A DNA stretch of 64,000 bases from an uncultured Candidatus Rokubacteria bacterium (lineage in GTDB: Bacteria > Methylomirabilota > Methylomirabilia > Rokubacteriales > CSP1-6). Below the pieces are notes generated by a model. That model was given only the letters and a program-made list of their open reading frames with translations. It made no database searches and was not told the DNA's origin. Made by a program: the position numbers and the translations under genes. How positions within the stretch are numbered: the stretch's first letter is position 1; each line of letters opens with the position of its first letter. The DNA lies in NCBI GenBank assembly GCA_963762145.1, contig CAVXJS010000009.1:384001-448000 (forward strand). Reading direction: 5' to 3'. This document shows, piece after piece, positions 1 to 64,000 of this stretch.

Positions 1-213
1 GGTCGGCTCGAGGATGATCGTGTCGGGCTTGATCCGACCGGCCTTCTCGGCCGCGTCGATCATGGCCACCCCGATGCGGTCCTTCACGCTGTGGGCCGGG
101 CTGTAGAACTCGAGCTTGGCCACCACCTGGCCCGCGGCGCCCTCGGTCAGCCGCCGGATGCGCACCAGCGGCGTGTTGCCGACGAGCGCGGTCACGTCCT
201 CCGCGATGCGCAC
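1..213 (-). CDS. cysK: cysteine synthase A, 5' part (runs off the window)
   Basis: Manual translation from GTG at 213: [22 protein letters not shown]...[26 protein letters not shown]...ILEPT, including the PLP-lysine SVKDR motif. Not in the ORF track. Confidence 0.92.
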
Positions 214-215
214 GG

Positions 216-965
216 TCAGCGCAGGCCGCCGGCGACGAGCAGCGTCTCGCCGCTCACCCAGCCCGCGTCCTCCGAGGCCAGGAAGACCACCGCCGGGGCG
301 ATGTCCCCGGGCTGGCCGATCCGGCCGAGCGGCGTCTTGTTCTCGATCTCCTTGCGGAAGTCGCTCTCCATGATGCCGGCGGCGTGGACGCCCTCGGTCT
401 CCACCATGCCGGGATTGACCGCGTTCACGCGGATGCCGCGCGGACCGAGCTCCTTGGCCAGCACCCCGGTGATGGCGTCCACCGCGGCCTTGGTGGCGGT
501 GTAGACCGCGGTGTTGGGCGGCATGAGCCGGCTGGCGGTCGAGCTGACGTTGACGATGCTGCCGCCCGTGGCGCCGAAGTGCTTGACCGCTTCCTTCGAG
601 GCCAGGAGCAGCCCCAGGACGTTCACGTCGAACTGCCGGTGGAAGTGCTCCTCGGTGATGTCCTCGATCGGCTGGAACTCGTAGACCCCCGCATTGTTGA
701 CGAGGATGTCGAGGCGCCCGAAGGCGCTCCGCGCCTCCGAGAAGAGCCGCGTGATGTCGGCCGGCCGCGCCAGGTCCGCCTGCACCGCGATGGCCCGGCC
801 ACCGTCGCGGGTGATCTCGGAGACCACGCGGTCCGCTCCGGCCCGGCTCGACGCGTAGTTGACCACGACCGCGGCGCCTTCCGCGGCCAGGTGCTTGGCG
901 ATCGAGGCGCCGATCCCCTTGGATGCTCCGGTCACGACCGCCACCTTGTCCTTGAGCTTGCCCAT
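216..965 (-). CDS. SDR family oxidoreductase (glucose 1-dehydrogenase/FabG-like)
   Basis: [12 protein letters not shown] and YTATK motifs. Confidence 0.93.
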
Positions 966-1093
966 GTCCCAGGTCCTCCGTGTCTCTTTGGATGTCCGGG
1001 AGGCGGCCGGGGTTCCCGCGCGAGGCCGGGGGGAAGTAGAATCCCTCGGGCACGAGGATCCATCTCAACCCACGACGAGTGTTTGGAGGCCGC

Positions 1094-2089
1094 ATGGACC
1101 CCGCTGGCAGCTTGCAGTTCCTCGAGCAGTACGGCGTCCTGATCCTCCCGGCCCTGGTGATCGCCGAGCAGATCGGCATTCCGCTGCCCGCGGTGCCGGC
1201 CCTCCTCGGGGCCGGGGCCCTCGCCGCGCACGGCCGCATCGACGTCCCGCTGCTGGTCGTCGCCATCTCGATCGCGGCCCTGACCACCGATCTCGTCTGG
1301 TACGAGCTCGGCCGGCGGCGCGGCGCGGTGGTCCTGTCGACGCTCTGCCGCCTCTCCCTCGAGCCGGACTCGTGCCTGCGCCGGGCCGAGGACACGTTCG
1401 TCCGTCACGGAGTGCGGGGCATGCTCATCGCGAAGTTCGTCCCCGGGCTGACCACGGTGATGCCGCCCCTCGCAGGGGTCTTCGCGGTCGGCCGCGTGCG
1501 CTTCGTCCTCTACGACCTCGCGGGGGTGCTCCTCTGGGCGGGCACGTGGCTGACGCTGGGATACGTCTTCGCCGACGCCATCACCCTGGTGACCGCCCGG
1601 GCCACCGCCCTCGGGCAGATGCTCGGACTGGTCGTGGTGGGCGCGCTCGCGGCCTACGTCCTGCTCAAGCTGGTGCGCCGCCGTCTCTTTCTCCGGAAGC
1701 TCCGCATGGCGCGCATCTCGCCCGCGGCGCTGAAGCTGCGCCTCGACGGCGGAGAGGACGTCGCGATCATCGATCTGCGGACGCCGCTCGACGTCGCGGC
1801 CACCCCGTACGCGATTCCCGGGAGCCGCTGGCTGGCCGTCGAAGCCATCGACGCGGCGGAGGCGGCGCGGCTCCGCACCCGCGAGGTGGTGCTCTACTGC
1901 GCGTGCCCCAACGAGGCGACGAGCGCCCGGGTGGCGCTGCTCCTCCAGCGGCAGGGCATCACGCGGGTCCGTCCGCTCGAGGGCGGCCTCGCCGCCTGGA
2001 TGGAGCTGGGCTTTCCGGTGCTCGCGGTCGACCCGCCCGCGGTCGCGGTCGACGAGCGCGCGGGCCGCGTCCCGTCGCGAGCCGCGTAG
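1094..2089 (+). CDS. DedA/VTT membrane protein fused to a rhodanese-like domain
   Basis: EQIGIPLP and AKFVPGL DedA motifs. C-terminal IIDLR...IPGS...LYCACPNE...LEGGL rhodanese fold. GGAGG RBS before ATG 1094. Confidence 0.88.
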
Positions 2090-2098
2090 CGGTCCGGT

Positions 2099-2677
2099 TC
2101 AGCGCACCCGCAGACCGATCCGGCCCCACCGCGTGTTGCCTCCCGCGTCCGAGGACCAGTAGATCCGGTCCGCCCGTCCGATGATCTGGGTCTGCGCGAC
2201 GGGCCCCCAGTGGCGGCTGTCCTCCCCGGCATTCCGATTGTCGGCCATCAGGAAGACGGCACCGGGTGGAATCTGCAGTGGTCCGACGTCCTTGGCCGCG
2301 CGCACCTCGTCGGAGAAATCCGCGTAGGGCTCGGCGAGCGGCCGGCATCCCTCCATCCGGGGCTCGCAGTTGATGTACACGTCGCGTCCCTGGACCACGA
2401 TCTCCTCCCCGGCCAGGCCCACGATCCGCTTCACCAGGGTCTCGCTCGCGTCGGCCGGATCGGTGAAGACGACGAGGTCGCCCCGCTTCCGCCAGTGTGC
2501 CGCCTTGTCCATCATGACGTAGTCCCCCACCAGGAGCGTCGGGGCCATCGACGTCGACGGGATCCAGACACCCTCGAAGCGGTGACGGACGGCGAGCGGC
2601 AGCGCGACGACGAGCGCGAGGACCGCGAGGAGTGCCAGCGTCCAGAAGACGCGGCTGATGGCCATGCGTTCACTCAT
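2099..2677 (-). CDS. lepB: signal peptidase I
   Basis: IPSTSMAPTL (catalytic Ser), VKRIVG (catalytic Lys) and DNR..EDSR boxes, plus an N-terminal TM helix. Confidence 0.9.
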   Translation of the reverse strand: MSERMAISRVFWTLALLAVLALVVALPLAVRHRFEGVWIPSTSMAPTLLVGDYVMMDKAAHWRKRGDLVVFTDPADASETLVKRIVGLAGEEIVVQGRDVYINCEPRMEGCRPLAEPYADFSDEVRAAKDVGPLQIPPGAVFLMADNRNAGEDSRHWGPVAQTQIIGRADRIYWSSDAGGNTRWGRIGLRVR

Positions 2678-2754
2678 GCGTTCACTATAGATGATGGCGG
2701 GTGGCGGCTATATCATGTCTCGCGGAGGGAGCCGGCCATGAGGATATCCGCGAC

Positions 2755-3540
2755 GTGCTGAGGACAGGATTTGTCGGCCTGATTCTGCTAGCATCTGGCG
2801 CCATGACCGACATCACGCCCGCCGTCCGCGCCGACCTCGCTCCGACCGGGAAGCTCCGGGCCGCCATCAACTACGGCAACTTCATCCTCGCCACCAAGGA
2901 CAAGGCGACCGGCGAGTCGAGGGGCGCGGCGATCGACCTGACGCAGGAGATCGCGAAGCGCCTTGGCGTCCCGGTCGAGATCGTCGCGTACGACAGCGTG
3001 GCGGTCATGGGCGACGCCGCGCCGAGCGGGGTGTGGGACATCGCGTTCCTCGGGTCCGACCCGGCGCGCGAGAAGATCATGAGCTTCACCGCCGCGTATC
3101 TCGAGATCGAGGCCACCTATCTCGTGCCCGGCGCCTCCCCGCTGCGCACCGCCGCGGAGGTCGACCGGGAGGGTGTGCGGGTGGCCGCGCCGGCGCGGGC
3201 GAACTACGAGCTCTACCTGAGCCGCAACCTCAAGCGCGCGCAGCTCGTGTCCGCGCCGAGCGCGGACGCGGCGTTCGAGCTGCTCGCGACCGGCAAGGTG
3301 GAGGCCCTGGCCGGCCTGACCCAGGGCCTGCTCGGCCTCGCGCCGAAGCTGCCCGGATCGCGCGTGATCGACGGGCGGTTCATGGGCGTGCAGCAGTCCA
3401 TCGCGGTGCCGAAGGGCAAGGACGCCGGCCTGCTCTACCTGCGCGGCGTCGTCGAGGACGCCAAGACGTCCGGGCTCGTGGCCCGCGCCATCGAGCGGAC
3501 CGGCGCGAAGGGCGTCTCGGTGGCGCCGGCCGCGAGGTAG
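2755..3540 (+). CDS. ABC/PBP2 transporter substrate-binding protein (amino-acid family)
   Basis: LAPTGKLRAAINYGN...WDIAFL pattern of SBP family 3. Start uncertain: the RBS-linked ATG at 2738 is out of frame. Confidence 0.8.
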   Translation: MLRTGFVGLILLASGAMTDITPAVRADLAPTGKLRAAINYGNFILATKDKATGESRGAAIDLTQEIAKRLGVPVEIVAYDSVAVMGDAAPSGVWDIAFLGSDPAREKIMSFTAAYLEIEATYLVPGASPLRTAAEVDREGVRVAAPARANYELYLSRNLKRAQLVSAPSADAAFELLATGKVEALAGLTQGLLGLAPKLPGSRVIDGRFMGVQQSIAVPKGKDAGLLYLRGVVEDAKTSGLVARAIERTGAKGVSVAPAAR

Positions 3541-3579
3541 CGCGGTGGCCACCCCTAACGACCGACAAGGAGAGAGAGC

Positions 3580-4647
3580 ATGGAGATCCCCCGCACGATG
3601 AAGGCGACCGTGCTCGTCGCCCCGCACCGCTTCGAGCTGCTCGAGCAGCCGGTGCCGGTGCCGGGCGACGAGGACGTCCTCGTCCGCGTGCGCGCCTGCG
3701 GCGTCTGAGGGACGGACCTGAAGATCATCCACACCGGCATGCCGAAGATGCCGCCCTACGGCGAGTTCATCTTCGGTCACGAGTACGCGGGCGACGTGGT
3801 CGCCATCGGCCGGACGGTGGACGAGTTTCGGGTGGGCGACCGGGTGGTCGTCGAGGCGCACATGGGCTGCCGCCGCTGCGAGAACTGCATCCGTGGGCTC
3901 TACACCGCCTGTCTGAACTACGGCAACACGAAGCGTGGGCATCGCGCCAACGGGTTCACGACCAACGGGGGGCTCGCCGAGTACGCGGTGAACCACGTCA
4001 ACACGCTGTATCGCATCCCCGACGGGGTGGACTACGACGAGGCGACCGTGGTGATGACCTCGGGCAGCCCGCTCTTCGGCCTCGAGAACGCGGGCGGCTA
4101 CTTCGCCGGCGAGACGGTGGCGGTCCTCGGCCCGGGCCCGATCGGCCTCATGGCCATCCAGCTCGTCAAGGCGCTCGGGGCCACGCGCGTGATCCTCACC
4201 GGCACTCGCCCCTCCCGCCTGGCCATGGGCCGGCAGCTCGGCGCCGACGTCCTCGTCAACAGCCGGGAGACCGATCCGGTGGCCGCGGTGATGGAAGCGA
4301 CCGCCGACAAGGGCGCCGACCTCGTGATCGACTGCGCGGGCGGCGACGATACGTTCGACCAGTCCATCAAGATGGCCAAGTCCGGCGGCAAGGTGCTGCT
4401 GGTGGCCTTCTACCACGGTCCCGTGACCGCCGACGTGAGCCACGCGGTCCGGCGCAACATCACGATCTACACGGAGCGCGGCGAAGGCGGCACCAGCGTG
4501 GGCCGCGCGCTGGCGCTGCTGGCCGCCGGGCGGCTCACCGCCAAGCCGCTCATCACGCACCACTTCCCGCTCAGCCGCGTCCACGAGGCGATGGAAGTCC
4601 TCGAGAAGCGCATCGGCGACCCGCTCAAGGTGGTCTTGCTGCCGTGA
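3580..4647 (+). CDS. Zn-dependent MDR alcohol/polyol dehydrogenase with in-frame TGA (predicted selenocysteine) at the catalytic Zn ligand
   Basis: AAGGAG RBS and ATG 3580: MEIPRTMKATVL...VRVRACGV*GTDLKIIHTGMPKMPP...GHE, CxxCxxCx7C, GPGPIG. TGA 3706-3708 is codon 43 and is in frame with ORF 3739..4647. Confidence 0.85.
3735..3753 (+). promoter_or_regulatory. candidate bacterial SECIS hairpin of the dehydrogenase
   Basis: CGGCAT-GCCGAAG-ATGCCG: 6-bp stem whose G-initiated loop starts 32 nt after the TGA. A competing fold (3742-3750 with 3768-3776) is possible. Confidence 0.45.
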
Positions 4648-5603
4648 GGCGCCCGGCGTGCCGCCGCCTGATTGCGGCCGTGCTCGCGGCGGTCTGCCTG
4701 GTGGCGGGACCGGCGGCCGCGTTTCCCGACCGGCCGCTGGAGCTGACCGTGCTGTTCGGCGCGGGCAGCGCCGCCGACCTCCTCGCCCGCAAGCTGGCCG
4801 AGCTGGCCGGCAAGGGCTTGGGGCAGCCGGTCGCGGTCGTCAATCGCACCGGCGCGGGCGGGGCGCTCGGCTACACGCACGTGAAAGGTCAGAATGCGGA
4901 CGGCTACGCGCTCGTCTGGAACTCCAACAGCGTCAGCACCGCGTATCACGCCGGCAACATGAAGCTCGACTACACCGCGTTCGCCGGGGTGGCGGCGCTG
5001 ACCAGCGAGCCGGTCTCCCTCGCGGTCAAGGCCGACGCGCCGTGGAAGGACATCCGGGATCTGCTCGCTCACGCGAAGGCGAATCCGGGCCAGGTGCGCG
5101 TCGGCAACTCCGGCCGGGGCAGCTTCACCCATCTCATGGCGGTCGCGCTCGAGAACCGGGCCGGCGTCAAGCTCACCCACGTGCCGTTCGGCCGTGAGCT
5201 GGCGGTGACCACGGTGCTCGGCGACAAGATCGAGGCGAGCGTGCAGCTTCCGGCCGAGATCATGACTCAGGTGACCGGCCGCCAGGTGCGGGTGCTCGCG
5301 ATCACCGGGGACCGGCGGCTGGCCAGCCTCCCGGAGGTCCCCACCCTGAAGGAGAGCGGGGTGGATCTCACCATGTCGCTCTGGCGCGGCATCGCGGTGC
5401 CGAAGGGCACGCCGGAGGCGGTGATCGCGCGGCTCGAGCGCGCATTCACGCAGGCCGCCCAGGACGCCGAGTTTCGCGACTTCGCGGCCCGCATGGGAAC
5501 GGTGATCGACGTCCGGGGCGCCCGGGACTTCGACGCGTTCATGGCGCGCGACGACCGGGACATCGCGGCGCTGATGGAGCAGATCGGGCTCAAGAAACAG
5601 TAG
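4644..5603 (+). CDS. tctC: tripartite tricarboxylate transporter substrate-binding protein
   Basis: Signal peptide followed by FPDRPLEL..., VNRTGAGG and VPTLKESG (Bug/TctC motifs). GTGA overlap with the dehydrogenase stop. Confidence 0.9.
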   Translation: MRRPACRRLIAAVLAAVCLVAGPAAAFPDRPLELTVLFGAGSAADLLARKLAELAGKGLGQPVAVVNRTGAGGALGYTHVKGQNADGYALVWNSNSVSTAYHAGNMKLDYTAFAGVAALTSEPVSLAVKADAPWKDIRDLLAHAKANPGQVRVGNSGRGSFTHLMAVALENRAGVKLTHVPFGRELAVTTVLGDKIEASVQLPAEIMTQVTGRQVRVLAITGDRRLASLPEVPTLKESGVDLTMSLWRGIAVPKGTPEAVIARLERAFTQAAQDAEFRDFAARMGTVIDVRGARDFDAFMARDDRDIAALMEQIGLKKQ

Positions 5604-5604
5604 C

Positions 5605-6045
5605 GTGAGCCCGCGCTCCGCCGCGCGCCGCGATCAGTGGAGCGCCGTCGGCCTGGCGGTCCTCGCGCTGGGCTACCTGCTCGCCGGCCGCCGCTACCCG
5701 CTCGACACGCTCGCCACGCCCGGGCCGGGCGTCTTCCCCCTCGCGGCCGGACTCGCGCTGCTGGCACTGGCCGTCTGGCAGCTCCTCGCGGCCCGGCGCG
5801 CGGCGCCGGACCCCGCCGACGGCGGCGCCGTGCCGCGGGCCCCGCTGCTCATGGCCGCGGTGCTCGCGCTCTACGCGGCCACCCTGCCCGTGCTCGGCTT
5901 CATGCTCACGTCGCTCGGGCTCGTGTTCGTCGCCGCCCGGCTCATGGGACTCGGCGGCTGGTGGCGACCGGCCGCGCTCGCGCTCGGCGTCACCGCGGCC
6001 AGCCGTCTGCTCTTCGGCACCTGGCTGGGTGTGCCCCTGCCATGA
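5605..6045 (+). CDS. tctB: TTT small permease
   Basis: PGPGVFP motif, 4 TM helices, C-terminal LGVPLP. Confidence 0.88.
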   Translation: MSPRSAARRDQWSAVGLAVLALGYLLAGRRYPLDTLATPGPGVFPLAAGLALLALAVWQLLAARRAAPDPADGGAVPRAPLLMAAVLALYAATLPVLGFMLTSLGLVFVAARLMGLGGWWRPAALALGVTAASRLLFGTWLGVPLP

Positions 6046-7523
6046 GCGAGCTGTTCGTCGCGCTGACGCCCGGCAACCTCCTGGCCTGCTTCGCGGGCGT
6101 CGTCCTCGGCACCATCGTGGGCGTGCTGCCCGGGCTGGGGCCGGCCGGCGCCATGGCGCTCGTCCTGCCGCTGACGATCAAGCTCGGGCCGACGGCCGGG
6201 CTCATCATGCTGGCCGGGATCTACTACGGCTCGATGTACGGAGGCTCGACGACGTCGATCCTCGTCAACGTCCCCGGGGAGGCGGCCAGCGTCGTCACCA
6301 CCATCGACGGCTATCGTCTCGCGCGGAAGGGACGGGCCGGGGCCGCCCTGGCCATCGCCGCGATCGCGTCCTTCGTGGCCGGCACCTTCAGCGTGGTCGC
6401 GCTTCAGGTCGCGGCGCCGCTCGTCTCCCGCCTCGCGCTGGCCTTCGGCCCCGCCGAGTACTTCGCGTTCGCGCTGCTGGGCGTCACCGTGCTGGCCAAC
6501 CTGACCGGCGGCGCGCGCGCGAAGTCGCTGGCCATGGTCGTGACCGGCGTCATGCTGTCCACCGTCGGCATGGATCCCCTCGGCGGCACCGTGCGCTTCA
6601 CCTTCGACGTGGCGGGCGCCCAGGCCGGGCTCAGCTTCATCGCGGTGACGGCCGGCCTGTTCGGGGTCGCCGAGGTGCTGGCCACGATGGCCGCGCCGGG
6701 GGCCGCCGCGCCGGTGGCGCGCGTGCGCTTCCGCGCGCTGTACCCGAGCCGCGAGGAGCTGCGGCGCTCGGTGCCGCCGATGCTGCGCGGCACCGTGCTG
6801 GGCTTCCTGGTCGGCCTCATCCCCGGCCCGGCGGCGACGATCGCGTCCTTCGTGTCGTACGGCGTGGAGAAGCGCGTGTCGCGCTACCGGCACGAGATCG
6901 GGACCGGCGCCATCGAGGGGGTGGCCGGGCCCGAGGCGGCCAACAACGCGGCGGCCGGCGGCGGCATGGTCCCGCTGCTTGCGCTCGGCCTGCCGTTCAC
7001 GCCATCCACCGCCGTCCTGCTCAGCGGCATGCTCCTCATGAGCGTCACGCCGGGTCCGTTCCTGCTCCGCGATCACCCCCAGGTGTTCTGGGGGGTCATC
7101 GGCAGCTTCTACATCGGCAACGTGATGCTGCTGCTCCTCAACCTGCCGCTGGTCGGCATCTTCGCCCGGGTGGCCACCGTCCCGCCGCGCTACCTGATGC
7201 CGGGCGTCCTGGTGCTGTGCGCGGTCGCGGCCTACTCCGACAACAACAACGCGTTCGACGTCTGGGTGATGGTGGGCGCCGGCGTCCTCGGCTACGCGAT
7301 GCGCGGGCTCGGTTATGATCCGGCGCCCCTGGTGCTCGGCCTCGTGCTGGGCCCGGTCCTGGAGCGCTCGCTGCTCCAGGCGCTCACGATCGGGCGCGGC
7401 GACCTGCGTGAGCTGTGGTCATCGGCGCCCGCCACGATCATGCTGGCCGCCACCGCGGTGGTGCTCCTGGCGCCCGCCGCTCGGGCGGGCCTGCGACTCT
7501 GGACCCGCGCGCGCGTGTCGTGA
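6042..7523 (+). CDS. tctA: TTT large permease
   Basis: GVLPGLG, YGGSTTSILVNVPG and GPEAANNA motifs. ATGA overlap with tctB. Confidence 0.93.
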   Translation: MSELFVALTPGNLLACFAGVVLGTIVGVLPGLGPAGAMALVLPLTIKLGPTAGLIMLAGIYYGSMYGGSTTSILVNVPGEAASVVTTIDGYRLARKGRAGAALAIAAIASFVAGTFSVVALQVAAPLVSRLALAFGPAEYFAFALLGVTVLANLTGGARAKSLAMVVTGVMLSTVGMDPLGGTVRFTFDVAGAQAGLSFIAVTAGLFGVAEVLATMAAPGAAAPVARVRFRALYPSREELRRSVPPMLRGTVLGFLVGLIPGPAATIASFVSYGVEKRVSRYRHEIGTGAIEGVAGPEAANNAAAGGGMVPLLALGLPFTPSTAVLLSGMLLMSVTPGPFLLRDHPQVFWGVIGSFYIGNVMLLLLNLPLVGIFARVATVPPRYLMPGVLVLCAVAAYSDNNNAFDVWVMVGAGVLGYAMRGLGYDPAPLVLGLVLGPVLERSLLQALTIGRGDLRELWSSAPATIMLAATAVVLLAPAARAGLRLWTRARVS

Positions 7524-7582
7524 GGAGCCGGTCACGTCCTCGAGGATTCGGCTCCGGGTAGGGTCACTTCACGTTTCGCAGG

Positions 7583-9634
7583 TCAGAACTCGAGCCGGTA
7601 CAGCCGCACCCAGAAGTCCGGCTCGGTGCTACCTTCCTTCTTCACGTTGAAACGAGGCCCGCCGTCTGGCGACGCTATCATCGTAGTGCGCCAGAGCGAC
7701 GGCTTCTGCAAGAGCTCGTGCCGGAACTCCTCGGTCGCCCAGATCTGTCCCGGCTCGACGTGAGGTTCGACGCGCGCCGTACAGAGAATGGCGTCGCCGC
7801 CCGCGATCTCGGGCGAGAGGTCGCCGTCACGCTGGCGCGTCTGCACGTCACCGTGGTGGAGCGCGATCCGGAGCCGGGGCTGGCTCGGTGCCTGATAGAC
7901 TTCGTCCATGATGTGTCGCGCAACCTCCGCGAGCGCGGCGGGGTCCTCGTGCGCGATCCACAACGCATCCCCGCCCCGGGCCTCCACGATGGCCGCTCCC
8001 CGGGCCCACCGGTTGGCCGCATCCTCCAGCGCCTTGCGGACCGGGGCATCCTGGCCCGCGCGCATCAGGTTGCCGAAGCCGTAGACGTCCGCCTTCAGGA
8101 CACAGTACGGGCGGACGCTGGTGGGCACATCCGCGCCCTCGATCTCACGCCACAGCCGGCCGTAGCCCACGATATTGAAGCGGTCGATTCGCGTGAGAAA
8201 TTCGGGATTTACCCGCCCGATCACGTCCGACAGAACGGGGTGGACGAGGTAGTGGGTCGCCCGTGGCAGCACGCCGTCCGGCTCCAGGGTCGCCTCGCCG
8301 GGGCGGAGGAAGCGCTGGGCCCATTGCCCGCGCACCCGGTCGAGGTGCACATGGCCGAGGAGGCCTACGCGGTAGAGCGCGCAGAAGACGTGCTTGTCCT
8401 CGTGGCCGGAACCCATCCGGCTATGATCGCGGAAGAGGTCCTCGACCTCCCCGCGCGTCAGGACCTCGCCGGGCAGCCGAGGGAGGAGCCGCTCCAGATC
8501 GAGATCACCGACGTGCGGCGCGATCTCGGTCAGGTATTCGTGGGCGATCTCGGTGGCCGCCTGGTTCACCAGCTCCTTGAACCGATGCTCGTTGCGACGC
8601 TCCTCCGGCCGGAGCGCGGCCAGCCGGTCGCCCGTGGTCATGAGATCGCGCGGGCGAAGCAGCGTGTGTCGACACAGATAGTCGAAGGCATCCTCCTGCT
8701 CGCGCGTGTACGTGTGCGTCACGTGGGTGCGGCCGAGGAAAGCCTCGAGCGGGTCGGCGCGCAGCCGACCGGGAAGCACCATGCGGTCAGCCTTCATGAG
8801 CCGGATGTTGTTGACGAAGATCTCACGGAGGCTCTCGGTCGAGTACACGATGTCGACCGCGCTACCCCGGTACTGCTGGGACATGGCGGTGCGTTCGGGC
8901 AGGCGCGCGTAGGCTTCCTTGCGCACCGCCGCGAACACCTTGAGGTGGTGGTTGATGCGGCGGAGCTGGTAGGCGACCTCGACCAGGCCGAGCTGGGCGA
9001 AGTGCCAGATGTTGGGTGAAAGCTGGCCGGTGACGCTCGGCGGCGTCCCCACGCTCTCCACGTGCTTGTTGAAGTACTCATCCACGCCGTCGATGAAGAT
9101 GGCGAGTGGAGCTTTGATGGCCCGGAGCCGCGGCACGAGGTGGCCGTCGGTGTCGGTGGCCACGCGCTGCAGCTCGCTCGGGGTAAAGTCCAGGAGCCGC
9201 ACGAAGTGGTCGATAACACCGTGGAGCTGCGCGTCGGTCATCAGAGTGGTGAGCTTCGATCCCACCTGCAGGCCGGCGGCCGCGCCGGTGTGCTTGAGCA
9301 CGGCGGCGGAGATCGCGGTGAGCCAGAGCTTCGACCACGGCAACGTGGACGCCGCGAAGAACGTCAGCGCTTCACTGCCGAAGATCTTGTCGCCGATCGG
9401 CTTGTCGAGCAGATTGCCGGAGGGCAGACACGCCGCGCGCGCCTCGCGCTGGTAGAGGATGCGCTTGGCCTTGAGCAAGAGCGTCTTACCGAACCCCTTG
9501 GTCCCGATGACGATGAACTTGTCATCCCGGTCCGGGGTCAGGAAGCCATCGATCTCGGGCGTCCGGTGGAGCAGGGACTCGTCGAAGTCCTCCGCCACGC
9601 GGATGTCGTCGGCGTCCACCGTCCACGCTCGCAT
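7583..9634 (-). CDS. P-loop (Sll1717/STAND-like) ATPase fused to a C-terminal class III nucleotide cyclase-like domain
   Basis: Walker A GTKGFGKT, Walker B IFIDGVDE, LLRPRD and YLVHP. The C-terminus has LKADVYGF, GGDA, LRIALHHG and ARVE...PGQIWAT. Confidence 0.72.
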   Translation of the reverse strand: MRAWTVDADDIRVAEDFDESLLHRTPEIDGFLTPDRDDKFIVIGTKGFGKTLLLKAKRILYQREARAACLPSGNLLDKPIGDKIFGSEALTFFAASTLPWSKLWLTAISAAVLKHTGAAAGLQVGSKLTTLMTDAQLHGVIDHFVRLLDFTPSELQRVATDTDGHLVPRLRAIKAPLAIFIDGVDEYFNKHVESVGTPPSVTGQLSPNIWHFAQLGLVEVAYQLRRINHHLKVFAAVRKEAYARLPERTAMSQQYRGSAVDIVYSTESLREIFVNNIRLMKADRMVLPGRLRADPLEAFLGRTHVTHTYTREQEDAFDYLCRHTLLRPRDLMTTGDRLAALRPEERRNEHRFKELVNQAATEIAHEYLTEIAPHVGDLDLERLLPRLPGEVLTRGEVEDLFRDHSRMGSGHEDKHVFCALYRVGLLGHVHLDRVRGQWAQRFLRPGEATLEPDGVLPRATHYLVHPVLSDVIGRVNPEFLTRIDRFNIVGYGRLWREIEGADVPTSVRPYCVLKADVYGFGNLMRAGQDAPVRKALEDAANRWARGAAIVEARGGDALWIAHEDPAALAEVARHIMDEVYQAPSQPRLRIALHHGDVQTRQRDGDLSPEIAGGDAILCTARVEPHVEPGQIWATEEFRHELLQKPSLWRTTMIASPDGGPRFNVKKEGSTEPDFWVRLYRLEF

Positions 9635-9986
9635 GAACCTTCGACCTCCACGTTGAGGGGCCCAAATCGGCGACCCAAACGATAGCGCTCTTTGAACCTA
9701 TTTTCCAGCCAGATCCCTGCTCGTCGTCGGTTCCACATCACGGCGCGAACCCAGCGGGCAGTATTCCCGGGCGGCCCGGGCAGAAGAGCGGAGCCTTCGC
9801 CGCCGGCGGCGACCAACTACGCGAATTCCATGCGAACACCGAACCGGTGGTCGCTTGGCACTGGTTGCGCATCGCGAGGCAGGCCCGATCGCAAGGGAGG
9901 TGATGCTCGAAGACCGCACCGCTTCCACTGCGCCCGTGCGCGCTCCATGTCGCTCTTCCTCGACAACCGCACAGGAGGATCGAGTC

Positions 9987-11321
9987 ATGATGCACGCCCT
10001 CAGAGCCATCGGTAGCCTGGTCCCGACCGCCAGCCTGGTCGCCTGTCTATGGGCTCTCATCCTTGCCCCGCCCGCCTTCGCCAACGAGGTCGTCCAGTGG
10101 AACGAGACGACCATGAAGGCCATCGTGGCGAACGGGCAGAACAACATCGTGTCGACGCGCACCATCGCCATGGTGCAGGTGGCGGTGCACGATGCGCTGA
10201 ACGCCATCGATCGCCGCTACGACGCCTACTATTTCGAGGGGCCCGGAGACGGCGGCGCGTCGCCCGATGCCGCGGTCGCGGCCGCCGCCCACACGGTGCT
10301 CGTCGGGGTGATCGGAGGCTACGGGACACCCGCCCAGAAGGGTGCGACGTTCGCCCTGGTCGATCAGGCTTACGCGGCCTCGATGGCCCGCGTCACCGAC
10401 GGCCCCGCCCGGAACAAGGGCGTGGCGGTCGGGCGCGCGGCCGGGGCCGCGATCCTTGCGCTTCGCAAGGACGACGGCGCCTTCCGCGACGCGCCCTACA
10501 CGCCGGGCATGGGTCCCGGCAAGTGGCAGCCGCACCCGAACCCGGTTCCGGCCAACCCGCCCATCGGTAACCCGGACCTGGTGCGCGGCTACGCGCCCGC
10601 GGCCGTCCCGGGCTGGGGGAACGTCACGCCGTTCACGCTCCTTTCTGCCTCGCAATTCTGGCTTCCGGGGCCCCCGGCCTTGGCGAGCGCGACCTACGCG
10701 CGCGACTACAACGAGGTGAAGAACATCGGCGGCAAGGTCAGCACGACCCGTACGGAGGACCAGACCCAGATCGCGCGCTTCTGGTTCGAGGGGCCGGGCA
10801 ACTGGAACACGATCGCGCGCACGGTGGCCACCACGCGCCGCCTCGATGCTCGGGACAGCGCCCGGGTTCTCGCCCTCATGAACATCGCGATGGCCGACGC
10901 CTACATCGCGGGCTTCAAGATCCGCTACGTGTACGACCTGTGGCGCCCGGTGACCGCCATCCGGGAGGGCGACAACGACGGCAACGACGCCACCGTCGGC
11001 GATCCGACCTGGGACAGCCATCAGAATACGCCGTCGGTCTCGGACTATCCGTCCACCCAGAGCACCTTCAGCGCGGCCGCCGCGGTGGTCCTCGCCAGTG
11101 CCCTCGGCGGCGACCAGGCCAGCTTCACCGTCACGAGTGGGAAGCCCTTTGACGGCATCACCCGATCGTTCACGAGCTTCTCCCAGGCGGCTCGGGAGAG
11201 CGCCGACTCCCGAGTCTATGCCGGCATCCACTTCCGGAGCGCCTGTGAGGACGGGCTCGGCCTGGGCCGAAAGGTCGGACAGCGAACCGCCACGCTCTAT
11301 CTCCAGCCTGTGAAGAAGTGA
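9987..11321 (+). CDS. secreted vanadium-dependent haloperoxidase/PAP2-family protein with atypical active site
   Basis: Signal peptide, VHDALNAI, WRPVTAIR, YPSTQ and SRVYAGIHF. AGGAGG RBS. Confidence 0.85.
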   Translation: MMHALRAIGSLVPTASLVACLWALILAPPAFANEVVQWNETTMKAIVANGQNNIVSTRTIAMVQVAVHDALNAIDRRYDAYYFEGPGDGGASPDAAVAAAAHTVLVGVIGGYGTPAQKGATFALVDQAYAASMARVTDGPARNKGVAVGRAAGAAILALRKDDGAFRDAPYTPGMGPGKWQPHPNPVPANPPIGNPDLVRGYAPAAVPGWGNVTPFTLLSASQFWLPGPPALASATYARDYNEVKNIGGKVSTTRTEDQTQIARFWFEGPGNWNTIARTVATTRRLDARDSARVLALMNIAMADAYIAGFKIRYVYDLWRPVTAIREGDNDGNDATVGDPTWDSHQNTPSVSDYPSTQSTFSAAAAVVLASALGGDQASFTVTSGKPFDGITRSFTSFSQAARESADSRVYAGIHFRSACEDGLGLGRKVGQRTATLYLQPVKK

Positions 11322-11411
11322 AGCCGGGGTGAGAGGCCGCCGGACGTCTGCCAAACGCAAGGCGTCCGGCGGTATCCATCTCCCGGTCCAGCACTTCGGG
11401 AGGGCCGCGCC

Positions 11412-12333
11412 ATGTCTTATCTCGCAACGAGGCGCAAGAGCAGACCGCTCGACCGGCCGTCGCCTGGCCCAGCTAGCGAGCCGGCGGTGGCGCCGGACGT
11501 CACCGCGATCCACTGGATCCTGCGTGTGGCGGTGGCGGCCTGCTTCATCGGCCACGGAGCCTTCGGCATCATCACCAAGGCCGCGTGGCTGCCGTACTTC
11601 GCGATCTTCGGCATTCCGGAAGCGTGGGCGTGGAGGCTCATGCCCCATCGTCGGGACCGTCGACATCACGGTGGGCGTGCTCACACTGTTCCACCCGGTT
11701 CGCGCGATTGTCCTCTACATGGCGTTCTGGGGGTTCCAGACTGCCTGCCTCCGCCCCCTCGCTGGACAGGGTGGGTGGGAGCTCCTCGAGCGCGCCGGCA
11801 ACTACGGTGTCCCTCTGGCCTTCCTCGTCTTGCTCGGTGCGGGTCGGTCGCTGCCTGACTGGTTCTCGACGCGGCCGATGCCCGCGCTCACCCACGAGCG
11901 GGCCGTGGCGATCGGCTGGATTCTTCGGGTGACGACCGCGCTGTTGCTGATCGGGCACGCCGGCTTCGATTTCGCCATGCACAAGGACTGGACCGGCTAT
12001 GCCGCGGCGATCGGAATCAGCCCGACCACGCTCGCGGATCATCCGCTCCGACTCTGGGCGGGATGGCTCGAGTGTGCCCTCGGTCTCCTCGTCCTCGCCT
12101 GGCCGGGGCGCGGCCTGCTGGTCTTCGTCTTCGTCTGGAAGGTCGGGACCGAGGCCCTCCGGCCGCTGGCCGGGGAGCCGATCTGGGAGTTCATCGAGCG
12201 GGGTGGCAGCTACGGAGCGCCGCTGGCCCTCGCGTGGCTGCAGAACTTCCAGGTGAAGCACTCCGGAGGATGGAGTAACATGCCGCCGAGCGATCGACCG
12301 CCCGACCCTCTTGCTCTGGAGGCCCCGACATGA
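11412..12333 (+). CDS. internally duplicated integral membrane protein (frameshift near 11645)
   Basis: Two repeats of WILRV...IGH(G/A) ... LRPLAG..(G/I)WE..ER.G.YG.PLA spread over ORFs 11412 and 11329. Confidence 0.7.
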
Positions 12334-13800
12334 GCCACAACGGCCACCTGGACGCCCGGACCCTTCACGGTCGCCTCTCCCACCCGGTCATCGACGCCGA
12401 CGGCCACTGGCTGGAGTACGGGCCCGTGATGCGCGAGGAGTTCCGCCGCATCGGGGGGGAGGCCGCCGTCGAGGGCCTGGCCCTGGCCAGCCAGCGGGTG
12501 CCCAACGCGCTCAAGATGACGGTGGCCGAGCGGGCGCGGCGCCGGGTCGGCCAGGAGGCGTTCTGGTCCTCGCCGTGCGAGAACACGCTCGACCGCGCGA
12601 CGGCCATGATGCCGCGGCTCATGTACGAGCGTCTCGACGACCTCGGCATCGATTTCTCGCGTGGTCTATCCGACCGCGGGGCTCAGCTACCACCGCATGC
12701 AGGACACGCGGCTGCGGCGGGCCATCTGCCGCGCCTACAACGTCTTCGCCGCCGACCAGTTCCGCGGCCTCCAGGACCGGGTCATCCCGGCCGCGATCAT
12801 CCCGATGTACACGCCCGAGGAGGCCATCGAGGAGATCGAGTTCGCGGCCACCCAGCTCGGCTACAAGGTCATCATGGTCGGCGGGATGATGCGGCGGCCG
12901 GTGCCGGCGCTGGCGGAGGAGCGGCCGGACGCGGCGAGTCTGGTCGAGTGGTACGACGTCGTCGGCCTCGACAGCCCGTACGACTACGACCCGGTGTGGC
13001 GCAAGTGCCAGCGAGCTCAAGCTGGCGCCCACCTTCCACAACGGCGCCCGCTCCATCCTGCTGCGGAACTCGCCGTCGAACTTCTGCTACAACCACATCG
13101 GCCACTTCGCCTCCGCCGGCCACGCGGTGGCCAAGGCCCTCTTCTTCGGCGGCGTCACCCGCCGGTTCCCCGACCTCAACTTCGCGTTCCTCGAGGGCGG
13201 CGTCGGGCTGGGCCTGCATGCTCTACGCGGACCTGATCGGCCACTGGGAGAAGCGCAACGGGCAGGCCATCCAGTCCACGCATCCGAGCAAGCTCGACCG
13301 CGGCGAAGCTCCTGGAGCTGCGCCGCAGAAGTACGGCCGGCCCGAGGTCATCGAGGCGGTGCGCCGGGGCGAGGGCCTCGAGGGCGACTCGAACTCGACG
13401 CTCACCGGCGGGGTGGAGGACGTGGACGACTACTTCCGCTGCCGCATCGAGCGGAAGCAGGACATCCGCGATCTCTTCGTGCCGCGCTTCTACTTCGGCT
13501 GCGAGGCCGACGATCCCGCGAACGCGTGGGCCTTCAACACCAAGGCGAATCCCATGCGCGCGCGCCTGAACGCGATCTTCAGCTCCGACATCGGCCACTT
13601 CGACGTGCCGGACATGACCGAGGTGGTGCCCGAGGCGTACGAGCTGGTCGAGCACGGGCTGCTCGACGACGCCGACTTCCGCGACTTCATGTTCGCGTAA
13701 CGCGGTGCGCTTCTGGGGCGAGGTCAACCCGGACTTCTTCAAGGGCACCGTCGTCGAGAAGGCCGCCGCCGCGGCCCTCGCGCAGCCGGCCGCGCGCTAG
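12330..13800 (+). CDS. amidohydrolase family 2 protein (several frameshifts)
   Basis: IDADGH, VYPT, RAYN, FLEGG and FSSDIGHFD motifs distributed across frames. Confidence 0.85.
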
Positions 13801-14216
13801 CGACCCGCCGGGGCGTGAGTGAACGGGATCTTGGCGAACTTCGCCCGGTCCACCTCGATGACGAGGGTCACCGCGTCGGGATTCCGCCACGGGAAGTCCT
13901 TGCCCGTGTACTTGCGCGCGGTGCCGTCCTTCACCACGAAGGATGGGTCCGGCCGCCGCTCCACCACCCGGCCCCGGAGCTGGGCCTCGGTGTAGGGATC
14001 GGCGAAGTCCACGATCGAGAGCGCCACCCGGGGATCCCGTCGGGTGTTCCTCGCCTTGAGGGAGCCCTCGCCGGTCCCGACGAGGACGTGGTCACCTTCC
14101 CGGGTCACCCAGACCGGCGCTGATTGCGGCGAGCCGTCCGACATGATGGTCGCGAGGTGGGCAAAGTTGGGTCCGTCGATCAGCTTCTTGACGCCGTCGG
14201 GTAGCTCCATGGCCAT
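13797..14216 (-). CDS. PPOX-class (F420-dependent) oxidoreductase
   Basis: FAHLAT..DGSPQSAPVW and K.RN..RDPRVALS motifs. Confidence 0.88.
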   Translation of the reverse strand: MAMELPDGVKKLIDGPNFAHLATIMSDGSPQSAPVWVTREGDHVLVGTGEGSLKARNTRRDPRVALSIVDFADPYTEAQLRGRVVERRPDPSFVVKDGTARKYTGKDFPWRNPDAVTLVIEVDRAKFAKIPFTHAPAGR

Positions 14217-14312
14217 GCGCTCCTCTTCGCGACGATTTGGGCGACGCTCTGATTTCCGGCGCCCATTCTGCTCCCGAAGCGCCCGCGTTGCCACCCCCCG
14301 CGTTGCCAGTCG

Positions 14313-14840
14313 ATGACGCGCCCCACCCGCACCAGGCGCCTCGCGCCCCGGATCGGGCCCCGCCCGCGCATCCTCTTCGTCGGCATCAATCCGTCACTGC
14401 GCTCGGCCGAGGTCGGCCACCACTTCGCCGGCCCCGGCAATCCCTTCTGGCGGCTCCTCCACGCGGCCCGGTCGATCCCCGGTCCCCTCACCTACGAGGA
14501 CGATGCGCGCCTGCCCTCGTTCGGACTGGCCCTGACCAACATCGTGCCCCGCGCAACCCGCGCCGCCTCCGAGCTCACCCGCGCCGAGTTCGCGGCGGGA
14601 CGCACGCAGCTCGCCCGCCTGATCAGGCGGGTGAAGCCGCGGACGGTGGCCTTCGTCGGCGTCACGGTGTACCGGGCCTTCTTCGGCCCGGCCGCGAGCC
14701 CGGGGCCGGGGGCCAAGCCGGAGCGGATCGGCGAGGCGCGGGTCTTCGTCCTGCCGAATCCAAGCGGCCTGAACGCGGCCTACCCCGGCTTCCGCGACAA
14801 GCTGGTCTGGTTCGCGCGGCTCCGGCGGTTCGCGAAGTGA
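14313..14840 (+). CDS. mug: G/U mismatch-specific DNA glycosylase
   Basis: FVGINP, HHFAGPGNPFW and LPNPSGLN motifs. Confidence 0.9.
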   Translation: MTRPTRTRRLAPRIGPRPRILFVGINPSLRSAEVGHHFAGPGNPFWRLLHAARSIPGPLTYEDDARLPSFGLALTNIVPRATRAASELTRAEFAAGRTQLARLIRRVKPRTVAFVGVTVYRAFFGPAASPGPGAKPERIGEARVFVLPNPSGLNAAYPGFRDKLVWFARLRRFAK

Positions 14841-14890
14841 TAGACTCTGGCCCATTTCACGCCGGCCCATCTCACTCAGGAGGATTCGCG

Positions 14891-15676
<786 letters not shown>

Positions 15677-15696
15677 CCTTCACCAAGGAGACCCCG

Positions 15697-16163
15697 ATGC
15701 CGACGCACGCGCCGCTGGCGCCCCAGATCGAGCAGTTCATCCACGACAACCCGCAGGGCGTGCTGACCTCGTTCCGGCGGAACGGCATGCCTCAGCTCAG
15801 CATCGTCACCGTCTACCCGCGCGATGGAGGCGTGGGGATCTCGATCACCGAGAACCGGATGAAGTTCAAGAACCTGCTGCGCGACCCGCGCTGCTCGCTG
15901 CTGGTCTCCCACGCCGACTGGTGGTCCGGGTTCCTGGTCTTCGAGGGCAAGGCCGAGCTCACCCACTCGGGCAACACCGATCCCGACGCGCTGCGCCTGG
16001 CGCGCCGGCACATCTTCAGCGCCACCACGCGGCGCCGCAGCCGGGACTGGGCCGAGTACGACCGGATCACCGAGGCCGACAAGCGGGTGGCGATGGTCGC
16101 TGCGGCCCGAGCACGTCTACGGCTCGGCGCTCGGCCAAGATGCGCGAGGCGCTGGCGAAGTAG
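15697..16163 (+). CDS. PPOX-class (F420-dependent) oxidoreductase (frameshift near the 3' end)
   Basis: GVLTSFRRNGMPQLS and KFKNLLRDPRCSL motifs. Confidence 0.8.
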
Positions 16164-16199
16164 GCGCCGGGATGCTTGCGTTCGCCGGGAAGCTCGGGC

Positions 16200-20141
<3,942 letters not shown>

Positions 20142-20209
20142 TCCGGCAGATCGCTCCCGGCTAGCCCCTTGACCGTCACGGAGCGTGGACTCGAAGCTCT
20201 CGAACGCCC

Positions 20210-21680
20210 ATGACCGAGACGCCATTCGGGGTCCTGATCGGCCAGCTCGCGCAGGCGGAGCCGACGCGTCCCGGCCGTCACGTGCGACGAGGTGACGATC
20301 TCGCGGGCGGAGCTCGAAGCGCGCACGAATCGGCTGGCCCGGGCCTACCGGGCGCTCGGCGTGAGCCGGACTCGCTCGTCACCATCGGACTCCCGAACGG
20401 GATCGAGCTTCTTCGAGGCGACGATCGCGGCCTGGAAGCTCGGCGCGACGCCGCAGCCGATCTCCTCGCGGCTGCCCGCGGCGGAGCGCCGCGCCATCAT
20501 CGATCTGGCGAACCCGGCGCTCGTCGTCGGCGTGGATCCCGCCGAGGCATCGGGCCGGCCGACCGTCCCCGCCGGCTTCGAGCCGGACGCGTCGCTGTCC
20601 GCGGAGCCGCTGCCCCCCGTGGTGGCCGCGTCGTTCAAGGCGCCGACCTCCGGCGGCAGCACCGGCCGGCCGAAGCTCATCGTCGCGACGCAGGCGGGCG
20701 ATGTGGGAGGCCCTCGGTCGACTACACGACGCTGCTGCGGATGCCGGCGGACGGCGTGCACCTCGTCACCGGGCCGCTGTACCACAACGGGCCGTTCACG
20801 AGCTCGGCCGCTCGCCCTGCTCAAGGGCAACCACCTCGTGGTGATGCCGCGCTTCGACGCGGCCCGCGCCCTCGATGCTCATCGAGCGCCATCGCGTCGA
20901 CTGGATGTACGCGGTGCCCGACGATGATGCACCGCATCTGGCGGCTGCCCGAGGCCGAGCGCACCCGCTTCGACCTCTCGAGCCTGCGCGTGGTGTTCCA
21001 CATGGCCGCGCCGTGCCCGCCGTGGCTCAAGGAGGCGTGGATCGAGCTGGCTCGGCGGCGAGCGCATCCTCGAGCTCTACGGCGGCACCGAGGCGCAGGC
21101 CATCACGTTCATCACCGGCGACGAGTGGCTCGCGCATCGCGGCTCGGTCGGGCGGCCCTCCTCGGCGAGATGCGCGTGCTCGACCCGGACGGCCAGCGAG
21201 CTGCCCGCCGGCCAGGTCGGGCGAGATCTGGATGCGCCGCGGCGCCGGACGCGCCGCCGACCTACCGGTACGTCGGCGCCAGGCCAAAGTCGCGGCCGGG
21301 CAACTGGGAGTCGCTCGGCGACATGGGCTGGATGGACGAGGAGGGCTACGTCTACCTGAGCGACCGCGAGACCGACATGATCCTGGTCGGCGGCAGCCAA
21401 CGTGTACCCCGCCGAGGTGGAGGCCGCGCTCGACGAGCATCCGGCCGTGGCGTCGTCGTGCGTGATCGGCCTGCCCGACGAGGAGTACGGCAACGCGGTC
21501 CACGCCATCGTGCAGGCGCTCGCGCCGCTGACCGCCGCCGAGCTGGAGCGTTCCTGGCGCTCGCGGCTCGCGAAGTACAAGCGGCCGCGCACGTACGAGT
21601 TCGTGGCCGAGCCGCTGCGCGGCGACGACGGCAAGGTCCGCCGATCGGCGCTGCGCGCGGAGCGCGTCGCCGGGCGGTAG
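20210..21680 (+). CDS. acyl-CoA synthetase/AMP-binding enzyme (bile acid-CoA ligase-like; frameshifted)
   Basis: TSGGSTGRPK, LYHNGP, YGGTE, GDMG and YPAEVE motifs, plus a C-terminal catalytic Lys (GKVRR). Confidence 0.85.
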
Positions 21681-21686
21681 GAAGCC

Positions 21687-22241
21687 CTATAGGAAGAACG
21701 TGAGGTTCTTCGCGAGCAGGACGTTCTGGTCGAGGATGATCTTGCGGCGGGCGATGCGCCAGCCGCCGTCGACCCGGCGCAGGAGATCCTCGCGCTTGCC
21801 GACGAGCAGGTCGGTCTCGGTCTCGACGCGGTTGCGGTAGACCAGGAAGCGGCTCTTCACCGCGACCTCGGTCGGCGCGGCCCGGCCGGCGTCGCCGAGC
21901 GATCTGGACGTTCGACACCATGTGGCAGATGCGCGACGGCGGCTCCTCCGCCCAGTGCACGCCGGTCCGGATCTGCCGCACCCGCCGGGTCAGGGTGTCC
22001 TTGCCCTCGTCGAACCAGTTCACGTCGAGCCCCGCGCGCGTGAACTCGCGCGCGCGGCTCGTCGCGCGGGCACGTTGCGCCGCATGCGGCATCCAGTAGT
22101 GCACGTCCTCGGTGAAGAGATCGAGCCACTCCTCGTAGCGGCGCTCGTCGAGCAGCTCGGCCTCCCGGTAGAGGAAGTCCTCGATCTCCTTCCTTGAACG
22201 AGCAGCGCGCGTCGATGTCGGCCGAGTCGCGCCGCGCTCAC
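21687..22241 (-). CDS. aromatic ring-hydroxylating dioxygenase beta subunit (frameshifted)
   Basis: EIEDFLYREAELLDERRYEEWL, WAEEPPSR and RRKIILDQNVLLAKNLTFFL. Confidence 0.88.
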
Positions 22242-23597
22242 CGCGGCACGAGCTCCGCCCAGCTCTTGGCCTCCATGAGCTGGCGCCAGCGCGTGTAGAA
22301 GCCGCGCTGGTTGTTCTCGCTCGCGGTGCCCGGTGCACCTCGCTGATCCGGCCCGGCAGCGCGAGCCCGTGGTCCTCGAAGCGCGTCGGTGGCGCGGCCC
22401 GAGCCCCATCTCGTAGTTGTAGGGTGCTGCCGCGCGATGGTCCCCGGCTCGCCGTCGTGCGCGTAGTTCCAGTTCTCCATGTCGTCCTGCTCGGTGAGCC
22501 CCGACGGCCCCGAGTAGCGCATGTAGTAGTGGCGCAGGAAGTCCTTGACCTCGCCGGCGCGTCGGCGTCGACGAGGTACCAGCGCCACACCTCGGTCTGA
22601 TGCGGGCCCGCGCGGGTGCCAGACCGCGATGCGTGCGCGGCTGGCGCGCGAGCGGCGAGACGTTGGGGAACACGGTGCCGGGCCCGCCGAACAGGCGCCA
22701 CGCCGTCGCCGCGGCGGCGCTTGCGCTCCTCCTCGCACCGCCGGAAGTAGTCGGCGACCACGGGCGCGTCCTGGTACGCGGGCGCGATCGGCGCGTCGGG
22801 CGGCCGGAGAAACGCGATCATCGAGTGCCCGAGGTCGGGAAAGCGTCACGTCGAGCCAGCGCGCCTCGTTGCGCTCCCGGTTGTCGCGGCGGCCCTTGCC
22901 GCTCGGGCCGATGCCGACCATGTCGACCGAGCGGTGGCTCACGCCGTGGTAGCGGTCGCCGGAGAAGTTCTCGGCGGGGAACTTCCAGTTGCAGGGGATC
23001 GCGCCACTTGTGGACGCCGCCGATCACCTCCGTGCCGCCCTCGCGGCCGTCCCAGGCGTCGAGCAGCAGGTCGAGGTAGATCTTGTAGCCGCCGAGGTAG
23101 TCCTCGAAGGACGGCGCCGTCGGGGTCCCAGGTCGCCCAGATCGAGCCCTTGTAGTTCTCCATCTGCGGCACCTCGACCAGGCCCCACTGGGTCTTGTCG
23201 AGCTCGCCGCCGTAGGCGTCCTTGGCGTGGGGCACGCCGACGAGCGCGCCGTCGGTGGCGTAGCTCCAGCCGTGGTAGGGGCACAGGAACACGACGGTGT
23301 TGCCCTCGTCGTAGCGGCAGACCTTCATGCCGCGATGCCGGCAGGTGTTGAGGAAGACGTGGATCTGGCCCGCGCGCGTCCCGGCACAGGATGACCGACT
23401 CCTCGCCCATGCGAGAGGCGACGAAGTCGCCCGGGTTCGGGATCTGGCTCTCGTGGCCGACGAAGAGCCAGGCGCGCGCGAAGATGCTGCTCCTGCTCCT
23501 GCTGGTAGATCTCCTCGTTGACGAAGATCTCGCGGCTGATGATGCCGCGCTCCACGTCGACCAAGCCACCCACGCTCCCGAGCCTTCCGTCGAGCAT
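22238..23597 (-). CDS. Rieske aromatic ring-hydroxylating dioxygenase alpha subunit (frameshifted)
   Basis: Rieske CRH...[20 protein letters not shown] and EQDDMENW motifs. Confidence 0.9.
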
Positions 23598-23615
23598 CGC
23601 GTGTCCTCCGTCGGG

Positions 23616-24014
23616 CTACCCCGGCTGCGCCCGGCGTACGGGCACGTCGACCGGGACCTTCATCGCGCGGCTGATCCGGCAGCCCTCGGCCGCCTCCTGG
23701 AGTCGGGCGAGCTGGGCGTCGTCGAACGTGCCCTCCACGACCAGCTCTCCCTCGACGCCGGTGATCTGCCCCTGGGCCTCCGTCGCGGTGAGGCGGGCCC
23801 GGAGGCCGCGCACCACCCACTGCTGGCGCTCGGCGAACCGCCGAACGTTGTTGATGCGTCAGGCGCCGATGGCGCCCAGGAGGAGCTCCGCGGGCGAGGG
23901 CGCCGCGTCCCCGCCCCCGGCCTCCGCCGGGGCGTCCATCTCCAGGCGGTGCGGGCCCGCCGCTCCCTCGACCTTCATGCCCGCCACCCACTGCACCGTC
24001 ACCGCTCTGCCCAT
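23616..24014 (-). CDS. OsmC/Ohr family protein, predicted selenoprotein
   Basis: MGRAVTVQW...[21 protein letters not shown]...[13 protein letters not shown] (complement 23859-23861, codon 52) replaces the first conserved Cys, and the second Cys is intact in the same frame. Confidence 0.88.
23827..23847 (-). promoter_or_regulatory. SECIS-like hairpin of the OsmC gene
   Basis: mRNA CGUUCGGCG-GUU-CGCCGAGCG: 9-bp stem with the loop starting 20 nt after the UGA and a GGUUC apex. Confidence 0.75.
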
Positions 24015-24034
24015 AGGTCCGCGCCTCCTGCGCG

Positions 24035-25267
24035 TCACGCCTGCGCGGCCAGCACCTTGCGCCCCACGGCGTGTCCTCGAGGCGGAAGAAGTCCAGCATG
24101 TTGCCGCGCGCGATCTTGAACGCCTCGTCGGCCGGCACGCCCGCGAACAGCCGCTCGGCGAACGGCCGCGTGTTCGGCCAGTCGCACTCGATGTGCGGGA
24201 AGTCGGTGGCGAACATGATGCGCTCGACGCCCATGTGGTGACGCAGCTCGACCGCCACCCGCTCCACGTGCTGCACGCTGAAGAAGATGTGCTGGCGCAC
24301 ATAGTCGCTCGGCCGCTGCTTGAGCGGCTTGAAGTTCGAGCAGCCGCTCCGCCCAGTGGCGATGGCGCTCGTACCAGTAGTCGGCCTCCTCCATCCAGAA
24401 CGGCACCCAGCCCAGCCGGGTCTCGGCGAAGAAGATCTGGAGGTCGGGAAGGCGATCGAAGACGCCGGACAGGATGAGCTGGGCGAGGCTCATCGACGGC
24501 GCCGTGCCGAGGAACGGCAGAGCCACCCACTCGACGAGCTTGCGCGGGCCGAGCTTCTTCGAGCACCTCCGGGTCGGCGCCCGGGTACTCGAACGTCGGC
24601 TGCGATGCGCGCGGCCCGAGGCGGTCGAAGCCGACGTGCACGGTCAGCGGCATCTGCATGTCGATCGCGGCCGCCCAGAAGCGGTCGTCCTCGGGCGTCG
24701 GATACGACTTGCCGCTCGGGAACACGCCGAGGTTGACGCCCTTGAGTCCGAGCTTCGTGCAGTGCTCGAGCTCGGCGATGGCGTCGTCGACGTTGGTCCA
24801 CGGGATGACGCCGAGGCCGATCAGGCGATCGCGCGACACCGCGCAGTATTCCTCGCCGAGCCAGTCGTTGTAGGCGCGCACCGTCGCGCGATAGAGATCG
24901 TCGTCGGTGATCCCGCGCCAGAGCCGCGGCCCGACCTGCATGTTGGGAAAGAGCACCTCGGCGTGCAGGCCGTCCATGTCCTGCTCGCGCAGCCGCTGCT
25001 CCGGCGGCCCGACGCCGGCGGTGTCGTCGACGGTGACGCCGAAGGGCTCCCAAGTCTCGTTGGTCCGGCCGGCCCTGAGGTCGAGGAACGGCGCCGGATA
25101 CGGCGGCTGTCCCTCGACGACGAGCGCGTCGCCGCCGTCCGGCAGCTTGACCGTCTGCGGCGCGCGATCCCGGAAACTTCGCCGGCATGCGCGGCGACCA
25201 GCGCTCGGGGCGGACTTCGAGATGACCGTCGCTCGAGATCAGCGGCGGAAGTTCTCGGCGCGGTCAT
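24035..25267 (-). CDS. amidohydrolase family 2 protein (frameshifted)
   Basis: EVLFP, RAYNDW, FAETRLGW and MFATDFPHIE motifs. Confidence 0.85.
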
Positions 25268-26136
25268 CAGCGGAACCGCGCGATCACATCCTTGCCGTAG
25301 CGCAGCACATCGTCGGGCGTCTTGACCTGCGCGGGCAGGCCCGCCGCGGCGCTGACCGGCACCGCGACGCGCGCCACGCCCTGGCGCGCCAGGGCTTCGA
25401 TCTCGGCGAGGTCGGTGGGCGCCGCGACCGTGATCTCGATCGCCTTCGGGTCGCGCCCCGCGGCCAGGGCCGCGCGCCGCATCTCGTCGAGCAGGCCGGG
25501 CGACGGCGTGCGAGCCGGGAAGTAGCCGTCGCCGAGCCGGCCCGCGCGCCGCGCGGCCGCCACCGTGTCCCCGCCCACGATGATCGGGATGCGCCGCTCG
25601 GGCGGCAGCGGCCGGCAGAACACCCGATCGAACGAGATGAACTGCCCCTTGAACGACGCGCACTCCTGGCTCCACAGCGCGCGCATCGCCTCCACGTACT
25701 CGTCGGTGCGCGGCCCGCGGTCGGCGAACGGCAGGCCGAGCGCCGCGAACTCCTCGGCGAGCCATCCCACCCCGATGCCGAGCAGGACGCGGCCGCCGCC
25801 GGCCATATGGTCGAGCGTCGCCACCGCCTTCGCGGTGACCACCGGGTTGCGCTGCGGCAGGATCAGGATCGCGGTGCCAAGCTTGATCGTGCGCGTGGCT
25901 CCCGCCACGTAGGCGAGCCAGATCAGCGGATCCGGGATCGGGAAGTCTTCGAGCCCGGAGCCCATGCGTCCCGAGGCCGAGTACGGATAGCGCGACTGGT
26001 AGCCGTGCGGCACCACCACGTGCTCCACCGTCCACATCGACTCGAAGCCCGCCGCCTCGGCGGCCTGCGCCAGCTCCACCGCCGCCGGGCCGTTGCCGTA
26101 GCGCCCGAGGCTCGCGTAGCGGAGTCCGAACTTCAT
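25267..26136 (-). CDS. LLM-class F420-dependent oxidoreductase (Rv2161c-like)
   Basis: GFESMWTVEHVV, LGTAILILPQRNP and GVGWLAEEF motifs. Confidence 0.9.
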   Translation of the reverse strand: MKFGLRYASLGRYGNGPAAVELAQAAEAAGFESMWTVEHVVVPHGYQSRYPYSASGRMGSGLEDFPIPDPLIWLAYVAGATRTIKLGTAILILPQRNPVVTAKAVATLDHMAGGGRVLLGIGVGWLAEEFAALGLPFADRGPRTDEYVEAMRALWSQECASFKGQFISFDRVFCRPLPPERRIPIIVGGDTVAAARRAGRLGDGYFPARTPSPGLLDEMRRAALAAGRDPKAIEITVAAPTDLAEIEALARQGVARVAVPVSAAAGLPAQVKTPDDVLRYGKDVIARFR

Positions 26137-27485
26137 GGCTGTCCTCCTTTGAACGTCAGGGCCAGGAGCCCGTCGACATCGGGAAGCGCGGGCAGACGCC
26201 CGAGGGTCTCGAGGAGCCGCCCGACCTGCGGGGCGGGCAGCACGACGCCGGCGAGCCGGCGGAACTTCTCCTCGACTTCTTGCCGAGAGACCGGGCGGCC
26301 CGGGGTGCCCCGGGCGGCGCGCACCGTCTCGTCGAGCACGCGCCCGTCGCGGAGCCGGACCCGTATCCGCGCCTCGGGGATACGGAGCGCCGGGTCCGCG
26401 ACCGGCCGGACCCGGCCGGCCAGCGCGACCAGGCCCGGATCGGGCGCCGCGAAGTCCGACTCCGTGGCCACGCCGCCGGTCAGCGCCAGCGCCGCACAGT
26501 ACGCGGCGCTGAACTTGGCCTCGAGCCCGGTGCGGGGCTCGGGGATCGCCGCGACCTTCACCGCGAGCGGATGCACGTGGCACTCGACCTCCTCGATCGC
26601 CTCGACGGCGGGGGCCGCGCGCTCCCGGATCGCGCGGCCGGCGTCGATCGCGGCGTGGAGCAGGTGGCACGCGGCGTAGAGCTTCGTGCTGTTGTCGAGG
26701 ATCTCGAATCGGGTACCGAGGTCCGCGAGCGCGGGGCTCAGATCGGTGACTCCGACGAACGTGCCGGGCAGCCCCGCGTGGCCGTCCAGGATGCCGGTCG
26801 GGCCGGTGAACCCCTCGCGCGCGAGCAGCGCGGCCAGGATGCCGTTCATCGCGGCCTTGCCGGGATGGAGCGGCTTGCTCATGGTGCCGAGCGATTGCTC
26901 GAGCCCCGCCGCCTGGGTGCCCGCGATCCCGAGCGCCCGCCCGAGCTGCTCGGCGGTGAGGCCCAGCAGCTTGCCGGCCGCCGTGACCGCGCCGAAGTGG
27001 CCCAGCATCGCGGTGACGTGCCAGCCCCGGTCGGCGAGCTTGGGGCCGATCACCCGCCCGATCCGCGTCTCCACCTCGAAGCCGGCCACGAACGCCTCGA
27101 TGACCGCCGCGCCCGGCCGGTGACGCCACTCGGCGATCGCGAGCGCCGCGGGAGCCACCGGCGCCGAGCCGTGGACGATCGAGGCCAGGTGCGTGTCGTC
27201 GAAGTCCAGCGCATGGCCCTGGGCGCCGTTGGCCAGCGCGGCCAGCAGCGCGCTCGTGCGCCGGCCCCGCCCGATGACCGTCGCCTGCGGGTCGCCGCCG
27301 GTCGCGCCCACCACCGCGTCGAGCGCGGCGGCGAGCGGCTCGGTCGAGCCGCGGACGGCGGCGCCGAGCCAATCGGTGAGGCAGAGCCCCGCGGCCTCGG
27401 TGACGGCGGCAGGGAGCGACCGGAGGTCGAGCGCCAGCACGAACTCGACCAGCGCGTCCGCCACCGGCGTGCCCCGGTCGCTCAT
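26133..27485 (-). CDS. MmgE/PrpD family protein
   Basis: HALDFDDTH, GWHVT, KPLHPG and AKFS motifs. Confidence 0.92.
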   Translation of the reverse strand: MSDRGTPVADALVEFVLALDLRSLPAAVTEAAGLCLTDWLGAAVRGSTEPLAAALDAVVGATGGDPQATVIGRGRRTSALLAALANGAQGHALDFDDTHLASIVHGSAPVAPAALAIAEWRHRPGAAVIEAFVAGFEVETRIGRVIGPKLADRGWHVTAMLGHFGAVTAAGKLLGLTAEQLGRALGIAGTQAAGLEQSLGTMSKPLHPGKAAMNGILAALLAREGFTGPTGILDGHAGLPGTFVGVTDLSPALADLGTRFEILDNSTKLYAACHLLHAAIDAGRAIRERAAPAVEAIEEVECHVHPLAVKVAAIPEPRTGLEAKFSAAYCAALALTGGVATESDFAAPDPGLVALAGRVRPVADPALRIPEARIRVRLRDGRVLDETVRAARGTPGRPVSRQEVEEKFRRLAGVVLPAPQVGRLLETLGRLPALPDVDGLLALTFKGGQP

Positions 27486-28153
27486 GGGACGATCACGTGC
27501 TCGGTGGTGATGATGATCGGCAGGTCGCCGGGCGCGATGAAGTTCGGCTCGTCGGCCCGGACGCGCGCGTACTGGGCGGTCGCGGCCGACGCGCGCATCG
27601 CCTGCGTGTCGTCGAACCACGTGATGGCCAGGCCGTCGTACGCGGGGGTGCGCCCGCGCTCGTAGGCCGACTGGCGCGTGGGGCTCTGCACGTACCGCCG
27701 GATCATCGGGATCCGCGCCGCGAGCGGACCATGCACGTCCTTCCAGTAGCGCCGGAACTCGTCCGGCCCGAGGCCGGGCTTCCGGGTGACGAACTCGACG
27801 TTCTTCGCGGCCCCGGGCGGCACCGGATCGTCCTTGATCACGTGCTCGTCGGTGACGATCACACGCTTCGTCGAGGAGTCCATGAAGCGGGGCTCGTCGG
27901 CCTCGACCGCGGCCAGCGCGTCGGTGCCCCGGAGGGCGTGCATCGCGCCGCTGTCGTCGAACCAGACCTCGGCGATGCCGTCGTAGATCGGCTCGCCCTT
28001 CCGGTAGCCGCCCGGCCGTGTGTGCGACTGCACGTATCGCCGCAGGCCCGGCAGCCGTACGACCACCGCGGGATGACGGTCGCGCCAGTAGGCCTGGAAC
28101 TCCTCCACCGGCATCCCCGCCTTCCGCTTCAAGCACGTCACGACCTTGATCAC
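27482..28153 (-). CDS. tandem EthD-domain protein
   Basis: Two repeats of EF..YW...H...RRYVQS...YDG.A..WFDD. Confidence 0.88.
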   Translation of the reverse strand: MIKVVTCLKRKAGMPVEEFQAYWRDRHPAVVVRLPGLRRYVQSHTRPGGYRKGEPIYDGIAEVWFDDSGAMHALRGTDALAAVEADEPRFMDSSTKRVIVTDEHVIKDDPVPPGAAKNVEFVTRKPGLGPDEFRRYWKDVHGPLAARIPMIRRYVQSPTRQSAYERGRTPAYDGLAITWFDDTQAMRASAATAQYARVRADEPNFIAPGDLPIIITTEHVIVP

Positions 28154-28215
28154 GCGGGGACTATAGCAGCCGGCCGCGCCTTGACGCCACCGCGGGCGCC
28201 GTGCAGTATCGGCCC

Positions 28216-29358
28216 ATGCCCGAGGCCGCCACGGGACGAGTCGTCGATGCCGACGGTCACGTGCTGGAGCCCGCCGACACCTGGGTCCGGTACCTCGACC
28301 CGTCGTACCGGGATCGCGCCATCCGCATCGCCACCGACGCGGACGGCTACGAGGTGCTGCTGATCGACGGCCGGCCCCTCAAGACGCTGCGAGGCCAGCT
28401 CGGCTCGCTCGGCGGCATCGAGATGGACATGGAGCGCCTGCTGACCCGGGGGCAGGTGACCTACGCCGAGGGCAGCCCGCCCGGCGGCTACGATCCGCAC
28501 GCACGGCTTGCCGTCATGGACGCGGAGGGCATCGACAGCGTCCTGCTGTACCCGACCATCGGCATCTGCTGGGAAGGACACGTCAGCGATCCGGGCCTGG
28601 CCACCGCATACACCCGGGCCTACAATCGCTGGCTCGCCGAGTTCTGCCGCGCCGACCCGAAGCGCCTGCACCCGGTCGCCCACATCTCGCTGCTGGACGC
28701 CGAGGGCGCCGTCGAGGAGACGCTGCGCGCCCGCGCGGAGGGGTGCGTGGGCGTCTTCCTCTCGCCGGACGTCGCGGCCCGGGGCGGCCGTCACTTCGAC
28801 GACCCCGCCTTCGCCCGGTTCTGGGAGACGGTGCAGGATCTCGAGATGCCGGTCGCGTTCCACGTGGTGGTGCGCGACCATCAGTGGTTCCGCCCGTGGC
28901 AGCGGTACGATCCCTCGGACGGGCTGTTCGGCTTCGCGTTCCTGGCCATCGACGTCATGGCGGCCTTCACGCAGATGCTGACTTCCGGCATGTTCGAGCG
29001 ATACCCGCGCCTGCGGTGCGCGGTGCTGGAGGCGGGATCGAACTGGATCGCCTCCTGGCTCGACCGGCTCGACCACAAGCATCGCGTGATGGCCCACCGC
29101 ACGCCGATCCGCATGGCCCCGAGCGCCTACTTCTATCGCCAGTGTCTGATCTCGGCCGACCCGGACGAGTCGCTGACCGCCCAGATGGTCGAGCACCTGG
29201 GGGCGGACTACTTCATCTGGGCCTCGGACTATCCCCACATCGACGCGTCGATGGGCGTCGTCCGGGAGCTACGCGAGCGGCTCGCGCCTCTCCCCGCCGA
29301 GGCGCGCCGGAAGGTGCTGGGCGACAACGCGCTCCGCTTCTACAAGCTGGCCGGCTGA
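28216..29358 (+). CDS. amidohydrolase family 2 protein
   Basis: VDADGHV, LYPT, LEAG and WASDYPH motifs. Confidence 0.92.
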   Translation: MPEAATGRVVDADGHVLEPADTWVRYLDPSYRDRAIRIATDADGYEVLLIDGRPLKTLRGQLGSLGGIEMDMERLLTRGQVTYAEGSPPGGYDPHARLAVMDAEGIDSVLLYPTIGICWEGHVSDPGLATAYTRAYNRWLAEFCRADPKRLHPVAHISLLDAEGAVEETLRARAEGCVGVFLSPDVAARGGRHFDDPAFARFWETVQDLEMPVAFHVVVRDHQWFRPWQRYDPSDGLFGFAFLAIDVMAAFTQMLTSGMFERYPRLRCAVLEAGSNWIASWLDRLDHKHRVMAHRTPIRMAPSAYFYRQCLISADPDESLTAQMVEHLGADYFIWASDYPHIDASMGVVRELRERLAPLPAEARRKVLGDNALRFYKLAG

Positions 29359-29624
29359 TCCCCCGCCCCGCCCACCCGACGAGCGGGCCCTGGCTGAGGC
29401 GCCTGGATGATCTCGCCGGGCCGTCTCGCCAGGAGGCGCGCCGCGACCACCGAGACGACCAGGAGGACGGACAGCGCCGGCCAGCGGAGCGCCAGGCGCA
29501 GCGCGCTCGCGGCGGCGAGACGACTCAGGAGGGCCCCGCCCGGCCTCCGGGGCCGGACCACGCCGAGCGTCGCGTCGATGCGATCCATCATCCGGCTCCG
29601 GATCGCGCTGGTGAGGATGCTCAT
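29340..29624 (-). CDS. small hypothetical membrane protein
   Basis: ATGA overlap with the upstream small ORF and one hydrophobic helix. Confidence 0.35.
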   Translation of the reverse strand: MSILTSAIRSRMMDRIDATLGVVRPRRPGGALLSRLAAASALRLALRWPALSVLLVVSVVAARLLARRPGEIIQAPQPGPARRVGGAGDQPASL

Positions 29625-29872
29625 CCCACGTTCCTGGACCCTTCTGCGGTACCGCCCGTGCGAACCCGCTCCCGGGCCGATTCGAGTCGCGAGGACAGCT
29701 GCGCCTTGGCCTGATCGAGCAGCACCTCGGACTTCTCCTGCATCGTCCGGAGCAGCCCGTCGATCGTGTCCCGCGTCGGCCCCGAGTTTCCGTTCACGTA
29801 TTCGCGGAGCGTGTCCCGGTACTTCCACAAGACCATCCCACCTGCGACTGCCACGAGGACTCTGCCCAGCAT
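29621..29872 (-). CDS. small membrane-anchored coiled-coil protein (YtxH-like)
   Basis: AAGGAGG RBS, N-terminal TM segment, then an amphipathic helix. Confidence 0.55.
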   Translation of the reverse strand: MLGRVLVAVAGGMVLWKYRDTLREYVNGNSGPTRDTIDGLLRTMQEKSEVLLDQAKAQLSSRLESARERVRTGGTAEGSRNVG

Positions 29873-29901
29873 GTGTAGCCTCCTTGAGTTGAGCGGTTGA
29901 G

Positions 29902-30417
29902 TTAGAACTTCCAGCGCGTCTGGCTGAACTCCTTGCCCTTCCGGAAGCCGAACGCGGTCATCGGGGCGAGCCCGTAGACCACCACGGGGCTCGCGCCGCC
30001 GGGTGCGCTCGCGTGAAAGAAGAATCCGTCGCGGACCTCGAAGCGCCAGTCGCTGCCATACTTGGACTCGTACGATTCCGCGATCCGTCGAAGCTCCACG
30101 TCATTGCTCACGCGCACCGCGTCACCTTCGACCACGAGGTCGAGACCGTGATCGAAGTCACTACAGCCGGTGGTCAGGATGCAGTGCGGGTTGCGCTCGA
30201 GGTTCTTGGCCTTCCGCTCGTTCTGCCCGGTACAGAAGTACAGGGCGTCGTCCAGCCATACCGAGATGAGGGGCGTCACGTGAGGCCGGCCGTCGGGACG
30301 GACCGTGGACACCCAGAAGACGGCCGCCTCCTGTAAGTGCTTCCGGGCCTCGGGCCACGGGGTCGCGGGCGCGCCCGGGCTGCTGTATCGCGGATCCAGC
30401 TTGGTCGTCGGTTCCAT
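29902..30417 (-). CDS. pyridoxamine 5'-phosphate oxidase-family (PPOX) protein
   Basis: WVSTVRPDGRPHVTP and KAKNLERNP motifs. Confidence 0.88.
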   Translation of the reverse strand: MEPTTKLDPRYSSPGAPATPWPEARKHLQEAAVFWVSTVRPDGRPHVTPLISVWLDDALYFCTGQNERKAKNLERNPHCILTTGCSDFDHGLDLVVEGDAVRVSNDVELRRIAESYESKYGSDWRFEVRDGFFFHASAPGGASPVVVYGLAPMTAFGFRKGKEFSQTRWKF

Positions 30418-30441
30418 GGTCGCGGCCTCCCTCCCGGAGGG

Positions 30442-30457
30442 AGCAAGGCCCGTGCCG
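30442..30457 (-). promoter_or_regulatory. sigma54 -24/-12 motif
   Basis: CGGCAC-GGGCC-TTGCT on the minus strand just upstream of the PPOX gene. Confidence 0.5.
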
Positions 30458-30551
30458 CCACGAGAACCGCCTTCTTCTACAGATTCGGCTCGATTCTGAA
30501 CCCACGAGGAGGCCGCCGGCGCCCCCGTCGGTAGGAAGGAGCCAGACCTTT

Positions 30552-31304
30552 CTACACGGTGCGATCCACCACGCTCAGACCTTCCAGGGCGAGGCCGTAG
30601 CCCAGATAGTCGACGAGCTGCTTCTTGAGCGGCTGGGTGAACAGCACGCGCGTGTAGCGGAGGAGAAGCGCGGGCTGCCGCGCGATCTGCTCGGCGAGCG
30701 CCCAGGCGCGGGGCAGCAGATCGGGCCGCGGGAGCAGCTCGCTGACCAGTCCCAGCTCGAGGGCCTTCGCCGCGTCGAGGATCTGCCCGGTCAGCAGAAA
30801 GTACCGGCCTCGGTTCCAGCCCAGCAGCAGAGGGTAGATGATGTGCATGCCGTCGCCCGGCACCATGCCGTTCGGGAAATGCGCCGAGTCCTGGAACCGG
30901 ACGTCATCGGCGGCCAGCACGATGTCGCACAGCAGCGGGATCTCGGAGTGCCGCCACGCCGGCCCGTTGATCGCGCTGATCATCGGGACCTCGATGTCGA
31001 GCAGGCTCATCAGCAGGTGCTTGCCCTCCCAGTAGACGCGATCCCACTGGGCCGGTGTGCTGCGCATGCCGGTGCCCCCCGCGGCCTGGGGCCCGGAGAA
31101 CACGTCGCCGGTACCCGTGAGGATGACGACCTTGTTCTCGGGATCGGCGCCCACATCGCGGAAGGCCTGGGGAAACTCGCCGTGGGGCAGCAGCCCCCAC
31201 TGGAGCGGCCCGCCGTCGGTGTGGAAGGTCATCTGGAGGATGCCGTCGCGGCGCTCCATGCGAATGGTCCGGTACTTCGTCGCGTAGTCGGTGAGACGCG
31301 TCAT
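30552..31304 (-). CDS. crotonase superfamily, 6-oxocamphor/beta-diketone hydrolase-like
   Basis: VILTGTG, PMISAINGPAWRHSE, QDSAHF and VPGDG motifs. Confidence 0.85.
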   Translation of the reverse strand: MTRLTDYATKYRTIRMERRDGILQMTFHTDGGPLQWGLLPHGEFPQAFRDVGADPENKVVILTGTGDVFSGPQAAGGTGMRSTPAQWDRVYWEGKHLLMSLLDIEVPMISAINGPAWRHSEIPLLCDIVLAADDVRFQDSAHFPNGMVPGDGMHIIYPLLLGWNRGRYFLLTGQILDAAKALELGLVSELLPRPDLLPRAWALAEQIARQPALLLRYTRVLFTQPLKKQLVDYLGYGLALEGLSVVDRTV

Positions 31305-31409
31305 GATAATCTCTCCAGGATCTGTCCATTTGCGGCGGTCCAGGTGGAGCCGACGCGGTTTGCGTCCGCCGAGTACTATACGCGACCATATGACACGAGG
31401 AAGATCTCG

Positions 31410-31901
31410 ATGAGCCTGGCGCAGACGGTGAAGCGCGAGCTGAAGGAAGTGGGACTGGTGACGGTCTACTTCCTCGTCTGCTTCGGCATCATGCTCTTGC
31501 TGAAGAAGCTGGTTCTCGCGGAATACGACGTGGAGTTCTACGCCCTGTGGGCGGTGGTCGTCGGTGCACTCGTGGCCGCGAAGGTCGTCGTGATTCTCGA
31601 CAAGACGCGGGTCGGGACCCGGTTCGACGAGAGCCACTCGGTCGGCGTCGCGGCCATCTACAAGACGGCCTGGTACGCGGTCGCGACGTTCATCGTTCTC
31701 TTCGCGGAGAAGCTCTTCCACGCCTATCCCGAGACGGGAGCGCTCGGCCCGGCGGTCGTGGACGTGTGGGAGAATCGAGACCGCAACGTCATGCTCGCCA
31801 AGGTGATCGTCATCGGGATCGCCTACGTCGGGTATCACCTCTACGCCGGGGTCGATCGCCGGCTGGGCCAGGGCAAGCTCTGGCGGACGATCTGGAGCTA
31901 G
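31410..31901 (+). CDS. hypothetical 4-TM membrane protein
   Basis: Four hydrophobic segments, GAGGA RBS and coding-like codon usage. Confidence 0.7.
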   Translation: MSLAQTVKRELKEVGLVTVYFLVCFGIMLLLKKLVLAEYDVEFYALWAVVVGALVAAKVVVILDKTRVGTRFDESHSVGVAAIYKTAWYAVATFIVLFAEKLFHAYPETGALGPAVVDVWENRDRNVMLAKVIVIGIAYVGYHLYAGVDRRLGQGKLWRTIWS

Positions 31902-31944
31902 CCGAGACGTCGAGCGCGAGGCTATTGGCTCTGTCGGTCGCCCG

Positions 31945-33252
31945 GTGAGAGGGCCCGCGGACCCGACCGCGCGCCCCGGCTGGCGGGCGCGGCTCGCCGA
32001 TCCGATGACGGGCGCGGTGCTCGCGCTCGGCATCACCCAGATCACCGCCTGGGGGACGAGCTACTACTGTCTCGGCGTGCTGGCGGGGCCGATCAGCCGG
32101 GACACCGGCTGGAGCCGGGGCTTCGTCTTCCTCGGCTTCACGGTGGCCCTGCTCGCCATGGGGATCGTCTCGAACGCGGTGGGCCGGGCCATCGACCGGC
32201 ACGGCGGGCGCGCGGTCATGACGCTCGGCACCGTCCTCGTGTCCGCGGGCCTGTTCGGCCTCGCGCATGTCCGGAGCGAGGCGACGTACCTGGCGGTGTG
32301 GGTGTTCCTCGGCCTCGGCATGCGGCTCTGCCTCTACGACGCCGCGTTCGCCGCCCTGGTGCAGGTCGTCCCCTCGAGGGGGCGGAAGGCGATCTCCTAC
32401 CTCACACTGTTCGGCGCGTTCGCCTCGTCGGTGTTCTGGGTGGTCGGCCACGCCCTGGAAGAGCAGGTGGGCTGGCGACAGACCCTCGTCCTGTTCGCCC
32501 TCATCAATTTGGTGGTGTGCCTGCCCCTGCACTGGCTGGGCCTCGCCCGGCGCGAGGACGCCGAGGGCGTCGCCAGGCCGACCGGCGCCCCCTCGGCGTC
32601 CCCCGACGGCCCCCCGCTCGAGGGCCGCGCGCGCTCGGTCGCCATCGCGCTCTTCGCCCTCATCATGTCGCTCAACGGGTTCGTGTTCGGCGTCATCTCG
32701 GTGCAGCTCGTCCCGCTGCTGGAAGCGGCGGGCCTGGCGACGGCGGCCGCGGTCTGGATCGCCTCGCTGAAGGGCGTCGCCCAGTTCGGCGGGCGGGTGG
32801 TCGAGATCGTGTTCGCGCGCAACCTGCGGGCGATCACGGTGGGCCGCATCGCGATCGGCGTGCTGCCTCCGTCCCTGCTCCTGCTGCTGCTCGGCACCGG
32901 AAGCCTGCCGATGGTCCTGGCGTTCACGCTGGTCATGGGCGCGTCCCAGGGCGTCATCACCATCATCCGGGGCGCGGTGCCGCTGGCGCTGTTCGGCGCG
33001 AAGGGCTACGGCGCGGTGCTCGGCGCCATCGCCACGCCGGTGCTCGTCGTCAGCGCGGCCTCGCCCACCGCCTTCGCCTGGATCGTGGACCGCTGGGGCT
33101 GGGGGACGGCGCGCGTGGTGCTCCTGGTGAGCTGCTCCGCCGCGTGGCTCGCGATGGAGCTGATGTCGCGCTGGTACGAGCGCCAGCGCGGGGCCGACTC
33201 ACCGCGGGCGGAACCGCCGCCTGAGCCGCCGCCCCGCCGAGGCCAGCGCTGA
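31945..33252 (+). CDS. MFS transporter
   Basis: About 12 TM helices, ITQITAWGTSYY and GRAIDRHGGR (motif A). Confidence 0.9.
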   Translation: MRGPADPTARPGWRARLADPMTGAVLALGITQITAWGTSYYCLGVLAGPISRDTGWSRGFVFLGFTVALLAMGIVSNAVGRAIDRHGGRAVMTLGTVLVSAGLFGLAHVRSEATYLAVWVFLGLGMRLCLYDAAFAALVQVVPSRGRKAISYLTLFGAFASSVFWVVGHALEEQVGWRQTLVLFALINLVVCLPLHWLGLARREDAEGVARPTGAPSASPDGPPLEGRARSVAIALFALIMSLNGFVFGVISVQLVPLLEAAGLATAAAVWIASLKGVAQFGGRVVEIVFARNLRAITVGRIAIGVLPPSLLLLLLGTGSLPMVLAFTLVMGASQGVITIIRGAVPLALFGAKGYGAVLGAIATPVLVVSAASPTAFAWIVDRWGWGTARVVLLVSCSAAWLAMELMSRWYERQRGADSPRAEPPPEPPPRRGQR

Positions 33253-34755
33253 AGGAAGCTTCCCCCGCCGCCACTGATCGGAAGGCTCTTCGAGGGCGGC
33301 CGCGTCCGCGCCGTCGGGATCGGCAGGATCGAACGGCAGGCTCTGTGGATCGAGCCACTCCATCGCCGCGCGCTGGCCGGGGCTCGGTGGGCCGTGGCGG
33401 CGCAGGCGCGACTGGTCAGCCAAGGCATCCAGCCGGCCCACCAGCCCCGGCATCGGGCCGAACGCCTCCAGGGCGCCCCGGTGCTGGCCACTATGCTCGG
33501 CGAGGAGGCTGACTCGGATATCTCGGATGCTGGCACCCAACTCCGACGAGGCATCGTCGGCACCCGTCTCCCAGCTCGCATGCAGCTCGCTGTCGACACC
33601 CATGCTCCGATTCGTCAGGTTGGCGGACCCGACGCTCAAGAAGCGATCGTCGACGATCAGGAGCTTGGAGTGGATGTAGGTCGCCGGGAAGGCTTCCGCC
33701 TTGCCCTCGGGACGGGACCAGTAGAGCCCCAAGGGATGCCCGGTCGCGCCGGCCACCTCGCGGAGCTTCTCGAGGATCTCCGCCTGTCGAAGCCCTACCG
33801 CGAGCTCCTCCTTCATGGCTTCGGCCCGCTCGTTCACGATCACCACGATCTCCAGCTTCGGACGACCGGCGGCCTGCATGCGGGCCACGAGGGCGCGGAA
33901 TATCCGCCGGCTGCTGAAGTACTGGGTCTCCGCGTACACGCACTGCTCCGCGGCATCGATCGCATCGACGAGAAGCTCCTCGACCTCCCGCACACCCTTG
34001 GGCCGCCGGGGGTCGGTGCGGCTCAGGGCGACCGCCCCGCCCGGCAACGGCAGCAATCCCTCCGGCCGCTCGAAGCACGGCGACTCCGGAGCCGGCGACA
34101 GGACGAGTCGGTCGCCGCCGGCGCGAGCCCAGCGCTCGCCGAACAGCTCTACGAGGGCGGTGGGCGCGTCGCCTCCGGCCAGGAATGCCTGCACCTCATG
34201 ATAGGGTTTCTGCGGTCGCCCACGGCTGTACCGGAGTGGGTGCTCGGCGAGGTGCCGCCGATCGTCCCAGCGCGCCTCGCACACGTCCATGCCGCCGAGA
34301 AAGGCCACCGCGCCGTCGATGACAATGAACTTCTGGTGGTGCGACCCTCCGTCGACCTCGCACGTGTCGAAACGAAAATGCAGGCGCGCGTTGGTCATCC
34401 AGTGAAAGTAGACCCGCTGCCACCATTCGCGCTCGAGGGCCAGCACCGGGTGGAAGTCCCAGGCCAGGAGGTAAATGCGAAGCGTCGGCCTCCGTTCGCA
34501 CAGGCCGTTGAGGAACTTGAGGAAACGCACTTCCTCGCCGGCGGCCACTTCATCCCCGCGCAGGAGGGGCACCCCGCTGTCGAACTGCCAGCCCGACATG
34601 ACGATGTAGTGCTCGGCGCGGCGCGCCGACCGGTAAAAGGCGCGGTAGTAGTCAGCGCCGTCCACCAGGACCCCGGCGGAAGTCGCGCCGGCGATCCGCC
34701 ATGCGTTTCGCGGCGGCTGGATGATCCGCGCTGCTTCCGTCCTCCGTGTCCTCAC
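33199..34755 (-). CDS. phospholipase D family protein
   Basis: Two HxKxxxxD motifs (HQKFIVID, HSKLLIVD) and GSANL. Confidence 0.9.
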   Translation of the reverse strand: MRTRRTEAARIIQPPRNAWRIAGATSAGVLVDGADYYRAFYRSARRAEHYIVMSGWQFDSGVPLLRGDEVAAGEEVRFLKFLNGLCERRPTLRIYLLAWDFHPVLALEREWWQRVYFHWMTNARLHFRFDTCEVDGGSHHQKFIVIDGAVAFLGGMDVCEARWDDRRHLAEHPLRYSRGRPQKPYHEVQAFLAGGDAPTALVELFGERWARAGGDRLVLSPAPESPCFERPEGLLPLPGGAVALSRTDPRRPKGVREVEELLVDAIDAAEQCVYAETQYFSSRRIFRALVARMQAAGRPKLEIVVIVNERAEAMKEELAVGLRQAEILEKLREVAGATGHPLGLYWSRPEGKAEAFPATYIHSKLLIVDDRFLSVGSANLTNRSMGVDSELHASWETGADDASSELGASIRDIRVSLLAEHSGQHRGALEAFGPMPGLVGRLDALADQSRLRRHGPPSPGQRAAMEWLDPQSLPFDPADPDGADAAALEEPSDQWRRGKLPSALASAGRRLRRRFRPR

Positions 34756-34826
34756 CGTGAGCCGGCCCCTTCGTGGCTCACGCGAGCCCGATCCCTAATC
34801 CTTGCACGCAACGACCCACCGTCTCG

Positions 34827-35474
34827 TCAGTAAGTAGCCGCCCGAGATGGCCACCAGGGCAGGACGCTCGCACGCGCGGCCGTCGGGACTCGGGCGAGGG
34901 CTGCGACCAGGTCCGGATCGGTCGCCAGGTCGTGCACGGCCCGGGCAAGCGCGGTCTCCAGGACCTCCCGCCATTGGCTCTCGTCGGGCTTGTCGACCTC
35001 TCGCCTCTTGATCCCGACGTAGCGTCGGGTCAGGAGGGTCTCCCCCGTACGCCCGTCGGCCACGGTCAAGACGATGACAACCTTCCCGACATACTGCAAG
35101 CTCGAATATCCATCGAGGGCATCGAGCCAGAACGCCTCCACGACCGTCGTGAGCACCACGTCTGGCCGGTCGGACACGACGGCGTGACCGTTCTTGCTCA
35201 CCTCGATGCCGAGCGCGTCCTGCACGATCTCGGCGACGGGCCGGCTCGTGACGAGGTCCCCGCCGCCCCTCGGCCTGCTCCCGACGCGCGCGGTCTCGAT
35301 CCGGCGATCGACGACAGGGCCGATCTGCACCCGCCGCGGGGCTGCCGACGCAAGCAGGGCTCTGTTCGCTCCCTGCTCGGGATAGCGAACATCGAGCGCG
35401 GTGCTGGTCGCGCACCCGTTGAACGCCAGCCCGGCGAGGACGATCGAGATCCGTGCGAGCTGTCGTGGTGTCAC
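34827..35474 (-). CDS. lipoprotein (YajG-like)
   Basis: Hydrophobic signal ending in FNGC, then VQIGPVVDRR. GTGA overlap with the upstream gene. Confidence 0.6.
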   Translation of the reverse strand: MTPRQLARISIVLAGLAFNGCATSTALDVRYPEQGANRALLASAAPRRVQIGPVVDRRIETARVGSRPRGGGDLVTSRPVAEIVQDALGIEVSKNGHAVVSDRPDVVLTTVVEAFWLDALDGYSSLQYVGKVVIVLTVADGRTGETLLTRRYVGIKRREVDKPDESQWREVLETALARAVHDLATDPDLVAALARVPTAARASVLPWWPSRAATY

Positions 35475-36151
35475 CGGCCGGCACTCCGTGCATACATCAG
35501 CTCGCTGGCCAGGCGCTGGCCTGCCCTCTCCAGCACGTCGACCATCTCCTGCCGGGCGAAGTTCGGATCCTTCATGAACGCGCCGGCCGGAAATGGTTCT
35601 GGAGAGGTGACGTCCTGGCTCTCCTCCCACACGATGACCCCCGTTCCCGACTGCGCCATGTGGCCGCGCACGTCCGCGAAACCCGCGAGAAGATCGGGAT
35701 CGCCGTCGCGGACCCTCACGAGTCCCCAGGTAGGCACCATCACGCGCACGACCGCGTCGTCCCGGCGCCGATCCTCGGCGGATTGCTCCCGCTCGAGAGT
35801 GCGGATCTCCTCGAACCAGCCACTCGCTCCGAGCCTTCGGGCCATGGCCGCGGCGACGACCGTCTGCGGCGAGATGCCATCGACGCTGCGAGCAATCGTG
35901 GCCCTCTGGTCGAGGGCGAGCGCCCAGTTTATGCCTTGATGAACCAGCTTGGCGAGGGGCCGCATCCAGGCCTTGGTCGGGTACCAGGCCATGATCTCGT
36001 CGAACGTGCGGCCGGGTTCGGCGTTGTGCTCCAAGACGGAAAGAGAGCTCTCACCTGTGACGACGATGGTGAGCCGCCGGACGTCGTCGAACGGACGCGC
36101 CGTGGGTCGCGCAGGAGGGGCGGAGGCACACCCCGAGAGAGACAGCACCAC
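35471..36151 (-). CDS. hypothetical lipoprotein (true start probably near 36220)
   Basis: LSGC lipobox. The upstream in-frame basic/hydrophobic signal region lacks a canonical start codon. Confidence 0.6.
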   Translation of the reverse strand: MVLSLSGCASAPPARPTARPFDDVRRLTIVVTGESSLSVLEHNAEPGRTFDEIMAWYPTKAWMRPLAKLVHQGINWALALDQRATIARSVDGISPQTVVAAAMARRLGASGWFEEIRTLEREQSAEDRRRDDAVVRVMVPTWGLVRVRDGDPDLLAGFADVRGHMAQSGTGVIVWEESQDVTSPEPFPAGAFMKDPNFARQEMVDVLERAGQRLASELMYARSAGR

Positions 36152-36283
36152 GATGGCGAGCAGGCCGGAGAGGGCGCGCCACCGCCGGCTTTCTCGGTTT
36201 CCCGGTCGAGTCTCGATGATTGAATTTCTCCCCGGAGTGGCTCTCTTCCGCCCGATCGGGCGGAAGAGAGCCGGTCCCTGGCG

Positions 36284-36643
36284 CTATCGCCCCTTTACCT
36301 TGACGTTTTGCGCGACCATCTTGCCGTCGCGAGCCACGTAGCTGACGGTGACCGCGTCGCCCTCCCGAAGCTCGGTCACTGGCCGCGTCTTGCCGTCCGC
36401 GTCGATGCGAGTGTTTCCATCGAACGCGAATGCCCACTCCCGGTCTTTCTGACCTTCCTCGTGCCCGACAAGGACAAACCCCTTGTCAGTGGCGGTCTTC
36501 ACCGACCCCGTGACACTTCGCGTGCCCATCTTCGACGGGTCCTCGCGCGTCGCGGCCGGGCCGGGCTTTGGCTGCTGCCCGATGGCCGGCGATCCAGACC
36601 ACACGAGCGCGAAAGCCAGCGCCGCCACCACTACACCACGCAT
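36284..36643 (-). CDS. small secreted OB-fold-like protein
   Basis: Signal peptide and VTGSVK...LREGDAVTVSY...AQNVKV pattern. Confidence 0.65.
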   Translation of the reverse strand: MRGVVVAALAFALVWSGSPAIGQQPKPGPAATREDPSKMGTRSVTGSVKTATDKGFVLVGHEEGQKDREWAFAFDGNTRIDADGKTRPVTELREGDAVTVSYVARDGKMVAQNVKVKGR

Positions 36644-36648
36644 GGCGC

Positions 36649-37176
36649 TCAGCGGCCTCGGTGAGTCGTCGCGGTGCGATCGCTGCCCCACTCCCGATCG
36701 AAGTACTCGCGGTCTTCGGGTGTGCGGGGCTTCACTCCCATGAGAATGCCGCCCTCCTTCAGCCCGCTCTCATACTCCTTGACGCGCTCTTCTGGAATGC
36801 CCGCGCCGACCAGGGCACCGATCCCGCCCCCCACGACGGCCCCGGCTCCGGCCCCTGCCAGTGCGGCCGCGATCGGCCCGGCGACAAGCAGGCCCAACCC
36901 CGGCACGGCGACCGTTGCCGCCACCGCGATGGCCGCAAGAGCGCCTCCCGCGACCGCGCCGACGCCGCCCCCGACTCCCGCGCCTTCCAGAGCCTTGTTC
37001 CCGAGCTCGGTGGTCACGCCAGCGCCAAAGTGCCGCTTCCGACCTTCTTCGGTCATCATCACGTTGATATCCTTCGCGTCGTAACCGCGTGCGAGAGTCG
37101 CCTCGTACTCACGCTCGGCGCTGTCACGGTCTGTGAAGAGTCGCGTTGCGAGATAGTCCCTGTCCTGGTCAGCCAT
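36649..37176 (-). CDS. general stress/glycine-zipper membrane protein
   Basis: GAGVGG...VPGLGLLVAGP...LVGAGIPEE..YE..LK.G pattern. AAGGAG RBS. Confidence 0.78.
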   Translation of the reverse strand: MADQDRDYLATRLFTDRDSAEREYEATLARGYDAKDINVMMTEEGRKRHFGAGVTTELGNKALEGAGVGGGVGAVAGGALAAIAVAATVAVPGLGLLVAGPIAAALAGAGAGAVVGGGIGALVGAGIPEERVKEYESGLKEGGILMGVKPRTPEDREYFDREWGSDRTATTHRGR

Positions 37177-37245
37177 GTCTTCTCCTTCGGGTGTTGGTGG
37201 ATGATTGAGTCGTTACGAGATTGGCGGCACTTGCACTTCGGTATA

Positions 37246-37261
37246 CGCATACGACGTGCCG
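37246..37261 (-). promoter_or_regulatory. sigma54 -24/-12 motif
   Basis: CGGCAC-GTCGT-ATGCG upstream of the stress protein gene. Confidence 0.5.
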
Positions 37262-37428
37262 TTGCTCGACACGGTGGGACCCAGATCCCAAGGGGCGACA
37301 GCGTCGTTGCGCGGAGACCTCGGGTCGCCGAAGGCTCCGGGTCGGTCCTTACGACTCGGTAAGTTCGCGGAACTCTAAGGCGGGCACATCAGGCGCGGGG
37401 GTGGAACACCTTCAACTGCGAAGCAGAA

Positions 37429-38586
37429 TCAGCGAAGGACGTCTCGGGTGGAGGTGAGGAGAACGCACGTGCAGCCGGTCTCGCTCCAGACATGCTGATC
37501 GCCGGTGCCGGGCTCTGCCCGATTGTAATCCCCAGGAGAGAGTGTCTTGTCGTCTATCATCAGCTCGCCGTCCAGCAGATACAATTCCTCGACTCCGGCA
37601 TGGCGATGTGGCGGATACGCAGCCCCCGGGGCGAGTCGCACGAGCATGCCGACGCGGTCTTTCTCTGCGTCCGTCGCGAGTAGTTTGCAGGAGATGCCGA
37701 TCGCCACTTCTTCCCATTCTGATTCAGGCGGTCCGGATGGCGCCGCCGGCACCGACTCCTGGCTCTGCTCCGTGGCGATTCGCTGCGCAAGCCGTTCCCA
37801 GAGCACTCCAGAGGGATGCGCCACACTGTCGTCGATGCGTTCATGCCGCGGTTCGAACCCCAGCCGGTCAATCGCTCTGGCGCGCGCCTGCTTCATGATC
37901 CATCCGACAACGGACCCGCCCGCAGGATCGTACGCCCACGCGCGTCGCCGTATATCGTGGAACACATCGCCCATGAGATCTTCGGCGGTTTCTCGATTAT
38001 TGGTGATCCGCGCGATCAAGGTAAAGACGATTCGATGCATTCGCGTGTACAGCACCTGCAGCGCCGACTGGTCGCCACCGGCGATGGACCGGACGAGTCC
38101 GGCCCATTCCTTCTCAGACACGAGCGCCTTTGCTGATCCATTGGCATAGAGCAGATCGCCCAGTGTGAGCGTCTCGCGGTCTGGCGGGAACGTCATCATC
38201 GTCTGCGGCAGCGCTGACATGAGCGCGGCGCGACGAGCCATCAGGTCGCGGATCGCGGGCACCAGCATGTCTTTGATCACAACCTTGTTCACGAAGACAT
38301 CCGCGCCGCTGTCGGGCGCCACGAGCCGGTAGTCGGGGTGGGAGCTCATGAGGATGACCCCGGTGTGGGGCAGCTCTCGCCGGATGCGCTTCGTCAGCTC
38401 GACTCCATTGAGGTTGGGCATCACGAGATCCGTGACCACGATGTCCGGCCGCTCGCGGCGCACGATGGCGAGCCCTTCCTCCCCATCAGCCGCCTCACCG
38501 ACGATCTTCATCTCGGACGCTGGTGCGAGGAGGTAGCGGACAAGCTCGCGATACTCCGCGGAGTCGTCGACGACGACGATGGTCAA
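37429..38586 (-). CDS. fusion of receiver domain, ECF sigma region 2-like segment and ChrR-like cupin
   Basis: VVDD...VTDLVMP...SS..FVNK receiver; GDQSALQVLY...AEDL..DVF...GWI...ARARAIDRL sigma-2; HRHAGVEELYLLDG cupin. Confidence 0.75.
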   Translation of the reverse strand: MTIVVVDDSAEYRELVRYLLAPASEMKIVGEAADGEEGLAIVRRERPDIVVTDLVMPNLNGVELTKRIRRELPHTGVILMSSHPDYRLVAPDSGADVFVNKVVIKDMLVPAIRDLMARRAALMSALPQTMMTFPPDRETLTLGDLLYANGSAKALVSEKEWAGLVRSIAGGDQSALQVLYTRMHRIVFTLIARITNNRETAEDLMGDVFHDIRRRAWAYDPAGGSVVGWIMKQARARAIDRLGFEPRHERIDDSVAHPSGVLWERLAQRIATEQSQESVPAAPSGPPESEWEEVAIGISCKLLATDAEKDRVGMLVRLAPGAAYPPHRHAGVEELYLLDGELMIDDKTLSPGDYNRAEPGTGDQHVWSETGCTCVLLTSTRDVLR

Positions 38587-38745
38587 AGAAATAATCCGCT
38601 CCTGGCGCGACGAGATGGCCGTGGGGTCAAGTTACATCAGAGCCGAGGGGACTTCTACGTTCCTTTGGAGGCCCGGGGACCATGGTCGTACCCGGTGGGA
38701 ATAATCTTCCCACCGATGAGCTCCCCCATCGCCGGCGACCTTTGA

Positions 38746-39762
38746 TCACGGCATCTTCCCGGTCAGCTTCAGCTGCCGCCCTGCCCGCAATACCGTCACG
38801 GAGATCGGCGCGCCTTTCTCGAGACGACTCGTGCGTTCGCGAATCTTGGTCAGGTCATCGATCGTCTTCACCACGACGCCCTCGACGCTGAGGATGATAT
38901 CGCCTCCCACGACCAAGGGCTGATCGTCGACAGTGGCTTTCCGGCGCCCTCCTTTGATCCCCATCGCCTCGCCGGGCGATCCCTTGGCCACGGTCTTGAC
39001 CAGGAACCCGCCCGTCTTTGGAGGAAGATTGAATAGATCCGACAACTCATCGGAGAGCAGCTGGCCCTCCAGACCTGACCATATCGAAGGACGTTCCAGG
39101 AGTAGCTGCTTCGCCGTATTTATCGTCACGACGAACCCGAGCCCCTCACTGCCGCCACTCTTGGAAATGACGTGGCTGACGATCCCGATGACCTCGCCTC
39201 CCATGTTGAACATCGGGCCGCCCGAGTTCCCGGTGTTGATGCTGGCATCAGTCTGGAAGAATTCCGCCAGGGGGATCGCTTTGTAGACCGTGCTCGGTGC
39301 CCAACGACCTCCGATCCAACCCACGCTGAGCGTATGCCGGAGCCCATAAGGTGCCCCGACGACCATCACCTGCTCACCGACTCGGACCGTATCGGAATTG
39401 GCGAGCTTTGCGGCGCCTACATTTGGCGGGACCGGATTCAGCTGGAGAAGACACAAATCCGCGGCAAGCTCCAAGGCCACCACCCGGGCGGCGACCGTTC
39501 GGCCCCCGAGGAACTGCACTTCGATTCCCTCGGCCCCGTGCGCCAAGTGAGCCGCCGTCAGAACCTTCCCGTCGTCCGAGATCACAACGCCGGACCCGAC
39601 GTCACTGGACCTCGCGTCTGCTGCCGGCGTTCCCTTTGCCCGGACCACCACCACGCTTGGAGCGACCTTGCCGAACAGGTCCGCAACGTTTTGTGCTTCC
39701 GCGACCCCCAACGCCAGCGTCAATATCGCGACGCTTACCGCTGAGGTGCCAAGAGCTCCCAT
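38746..39762 (-). CDS. HtrA/DegP-like serine protease with PDZ domain
   Basis: LTAAH, ADLCLL and QTDASINTGNSGGP motifs, a C-terminal GDII PDZ and a signal peptide. Confidence 0.92.
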   Translation of the reverse strand: MGALGTSAVSVAILTLALGVAEAQNVADLFGKVAPSVVVVRAKGTPAADARSSDVGSGVVISDDGKVLTAAHLAHGAEGIEVQFLGGRTVAARVVALELAADLCLLQLNPVPPNVGAAKLANSDTVRVGEQVMVVGAPYGLRHTLSVGWIGGRWAPSTVYKAIPLAEFFQTDASINTGNSGGPMFNMGGEVIGIVSHVISKSGGSEGLGFVVTINTAKQLLLERPSIWSGLEGQLLSDELSDLFNLPPKTGGFLVKTVAKGSPGEAMGIKGGRRKATVDDQPLVVGGDIILSVEGVVVKTIDDLTKIRERTSRLEKGAPISVTVLRAGRQLKLTGKMP

Positions 39763-39927
39763 TCTCGCGAACTCCTTTTGGTCCTGCGTTCCGTGCCCTA
39801 GCCGACTATGGGCCGACCTGCAGGGAAACGATTACTCGGTAGCAACGATGCGCCAGGACTGGATTCAAAGCGCCCCGTTCATGGCGAGACTGCTTTCTCT
39901 AGTATTTGCTTGCGGCCTGCGTACTAG

Positions 39928-39943
39928 AGCAAGGCCGGTGCCA
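39928..39943 (-). promoter_or_regulatory. sigma54 -24/-12 motif
   Basis: Perfect TGGCAC-CGGCC-TTGCT upstream of the protease gene. Confidence 0.65.
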
Positions 39944-40441
39944 TGCAGGGGAGGGGCTTGGCAGTCCTGGGTCGCGAACGAGGCGCTTACGTCTTGGCGC
40001 ACGAGGACGCCATGGAGTCTGGCGTGAGTGAACATACATCCCCGGTGGATAGCGGCACTTGATTCCGTCGCGGAGAAACAGGGTTCGCCTGCTCACAACG
40101 ATCCGGTCCGGGTGGACTTCGTTGAGAGGACCGACCTCGACGGACTGCTCCGAGGGGCGGCACTCCAGGCAAGATGGACTTCCTACAACCGACGCAGATA
40201 GGATTCGGTTTCGGAGTTGTCATCGGGCAACGTAGGACAAACGCTGTGCCGCGCCGACCGGTACTTCTCTCCGCCGTGCGAGGTTGAAGCGGCCGAACCT
40301 CCCGCAGTACGCGGTAAACCCGTTACGACGGTTGACTCCTTCGGCCTAGACGGACGCCTTCCCGCTCATCCAATCCGACGCCCTGAGCCTAGACGGGTCG
40401 CGGATGCCAGGTTGACTCTGGTGAACCCTTCCCCGGCACAA

Positions 40442-40457
40442 CGGCACAGCCCTTGCT
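40442..40457 (+). promoter_or_regulatory. sigma54 -24/-12 motif
   Basis: CGGCAC-AGCCC-TTGCT about 40 nt before ATG 40499. Confidence 0.62.
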
Positions 40458-40498
40458 GCTTGACCTAGATACACGAAGCGACACAAAAGGAGAACAGC

Positions 40499-40756
40499 AT
40501 GGGAATCATCGCCTGGATCGTCTTCGGTCTGATCGTCGGTATCGTTGCGAAGTTTCTCATGCCGGGAAGAGATCCGGGAGGCTTCGTCGTCACGATCCTT
40601 CTCGGTATCGTGGGGGCCATCGTCGGCGGCTTCCTTGGCCGCCTCGTCGGCTGGTATGGCCCAGGGGATCCAGTCGGATTCGTCATGGCCGTCCTGGGAG
40701 CGATTGCACTGCTGATCGCGTACCGGCTGATCGCGCGTAGAACTCGACAGGCCTGA
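40499..40756 (+). CDS. GlsB/YeaQ/YmgE family stress response membrane protein
   Basis: MGIIAWIVFGLIVG..AKFLMPGRDPGG...LGIVGA signature. Confidence 0.93.
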   Translation: MGIIAWIVFGLIVGIVAKFLMPGRDPGGFVVTILLGIVGAIVGGFLGRLVGWYGPGDPVGFVMAVLGAIALLIAYRLIARRTRQA

Positions 40757-40792
40757 GCGGATGCTCCGACGCTCGTCCTTTGAAGCCGGCCG

Positions 40793-41245
40793 TTGACGCG
40801 ACGTCCGTTCCTATTGTTGCTGATGGGCCTTGCGCTATCCTCGTGCGCCTCCGCCGACCGGCCGTCGGTCACGCTGGCCAGCGTGACGCTCGCGGGGCTG
40901 AGCCTGTTCGAGCAACGGTTCGTGACCACTCTCCGCGTTCAGAATCCTTCGAATGCCGAGCTTGCGTTCGAGGGGATCAGCGTGGAGGTCGAGCTCAATG
41001 GAAAGACCTTCGCCCGCGGCGTCAGCCCGACTCCTATGGTCGTCCGAGCTTATGGACAAGACCTTATCCGGGTCGAGACAATCAGCACTACACCTGACAT
41101 CGTGCGCCAGTTCCGGAGTCTGGCCGGACTCGGAGATCTGAAGATTCACTACCGCCTCAAGGGCCAACTACAGCCGCGGGGGCGGCTCGATGTCCTCCCG
41201 TTTCACGACAAGGGCGTCATTTCCCTGAAGGACCTCGGCCCGTGA
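40793..41245 (+). CDS. LEA type 2 (WHy domain) lipoprotein
   Basis: LSSC lipobox and LRVQNP...VELNGKTFARG. Confidence 0.82.
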   Translation: MTRRPFLLLLMGLALSSCASADRPSVTLASVTLAGLSLFEQRFVTTLRVQNPSNAELAFEGISVEVELNGKTFARGVSPTPMVVRAYGQDLIRVETISTTPDIVRQFRSLAGLGDLKIHYRLKGQLQPRGRLDVLPFHDKGVISLKDLGP

Positions 41246-41331
41246 TCGACCCCCGCGGGTAAGGGCGACGACCGCAGTCGTCGCCCCTGACTTCGCGATG
41301 GTGTCCAGGCGCCGTCAGCGCTGCTCGACCA

Positions 41332-44145
41332 TCACGGTTCGTCGCGTCTCGCCCCGAGGCTTTCGAGGGCCCGTCGCTCCAGCGCCCCCGCGCCCTGATC
41401 CCGCGCGATGGCCAGCGCGGCGTCGAGGCACCCGATGGCGACGCCCCGGTCGTGCCGCGTGGCGAGCAGCAGTACACCCCTCAGCCGATGCAGCTCGGCG
41501 GCGTAGAAGCACTCCCCGCTCGCGTCGACCGCGGCCAGGGCTTCCGTGACGACCTCGAGCGCGGCCTCCGGCCGCCCGGCGGCACCGAGCGCCTCGGCCA
41601 GCAGGCCGAGGAAGTACGTCTTGAACTCCTCCGAGCCCAGGGCGCGGATGGCCGCGAGCCCGTCGCGCATCATGGCGAGCCCGGCGTCGACCTCGCCCGA
41701 CGCGGCGAGGGCCCATCCCCCCGTCATGTCCGCCCAGGCCTGCAGCTGGACGAAGCCCCGCTCGCGAGCGAGCTCGGCGGCCGCCGCGGCCCGGTCGCGG
41801 GTCGTCCGCCAGTCGCCGCCGAGCTGATGCACGCGGGCTCCGTAGAGCAGGGCGTGGGCCTCGCTGAAGGGGTGGTCGAGCCGGAGCGCCAGCGCCAGCG
41901 CCTCCTCGCTCTGCCGGGCGGCCGCCGCGGGATGGCCGGAGAGCGCGAGGGCCCAGGCGCCGTGGCCGAGCGCGCAGACCGCCGGGTCGTGATGGCCGTA
42001 GACGGCGGCCAGCGACGCGTGGCGCTCGGGATCGTAGAGGCGGACCGCGCGGGCCGCGTGATCTCGGGCCTCCCCCAGCTCGCCGCGAGCGAAGCCCGTC
42101 GCCCACAACGCGTGATGAGCCTGGATCGAGAACCCCGGGTCGTCGAGTCGCCGCGCCAGCGCGAGGAGGCGCCCGCCGAGGTCGCGCGCCACGTCGATCT
42201 CGCCGCGGCTGCGTCGGAAGAGGAAGAGGCCCCAGAGGACCGGGAACAACCGGGCCGGATCGTCGATCCGCCGGCCGAGCTCCTGCGCCCGCAGGTAGAC
42301 CTGCTCGACCTCGGGCGCGCCCCGCCCCTTCAGGGCCATGAGGGGCCCTCCCAGCCCGATCTGGAGCGCGATCTCCTCCTCGGCCCGCCGCGGAGTGTCC
42401 GGCTCGGTCCGGAGCAGGTCGAGCGCGCGCGTCAGGTACCCCACCGCCTCGCGCGTGGCACTCCGCTGCGTGGCGATCTCGCCGGCGAGGCGCAGATACC
42501 GGACCGCACCCGGCACGTCGCGTCCGCGCTCGAAGTGCGCGGCCAGCTCCGTCGCGATCTCGGGGCCCCGTGGGCCGAGGCCGATCTCGAGCCGCCGGCC
42601 GATCCGGCGGTGCAGCTCCACGCGGCGTCCGGTCGGGGTGCGCTCGTAGACGACCTCCTGATGGAGGGCGTGACGGAACCCGTAGCGCCCGGCCACCGTC
42701 CCGTCCGGCCACGTCTCGGCGCCGTGCGACGTCAGGAAGGAGCCGGGCCGAGCCAGCTCGGCGCAGCCGCGCTCGACGTCATCGAGGCCGAGCTCCTCCG
42801 CGGCCGCGACGGTGGCGGCGGAGAACTCGACGCCGGCCGCGCCCGCCGCCTCGAGGAGCCGGCGCTGCGGAGCGGGCAGGCGGTCGAGCTCGTGACCGAT
42901 CAGCCGCCGCACGTCGTCGGGAATGGCGATGTGGACGGCCTCGGGGCCGCCCGTGAAGGCCCAGCCGCCGGCGCGCTCGACCAGGACCGCGCGCCGCTCG
43001 AGGTCGTCCGCGACGCTGGTGACGAACAGCGGGTTACCGCCGGTGCGCTGATGGATCAGCGCGGCCAGCCCGCCAGGCGGGCCGGCGCCGGGAAAACGGC
43101 GCTCCAGGTACGCGCCCACCGCCGTCTCGTCCAGGCGGGCCAGCGCCACCTCGCGGCACTGCCCGCGCACCTTCAGCTCGTCCTTGGTCGCCTCGATCGG
43201 ATGCCCCCGGGCCAGAGCTTCTCCCGGTCGGTACGAGGCAAGCACCAGCACCCGTGCCGGCCCGGGGCGCCGCGCCAGGTACGCGAGCCAGTCCACCGTC
43301 GAGGGACCGGCCCAGTGCAGATCCTCGAGCCACAGGATCAGGGGCGCGTCGGCCCCCAGCATCTCCACGGCCTCGGCCAGCTCGCGCAGCATCCGATCGC
43401 GCGTGACGCCGGCCACGTGCCGCTCGAGCGCTCGGTGCTCCGCGACGCCCAGCACCGAGGGCATCTGGGCGAGCCACGTCGGGGCGTGCTGGCGGAGCAG
43501 GCGGACGACGGCCTGCCCGCCCGGCTCGCGGCAGAGGCGGGTCATGGCTTCCAGGAGGGGCAGGTACGCCTCGCCCGCCCCGTGGGTCTCGACGCATCGA
43601 CCCTGCCCGACGCGAAGCCCGTCGCCGTGGGCGGCCTCCGTCAGGAACGCCGCGACGGCCGTCGTCTTGCCGATCCCGGGCTCGCCGGTGACGAAGACGA
43701 TCTGCCGGCTCCCGCCCCTGGACCGGGCCAGGCACGCGCGCAGCTCGGCCAGCTCGCAGTCACGACCCACGACCAGCGCAGGCGGCGTCGGCGCCGCGAA
43801 CGAGTCACCTCCCGGCCTCTCGAGGGCCGACCCCGTGCGAGCGACGAAACGGTAGCCGCGGCGGTGGCGCGTCTCGATGAAGCGGGGGCGCCGGGCGTCG
43901 TCCTCGAGCGCGCGGCGGAGCTCCTGGATGCACGCGGTGAGCGCCCCGTCACCGACGACGGTATCCTGCCAGACCGACCGGAACAGCTCGTCGCGCGTCA
44001 CCGGCTCACCGGCGTGCTCGATCAGCGCGGCCAGCACCGCCGCCGATCGCGGCGTGAGCTTGACCTCGCGCCGGCCGGCCCACAGCCGCCCGGAGCGAGG
44101 GTCGAAGCGGTGACGACCGAAGCTAACCTCCTGTCCGATCAGCAT
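41332..44145 (-). CDS. wHTH (OmpR/ToxR-type) - AAA/STAND ATPase - TPR transcriptional regulator
   Basis: N-terminal LRRALED...IETRHRRGYRF, GEPGIGKT, LEDLHWA, GGNPLF and FRHAL motifs, then a helical C-terminus. Confidence 0.9.
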   Translation of the reverse strand: MLIGQEVSFGRHRFDPRSGRLWAGRREVKLTPRSAAVLAALIEHAGEPVTRDELFRSVWQDTVVGDGALTACIQELRRALEDDARRPRFIETRHRRGYRFVARTGSALERPGGDSFAAPTPPALVVGRDCELAELRACLARSRGGSRQIVFVTGEPGIGKTTAVAAFLTEAAHGDGLRVGQGRCVETHGAGEAYLPLLEAMTRLCREPGGQAVVRLLRQHAPTWLAQMPSVLGVAEHRALERHVAGVTRDRMLRELAEAVEMLGADAPLILWLEDLHWAGPSTVDWLAYLARRPGPARVLVLASYRPGEALARGHPIEATKDELKVRGQCREVALARLDETAVGAYLERRFPGAGPPGGLAALIHQRTGGNPLFVTSVADDLERRAVLVERAGGWAFTGGPEAVHIAIPDDVRRLIGHELDRLPAPQRRLLEAAGAAGVEFSAATVAAAEELGLDDVERGCAELARPGSFLTSHGAETWPDGTVAGRYGFRHALHQEVVYERTPTGRRVELHRRIGRRLEIGLGPRGPEIATELAAHFERGRDVPGAVRYLRLAGEIATQRSATREAVGYLTRALDLLRTEPDTPRRAEEEIALQIGLGGPLMALKGRGAPEVEQVYLRAQELGRRIDDPARLFPVLWGLFLFRRSRGEIDVARDLGGRLLALARRLDDPGFSIQAHHALWATGFARGELGEARDHAARAVRLYDPERHASLAAVYGHHDPAVCALGHGAWALALSGHPAAAARQSEEALALALRLDHPFSEAHALLYGARVHQLGGDWRTTRDRAAAAAELARERGFVQLQAWADMTGGWALAASGEVDAGLAMMRDGLAAIRALGSEEFKTYFLGLLAEALGAAGRPEAALEVVTEALAAVDASGECFYAAELHRLRGVLLLATRHDRGVAIGCLDAALAIARDQGAGALERRALESLGARRDEP

Positions 44146-44173
44146 TGCCGGTCCTCTCCCCTTCCCCGCGCGG

Positions 44174-44200
44174 TCTCAGAACTATCTCACCGGTCTCTCA
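44174..44200. promoter_or_regulatory. three TCTCA direct repeats at 11-bp periodicity (candidate wHTH operator)
   Basis: TCTCA at 44174, 44185 and 44196 in the divergent intergenic region. Confidence 0.55.
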
Positions 44201-44291
44201 GGACTTCTGCGCTCCGGTCCCCTACTCTCCGATACGTCCGGTGTGATGGCAACAGGACGCGCGCGGCCCCCGCACAAGGAGGAACGTGCCA

Positions 44292-44912
44292 ATGAAATGG
44301 TTCACCGTGCCGATCGCAGCTCTTGCCCTGGTATCGCTGTCGATGGCGTCGGCGGTTGCGCAGCAGGGCCAGGTGGGAGTGGCCGGCTCCGGCAGCCTCG
44401 TCGTCAAACCGCTGGTCGAGAAGAAGGTCACGGAGCTGCCGACGGGACCCCTCGTCTGGCGCGTGGAGAGCTTCCCGAGCCTCGCTCAGGCGCAGGCTGC
44501 CGCCGGGCCGACAAGCCTCGCAGCCGAGGCCGGGGGCAAGGCGTGGCTCTTCACGCTCGGTCCGGCCGGGGGATCGTCGAGCGGTGCCACGAAGATGGCG
44601 GAGATCGGCCCGCTTCCCTCGGTGACGGCCCCGGCCTATCTGCTGCGGATTAACGAGGCCAGTGGGCCTCCGGGCAGTGTCACGCCCATTCATAGCCACC
44701 CGGGCTCCGAGGCGGTCTACGTGCTCGCGGGGGAGCAAAGCTTCCGAACGCCCCACGGCGTCAAGCGTGTCGGGGCCGGCCAAGCCGAGGCGGGCCACGG
44801 CCCCGACACTCCGATGCAGGTCTCGAGCAGCGGCGCAACGAACCTGCATTCGTTCGTCATGTTCGTGGTCGACGCCACCAAGCCGTTCTCGAGCCCGGCC
44901 AAGCTCCCCTGA
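44292..44912 (+). CDS. secreted cupin-domain protein
   Basis: Signal peptide and HSHPGSEAVYVLAG cupin motif. AAGGAGG RBS. Confidence 0.85.
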   Translation: MKWFTVPIAALALVSLSMASAVAQQGQVGVAGSGSLVVKPLVEKKVTELPTGPLVWRVESFPSLAQAQAAAGPTSLAAEAGGKAWLFTLGPAGGSSSGATKMAEIGPLPSVTAPAYLLRINEASGPPGSVTPIHSHPGSEAVYVLAGEQSFRTPHGVKRVGAGQAEAGHGPDTPMQVSSSGATNLHSFVMFVVDATKPFSSPAKLP

Positions 44913-44997
44913 TCGAGGTGCCCGGCTCCCGGCCCCGTGCTGGGCCTCGCCTGCTACCACGGGTTCAGGACTCGGAGCGGGTAGGTGGGGACGAAGC

Positions 44998-45024
44998 GAA
45001 GGGGCGGCAAGGCGCCGCCCCTTC
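44998..45024. terminator. 11-bp hairpin downstream of the tRNA
   Basis: GAAGGGGCGGC-AAGGC-GCCGCCCCTTC between the convergent tRNA and cupin genes. The U-tract is weak. Confidence 0.55.
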
Positions 45025-45040
45025 CAACCCCTCAGTTGAT

Positions 45041-45118
45041 TGGCGGGCTCGACGGGACTTGAACCCGCGACCTCTGGATTGACAGTCCAGTGTGCTAACC
45101 AGGCTGCACCACGAGCCC
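45041..45118 (-). tRNA. tRNA-Asp(GTC)
   Basis: GGGCTCG/CGAGCCC acceptor stem, CTGGA-CTGTCAA-TCCAG anticodon arm, GGTTCAAGTCC T-arm and encoded CCA. Confidence 0.97.
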
Positions 45119-45161
45119 GCAACGAGAACGCATCTTTATACCACGCGGCCTCCCGGCCTGT

Positions 45162-45758
45162 CTATCCGCCCACCGCCGACGGCCGCGGGGCACACTCGAG
45201 GCCGGCCGTCCAGACGAGCTGCCGGGGATAGCGGCGCAGCAGGTCGGCGATCTCGTCGCACGGGGGCCGGTGGCCGAGCAGATCCTCACCGGGAGACCGG
45301 AGCAGCCGGCGGTGGACGTTGAGCAGGTAGCTATAGACCATGCGCAGGGCCTGATCCTCCGGCACCTGACGCACCCAGACCAGGATCTCCACTGCCGTGG
45401 CGTTGGCGTCGAGCTCCCGCTGCTCGCGCTCGCGCCGGCGGGCGTCGTTGGTGGCGCCGGCCAGAGGCGCGTCGTGGCCCAGGACGTAGTGGGCCAGCTC
45501 GTGGGCGACGATGGCGTCGCGGAACTCCGAGCTCAGCACCAGGCGGTTCACCGCGAAGAAGCCGCGTCGGTAGGACCCGACCGGGCTGTCCGGGTCATGG
45601 CTCACCAGCACGTGGATGGGCTGCAGCCCGTAGCGACGGGCGGTCTCGTCCGCGAAGGCGCGCACCTCGTCGAGGCTCCGGTCCTGCCCCGGGGTCATCG
45701 TCGAGCAGGCGGCCAGCGCGACCGTCCCGACGAGCCCCGCCAGCCGTGACGCCCTCAT
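45162..45758 (-). CDS. M48-like zinc metallopeptidase lipoprotein
   Basis: LAAC lipobox, AHELAH, ELDAN and a downstream H.P motif. Confidence 0.8.
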   Translation of the reverse strand: MRASRLAGLVGTVALAACSTMTPGQDRSLDEVRAFADETARRYGLQPIHVLVSHDPDSPVGSYRRGFFAVNRLVLSSEFRDAIVAHELAHYVLGHDAPLAGATNDARRREREQRELDANATAVEILVWVRQVPEDQALRMVYSYLLNVHRRLLRSPGEDLLGHRPPCDEIADLLRRYPRQLVWTAGLECAPRPSAVGG

Positions 45759-45796
45759 GGCGGAAGTCTAGCAAACAGGGCAGAATGTGGCTCGCC

Positions 45797-47558
45797 ATGA
45801 CGACGCCCACGACGACCCCGACGATTCCATCAACCCTCCGCAGCCGCAACTGGTTCGCCCCGAAGAACCTCGACGGCTTCATGCACCGCGCGTATCTCAA
45901 GGCCGAGGGCTTCAGCGACGCGGTCTTCGACGGCCGCCCGGTGATCGGGATCTGCAACTCCTGGTCGGAGCTGAACAACTGCAACGCCCACCTGCGGCAG
46001 GTGGCGGAGGCGGTCAAGCGCGGGGTATGGAGCGCGGGCGGCTTCCCGCTCGAGTTCCCGGTGATCTCGCTCGGCGAGATCCTGATGAAGCCGACCACGA
46101 TGCTCTTCCGCAACCTCATGGCGATGGACGTCGAGGAGTGCATCCGCGCCTATCCCCTGGACTCGGTCGTGCTGCTCGCCGCGTGCGACAAGACCACGCC
46201 CGCGATGCTGATGGGCGCGGCCTCCGCGGACGTGCCCGCGATCATGGTCACGGGCGGGCCGATGCTGCGGGGCATGTGGTGCAACCAGGAGCTCGGCTCG
46301 GGCACGGACGCGCGCAAGATGTGGGCGCAGCGCCGGGCCGGCGAGATCACCGACGAGGTGATGGCCGAGGTCGAGGCGTGCCTCTCGCGCTCGAGCGGCC
46401 ACTGCATGGTGATGGGCACCGCCTCCACGATGGCCGCGATGGCCGAGACGCTCGGCCTGGCGCTGCCGGGCAACGCGGCCATCCCCGCGGCGGACTCGCG
46501 ACGCCTGGCGCTGGCCGAGATGTCCGGCCGCCGCGCGGTGGAGATGGCGCTGGCGCGCGGGCCCAAGCCGTCGGAGATCCTCACCGCGGCGGCCTTCGAC
46601 AACGCGATCCGCGCGGACATGGCGCTGGGCGGCTCCACGAACGCGATCGTGCACCTGGTGGCGCTCGCCGGCCGCGCGGGCGTGCCGCTGCCGCTGCGCC
46701 GCTTCGACGAGCTCTCGCGCACCACGCCGCTGCTGGCCAACGTGCGGCCCTCGGGCAAGCACCTGATGGAGGACTTCTACTACGCGGGCGGCGTGCCCGC
46801 GGTGCTGCGCGAGCTGCTGCCGATGCTGGACGGCAGCGCCCTCGCGGTGAACGGCAAGACCCTGCGGGAGAACGTGGCGGACGCGCCCTGCCACGACCCG
46901 GACATCATCCGGCCGCTCTCGCTGCCGCTCCAGCCCGAGGGCGGCACCGTGATCCTCACCGGCAATCTCTGCCCCGGCGGCGCCGTCCTCAAGCAGTCGG
47001 CCGCCTCCCCGCACCTGATGGTCCATCGAGGCCGCGCGGTGGTCTTCGAGGATCATCTCGATCTCGAGCGGCGCATCGACGACCCCTCGCTGCCCATCGA
47101 CGAGAATTCGGTGCTGGTGCTCAAGCACGCCGGCCCGAAGGGCGGCCCCGGCATGCCCGAGTGGGGCGCCGCGCCGGTGCCGGCGCGCCTGCTGAAGGCG
47201 GGCGTGAAGGACATGGTGCGCATCTCGGACGCGCGCATGAGCGGCACCTCCTACGGCACCGTGGTGCTCCACGTCACGCCGGAGTCCGCGGTGGGCGGCC
47301 CGCTCGCGCTCGTGAAGCAGGGCGACGAGATCGAGCTGAACGTGCCGGAGCGCCGGCTGACGCTCCGAGTGATCCGACGAGGAGATCGCGCGCCGGCGCG
47401 CGGCGTGGACGCCGCGGCCGGACGGCGTCACCAGCGGCTATCTCCGCATGTTCCTCGACCACGTGCTGCAGGCCGACGAGGGCGTGGACTTCGACTTCCT
47501 GCGCGGCCGGCGGCCGGTGGTGGACGAGGACACCGCGCACGGCTCGAGGCTCGCCTGA
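45797..47558 (+). CDS. IlvD/Edd family sugar-acid dehydratase (one frameshift near 47375)
   Basis: CDKT, GHCMVMGTAS, GGSTN, GPGMPE and SDARMSGT motifs. The C-terminus QADEGVDFDFL is in a shifted frame. Confidence 0.93.
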
Positions 47559-47559
47559 G

Positions 47560-48806
47560 ATGGCGGCCGGATCGCCAACCGCCGCCTCCACCGCCGACGC
47601 GGTCGTCATCGGCTCGGGCGCCTTCGGCGCCTCCACCGCCTATCACCTGGCGAAGCGCGGCTTCAAGGTCGCGCTGGTGGACCAGCACGCGCTGGGCTCG
47701 CAGACCTCGCCGCGCGCGGCCGGGCTCACGAGCAAGGCCGACACGATGCCCACTATGGCGCGGCCTGCGTCACGAGGCCTGCGAGGCCTTCGAGCGCTTC
47801 GAGACCGAGATGGGGCGCACGGTGGACTTCCACCGCTCGGGCAGCCTGCGCGCGGCGTACACCGACGCGGCGGTGGAGCGGGTGCGCATCGCGCGGCTCG
47901 AGACCGCGACGAAGCTCGGCATCGAGGCGCGAGCTCGTCGACGCCGCGGAGGCCGAGCGGCTCGCGCCCCACTTCAAGCCGGGCGCGGCGCGCGCGATCC
48001 TGCACGTGCCGAGCGACGGCTGGGTGGATCCCGGCCAAGGTCGCGATCGGCTTCGTCACCCGCGCCGGCGAGCTGGGCGCGCGGCTGCTCCCCTTCACGC
48101 CCGCGCTGCGAGCTCCTGCAGAGCGAGGGCGGCCGCGCCACCGGCGTCGTGACCCCGCGCGGGCGAGATCAGCGCGCCGGTGGTGGTGGACGCGGCCGGC
48201 GCGCTGGACCGCGCGCGTGGCCGCGGGCGCGGGCATCGCGCTGCCGCTGGTTCCCGTGCGCCATCAGCTCTTCATCACCGAGCCGATCGCCGGGCGTGGA
48301 GCCGCTGCAGCCCATCGTGCGGCTGGTCGAGGCGAGCGTGTACGTGCGCTACGAGCAGGGCGGGCTGCTCTTCGGCGGCTACGAGGACGCGCCCGCGCGT
48401 GCTCGGGCGCGAGGGCCTGCCGCCGGGCTTCCAGATCGCCGCGCTCGAGCTGGACCTGGGCGTCCTGCGCGCGCTGGTGACGAGGTGGCGGACGCACTTC
48501 CCGGCCCTGCGCGACGCGAAGATCGCGGTGCACCGGGGCGGCGCGCCCACCATGACGCCCGACGGCCGGCCCATCGTGGGCCGCGTGCCCGGCCTCGACG
48601 GCCTCTACGTGGCCTCGGGCTGCTGCGTGGGCGGGCTCAGCCTCTCCCCCGCCGCGGGCCGCGCGCTCGCCGACCTGATCGTGGACGGCAAGAGCGATCC
48701 GGATCTGGCCCCGATCTCGGTCGAGCGCTTCGCCGACGCCTCCCGCGACCCGGCCGCCCTCGAGGCGGCCTGCGTGGCGCAGTACGCGCGCCGCTACACC
48801 CACTGA
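47560..48806 (+). CDS. FAD-dependent amine oxidoreductase (DAO/sarcosine oxidase-like; frameshifted)
   Basis: VIGSGAFG, TSPRAAG and TPDGRPIVG motifs. Confidence 0.85.
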
Positions 48807-48825
48807 CCTGCAAGGAGAACGATCC

Positions 48826-49174
48826 ATGGCCACGAGTCGACTGGAGCTATCACCGCAACGGCTGAATGACCTGTGCCAAGACGCAAGGGTTCCTTGCCAA
48901 GCACAAGGTGGCGGTGACCGAGCAGGCCGACGCGAAGAAGGCCACCATCAAGGGCGCGGCCGCGCTCGGCGTGCTCGACGGCGTGGACGAGCTGTACGTG
49001 GCGAAGGGCAAGAAGATCGAGCACGTCGATCTGCAGGCGGCGAAGCCGGACCGCGCCACGCTGCTGGCGCTCCTGCTGGGCCCGACCGGCAACCTGCGCG
49101 CGCCCACGCTGCGAAAGGGCCGCACCCTCATCGTCGGCTTCGAGGAAGCGACCTACAAGAAGGTGCTCACCTAG
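48826..49174 (+). CDS. ArsC/Spx-like thioredoxin-fold selenoprotein (UxxC)
   Basis: AAGGAG RBS and ATG 48826 (1-nt indel within the first codons), then VDWSYHRNG*MTCAKTQGFL...LLGPTGNLRAPTL...VGF. TGA at 48863-48865. Confidence 0.85.
48872..48905 (+). promoter_or_regulatory. SECIS-like hairpin of the ArsC-like gene
   Basis: UGUGC...GCAAGG-GUU-CCUUGC...GCACA. The loop starts 23 nt after the UGA and has a GGUUC apex. Confidence 0.75.
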
Positions 49175-49180
49175 CTAGGT

Positions 49181-49243
49181 GGGGTCAGGTCTTGAATTAC
49201 GACATTTGCCGCGGCGCGATGTCGTATTTCAAGACCTGACCCC
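49181..49243. repeat. REP/REPIN-like palindrome, copy 1
   Basis: 25-bp arms GGGGTCAGGTCTTGAA(T)TACGACAT with one mismatch. Confidence 0.85.
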
Positions 49244-49247
49244 GTCG

Positions 49248-49550
49248 CTACTTGGCCGCGGCGCTCCGGGGGTCGAGGTTCTCTGCCAGGCACTGGCCCC
49301 GCATCGTCCGGTCGGCATCGGCGGCCTCGAACGAGGCCCCAGCAGAACTCGCGACCACCCGCAAACCCATCTTCTCGAGGGCCTGGCCCTGCTGGCGCAT
49401 GGCGGTGGCGCACTCCTCGCGTGTCGGGAAGGTGCTCACGGAATCCCAGGGCGAATCCCCGCCCATCATCCACAGCACCCAGCCGCCGTCGGCTGAGGCT
49501 GAAGTGGTCAGGCTGAGCAGCACAAGCGTTATGAGAGTCAGGCGGCGCAT
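49248..49550 (-). CDS. small secreted protein with two Cys
   Basis: GAGGAGG RBS, signal peptide and WVLW...EEC...CL pattern. Confidence 0.65.
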   Translation of the reverse strand: MRRLTLITLVLLSLTTSASADGGWVLWMMGGDSPWDSVSTFPTREECATAMRQQGQALEKMGLRVVASSAGASFEAADADRTMRGQCLAENLDPRSAAAK

Positions 49551-49671
49551 GGAAGAGGTCCTCCTCATCCAATCCTAGCCGGGGGTGGAATTTTGGCCGA
49601 TCCCGACGCGCGGTTGCTGCTAACCACCAGGAAAGTCTGAATTGCCACCGCCCACCGGGGAGGGTGAGGGT

Positions 49672-51149
49672 CTACGGCAGCAGCACCAGAGGCCCGGTGG
49701 TGCGGCGTCCCTCCAGGTCGCGGTGGGCCTCGGCGGCGGCGGCGAGCGGATAGCGGTGGCGGATGTCCAGGCGGATCACGCCAGTCGCGGAACGCATCGA
49801 AGGTCTGCCGCGCGATCTCGTCGAGCGCGGCACGCTCGGCCGTGTAGTGGAAGAGCACGGGCCGCGTCACCGTGGCCGACTTGGCCGACAGTGTCTCGGG
49901 GCCGATCGGCGGGAGCGGGCCGCTCGCCTGGCCGTAGCTCACCCAGTGGCCGCAGAGCGCGAGGGCCTCCAGGTTCTCCTCCATCGCCGCGCGGCCGAGC
50001 CCGTCGTAGATCACGTCGGCGCCGCGGCCGCCGGTAGCTCCCTTGACCGCGGCCGCGAAGCGGTAGTCGCGGCCGACCAGCGGCAGCTCGCAGCCGTTCG
50101 CGCGCGCGAGCCGCGCCTTGTCCTCGCTCGAGACGGTGCCGATCACGCGCGCGCCGAGGGCCTTCGCCCACTGGCACAGGAAGCAGACCGACGCCGCCCG
50201 CGGCCGCGTGCACCAGCACCGTCTCGCCCGCGCGCACGCGATGCGTGCGGTGGAGCAGGTACGCGGCGGTCATGCCCTTCAGCATCAGCGCGGCGGCGCG
50301 TCTCGTCGTCCACGTCGTCCGGCAGCACCACGACCTGGTCGGCCGGCATCGTGCGCGCGCTCGCGTAGGCGCCGGGCGGCGCGCACGCGTAGGCGACGCG
50401 GTCGCCGGGCAGGAGGTGCGCGACGCCGTCACCCACGTCCACCACCACCCCCGCCGCCTCCATGCCGAGCGGCGCGGGAGGCTCGATCATGCGATAGAGG
50501 CCGGCGCGCACGTAGACGTCGATGTAGTTGACGCCGACCGCGGTCTGCCGGATGCGCACCTCGCCCGGGCCGGGCGGGCGCGCGGGCAGCGGCTGATAGC
50601 GCAGCACCTCGGGGCCGCCGAAGGCGGTGGCCACCACGCCCTGCCCCGGCATCGACGCCCCCGACGCGAGCGTGGGCGAGGCCGTCCGCGGGCGATCCGG
50701 CGCACGGGCGCGACGCGCCGCAGATAGGCGCGCAGGCCCTCGAAGCCGCCTTCGTAGACCCCGGTGCCGACCATGTCGGCCAGCTCGCGCTCGCGGCCCG
50801 GCGGCGCGTCGAAGGTGGACTGCCAGTGCCAGAAGGTGCGCTCCCCGTCGGTCACCCGCTTGAGCTGGAGCGTGGCCACGTACCGGCGGAGGGGCACGCT
50901 CGCGTCGAGGATGCAGTAGGTGGAGACGTGGTCCCGGTCGGAGAGTGCCAGGAGCTGCTCGCGGATGCGGTTGCCGTCGCGCAGCGTGAACCGGCGCACG
51001 CAGCCGATCTGGTCGGACGGCTCCCCGCCCTCGATCTCCGACTCCGCCACCACCGGGTGCCACGCAGTGTGGCTGTTGAAGTCGCGGAGCACCGCCCACA
51101 CGCGCTCGATCGGCGCGTCGATCACCGCCGACCGCGTGACCCGAATCAT
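49672..51149 (-). CDS. SRPBCC domain plus NADPH:quinone oxidoreductase (MDR), probably a single frameshifted fusion
   Basis: MIRVTRSAVIDAPIERVW.. SRPBCC domain, then GVNYID, GMEAAG, HAAAGGVG and YGQASG in successive frames. Confidence 0.78.
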
Positions 51150-51211
51150 GGGGTCAGGTCTTACATTCCGACATTGTCGCGTCGCGTTGTCACAATGTAA
51201 GACCTGACCCC
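51150..51211. repeat. REP/REPIN-like palindrome, copy 2
   Basis: 18-bp perfect arms GGGGTCAGGTCTTACATT / AATGTAAGACCTGACCCC. Confidence 0.85.
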
Positions 51212-51214
51212 GGG

Positions 51215-51653
51215 CTAGCGGCGGAACATGGTCTTGAGGGAGTCGAAGGCGGTCTGGAAGACGCCCTGGCCGATCTGCTGGGCCAGCTCGCCCTCGCGCT
51301 CGGGCGCGCAGTCGAACTCGGCCGACCACTCCGCGAAGGTGCGGGCCGCCGTCCGTCACGGGCGTCAGCTTGAGGGTGGCGACGTAGTTCTCCACCCCCA
51401 TCGGGGACTCCAGGATCGAGTACGTGCACTGGAAGTCGTAGTCGGACAGGGTCAGGAGCTGCTCGCGGATGACGCCCCCGTCCCGGAGCCGGAAGTTCCG
51501 GACGCAGCCCACGGTGTCGGGGGCCATCCCGCCCTCGATCCGCGAATCGGCCACGAACGGGGTCCACTTGGGCAGACCGTTGAAGTCGCGGATCTGCGCC
51601 CACACCGCGTCCGCGGGCGCCTCGATCACGCTCGAGACGTAGACCTTGATCAT
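51215..51653 (-). CDS. SRPBCC (MxaD/polyketide cyclase-like) protein (frameshift near 51345)
   Basis: IEAPADAVWAQIRDFN and VGCVR...IREQLL. Paralogous to the downstream SRPBCC domain. Confidence 0.85.
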
Positions 51654-51656
51654 GCG

Positions 51657-53369
51657 CTACTCGCTGGGCTCGGAGCCGCCCTCGCCGGATCGCGGCAGCG
51701 CCGCGCTCTGGCCGCGATCCAGCAGGCCGCGGGCCGCCTTGCCGACGTCGCCCGAGTCCACGCCGATCTCGCGCAGGAGCTGATCCACCAGCGGGGCCTG
51801 CGCCCGGAAGCGCAGCGCCGAGTTCACCACGCTGTCGGCGAACCCGCCGTTGCCTTCGCGCCCGTCGCCGCCGCGGCCTCCGCCTCCACCGAGCCCGTCC
51901 ACCTGCAGGATCTTGATCCCCTCGATGCGCTCCATCGGCTTCACGGACTCGCGGATGATGCCCTCCAGCTTGTCGATCAGCCGGATGCGCATCGCGGAGA
52001 TGCGCGCCTCCGGGGACAGCAGGTTCTGCGCCTCGTTCATCAGCCGGGTTCCTTCCGCCTCCACCTCGTTGCGGATGCGCGCCGCCATCGCGCGCACGCG
52101 CTCCGAGTCGGCGTACGCCTCCGCCTCCGCCCGCACCGCCGCGCCCCGGTCGCCCGCCGCCGCCTTCTCGGCCTCCGCGCCGATGCGGATCCGCAGCGCG
52201 TCCCGCTCCGCCTCCTGCTGCGCCCCGATCAGGTCGATGCGCTTGCGCCGCTCGGCCATCTCGGTCTCGCGCGCGGTGAACACGCGCTCTTCCTCGGACA
52301 CCGCCTTGGCCCGCGCCAGGTCGGCCGCGCCCTGCGCCTCGGACTGCGCCTTCGACTGCTCGGCCACCGCGATCGCGCGATGCTGCTCGGCCAGCTCGAC
52401 CGCCTGCCGCCGCCCGATCTCGAGCTGCTGCACCTCGCTCTCCTTGAGGATCCGCTCCTCCTCCACCGCCCGCTCCGAGGAGATGCGGGCCCGGTCCACC
52501 GCCTCCCGCGCCCCGATCTGGGCGCGCTCGGCCTCCTGCTCCTTCTCCGCGCGCTGGCGGGCCACGTCGGCCCGCTGGGACGCCCGCTGCATCTCGAGCT
52601 CGCGCTCCTGGGCCAGCCGCGCGTATTCGAGCTCGCGGTCGATGTCGAGCGCCTGGCGCTCGGTCTCCAGGTTCTTGTTGCGCACCTGGATCATGGTGTC
52701 CTGCTCGATGTCGTTGCGGATCTTCTTGCGCCGCTCGATCTGCTCGGTGAGCCGGGTGAGGCCCTCCGCGTCGAAGGCGTTGGACGGGTTGAAGAACTCC
52801 ATCGCGGTCTGGTCGAGCTGGGTGAGCGACACCGCCTCCAGCTCGAGGCCGTTCTGCAGCAGGTCGGCGGCCACCACGCCCTTCACCCGCTTCACGTACT
52901 CCCCGCGCTTCTCGTGCAGCTCCTCCATGGTCATCTCGGCGGCGACGGTGCGCAGCGCGTCCACGAACTTGCCCTCCACCAGCTCCTTCAGCGTCTCCGG
53001 CTCCAGCGTGCGCTGGCCCAGGGTCTGGGCCGCCGACGCGATGGCCTCCGGGCCCGCCTGCACGCGCACGTAGAACTCGGACACGACGTCCACCCGCATG
53101 CGGTCCTTGGTGATGAGGGCCTTGTCCCGCCCCCGCGACACCTCGAGCCGCAGCGTGTTCATGTTCACCGGCACCACCTCGTGCACGATCGGCAGCACGA
53201 AGGCCCCGCCGTTCATCACCACCTTCTGGCCCCCGAGGCCGGTGCGCACGAAGGCGCGCTCCTTCGACGAGCGCAGGTACAGCCAGTTCATCAGCCACAC
53301 GATGATCGCGACGATGATCGCCACGACCACGATTCCGAGTATTGCCGCCCCGAACTGTGCTCCAGTCAT
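51657..53369 (-). CDS. flotillin/SPFH family membrane protein (YqiK-like)
   Basis: N-terminal TM, FVRTGLGG, ALITKDRMRVDV, FNPSNAFDAEGL and an Ala/Glu coiled coil. Confidence 0.92.
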   Translation of the reverse strand: MTGAQFGAAILGIVVVAIIVAIIVWLMNWLYLRSSKERAFVRTGLGGQKVVMNGGAFVLPIVHEVVPVNMNTLRLEVSRGRDKALITKDRMRVDVVSEFYVRVQAGPEAIASAAQTLGQRTLEPETLKELVEGKFVDALRTVAAEMTMEELHEKRGEYVKRVKGVVAADLLQNGLELEAVSLTQLDQTAMEFFNPSNAFDAEGLTRLTEQIERRKKIRNDIEQDTMIQVRNKNLETERQALDIDRELEYARLAQERELEMQRASQRADVARQRAEKEQEAERAQIGAREAVDRARISSERAVEEERILKESEVQQLEIGRRQAVELAEQHRAIAVAEQSKAQSEAQGAADLARAKAVSEEERVFTARETEMAERRKRIDLIGAQQEAERDALRIRIGAEAEKAAAGDRGAAVRAEAEAYADSERVRAMAARIRNEVEAEGTRLMNEAQNLLSPEARISAMRIRLIDKLEGIIRESVKPMERIEGIKILQVDGLGGGGGRGGDGREGNGGFADSVVNSALRFRAQAPLVDQLLREIGVDSGDVGKAARGLLDRGQSAALPRSGEGGSEPSE

Positions 53370-53397
53370 GACAGTCTCCTAGGTTGCTGCATGTCTC

Positions 53398-54228
53398 TCA
53401 CCGCCGGATCTTCTTGAACTTGCGGGTCGTCTCGGTCAGGGCCACTTCCGTGGGCAACCGCTCCATGCTGGAGGCGCCGTAGAATCCGTGGCACTGCCGG
53501 CAATTCTTCAGTATGTAGCGCGCGTCGGCCGGCCGGGCGATCGGCCCGCCGTGGCACAGCACGATGACGTCCCGGTTGACCGACCGGGCCGCGGCCGACC
53601 AGGCATCGACGAGCGGCACGCAATCCTTGAGCCTGGGCGCGGTCTCGGCGCCGATGGCCCCGCCGGTGGTGAGGCCCAGGTGGCAGACCACGATGTCGGC
53701 GCCCGCCTTGGCCATGTCCACCGCGTTCTGCTCGGAGAACACGTAGGGCGTGGTCAGCAGGTCGCGCTCGTGAGCGGCGCGGATCATCTCGACCTCGAGG
53801 CCGTAGCCCATGCCGGTCTCCTCGAGCTGGGCGCGGATCGTCCCGTCGAAGAGGCCCACCGTCGGGAAGTTCTGCACCCCCGAGAAGCCGAGCTCGATCA
53901 GCCGGCGCAGGAAGTCGTCGGTGATCATGAACGGGTCGGTGCCGTTCACCCCGGCCAGCACCGGCGTCCGCTTCACCACCGGCAGCACCTCGCGGGCCAT
54001 GTCGAGCACGATGTCGTTGGCGTTGCCGTAGGCCATGAGCCCAGCGAGCGAGCCACGGCCCGCCATCCGGTAGCGGCCCGAGTTGTAGATCACGATGAGG
54101 TCGATCCCGCCCGCCTCCTCGCACTTGGCCGAGAGCCCGGTGCCCGCGCCCCCGCCGATGATCGGCTCGCCGCGCCGGATCATGCTCCGGAACTTCTTGA
54201 GGCAGTCCTGACGGGAGATGCGGGGCAT
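53398..54228 (-). CDS. TIM-barrel signal transduction / phosphoenolpyruvate hydrolase-like protein
   Basis: [34 protein letters not shown] and [12 protein letters not shown] motifs. Confidence 0.92.
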
Positions 54229-54236
54229 GGGCGCGC

Positions 54237-56528
54237 TCACCTCACCTGAGGCCGGGCCAGGGCGGGCTCGCCGACGATCTCGTCGAACGCGGCCACCAGG
54301 GCGTCGCAGAAGGCCTGGTCGTTGATGTTGTGCGGCAGCCGGATCAGCTTCCGGCGGGAGCCGGCCCGGAATCCCGTCGCGATCGCGTCGAACAGCGCCC
54401 GGTCCGCGGCGGGATCCCAGAATGCCTTGCCCGCCGCGTCGATCAGGGAGACGCCGCCCTCGGGGATCAGGAACCGCACGGGGCCTTCCATCCGGTTGAG
54501 CTTCTCGACGATGAAGCGGCCGATCCGGGCGCATTCCTCGGCGGTGGTGCGCATGAGCGTGACGTTGGGATTGTGCCGGTACAGGTTGCGCTCGCGGAAC
54601 TGGGCCGGCACCGTCTCCATGGCCCAGAAGTTCACCATGTCGAGCGCGCCGCACGAGCCCACGTAGGGCAGCCGCGTGCGGATGATCGAGTCCAGTCGCG
54701 CGGGCCCCGCGGAGAGGACGCCGCCCACGATCTCGTCCGCGATCTCGGTGGTGGTGACGTCGATCACCCCGGTCAGCAGGCCCGAGTCCACCAGCTTCTC
54801 CATGGATTGCCCGCCGGTGCCGGTGGCGTGGAAGACGAGGCAGTCGTACCGCTCCTCGAGGGCCTTGGTGACCGCCTGCACGCACGGCGTGGTGACCCCG
54901 AACTGGGTCAGCCCGATCGCGGGCTTGGCGCTCGACTCGCTGGCGAGCGCCCGCCCGTATCCGATCATGCCCGCGAGCGCGTGGGCCGCGTTGGCCAGCA
55001 CGCGCTCCGAGATGCGGTTGATGCCGGCCACGTCGGTGACCGAGTACATCATGCAGATGTCGGAGGGGCCGACGTACGGCTTCACGTCGCCGGAGGCCAC
55101 CGTCGAGACCATGACCTTGGGCAGGCCGATCGGGAGACCACGCATGGCGAGGGTGGCCAGCGCGGTGCCGCCGGAGCCGCCCGCGGAGATGAGGCCGCCC
55201 AGATCGCGCCGGCCGGCCACGAATCGCTCGAAGGCCACCGCCATCTCGCTGACCGCGGAGCCACGGTCGCCGGTGAAGACCGCGCGCTCGCCCTTCGGGT
55301 GATGCCGCGCGACCTCTCGAGGATGAATCATCGCGGGCGACGGCTTGCCGGAGGTCGCCAGATCCACCGTGACCGTCCGCAGGCCGAGCTTGTCCAGGCA
55401 GTTCCGCAGGAAGAACAGCTCGCGGCTCTTGGTGTCGAAGGTGCCCGCGATGTAGGCGGCCCGTCCGACGGTGGCGGCCACCGGGAACTCGACGACCCGC
55501 CCGGCCGGGCGACTGTCGGCCAGGGCCGCGGCCGCCCCGTCGAGCGACGGCACCGGCTCGCCCGGATCCGCGCGGCCGTCGATCAGGCGGTCGCGCGGGG
55601 CGCTCCGAGGGTCCGCGGCGTTCCACCGGGTGAACCCGCGCACCGCGCGCTCCGCGGGCGGCTCCGCCTCGGGGCCGGGCGCCGTCTCCACGTCGTCGCT
55701 CGACCGGCGCACCGTGTAGACGGTGACGGTGTCCGGCGCGTCTCCGGCCGCGGGCGCCGCGTCGGCCTCCGGCTCCTCGTCCACGCCCACCTTGACGCCG
55801 AGCAGGCGCTGCTGCAGATCGCGGTCGGCGGCCAGCTCGGCCGACGGCATCGAGCGCGCGATGCGGCCGTTGACCATCACGTCCACCGTGTCGGCCACGT
55901 CGATCGCCACCCCGAGGTTCTGCTCGATCAGCAGCACCGAGATCGAGCCGTCGGCGGCCAGCCGCTTCAGCATCTCGGCCACCTGCTGCACGATCACCGG
56001 CGCCAGGCCCTCGGTCGGCTCGTCCATCACGAGGAGGATCGGGTTGAACAGGAGCGCCCGCGCGATGGCGAGCATCTGCTGCTCGCCGCCGGACAGCTCG
56101 GCGCCCCCGTTGCCCTTCCGCTCCGCCAGCCGTGGGAAAGTCTGGTACACGCGGGCCGCCGTCCAGGGGCCGCTCGACCGGTCGCGGGACGCCAGGCGCA
56201 GGTGCTCGTCCACCGTCAGCGACGGCCACACGCGCCGGCCCTGCGGGACGTATCCGACGCCCCGGTCGGTGATCGCGTTGGGCGGCAGACCGAGGATCTC
56301 CTCGCCGTCCAGCCGCACGCTGCCCGCGGCCGGAACGAGCCCCGTGATCGCGTTGCACAGCGTGGTCTTGCCCATGCCGTTCTTGCCCACCACCGCGGTC
56401 ACCCCGTGGTCCAGGCGGAGGGAAACCTCCTGGAGCGCGTGCGCGCGGCCGTAGTACACGTCGAGCTTCTCGACGACCAGGATCGGCCCCGACGAGCGGG
56501 CCCGGCGCGCGCGGGAGAACCAGCGCAT
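54237..56528 (-). CDS. LivF-like ABC ATPase fused to a UPF0261/Tm-1-like ATP-binding domain
   Basis: [15 protein letters not shown] and MDEPTEGL, then a linker, then [28 protein letters not shown] and GALDMVNF. Confidence 0.9.
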
Positions 56529-57319
56529 CAGTGGCGCGCGCCTCCGATGTAGATGGCCTGCACGTCGGCGTCGCCCTCGATCTGCGCGGGGGTGCCGTGC
56601 TTCAGCACGTGGCCGTCGTGCATCACGGTGACCTGCTCCACCACCCGCAACGCGACGTCCAGATCGTGCTCGATGATGATGAAGCTCATGTGGGCGGGGA
56701 GCGCGGTGAGCAGCGCGACCAGATCGCGCCGCTCGGCCGGGGAAAGCCCGGCGGCCGGCTCGTCGAACAGGATGAAGCGGGGCGCGCCTGCCAGCGCCAT
56801 GCCGATCTCGAGCTGGCGCTGCTGGCCGTGCGAGAGCGATGACACCGGCTGGTCGGCCACCGCCTCGAGCCGGACGCGGTGGAGCAGCTCCTCGGTGGCC
56901 AGGCGCGAGGGGTGCGCGGGGCGGGGCCGCAGGAAGCCGTAGCGCCCGCGCGCCACGCCGCGCACGGCCAGGAACAGATTGTCCCGCACCGTGAGATCGC
57001 GGAACAGGAGCGAGGACTGGTACGTGCGGCGCAGGCCCATGCGGATCCGCTCGTGGGGCGGCATCGCGGTCACGTCCTCGCCGAAGAAGCGAACCCGCCC
57101 CGCGGTGGGCGGAAAGTCACCCGTGATGGTGTTGAACAGGGTGGTCTTGCCGGCGCCGTTGGCGCCGATCAGGGCCCGGCGCTCCCCCGCCGCGACCGAG
57201 AACGAGACGTCCTCGATCGCGCGGAGGGCGCCGAAAGTTCGGGTGACGCCCTCGAGCACGAGGGCGTCACCCGTGTTGGTGGGCTGTCGCTGTGCCGTTC
57301 CCGGCTGAACCGGTGGCAT
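56528..57319 (-). CDS. LivG-like ABC ATPase
   Basis: [18 protein letters not shown] and DEPAAGL motifs. Confidence 0.92.
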
Positions 57320-57329
57320 CCTGCTTAGA

Positions 57330-57361
57330 ATTGGGGGGAGCGGCGGCGCTCCTCCCCCAAT
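57330..57361. repeat. intergenic G/C-run hairpin
   Basis: ATTGGGGG-GAGCG-GCGG-CGCTC-CT-CCCCCAAT between the SBP and ATPase genes. Confidence 0.5.
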
Positions 57362-57441
57362 CCCCCCCACCGCATTTTTCAGCTGCGTTCATGTGTCGAT
57401 TGTTCCGCGTGTTCTTCCTGGTTCTCCTGCCGTTGTCTTCC

Positions 57442-58701
57442 CTACGGGCAGTTGGGGACGTCGCGGGAGCCGAGGCCGACCTTGTCGAACTCGGCCTTGG
57501 ACATGCCGAGACGCTGGTTGACGCCGGGCACCACCTTGACGACCTTGTTGTAGAACTCGCCGTCGGAGGCCTTGGCGACCTCGGTGACGAACGTGGTGCC
57601 GATGGCCTGGCGATTCTCGTCCAGGGTCACCTCGCCGGTCGGGGTCTTGAGCTTCAGATTCTTGAGCGCCTCGCGGTACTTCGCCTGGCCGCCCGAGAGA
57701 TCGCCCTTCACCGCGTCCAGCCCGTCGAGCGCCGCCTTCATGTTGATGTAGTACACGTAGGCGAAGAGCGAGGGGCTCGGGAAGCCGTCCTTGTAGCTCT
57801 CCTTGTAGTCGGCGACGAACTTCTTCCACTCGGCCCCCTCGTACCGGTCGGCGATGGGGCCGGCCGACGGCGTGCCGAGCAGGGACTCGCGCCGCTTGCC
57901 CTTGAAGTTCAGCACCGTCTGATCCACCGTGATCGAGCCGCCCACCATCGGCTTGCTGCCGCCCGCCTGCTCGTACTGGGTGAGGAAGTTCACCGCGTCC
58001 GCGCCGCCCAGGACCACCAGCAGCGCGTCCACGTCACCGGGGAGCTTCGCGATGACGGAGGAGTAGTCCTTGCCGCCGAGCGGAACCCACGCCTTGTGGG
58101 TGACCTTCCCCCCCGCCTTGCAGTACTCGGTCATGAAACCCTGCACCTGGGAGTACGGGAACGCGTAATCCTCCGCGATGAGCGCCATCTTCTTGTAGTT
58201 CTTGGTCTTGTAGGCGTAGTCGCCGAGGCCCACCATCCACTGGGCGCCCTCGGTGTTGAAGCGGAAGAAGTTGGGCGACGGGTCCTGCAGCGTGGTGGCC
58301 TGGGCGCCCGAGGAGCCGTTGATGAACGTGATGCCGGGCTGCGTCTTGGAGTAGTTCTTGACCGCGATGCCCTCGGAGCCGGAGAGCGGGCCGACCATGA
58401 TGTCGACCTTGTCCTGCTCCACCAGCTTCCGGGTGGCGTTGACCGCCACGTCCGGCTTGGCGTCCGACGAGGCCTTGATGATCTCGATCTTCCGGCCCGC
58501 CACCGTGCCGGCGCGCTCCTTCACCGCGAGCTCGGCCCCGCGCATGCCGTCCTGCCCACCCGCCGCGAACGGGCCTTCGAGCGTGGCGAGCAGGCCGATC
58601 TTGACTGCCGGCGCCTGGGCGGTCGCGCCCCCGGCGACGACGCCGGCCAGCATCGCCGCGCCCGCCGCCGTCCACAGTAGCCGCCTCGTGAGTGACTTCA
58701 T
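57442..58701 (-). CDS. branched-chain-type ABC substrate-binding protein
   Basis: Signal peptide, VKIGLL, GPLSGSEG and EDYAF motifs. Confidence 0.92.
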   Translation of the reverse strand: MKSLTRRLLWTAAGAAMLAGVVAGGATAQAPAVKIGLLATLEGPFAAGGQDGMRGAELAVKERAGTVAGRKIEIIKASSDAKPDVAVNATRKLVEQDKVDIMVGPLSGSEGIAVKNYSKTQPGITFINGSSGAQATTLQDPSPNFFRFNTEGAQWMVGLGDYAYKTKNYKKMALIAEDYAFPYSQVQGFMTEYCKAGGKVTHKAWVPLGGKDYSSVIAKLPGDVDALLVVLGGADAVNFLTQYEQAGGSKPMVGGSITVDQTVLNFKGKRRESLLGTPSAGPIADRYEGAEWKKFVADYKESYKDGFPSPSLFAYVYYINMKAALDGLDAVKGDLSGGQAKYREALKNLKLKTPTGEVTLDENRQAIGTTFVTEVAKASDGEFYNKVVKVVPGVNQRLGMSKAEFDKVGLGSRDVPNCP

Positions 58702-59879
58702 TGTCCCCTCCTCCTCTGGGTTAGTGCGGCCCCGGGGCCGCGGTGGAACTGCGCCTGCAGCGATCGCCGACCCTGCGCCCACCAGCCGAGCAGGCCGTCG
58801 GTCGAGAACAGCACGATGACGAGGAACACAGCACCGATCAGCAGGTTGAAGCGCTCCCGGCCGACCAGATCGACCGCGAAGTTCTGCAGCAGCACGAACA
58901 CGATGGCGCCGATGAACGGGCCGATCGGATGGCGCATCCCGCCCAGCACCGCGATGATCAATATGTTGATCAGCCAGCTCGTGCCCACCGAGCCGGGCGA
59001 GACCAGGCCGTTGTACCAGACCATCAGGATGCCGCCCACCGCCGCGATGAGTCCGGCCACCGCGTAGGCGGCCACCCGGTGCGCGGTGACGTTGAAGCCC
59101 AGCGCGCTCATCCGCCGCGGGTTGTCGCGGATGCCCTGCAGCGCGACGCCGAATGGCGCGCGCAGCAGGTAGGACACGAAGAAGTAGCCCGCCAGCGACC
59201 AGAAGAGCGCCAGGTAGTAGAAGGTGGTCGGGGCGCGCAGCTCCACGCCTCCCACCGCGGGCGTCATCACGCTCTGGAAGCCCTGGAAGCCGTTGAACAG
59301 CGAGTAGTTCTGCTGGGCGAGGTAGTAGAAGGCCACCCCGATCGCCAGCGTGATCATGATCGTGTAGATGCCCTCGGTGCGCACCGAGAACCAGCCGATG
59401 AGCGTCCCGCACACCGTCGCGATCACGAGCGCGAGGGCGACCGCGAGCCCCCAGGGCCAGCGCAGGCTGATGTCGGTGCCGCTCGTGGCGAAGATCGCGT
59501 ACATGTATCCCGCGATGCCCGCGACCGTCATCTGAGCCAGCGAGACCATGCCGCCGTAGCCGGCCAGGAACGTCAGCGAGAGCGCGATGAGCCCCAGAGC
59601 GAGCGCCTGCGCACCGATCTGATAGGTGAAGAACGGCGTGGCCACCCACGGATAGATCAGCACCGCCAGCAGCACCAGCACGTGCCGCGCCCCCACCCGC
59701 CGTCCCACCCACCGCGCCCATCCCGCCGCGGACACTTCCCCCTCTCCCCTCAGGGGAGAGGGCCGGGGTGAGGGGCGGGTCGAATCGCGCACGGCCCCGC
59801 GGCGGCCCGCGACTCCGGCGTTCCACGCGTACCGCCCCGCCCCCGCGTTCATCGCCTTCCGCCAGTCGGCCGCGCTCAC
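58698..59879 (-). CDS. LivM-like ABC permease
   Basis: GYGGMVSLAQ, IMITLA, GIRDN and VLGG motifs. Confidence 0.9.
   Translation of the reverse strand: MSAADWRKAMNAGAGRYAWNAGVAGRRGAVRDSTRPSPRPSPLRGEGEVSAAGWARWVGRRVGARHVLVLLAVLIYPWVATPFFTYQIGAQALALGLIALSLTFLAGYGGMVSLAQMTVAGIAGYMYAIFATSGTDISLRWPWGLAVALALVIATVCGTLIGWFSVRTEGIYTIMITLAIGVAFYYLAQQNYSLFNGFQGFQSVMTPAVGGVELRAPTTFYYLALFWSLAGYFFVSYLLRAPFGVALQGIRDNPRRMSALGFNVTAHRVAAYAVAGLIAAVGGILMVWYNGLVSPGSVGTSWLINILIIAVLGGMRHPIGPFIGAIVFVLLQNFAVDLVGRERFNLLIGAVFLVIVLFSTDGLLGWWAQGRRSLQAQFHRGPGAALTQRRRGQ
59737..59775 (-). repeat. REP-like palindrome inside or just before the LivM-like gene
   Basis: CCCCTCACCCCGGCCCTCTCCCCTGAGGGGAGAGGG, which reads PSPRPSPLRGEG in frame. 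Confidence 0.75.
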
Positions 59880-60787
59880 GTCCGCCTCCCGAGAATGCCC
59901 TGCGGCCGGAACGCGAGGACGAGCGCCATGATGACGAAGGTGAACACCACGCTGTAGGTGGGCGCGTAGGCGAGCCCGAACTGCTCCGCGACCCCGATGA
60001 GGATCGCCCCGATCGCCGCGCCGACGACGCTCCCCATGCCGCCCACGATGACCACCACGAGCGAGGCGAGCTGGTAGCGCGTGTCCTCACCCGGCGCGAT
60101 CGACAGCGCGGTGCCGCCGACCACCCCCGCGAAGCCGGCCAGGCCCGCGCCGATCGCGAAGGTGACCGCGAACACGAACTGCACGTTGACGCCGGCGGCG
60201 GCCAGCATCGCGCGGTCGTCCACCCCGGCCCGGATCATCATGCCCACCCGGGTCCGATTGAGGAACCACCAGAGGAGGATGCCGATCGCGGCCGACATCG
60301 CGAGCAGCACCAGCCGGTAGGTCGGGTAGACCTGCACGATCGGCAGCACGGTGCGGCCGAAGATCGCGGGAGGCGGATCGAACTGGTAGATCTCGCCCCC
60401 GAACATCCAGAGCAGGACGTCCGCCATCATGATGGCGATGCCGATGGTCACCAGGGTCTGGCGCAGGTCCTCGCCGTGCATGAAGCGGAACACCGCCACC
60501 TGGAGGATCAGGCCGAGCAGGGCCGCGCTCGCGAAGCCGGCCGCCACCGCCAACAGCCAGGAGCCGGTCCGGTCGCCCACCACGTAGCCCACGTAGGCGC
60601 CCAGCAGGTAGAGCGAGCCGTGGGCGAGGTTGACGTTGCGCATGAGGCCGAAGACGAGCGTGAAGCCGCTCGCAACGAGGAAGTAGAGCGCGGCGAGCGT
60701 CAGCCCGTTCATGCCGGTGGTCAGGAAGAGCTTGGGATTGTCCGCGAGCCCCCACACCACGAACGCGGCGGTGGGCACGCCGATCAC
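59876..60787 (-). CDS. LivH-like ABC permease
   Basis: GFTLVFGLMRNVNLAHG, VVIVGGMGS and FRPQGILG motifs. Start uncertain. Confidence 0.9.
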   Translation of the reverse strand: MIGVPTAAFVVWGLADNPKLFLTTGMNGLTLAALYFLVASGFTLVFGLMRNVNLAHGSLYLLGAYVGYVVGDRTGSWLLAVAAGFASAALLGLILQVAVFRFMHGEDLRQTLVTIGIAIMMADVLLWMFGGEIYQFDPPPAIFGRTVLPIVQVYPTYRLVLLAMSAAIGILLWWFLNRTRVGMMIRAGVDDRAMLAAAGVNVQFVFAVTFAIGAGLAGFAGVVGGTALSIAPGEDTRYQLASLVVVIVGGMGSVVGAAIGAILIGVAEQFGLAYAPTYSVVFTFVIMALVLAFRPQGILGRRT

Positions 60788-60832
60788 CAGACTCCAGAAC
60801 CACCGCCAGAAGGGGGACAGGGGCCGCTTTCC

Positions 60833-61618
60833 TTAGATGCGCTGCGCGTAGAAGCGCCGCAGCAGGTCGTCACACTCGTCGGGCTTCTCGACCATGGTCC
60901 AGTGCCCGCAGCGGGGCAGCACCATCACCCGCGCGCCGCGGATCCGCTCGCCGATCTGGCGCACCGCCTGCGCGGGCGCGATCGCGTCCTCGTCGCCGGT
61001 GACCAGCAGCGTGGGGCACTCGATCCCGCCCACCTCCACCGCCTGGGCTCCCGCGAGCGCCTCGCAGGAGCGGGCGTAGCCGTCCGGGCACTGGCGCATC
61101 ACCAGCTCCCGCACCGCCGCCACCGCTACCGGGCGGCGTGTCCGCGTCTCGGTCGAGATCGCCCCCTGCACCAGCCCGTCGGCGATGGCCTGCATGCCCG
61201 CCTCCCCTTCCACGCGCGCCTTCTCTCCCCGCGCCCGGATACCCGGCCGCGCGGTGTCGGGCGGGCACACCAGCGGGCCGAAGAGGGCCAAGCTCCGCAC
61301 CAGCCGCGGCGCCGCGATCGCCATGTGAAAAGCGATGATCGTCCCGAGGGAATGGGCGGCCACGTGCACGCGCTCCAGGCCCAGCGCCGCGCACACGCGC
61401 TGCATCGCCTGGACGAACCGCTCGATCGAGAGCGGCCCCTCCACCCGGTGCGAGCGGCCCGAGCCTGGCAGGTCCGGCCGGATCGTCCGATGGCGGCTCA
61501 TCGCGGGCAGGACCGGGGTCCACACGTTGGAGGTGCCGCCGAGGCCGTGGATCATGAGCACCGCCTCGCCGCTCCCGTCGGTCTCGACGGCCATGCGCTC
61601 GACGAACTGCGTGCTCAC
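60833..61618 (-). CDS. alpha/beta fold hydrolase (PcaD-like)
   Basis: IHGLGG, DLPGSG, AHSLG nucleophile elbow, GDED and GHW. Confidence 0.9.
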   Translation of the reverse strand: MSTQFVERMAVETDGSGEAVLMIHGLGGTSNVWTPVLPAMSRHRTIRPDLPGSGRSHRVEGPLSIERFVQAMQRVCAALGLERVHVAAHSLGTIIAFHMAIAAPRLVRSLALFGPLVCPPDTARPGIRARGEKARVEGEAGMQAIADGLVQGAISTETRTRRPVAVAAVRELVMRQCPDGYARSCEALAGAQAVEVGGIECPTLLVTGDEDAIAPAQAVRQIGERIRGARVMVLPRCGHWTMVEKPDECDDLLRRFYAQRI

Positions 61619-61749
61619 TTGGCGACGGGGGCGCACCCGAGGATGTGCTCCTCGGTGGGCATGCGCTGGCGGGCCCCGCGCGCGATCCGCGAGATGCGGT
61701 TGCCGGTCCCGTCGAAGATCCGGACGTTCGTGAACAGCACGCTGGTCAT
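61615..61749 (-). pseudogene. 44-codon chimeric remnant with an amidohydrolase-like N-terminus
   Basis: AGGAGG RBS and MTSVLFTNVRIFDGTG, followed by an unrelated tail whose stop overlaps the hydrolase start (GTGA). Confidence 0.55.
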
Positions 61750-61821
61750 GCCGCCCTCCTGGCCGGGAGCGGCGCCGCCGCGGATCGAGGGCTGCGCGGC
61801 GGTGGGCAGCTCCGGTTTCCA

Positions 61822-61879
61822 TGAGACACCTGTCTCACGCGAGTGGGCCATACTAGAAAATGCCGTGCCCTCTTGTCAA
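61822..61879 (-). promoter_or_regulatory. sigma70 promoter plus palindromic TetR operator
   Basis: TTGACA (61879-61874) N18 TAGTAT (61855-61850), with perfect inverted repeat TGAGACA-CC-TGTCTCA at 61822-61837. Confidence 0.72.
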
Positions 61880-61909
61880 CCGGCATTCCCGCGCTCACAG
61901 TAGCGCACC

Positions 61910-62596
61910 GTGAAGACGCCTCCCCCGCCCGAGACCGGCCCTTCCGGCCCGCAGGCGCGTACCTACCGGCTGCTCCTCGGCCACGCGATGACCCTGGTGC
62001 GGCGCGGGCGCATCCCCTCGGTGCCCGAGCTCGCGGTGAAGGCACGCGTCTCCCGCGCCACCGCGTACCGCTACTTCCCCAGCCGCAGCAAGCTCGTGAG
62101 CGCGGTGGTCGCGGAGAGCCTGGCCCCGGTGCGGCGCTTCGAGCCCAGCGCGGCCGACGGGCTGGGCCGCGTGCGCGAGCTGTTCGACAAGACGTTCCCG
62201 CTGTTCAAGCGGTTCGAGCCGCACATGCGCGCGGCGCTCCAGCTCTCCCTGGAGCACGAGTCGCTCGAGCGGATGGGGCTGCTGGAGGAGGAGCCCTATC
62301 GGCGCGGGCACCGGCAGTACATGCTGCACCGGGCCGCCGCGCCGCTCGCAGCCACGCTGGGGCCCGAGGCGTACGACCGCCTGATCAAGGCCCTGTCGCT
62401 GGTCTACGGGATCGAGTCGTACGTGGTGCTGCGGGATATCTGGGGCGCGAGCTACCGCGAGGTGGAAGCGGTGGCGCGCTTCATGCTGGAGGCCCTGATC
62501 GAGTCGGCGCTGCGCCAGGCGCCGGCACCGCTCGCCGCGCGAGGCGGCAACCCTGCCAGAGCCAGACCCCCAGCGCGACCACGATCGCGGGGATGA
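61910..62596 (+). CDS. TetR/AcrR family transcriptional regulator
   Basis: SVPELAVKARVSRATAYRYFPS helix-turn-helix. Divergent from the operon. Confidence 0.92.
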   Translation: MKTPPPPETGPSGPQARTYRLLLGHAMTLVRRGRIPSVPELAVKARVSRATAYRYFPSRSKLVSAVVAESLAPVRRFEPSAADGLGRVRELFDKTFPLFKRFEPHMRAALQLSLEHESLERMGLLEEEPYRRGHRQYMLHRAAAPLAATLGPEAYDRLIKALSLVYGIESYVVLRDIWGASYREVEAVARFMLEALIESALRQAPAPLAARGGNPARARPPARPRSRG

Positions 62597-64000
62597 AACT
62601 CCAGTACGGCGCGGGCCGGCGGGGGTTGGGCAGCTTGATCTCCTCGATCGTGTAGCCCGCGCTCACCCCGAGCTTGCGGGCGGGGCTGCCGAACCGCACG
62701 TTCGTGATCCGGATCTTCTCGCCCACCGCCAGGGTCACCCCGGAGCTGCGGATCCGCTCGCGCCCGTCCGAGCCCGGACCCATCGGCAGCGCGACCACCT
62801 TGCGCACCTCGTCCCCCTCGATGGACTCGCCCTTCACGCTCACGATGAGCAGCTCGTCCGGCGGCAGCCGGTCCGCGATCCGGTAGATGTCCTGGGCGGG
62901 CGCGCCCACGTACTTCGGATGGAGCTGGTCGATCAGCCAGTCCGGCCGGAAGAACAGGAAGCTGGCGATCAGGAGCAGCGCGATCTCGATCACGTGGCAG
63001 CGGGTGCGGAACCACGCCATCGTCGCGGCCGCGAAGAGCAGCGAGGCCACCATCCCGGTCACCGCGACCAGGATCACCTCCCACCACGTGGACACACCGA
63101 TGAACAGGATCTGTGGGTTGAAGATGAACACGAAGGGCAGGACCGCGGTGCGGAAGCTGTACCAGGTGGCCTGCCAGCCGGTGGCGTTCGGGTCCTCGCC
63201 CGAGATGGCGGCCGCCGCGTAGGAGGCGAGGCCCACCGGCGGCGTCACGTCCGCCATGATGCCGAAGTAGAAGACGAAGAGGTGCACCGCGATGAGCGGG
63301 ATGACCAGCTCGGCCTGTGCTCCGAGCTCGACGATGACCGGGGCCATGATGGTGGCCACCAGGATGTAGTTGGCGGTCGTGGGGACGCCGGCTCCGATCA
63401 GCAGGCAGATCAGGCCGGTGAAGATCAGCATGACCAGCACGTTGCCGCCCGAGACGTACTCCACGAACTCGGTCATCATGAGGCCCATGCCGGTCAGGGT
63501 CATGACGCCCACGATCAGCCCGGCGCTGGCGGTCGCGACCCCGATGCCGATCATGTTGCGCGCGCCCAGCACGAGCCCGCGCCAGAGATCGCCCACGCCG
63601 CGCCAGGCCGCGCCGGCGAGCGCGCCCTGACGCCGGAACAGGGCGAGCAGCGGAGGCTGCACCACCACCATCGCCATCACGGTCACGGTGGCCCAGAAGG
63701 CGGAGAGACCCGGGGAGAGCTCCTCGACCATCAGGCACCAGAGCAGCACGATCAGCGGGATCGTGAAGTGAAGCCCGGACCGCACGGTGGGCCACGGCTC
63801 GGGCAGCCGGATGATCGGCGCGGTGGGATCGTCGGGCGGGAGATCGGGGTAGCGCGAGGAGTAGGCGAGGAGACCGAGATAGGCGCCCCCGGCCAGCACG
63901 GTCAGGACCCAGCCCGCCGCCGCGCCGAACGCGTACTGCACCCCGGTGACGACGTAGTAGAGGATGGCGCACACCGCCAGGGTGCCCAGGCCGCCCAGCG
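62481..64000 (-). CDS. TRAP transporter 4TM/12TM fusion permease, 3' part
   Basis: GVPTTANY, HLFVFYFG and DVTPPVGLA motifs, plus a DUF3394-like C-terminus. Confidence 0.92.
   Translation of the reverse strand, partial: LGGLGTLAVCAILYYVVTGVQYAFGAAAGWVLTVLAGGAYLGLLAYSSRYPDLPPDDPTAPIIRLPEPWPTVRSGLHFTIPLIVLLWCLMVEELSPGLSAFWATVTVMAMVVVQPPLLALFRRQGALAGAAWRGVGDLWRGLVLGARNMIGIGVATASAGLIVGVMTLTGMGLMMTEFVEYVSGGNVLVMLIFTGLICLLIGAGVPTTANYILVATIMAPVIVELGAQAELVIPLIAVHLFVFYFGIMADVTPPVGLASYAAAAISGEDPNATGWQATWYSFRTAVLPFVFIFNPQILFIGVSTWWEVILVAVTGMVASLLFAAATMAWFRTRCHVIEIALLLIASFLFFRPDWLIDQLHPKYVGAPAQDIYRIADRLPPDELLIVSVKGESIEGDEVRKVVALPMGPGSDGRERIRSSGVTLAVGEKIRITNVRFGSPARKLGVSAGYTIEEIKLPNPRRPAPYWSFIPAIVVALGVWLWQGCRLARRAVPAPGAAPTRSGPPA

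Follow-up and report, generated by a model that had tools for sequence, protein, structure and literature searches.

A zinc-dependent dehydrogenase of Candidatus Rokubacteria is very probably a selenoprotein and may be served by a discontinuous SECIS element

The window analysed here, a stretch of 64,000 nucleotides, contains a gene for a zinc-dependent dehydrogenase of the MDR superfamily that is interrupted by one in-frame UGA at codon 43. Our data indicate with high confidence that this UGA is decoded as selenocysteine (Sec) by the genome's own system, and it can be said with the same confidence that the dehydrogenase is a genuine new selenoprotein family. It is likely, by homology (alignment to solved homologues together with general knowledge of the family), that Sec43 is a ligand of the catalytic zinc. 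The best overall explanation combines a Sec-containing MDR dehydrogenase, a discontinuous SECIS and reversions from Sec to Cys, and is moderately favoured as a whole. In its most specific form the proposal stands only slightly on the probable side: a bacterial SECIS would act from about 130 nt downstream, through a long-range helix that docks a hairpin beside the UGA, and the enzyme that it serves would be the first found in nature to use Sec as a ligand of a catalytic, redox-inert zinc.

Results

The gene and its product

To judge from its sequence, the gene product is an MDR zinc-dependent enzyme of the polyol/threonine-dehydrogenase-like kind from soil Candidatus Rokubacteria (Methylomirabilota). 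The features of the locus are listed in coordinates of the window, and positions with a plus sign are counted from the UGA.

3567..3572, + strand: Shine-Dalgarno-like AAGGAG, 7 nt ahead of the ATG at 3580, read from the sequence
3580..4647, + strand: MDR zinc-dependent dehydrogenase gene, putative selenoprotein form, 355 codons and a stop
3706..3708, + strand: TGA, probable Sec43, at the place where the GxCxxD motif has its catalytic-zinc Cys; aligned with Cys in orthologues and solved homologues
3716..3732, + strand: 5' strand of the long-range helix, +11..+27, coding for D-L-K-I-I-H; from the minimum free energy (MFE) fold and the pairing contrast between Sec and Cys forms
3733..3816, + strand: inner domain of 84 nt looped out by the long-range helix, holding hairpin A and alternative helices; paired alike in Sec and Cys forms
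3775..3783, + strand: GHE motif, residues 66-68 (His67, Glu68); sequence motif
3817..3833, + strand: 3' strand of the long-range helix, +112..+128, coding for V-D-E-F-R/Q-V and including T3828 (+123); from the contrast at +123 and covariation
3835..3852, + strand: hairpin H2, +130..+147, 7 bp, loop GGGT at 3842-3845, coding for G-D-R-V-V-V; the portion of the SECIS proposed to bind SelB; from invariance of its 18-mer, -11.9 kcal/mol and z -2.85
3868..3912, + strand: structural-zinc Cys4 lobe, Cys97/100/103/111, CxxCxxCx7C at residues 97-111; sequence motif
4129..4146, + strand: GPGPIG dinucleotide-binding motif, residues 184-189; sequence motif and ADH_zinc_N match
4644..5603, + strand: TctC-family solute receptor gene, PF03401 164 bits; its start overlaps the dehydrogenase stop (GTGA)
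5637..7523, + strand: TctA-family transporter gene, PF01970 491 bits; frame as listed, the true start perhaps further in

The first-pass annotation had described an ATG at 3580 linked to a ribosome-binding site, one TGA with no other lesion in 355 codons, the GHE, structural Cys and Rossmann motifs and a GTGA overlap with tctC. Re-reading of the sequence bore out the frame, the motifs were located at the residues listed above and the overlap was confirmed. The single internal stop lies in the context ACGV-TGA-GTDLKI and the rest of the 355 codons are open; the gene ends with a TGA at 4645-4647, and the GTG at 4644 opens the TctC-family frame. A TctC gene lies 3' of the dehydrogenase in 21 of the 33 orthologous loci with flanks.

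Pfam matches to ADH_N (PF08240, 97.4 bits) and ADH_zinc_N (PF00107, 101.4 bits) were both above the cut-offs, and the product scored below the equivalog cut-offs of TDH (TIGR00692, 209.5 vs 458.35 bits) and IolM (NF041097, 212.9 vs 450 bits). It aligned over its full length (E 1e-40 to 1e-49) with the polyol/threonine branch of the MDR enzymes (PDB 5vm2; 2d8a/2dfv, L-threonine 3-dehydrogenase; 1e3j, ketose reductase; 1pl6, sorbitol dehydrogenase), with GxCxxD, GHE, the Cys4 lobe and GxGxxG all in register. Members of this branch have Cys as the first catalytic-zinc ligand, whereas the window gene would have Sec there by alignment, as codon 43 lines up with the Cys within 'icgtd'/'icgsd' of 2d8a and 5vm2. 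His67 and Glu68 are presumably further ligands of the catalytic zinc, and the ligand role of the Cys column is likewise taken from knowledge of the MDR family; a literature search for the zinc-ligand numbering of the P. horikoshii TDH found none. Sec43 would stand in for the Cys that holds the catalytic zinc together with these two residues.

Codon 43 among orthologues and the selenocysteine machinery

The comparison covered 162 loci (the window's own, G031, 80 genome contigs and 80 metagenome contigs). They gave 149 full-length ungapped matches, in which the codon 43 column was TGA in 80 and Cys in 69. Homologues with TGA or Cys at this column, for which the first-pass annotation had advised a search, were found in numbers: among 113 orthologues of at least 72% identity, from other MAGs and metagenome contigs, there were 80 with TGA and 33 with Cys, and all 36 matches below 70% identity had Cys. 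Because 79 other contigs, drawn from many assemblies, likewise have TGA at this position, the TGA is far beyond chance or a slip of assembly. It alternates with Cys codons only. In the set of 61 related genomes, an orthologue (81-100% identity) with exactly one TGA was present in six, including the window's own, and these stops share one column; a relative at 69% identity had no TGA. Among Sec forms the dN/dS ratio was 0.175 over codons 1-42 and 0.12 over codons 44-355, and the former stretch was free of indels across the 80 Sec forms. The gene therefore has what marks a bacterial selenoprotein, namely an in-frame UGA that is conserved, homologues with Cys at this position and conserved flanks on either side.

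Cys orthologues of Rokubacteria, named 'L-iditol 2-dehydrogenase' or 'zinc-binding dehydrogenase' (e.g. P0002, 355 aa, 93% identical), are like the Sec form in length and domains, share the TctC/TctA neighbourhood and reach 94% identity with it. They differ from it in having TGC or TGT at codon 43, and Ser155 and Val/Ile349 are frequent in them, unlike in the Sec form.

The genome is a MAG, 88% complete with 5.4% contamination. Profile scores in it were 577 bits for SelA, 363 for SelB, 69.3 for tRNA-Sec and 341 for SelD, all above the cut-offs, so that selA, selB, selC and selD, which the first-pass annotation had proposed to look for, were all found; selA, selB and tRNA-Sec are on one and the same contig, and selD itself carries one TGA (Sec-containing). 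The Sec trait is in use, because the genome has an fdhA with one TGA and an ArsC-family (seleno)protein above the cut-off (NF041106, 141 vs 85 bits). The latter (TGA at 48863, + strand) lies in the window together with an OsmC-like Sec candidate (TGA at 23861, - strand; Pfam OsmC 46.7 bits); both had been noticed earlier and both are real. Since TGA also ends the dehydrogenase gene, the codon is not reassigned. UGA43 would be read as Sec by the genome's SelA, SelB, tRNA-Sec and SelD, and a Sec codon at the catalytic-zinc Cys position, which was the central inference of the first reading, is upheld by the TGA/Cys alternation, the purifying selection and selA-D.

RNA structure downstream of the UGA

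RNA structure was contrasted between 56 unique Sec forms and 28 Cys forms; both are phylogenetically clustered, and raw frequency contrasts therefore overstate independence. The element under Sec-specific selection is +112..+147, which pairs back to +11..27. In an unbiased scan of the Sec forms, synonymous diversity was lowest in the whole gene at codons 82-96 (0.05 vs a gene mean of 0.314), and in Cys forms it was 0.34 at these codons. Folded by itself, the window sequence has both the long-range helix and H2 in its MFE structure. Under synonymous resampling both features appeared in 43 of 100000 draws, and a typical draw had 4-5 mismatches, matching the Cys forms.

The long-range helix has 17 positions with two internal mismatches. 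Its cells are paired in 99.4% of cases in the 56 Sec forms and in 86.2% in the 28 Cys forms, with 0-3 mismatches (mode 2) in the former and 2-6 (mode 4) in the latter, and the two groups differ at +123 as well, with T in 75/76 unique Sec forms but C in 32/33 Cys forms. Covariation was observed at 12/127 (CG 34, UG 16, UA 6), 18/121 (AU 42, GU 10, GC 4) and 22/117, with a score that none of 500 shuffles reached. A search for covariation across homologues, suggested by the first-pass annotation, did uncover a Sec-specific signal, but in this helix (+11..27 with +112..128). Helices of the inner domain are paired at 76-85% in Sec forms and 69-86% in Cys forms.

The 18-mer of H2 is identical in 55 of the 56 unique Sec forms vs 4 of the 28 Cys forms, and its loop is GGGU in 56/56 vs 12/28. 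It is the gene's only run of six invariant third positions (P = 2/50000). As H2 is invariant in Sec forms, it is supported by conservation and not by compensatory changes, and its helix owes its whole support to thermodynamics and to decay in Cys forms.

The hairpin 32 nt after the TGA that had earlier been put forward in favour of Sec does exist, and its loop does begin with G (hairpin A, 3736-3752, +31..47; 5-6 bp, 7-nt loop, -8.5 kcal/mol, z -2.9). As a signal supporting Sec it did not hold up, with pairing at 96.1% in Sec forms vs 95.0% in Cys forms. Among the proximal candidates that were rejected, the hairpin at +9..25 is part of the long-range helix, and hairpin A and a helix at +36..72 show a Sec-specific signal faintly or not at all. 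When +1..+78 of 26 Sec forms was folded with RNAalifold, the helices were only weak and inconsistent, and the MFE of +4..+78 against synonymous shuffles was modest (z -0.84 in Sec vs -0.18 in Cys forms). Rfam gave nothing relevant at the gathering score in the whole window, or at E up to 10 in 3560-3900.

Comparison with known SECIS elements

In the published bacterial model (bSECIS) the UGA-to-loop spacing is 16-37 nt, the apical loop 3-9 nt and the upper stem 4-16 bp, with G in the first two loop positions and MFE <= -7.5 kcal/mol (PMC13188914). H2 agrees with it in loop, stem and energy (4-nt loop GGGU, 7 bp, -11.9 kcal/mol), as does hairpin A. The spacing of H2 is 133 nt vs 16-37 nt; that of hairpin A is 32 nt, but hairpin A is without Sec-specific constraint. 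The 15 motif-bearing SECIS candidates of the genome have their loop start at +20..+30 and all have G then G/U, and the other SECIS loops of the genome start at +21..+27. The H2 loop matches the G-then-G/U pattern, and its start would be +19 or +23 with +11..128 or +13..126 removed. Shortened in this way, the spacing would bring the loop to about +19..+26, among the other SECIS loops of the genome.

With the canonical bacterial SECIS (E. coli fdhF type; bSECIS consensus) H2 shares a G+C-rich 7-bp stem, a 4-nt loop of G-G with U and a place in the coding region 3' of the UGA. It differs in that its loop is 133 nt from the UGA and would come near it only through the long-range helix looping out 84 nt. 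For E. coli, PMC8659212 gives a 17-nt upper stem-loop that is separated from the UGA by 11 nt and has G23/U24 in its loop. SECIS elements in archaeal and eukaryotic 3' UTRs also act at a linear distance from the UGA, as H2 would, but they lie outside the ORF and involve other structures and factors, whereas H2 belongs to the ORF itself, at a distance of some 130 nt, and the SelB of this genome is a bacterial-type one. The literature searched yielded no precedent for SelB binding to a hairpin as far as 133 nt from the UGA.

Evolution of the Sec and Cys forms

Placed on a tree of 114 rows, the Sec/Cys label has to switch 8 times, and 4 or more of the switches fall on starred branches; with the tree rooted on a Cys outgroup the basal lineages are Sec. 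Sec probably arose once, at the base of the orthologue clade, from a Cys ancestor. Cys would since have taken its place at least 4-8 times, the long-range helix and H2 decaying after each replacement. Because only 4 switches are on well-supported branches, an independent-pairs test cannot reach significance. It was also observed that selB is retained in 5/5 Cys-form genomes tested.

Discussion

The present study proposes that recoding at UGA43 is directed by a discontinuous SECIS. The long-range helix (+11..27 with +112..128) would close off 84 nt of coding sequence, and once closed it would set H2 (+130..147) beside the mRNA entrance with the UGA in the A site, at about the place of a canonical proximal SECIS loop. 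The start of the helix at the mRNA entrance and the 'virtual' spacing are inferred from a geometric argument. That the two parts form a functional discontinuous SECIS is a candidate explanation which the sequence comparisons make somewhat probable.

A different division of labour could be imagined in a genuine selenoprotein, where SelB uses hairpin A as an ordinary SECIS, perhaps stacked on the long-range helix as its lower stem, and H2 serves another need of the Sec form (ribosome pausing, RF2 protection, mRNA stability). Hairpin A agrees with the published bSECIS model on all four points, having a 7-nt loop, a leading G in the loop, a spacing of 32 nt and -8.5 kcal/mol, and as it begins 3 nt past the 5' strand of the long-range helix, a stacked lower and upper stem is topologically possible. 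This arrangement is nevertheless unlikely. The hairpin is kept alike in Cys forms, a central pair is broken in 6/56 Sec forms, a more stable helix competes with it in the MFE fold, and its loop begins G-C, unlike all 15 motif-bearing SECIS candidates of the genome. It would also leave H2, the strongest Sec-specific constraint in the gene, without a role.

Still less probable is that UGA43 is not Sec at all, so that it either terminates, with a product N-terminally truncated from Met54/57, or is read through with Trp, Cys or Arg (near-cognate). Of the best 120 database proteins, 91 are indeed calls of 299-321 residues starting at an internal Met. However, translation from Met54 would leave out the ligand of the catalytic zinc along with a portion of the GroES-like domain, purifying selection acts on codons 1-42, which are free of indels, and TGA swaps only with Cys codons. 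Neither variant gives a reason for an RNA structure downstream that is specific to Sec forms, and the Sec machinery of the genome is complete. In a MAG of this completeness and contamination one could suspect an error of assembly or sequencing, or a pseudogene of recent origin, but the chance of it is negligible: the TGA is repeated in the 79 further contigs, a second lesion is absent and both flanks are under strong selection. The shared TGA column, the selection on the flanks and the terminal TGA led to the rejection of pseudogene, assembly error and codon reassignment.

A Methylomirabilota MAG in Deng et al. 2026 (Cell Rep) reportedly has 63 predicted selenoproteins. No Sec-containing zinc or MDR dehydrogenase was found in the literature searched, though Deng et al. 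2026, Haft & Tolstoy 2025 or their supplements might list the family. None of the 119 families of prokaryotic selenoproteins catalogued in 2026 (PMC13188914, Table 1) is an MDR enzyme, in keeping with the earlier remark that MDRs are not known as a classical selenoprotein family. Term look-ups in PMC9312934, PMC12013277, PMC13326102, PMC5029168, PMC2398784 and PMC1976440 gave no match for 'alcohol dehydrogenase' or 'zinc' in the sense of a Sec enzyme. Sec as a metal ligand in place of Cys, as is proposed for Sec43, is known from formate dehydrogenase (Mo/W-Se) and [NiFeSe] hydrogenase (Ni-Se), whose Sec and Cys forms both occur in nature (PMC13188914). The metals of these enzymes are redox-active, whereas that of Sec43 would be redox-inert Zn(II), a Lewis acid. 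With Sec43 in place of the zinc-ligand Cys, it follows by homology that this Lewis-acid zinc would carry a selenolate ligand.

The selenoproteome thus very probably gains a large classical superfamily, the MDR zinc dehydrogenases, and selenolate on a Lewis-acid zinc would be a new chemical role for Sec. Most copies are mis-annotated as truncations without the catalytic ligand (the 91 of 120 mentioned above). The natural pairs of Sec and Cys orthologues, up to 94% identical, are suited to comparison of kinetics and of resistance to oxidation. If the long-range SECIS is true, the main constraint used in searching for bacterial selenoprotein genes (16-37 nt) would be relaxed, and a class of selenoproteins would be systematically overlooked by spacing-limited SECIS searches together with ordinary gene callers. 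The rule that the bacterial SECIS lies immediately 3' of the UGA would not be absolute, and if confirmed, the arrangement suggests a way to put a SECIS away from the residues adjoining an engineered Sec. Repeated reversion from Sec to Cys, with decay of the RNA element, would provide a clean natural experiment in which to weigh what Sec costs against what it brings.

The dehydrogenase gene and its in-frame TGA

The MAG to which the window belongs has 25 contigs and 6.26 Mb (completeness 88%, contamination 5.4%). The gene studied here encodes an MDR zinc-dependent dehydrogenase.

3580-4647, forward strand: dehydrogenase ORF, 355 codons, ATG start with AAGGAG 7 nt before it
Residues 66-68, 97-111 and 184-189 of the product: GHE, the CxxCxxCx7C lobe and GPGPIG, all kept

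Codon 43, the TGA at 3706-3708, is the sole internal stop and is read within ACGV-TGA-GTDLKI. Re-reading of the ORF agrees with the first-pass annotation, which had described this TGA as the only lesion in 355 codons, with GHE, the four Cys and the Rossmann motif kept and an overlap with tctC. The terminal stop, also TGA, overlaps the GTG start of the TctC gene; SBP_bac_3 lies upstream and TctC, then TctA, downstream, and TctC follows the dehydrogenase in 21 of 33 orthologous loci with flanks. Upstream of this transporter/dehydrogenase cluster an ORF at 1079-2089 (forward strand) joins a VTT (DedA-like) membrane domain to a rhodanese domain. Pfam assigns ADH_N and ADH_zinc_N to the dehydrogenase. 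The top NCBIfam scores, IolM (212.9 bits) and TDH (209.5 bits), are both far under their cut-offs, and the protein was therefore placed in the polyol/threonine-dehydrogenase branch of MDR. In the MDR family the Cys of the codon 43 column serves as the first catalytic-zinc ligand. Alignments by phmmer to solved structures put codon 43 opposite the Cys of 'icgsd' (5vm2, E 9e-49) and of 'icgtd' (2d8a, E 8e-48).

Matches to the dehydrogenase at E 1e-60 or better were found in 13 of 61 related genomes. Exactly one TGA was present in six of the 13 (the own genome, G011, G034, G033, G029 and G046; 100-81% identity, several genera and two families) and none in the 69% relative G031 or in 54% relatives. 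The six TGAs share one column, which holds Cys in the next relatives; no conclusion depends on G029, an unpublished genome, by itself. A pool of 162 loci was then assembled from the own locus, G031, 80 loci of species-representative genomes and 80 of the at least 80 loci in a metagenome scan, and the 149 with a full-length, ungapped match were kept, partial or gapped matches being left out. It had been proposed that homologues should carry TGA or Cys at the same column, and among the matches listed TGA occurs there in 80 of 149 (Sec forms) and TGC or TGT in 69 (Cys forms). Below 70% identity the residue is Cys in 36/36 of the matches listed (Thermodesulfobacteriota, Spirochaetes, Bradyrhizobium and others). 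None of the 80 Sec forms has a second in-frame stop.

Selection was analysed in orthologues of at least 72% identity, comprising 80 Sec forms (76 unique) and 33 Cys forms. Nucleotide diversity of the Sec forms at codon positions 1/2/3 was 0.088/0.075/0.309 upstream of the TGA and 0.074/0.043/0.316 downstream. Over 400 random pairs, dN/dS came to 0.175 ahead of the TGA (codons 1-42) and to 0.12 beyond it (codons 44-355). The diversity pattern and the dN/dS of codons 1-42 thus show that translation runs in this frame up to the TGA. This purifying selection on both sides, with TGA and Cys alternating in one column, bears out the proposal of a probable Sec codon at the catalytic-zinc Cys.

Sec machinery and other selenoprotein candidates

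The contig of the window carries a cluster of selA, selB and tRNA-Sec (577, 363 and 69.3 bits, respectively), and the genome has two selD genes (C11:419505-420437 and C14:136744-137655), one with an in-frame TGA and one without. All the components that the first-pass annotation had wished to see in the genome were therefore found. The fdhA gene has one TGA. Assembly error, a pseudogene and TGA reassignment were ruled out for practical purposes by the shared column, the selection and the Sec machinery.

The two further Sec candidates suspected in the window gained support, one above a model cut-off and the other from Pfam.

48836-49171, forward strand: ArsC-family (seleno)protein, TGA 48863, NF041106 141 bits (cut-off 85), U-x-x-C motif
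23619-24014, reverse strand: OsmC-like protein, first base of TGA 23861, Pfam OsmC 46.7 bits, NF041052 46 bits (under cut-off)

With the U of TGA numbered +1, a hairpin of 6 bp lies close to the TGA of the ArsC-family gene (+21..35), and a strong one of 9 bp at +15..35 of the OsmC-like gene (-15.1 kcal/mol); the loop of each is GUU. A crude search of the genome for in-frame TGAs flanked on both sides by coding-like GC3 gave 196 candidate sites, and at 137 of these a downstream hairpin reaches -9 kcal/mol or better. At 15 candidate sites with recognisable redox-type motifs the loop starts at +20..+30 and reads G then G/U in 15/15. The genome appears selenoprotein-rich, with candidates such as C11:389299, C7:195009, C11:588556, C21:768209 and C14:302379; five D-U-G-S-C paralogues and several CxxU, UxxC and T-P-G-U-T candidates are among the 137 sites with a hairpin.

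Sec-specific constraint on RNA structure

The comparison of Sec and Cys forms over all columns of the gene ranked +123 top, the third position of Phe83, where 75/76 Sec forms have T and 32/33 Cys forms have C. Positions +126, 132, 135, 138, 141, 144 and 147 are invariant in 57/57 unique Sec segments and variable in Cys forms. Third positions are invariant in only 25 of 355 codons of the Sec forms, and no stretch of such codons reaches three except codons 86-91; under column shuffling, a run of six or more arose in 2 of 50000. The lowest synonymous diversity of the Sec forms in 8-codon windows lies entirely at codons 82-96 (0.05 vs a gene mean of 0.314; 0.34 at these codons in Cys forms). Two structures were recognised.

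3835-3852 (+130..147), forward strand: distal hairpin H2, 7 bp, GGGU loop, -11.9 kcal/mol, z -2.85
3716-3732 (+11..27) with 3817-3833 (+112..128), forward strand: long-range helix LR, interruptions at 19/120 and 22/117

Folding 156 nt of the window sequence by itself yields an MFE structure with both LR and H2, and with an inner domain that is folded too (-71.6 kcal/mol, z -1.87). When this fold was scored on the alignments, pairing in LR was 99.4% in Sec vs 86.2% in Cys forms and in H2 100% vs 86.7%, and three inner helices are similar in the two groups (76-85% vs 69-86%). The covariation score was reached by 0/500 shuffles for Sec forms and 456/500 for Cys forms, and sliding the LR partners by 1-3 columns lowers pairing to 27-47%. 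Pair 12/127 is CG in 34, UG in 16 and UA in 6; pair 18/121 is AU in 42, GU in 10 and GC in 4, C121 always occurring with G18 (4/4). Further pairs are found at 22/117 (GC 3, GU 2) and, as C-G in six sequences, at 19/120. LR mismatches per sequence number 0-3 (mode 2) in Sec vs 2-6 (mode 4) in Cys forms, and the outgroup has 8 over the 15 positions +13..27/+112..126. One and the same H2 18-mer is shared by 55/56 Sec vs 4/28 Cys forms, and its GGGU loop is kept in 56/56 vs 12/28, with several different changes among the Cys forms.

When synonymous codons were re-drawn for the same protein (100000 draws), two or fewer LR mismatches occurred in 1.7%, H2 and its loop came out intact in 2.1%, and 43 draws combined the two features; the protein sequence therefore does not dictate the structure. 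Re-drawn codons typically gave 4-5 LR mismatches, equal to the Cys forms. LR and H2 are thus selected in Sec forms and drift to neutral expectation after Cys replaces Sec.

Outside LR and H2, G is found at +9 (3714) in 61/76 Sec forms vs C in 27/33 Cys forms, and at +153 (3858) in 54/57 Sec vs 15/28 Cys forms. Codons 36-43 (3685-3708), before the UGA, have a synonymous diversity of 0.165 in Sec vs 0.353 in Cys forms. These biases may be UGA context effects.

A candidate discontinuous SECIS

The bacterial SECIS model places 16-37 nt between the UGA and the apical loop, with G in the first two loop positions (PMC13188914). In E. coli a distance of 11 nt separates the UGA from the 17-nt upper stem-loop, whose loop contains G23/U24 (PMC8659212). 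The corresponding loops in four genes of this genome lie as follows.

fdhA: loop at +21..27
selD: loop at +25..28
OsmC-like gene: loop at +24..26
ArsC-family gene: loop at +27..29

The SECIS had earlier been assigned to a hairpin 32 nt after the TGA (hairpin A; 3736-3752, +31..47, -8.5 kcal/mol). That hairpin exists, but it is paired equally in Sec and Cys forms (96.1% of cells paired in 56 unique Sec forms, 95.0% in 28 unique Cys forms), a central pair is broken in six Sec forms, and its loop, G then C, departs from the G-then-G/U pattern of the genome, which the H2 loop matches. It is probably not the functional SECIS. The main rival to the proposal made here is that hairpin A is the SelB site, stacked on LR; this leaves the invariance of H2 unexplained.

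The H2 loop differs from a canonical bacterial SECIS in lying 133 nt from the UGA in the linear sequence. LR encloses +28..111, and H2 begins one nucleotide past its 3' end. Without +11..128 the H2 loop would fall at +19..22, and without +13..126 at +23..26. The start of LR presumably lies near the mRNA entry point of a ribosome with the UGA in its A site. The loop pattern and the closing off of +28..111 led us to propose that LR docks H2, bringing it to the place of the canonical SECIS loop, where it would serve SelB. The data point to a candidate discontinuous SECIS tethered by LR. H2 encodes the conserved G-D-R-V-V-V, and LR encodes L-K-I-I-H and V-D-E-F. The element seems to be made from segments where the protein tolerates least change, which may perhaps be why it is not adjacent to the UGA.

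Sec and Cys in the orthologue clade

A quick IQ-TREE tree of 114 rows was built with codon 43 and the next 75 nt removed. Rooted on one 69% Cys relative, a single long branch, it places Sec in the deepest lineages with Cys forms nested. The Sec/Cys label needs 8 changes, of which starred branches force at least 4; shuffled labels gave a mean of 29.4, and 0/500 were as low as 8. selB is above cut-off in 5/5 Cys-form genomes checked, fragmented in two, so replacement of Sec by Cys is not a simple consequence of trait loss. The split pieces (G061 C3:1552622-1554507, G064 C5:46632-48515) could be assembly frameshifts or real decay. Residue 155, adjoining Glu154, is Ala in 65/65 Sec vs Ser in 17/31 Cys proteins, and residue 349 is Leu in 56/65 Sec vs Val/Ile in 30/31 Cys proteins; this tracking may be due partly to phylogeny.

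Tandem paralogues in locus L080, in a record labelled Sulfotelmatobacter (1724-2788, with 73% identity to the query, and 3001-4065, with 81%), both have TGA in the same column and keep H2 and LR. Orthologues of 80-91% identity in L071, L080, L081, L082 and protein P0016, from MAGs labelled Anaeromyxobacter, Sulfotelmatobacter, Miltoncostaeaceae, Actinomycetes and Bathyarchaeia, suggest mis-binning or recent transfer. The Sec form L056 (= L026, G034) has G-D-E for G-H-E at codon 67, where the near-identical L152 and L153 retain His; either a sequencing variant or a genuine change could account for this.

Discussion

MDR dehydrogenases had not been recognised as a classical selenoprotein family, and no MDR/ADH_N protein is among the 119 prokaryotic selenoprotein families or subfamilies in Table 1 of a 2026 review, whose text contains 'alcohol dehydrogenase' 0 times (PMC13188914). 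Alcohol dehydrogenase/zinc family terms had no match in the further selenoprotein surveys searched, and no selenoprotein-specific NCBIfam model matched the dehydrogenase. For one Methylomirabilota MAG, 63 genes are predicted to encode selenoproteins (Deng et al. 2026, as cited in PMC13188914), and the MDR family could be among those unvalidated candidates. Among the best 120 database proteins, 28 are full length (27 with Cys in the motif) and 91 have 299-321 residues, starting at internal Met54/57; they are named 'L-iditol 2-dehydrogenase' or 'zinc-binding dehydrogenase', selenoprotein 0 times. Sec is established as a Mo/W or Ni ligand and proposed in metal-handling proteins (PMC13188914). Here, in contrast to the Mo/W and Ni selenoenzymes, it would by homology sit on catalytic zinc, and a selenolate on catalytic zinc was not found in the literature searched. 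No relevant match came up when the literature was searched for a bacterial SECIS that is distant or acts at long range, which does not prove absence.

Judged from sequence, these MDR dehydrogenases, with Sec predicted in place of the catalytic-zinc Cys, form a genuine selenoprotein family that had escaped annotation. To date the family is limited to a single orthologue clade of Rokubacteria, in which Sec has reverted to Cys repeatedly. The more surprising part of the finding is the candidate long-range SECIS.
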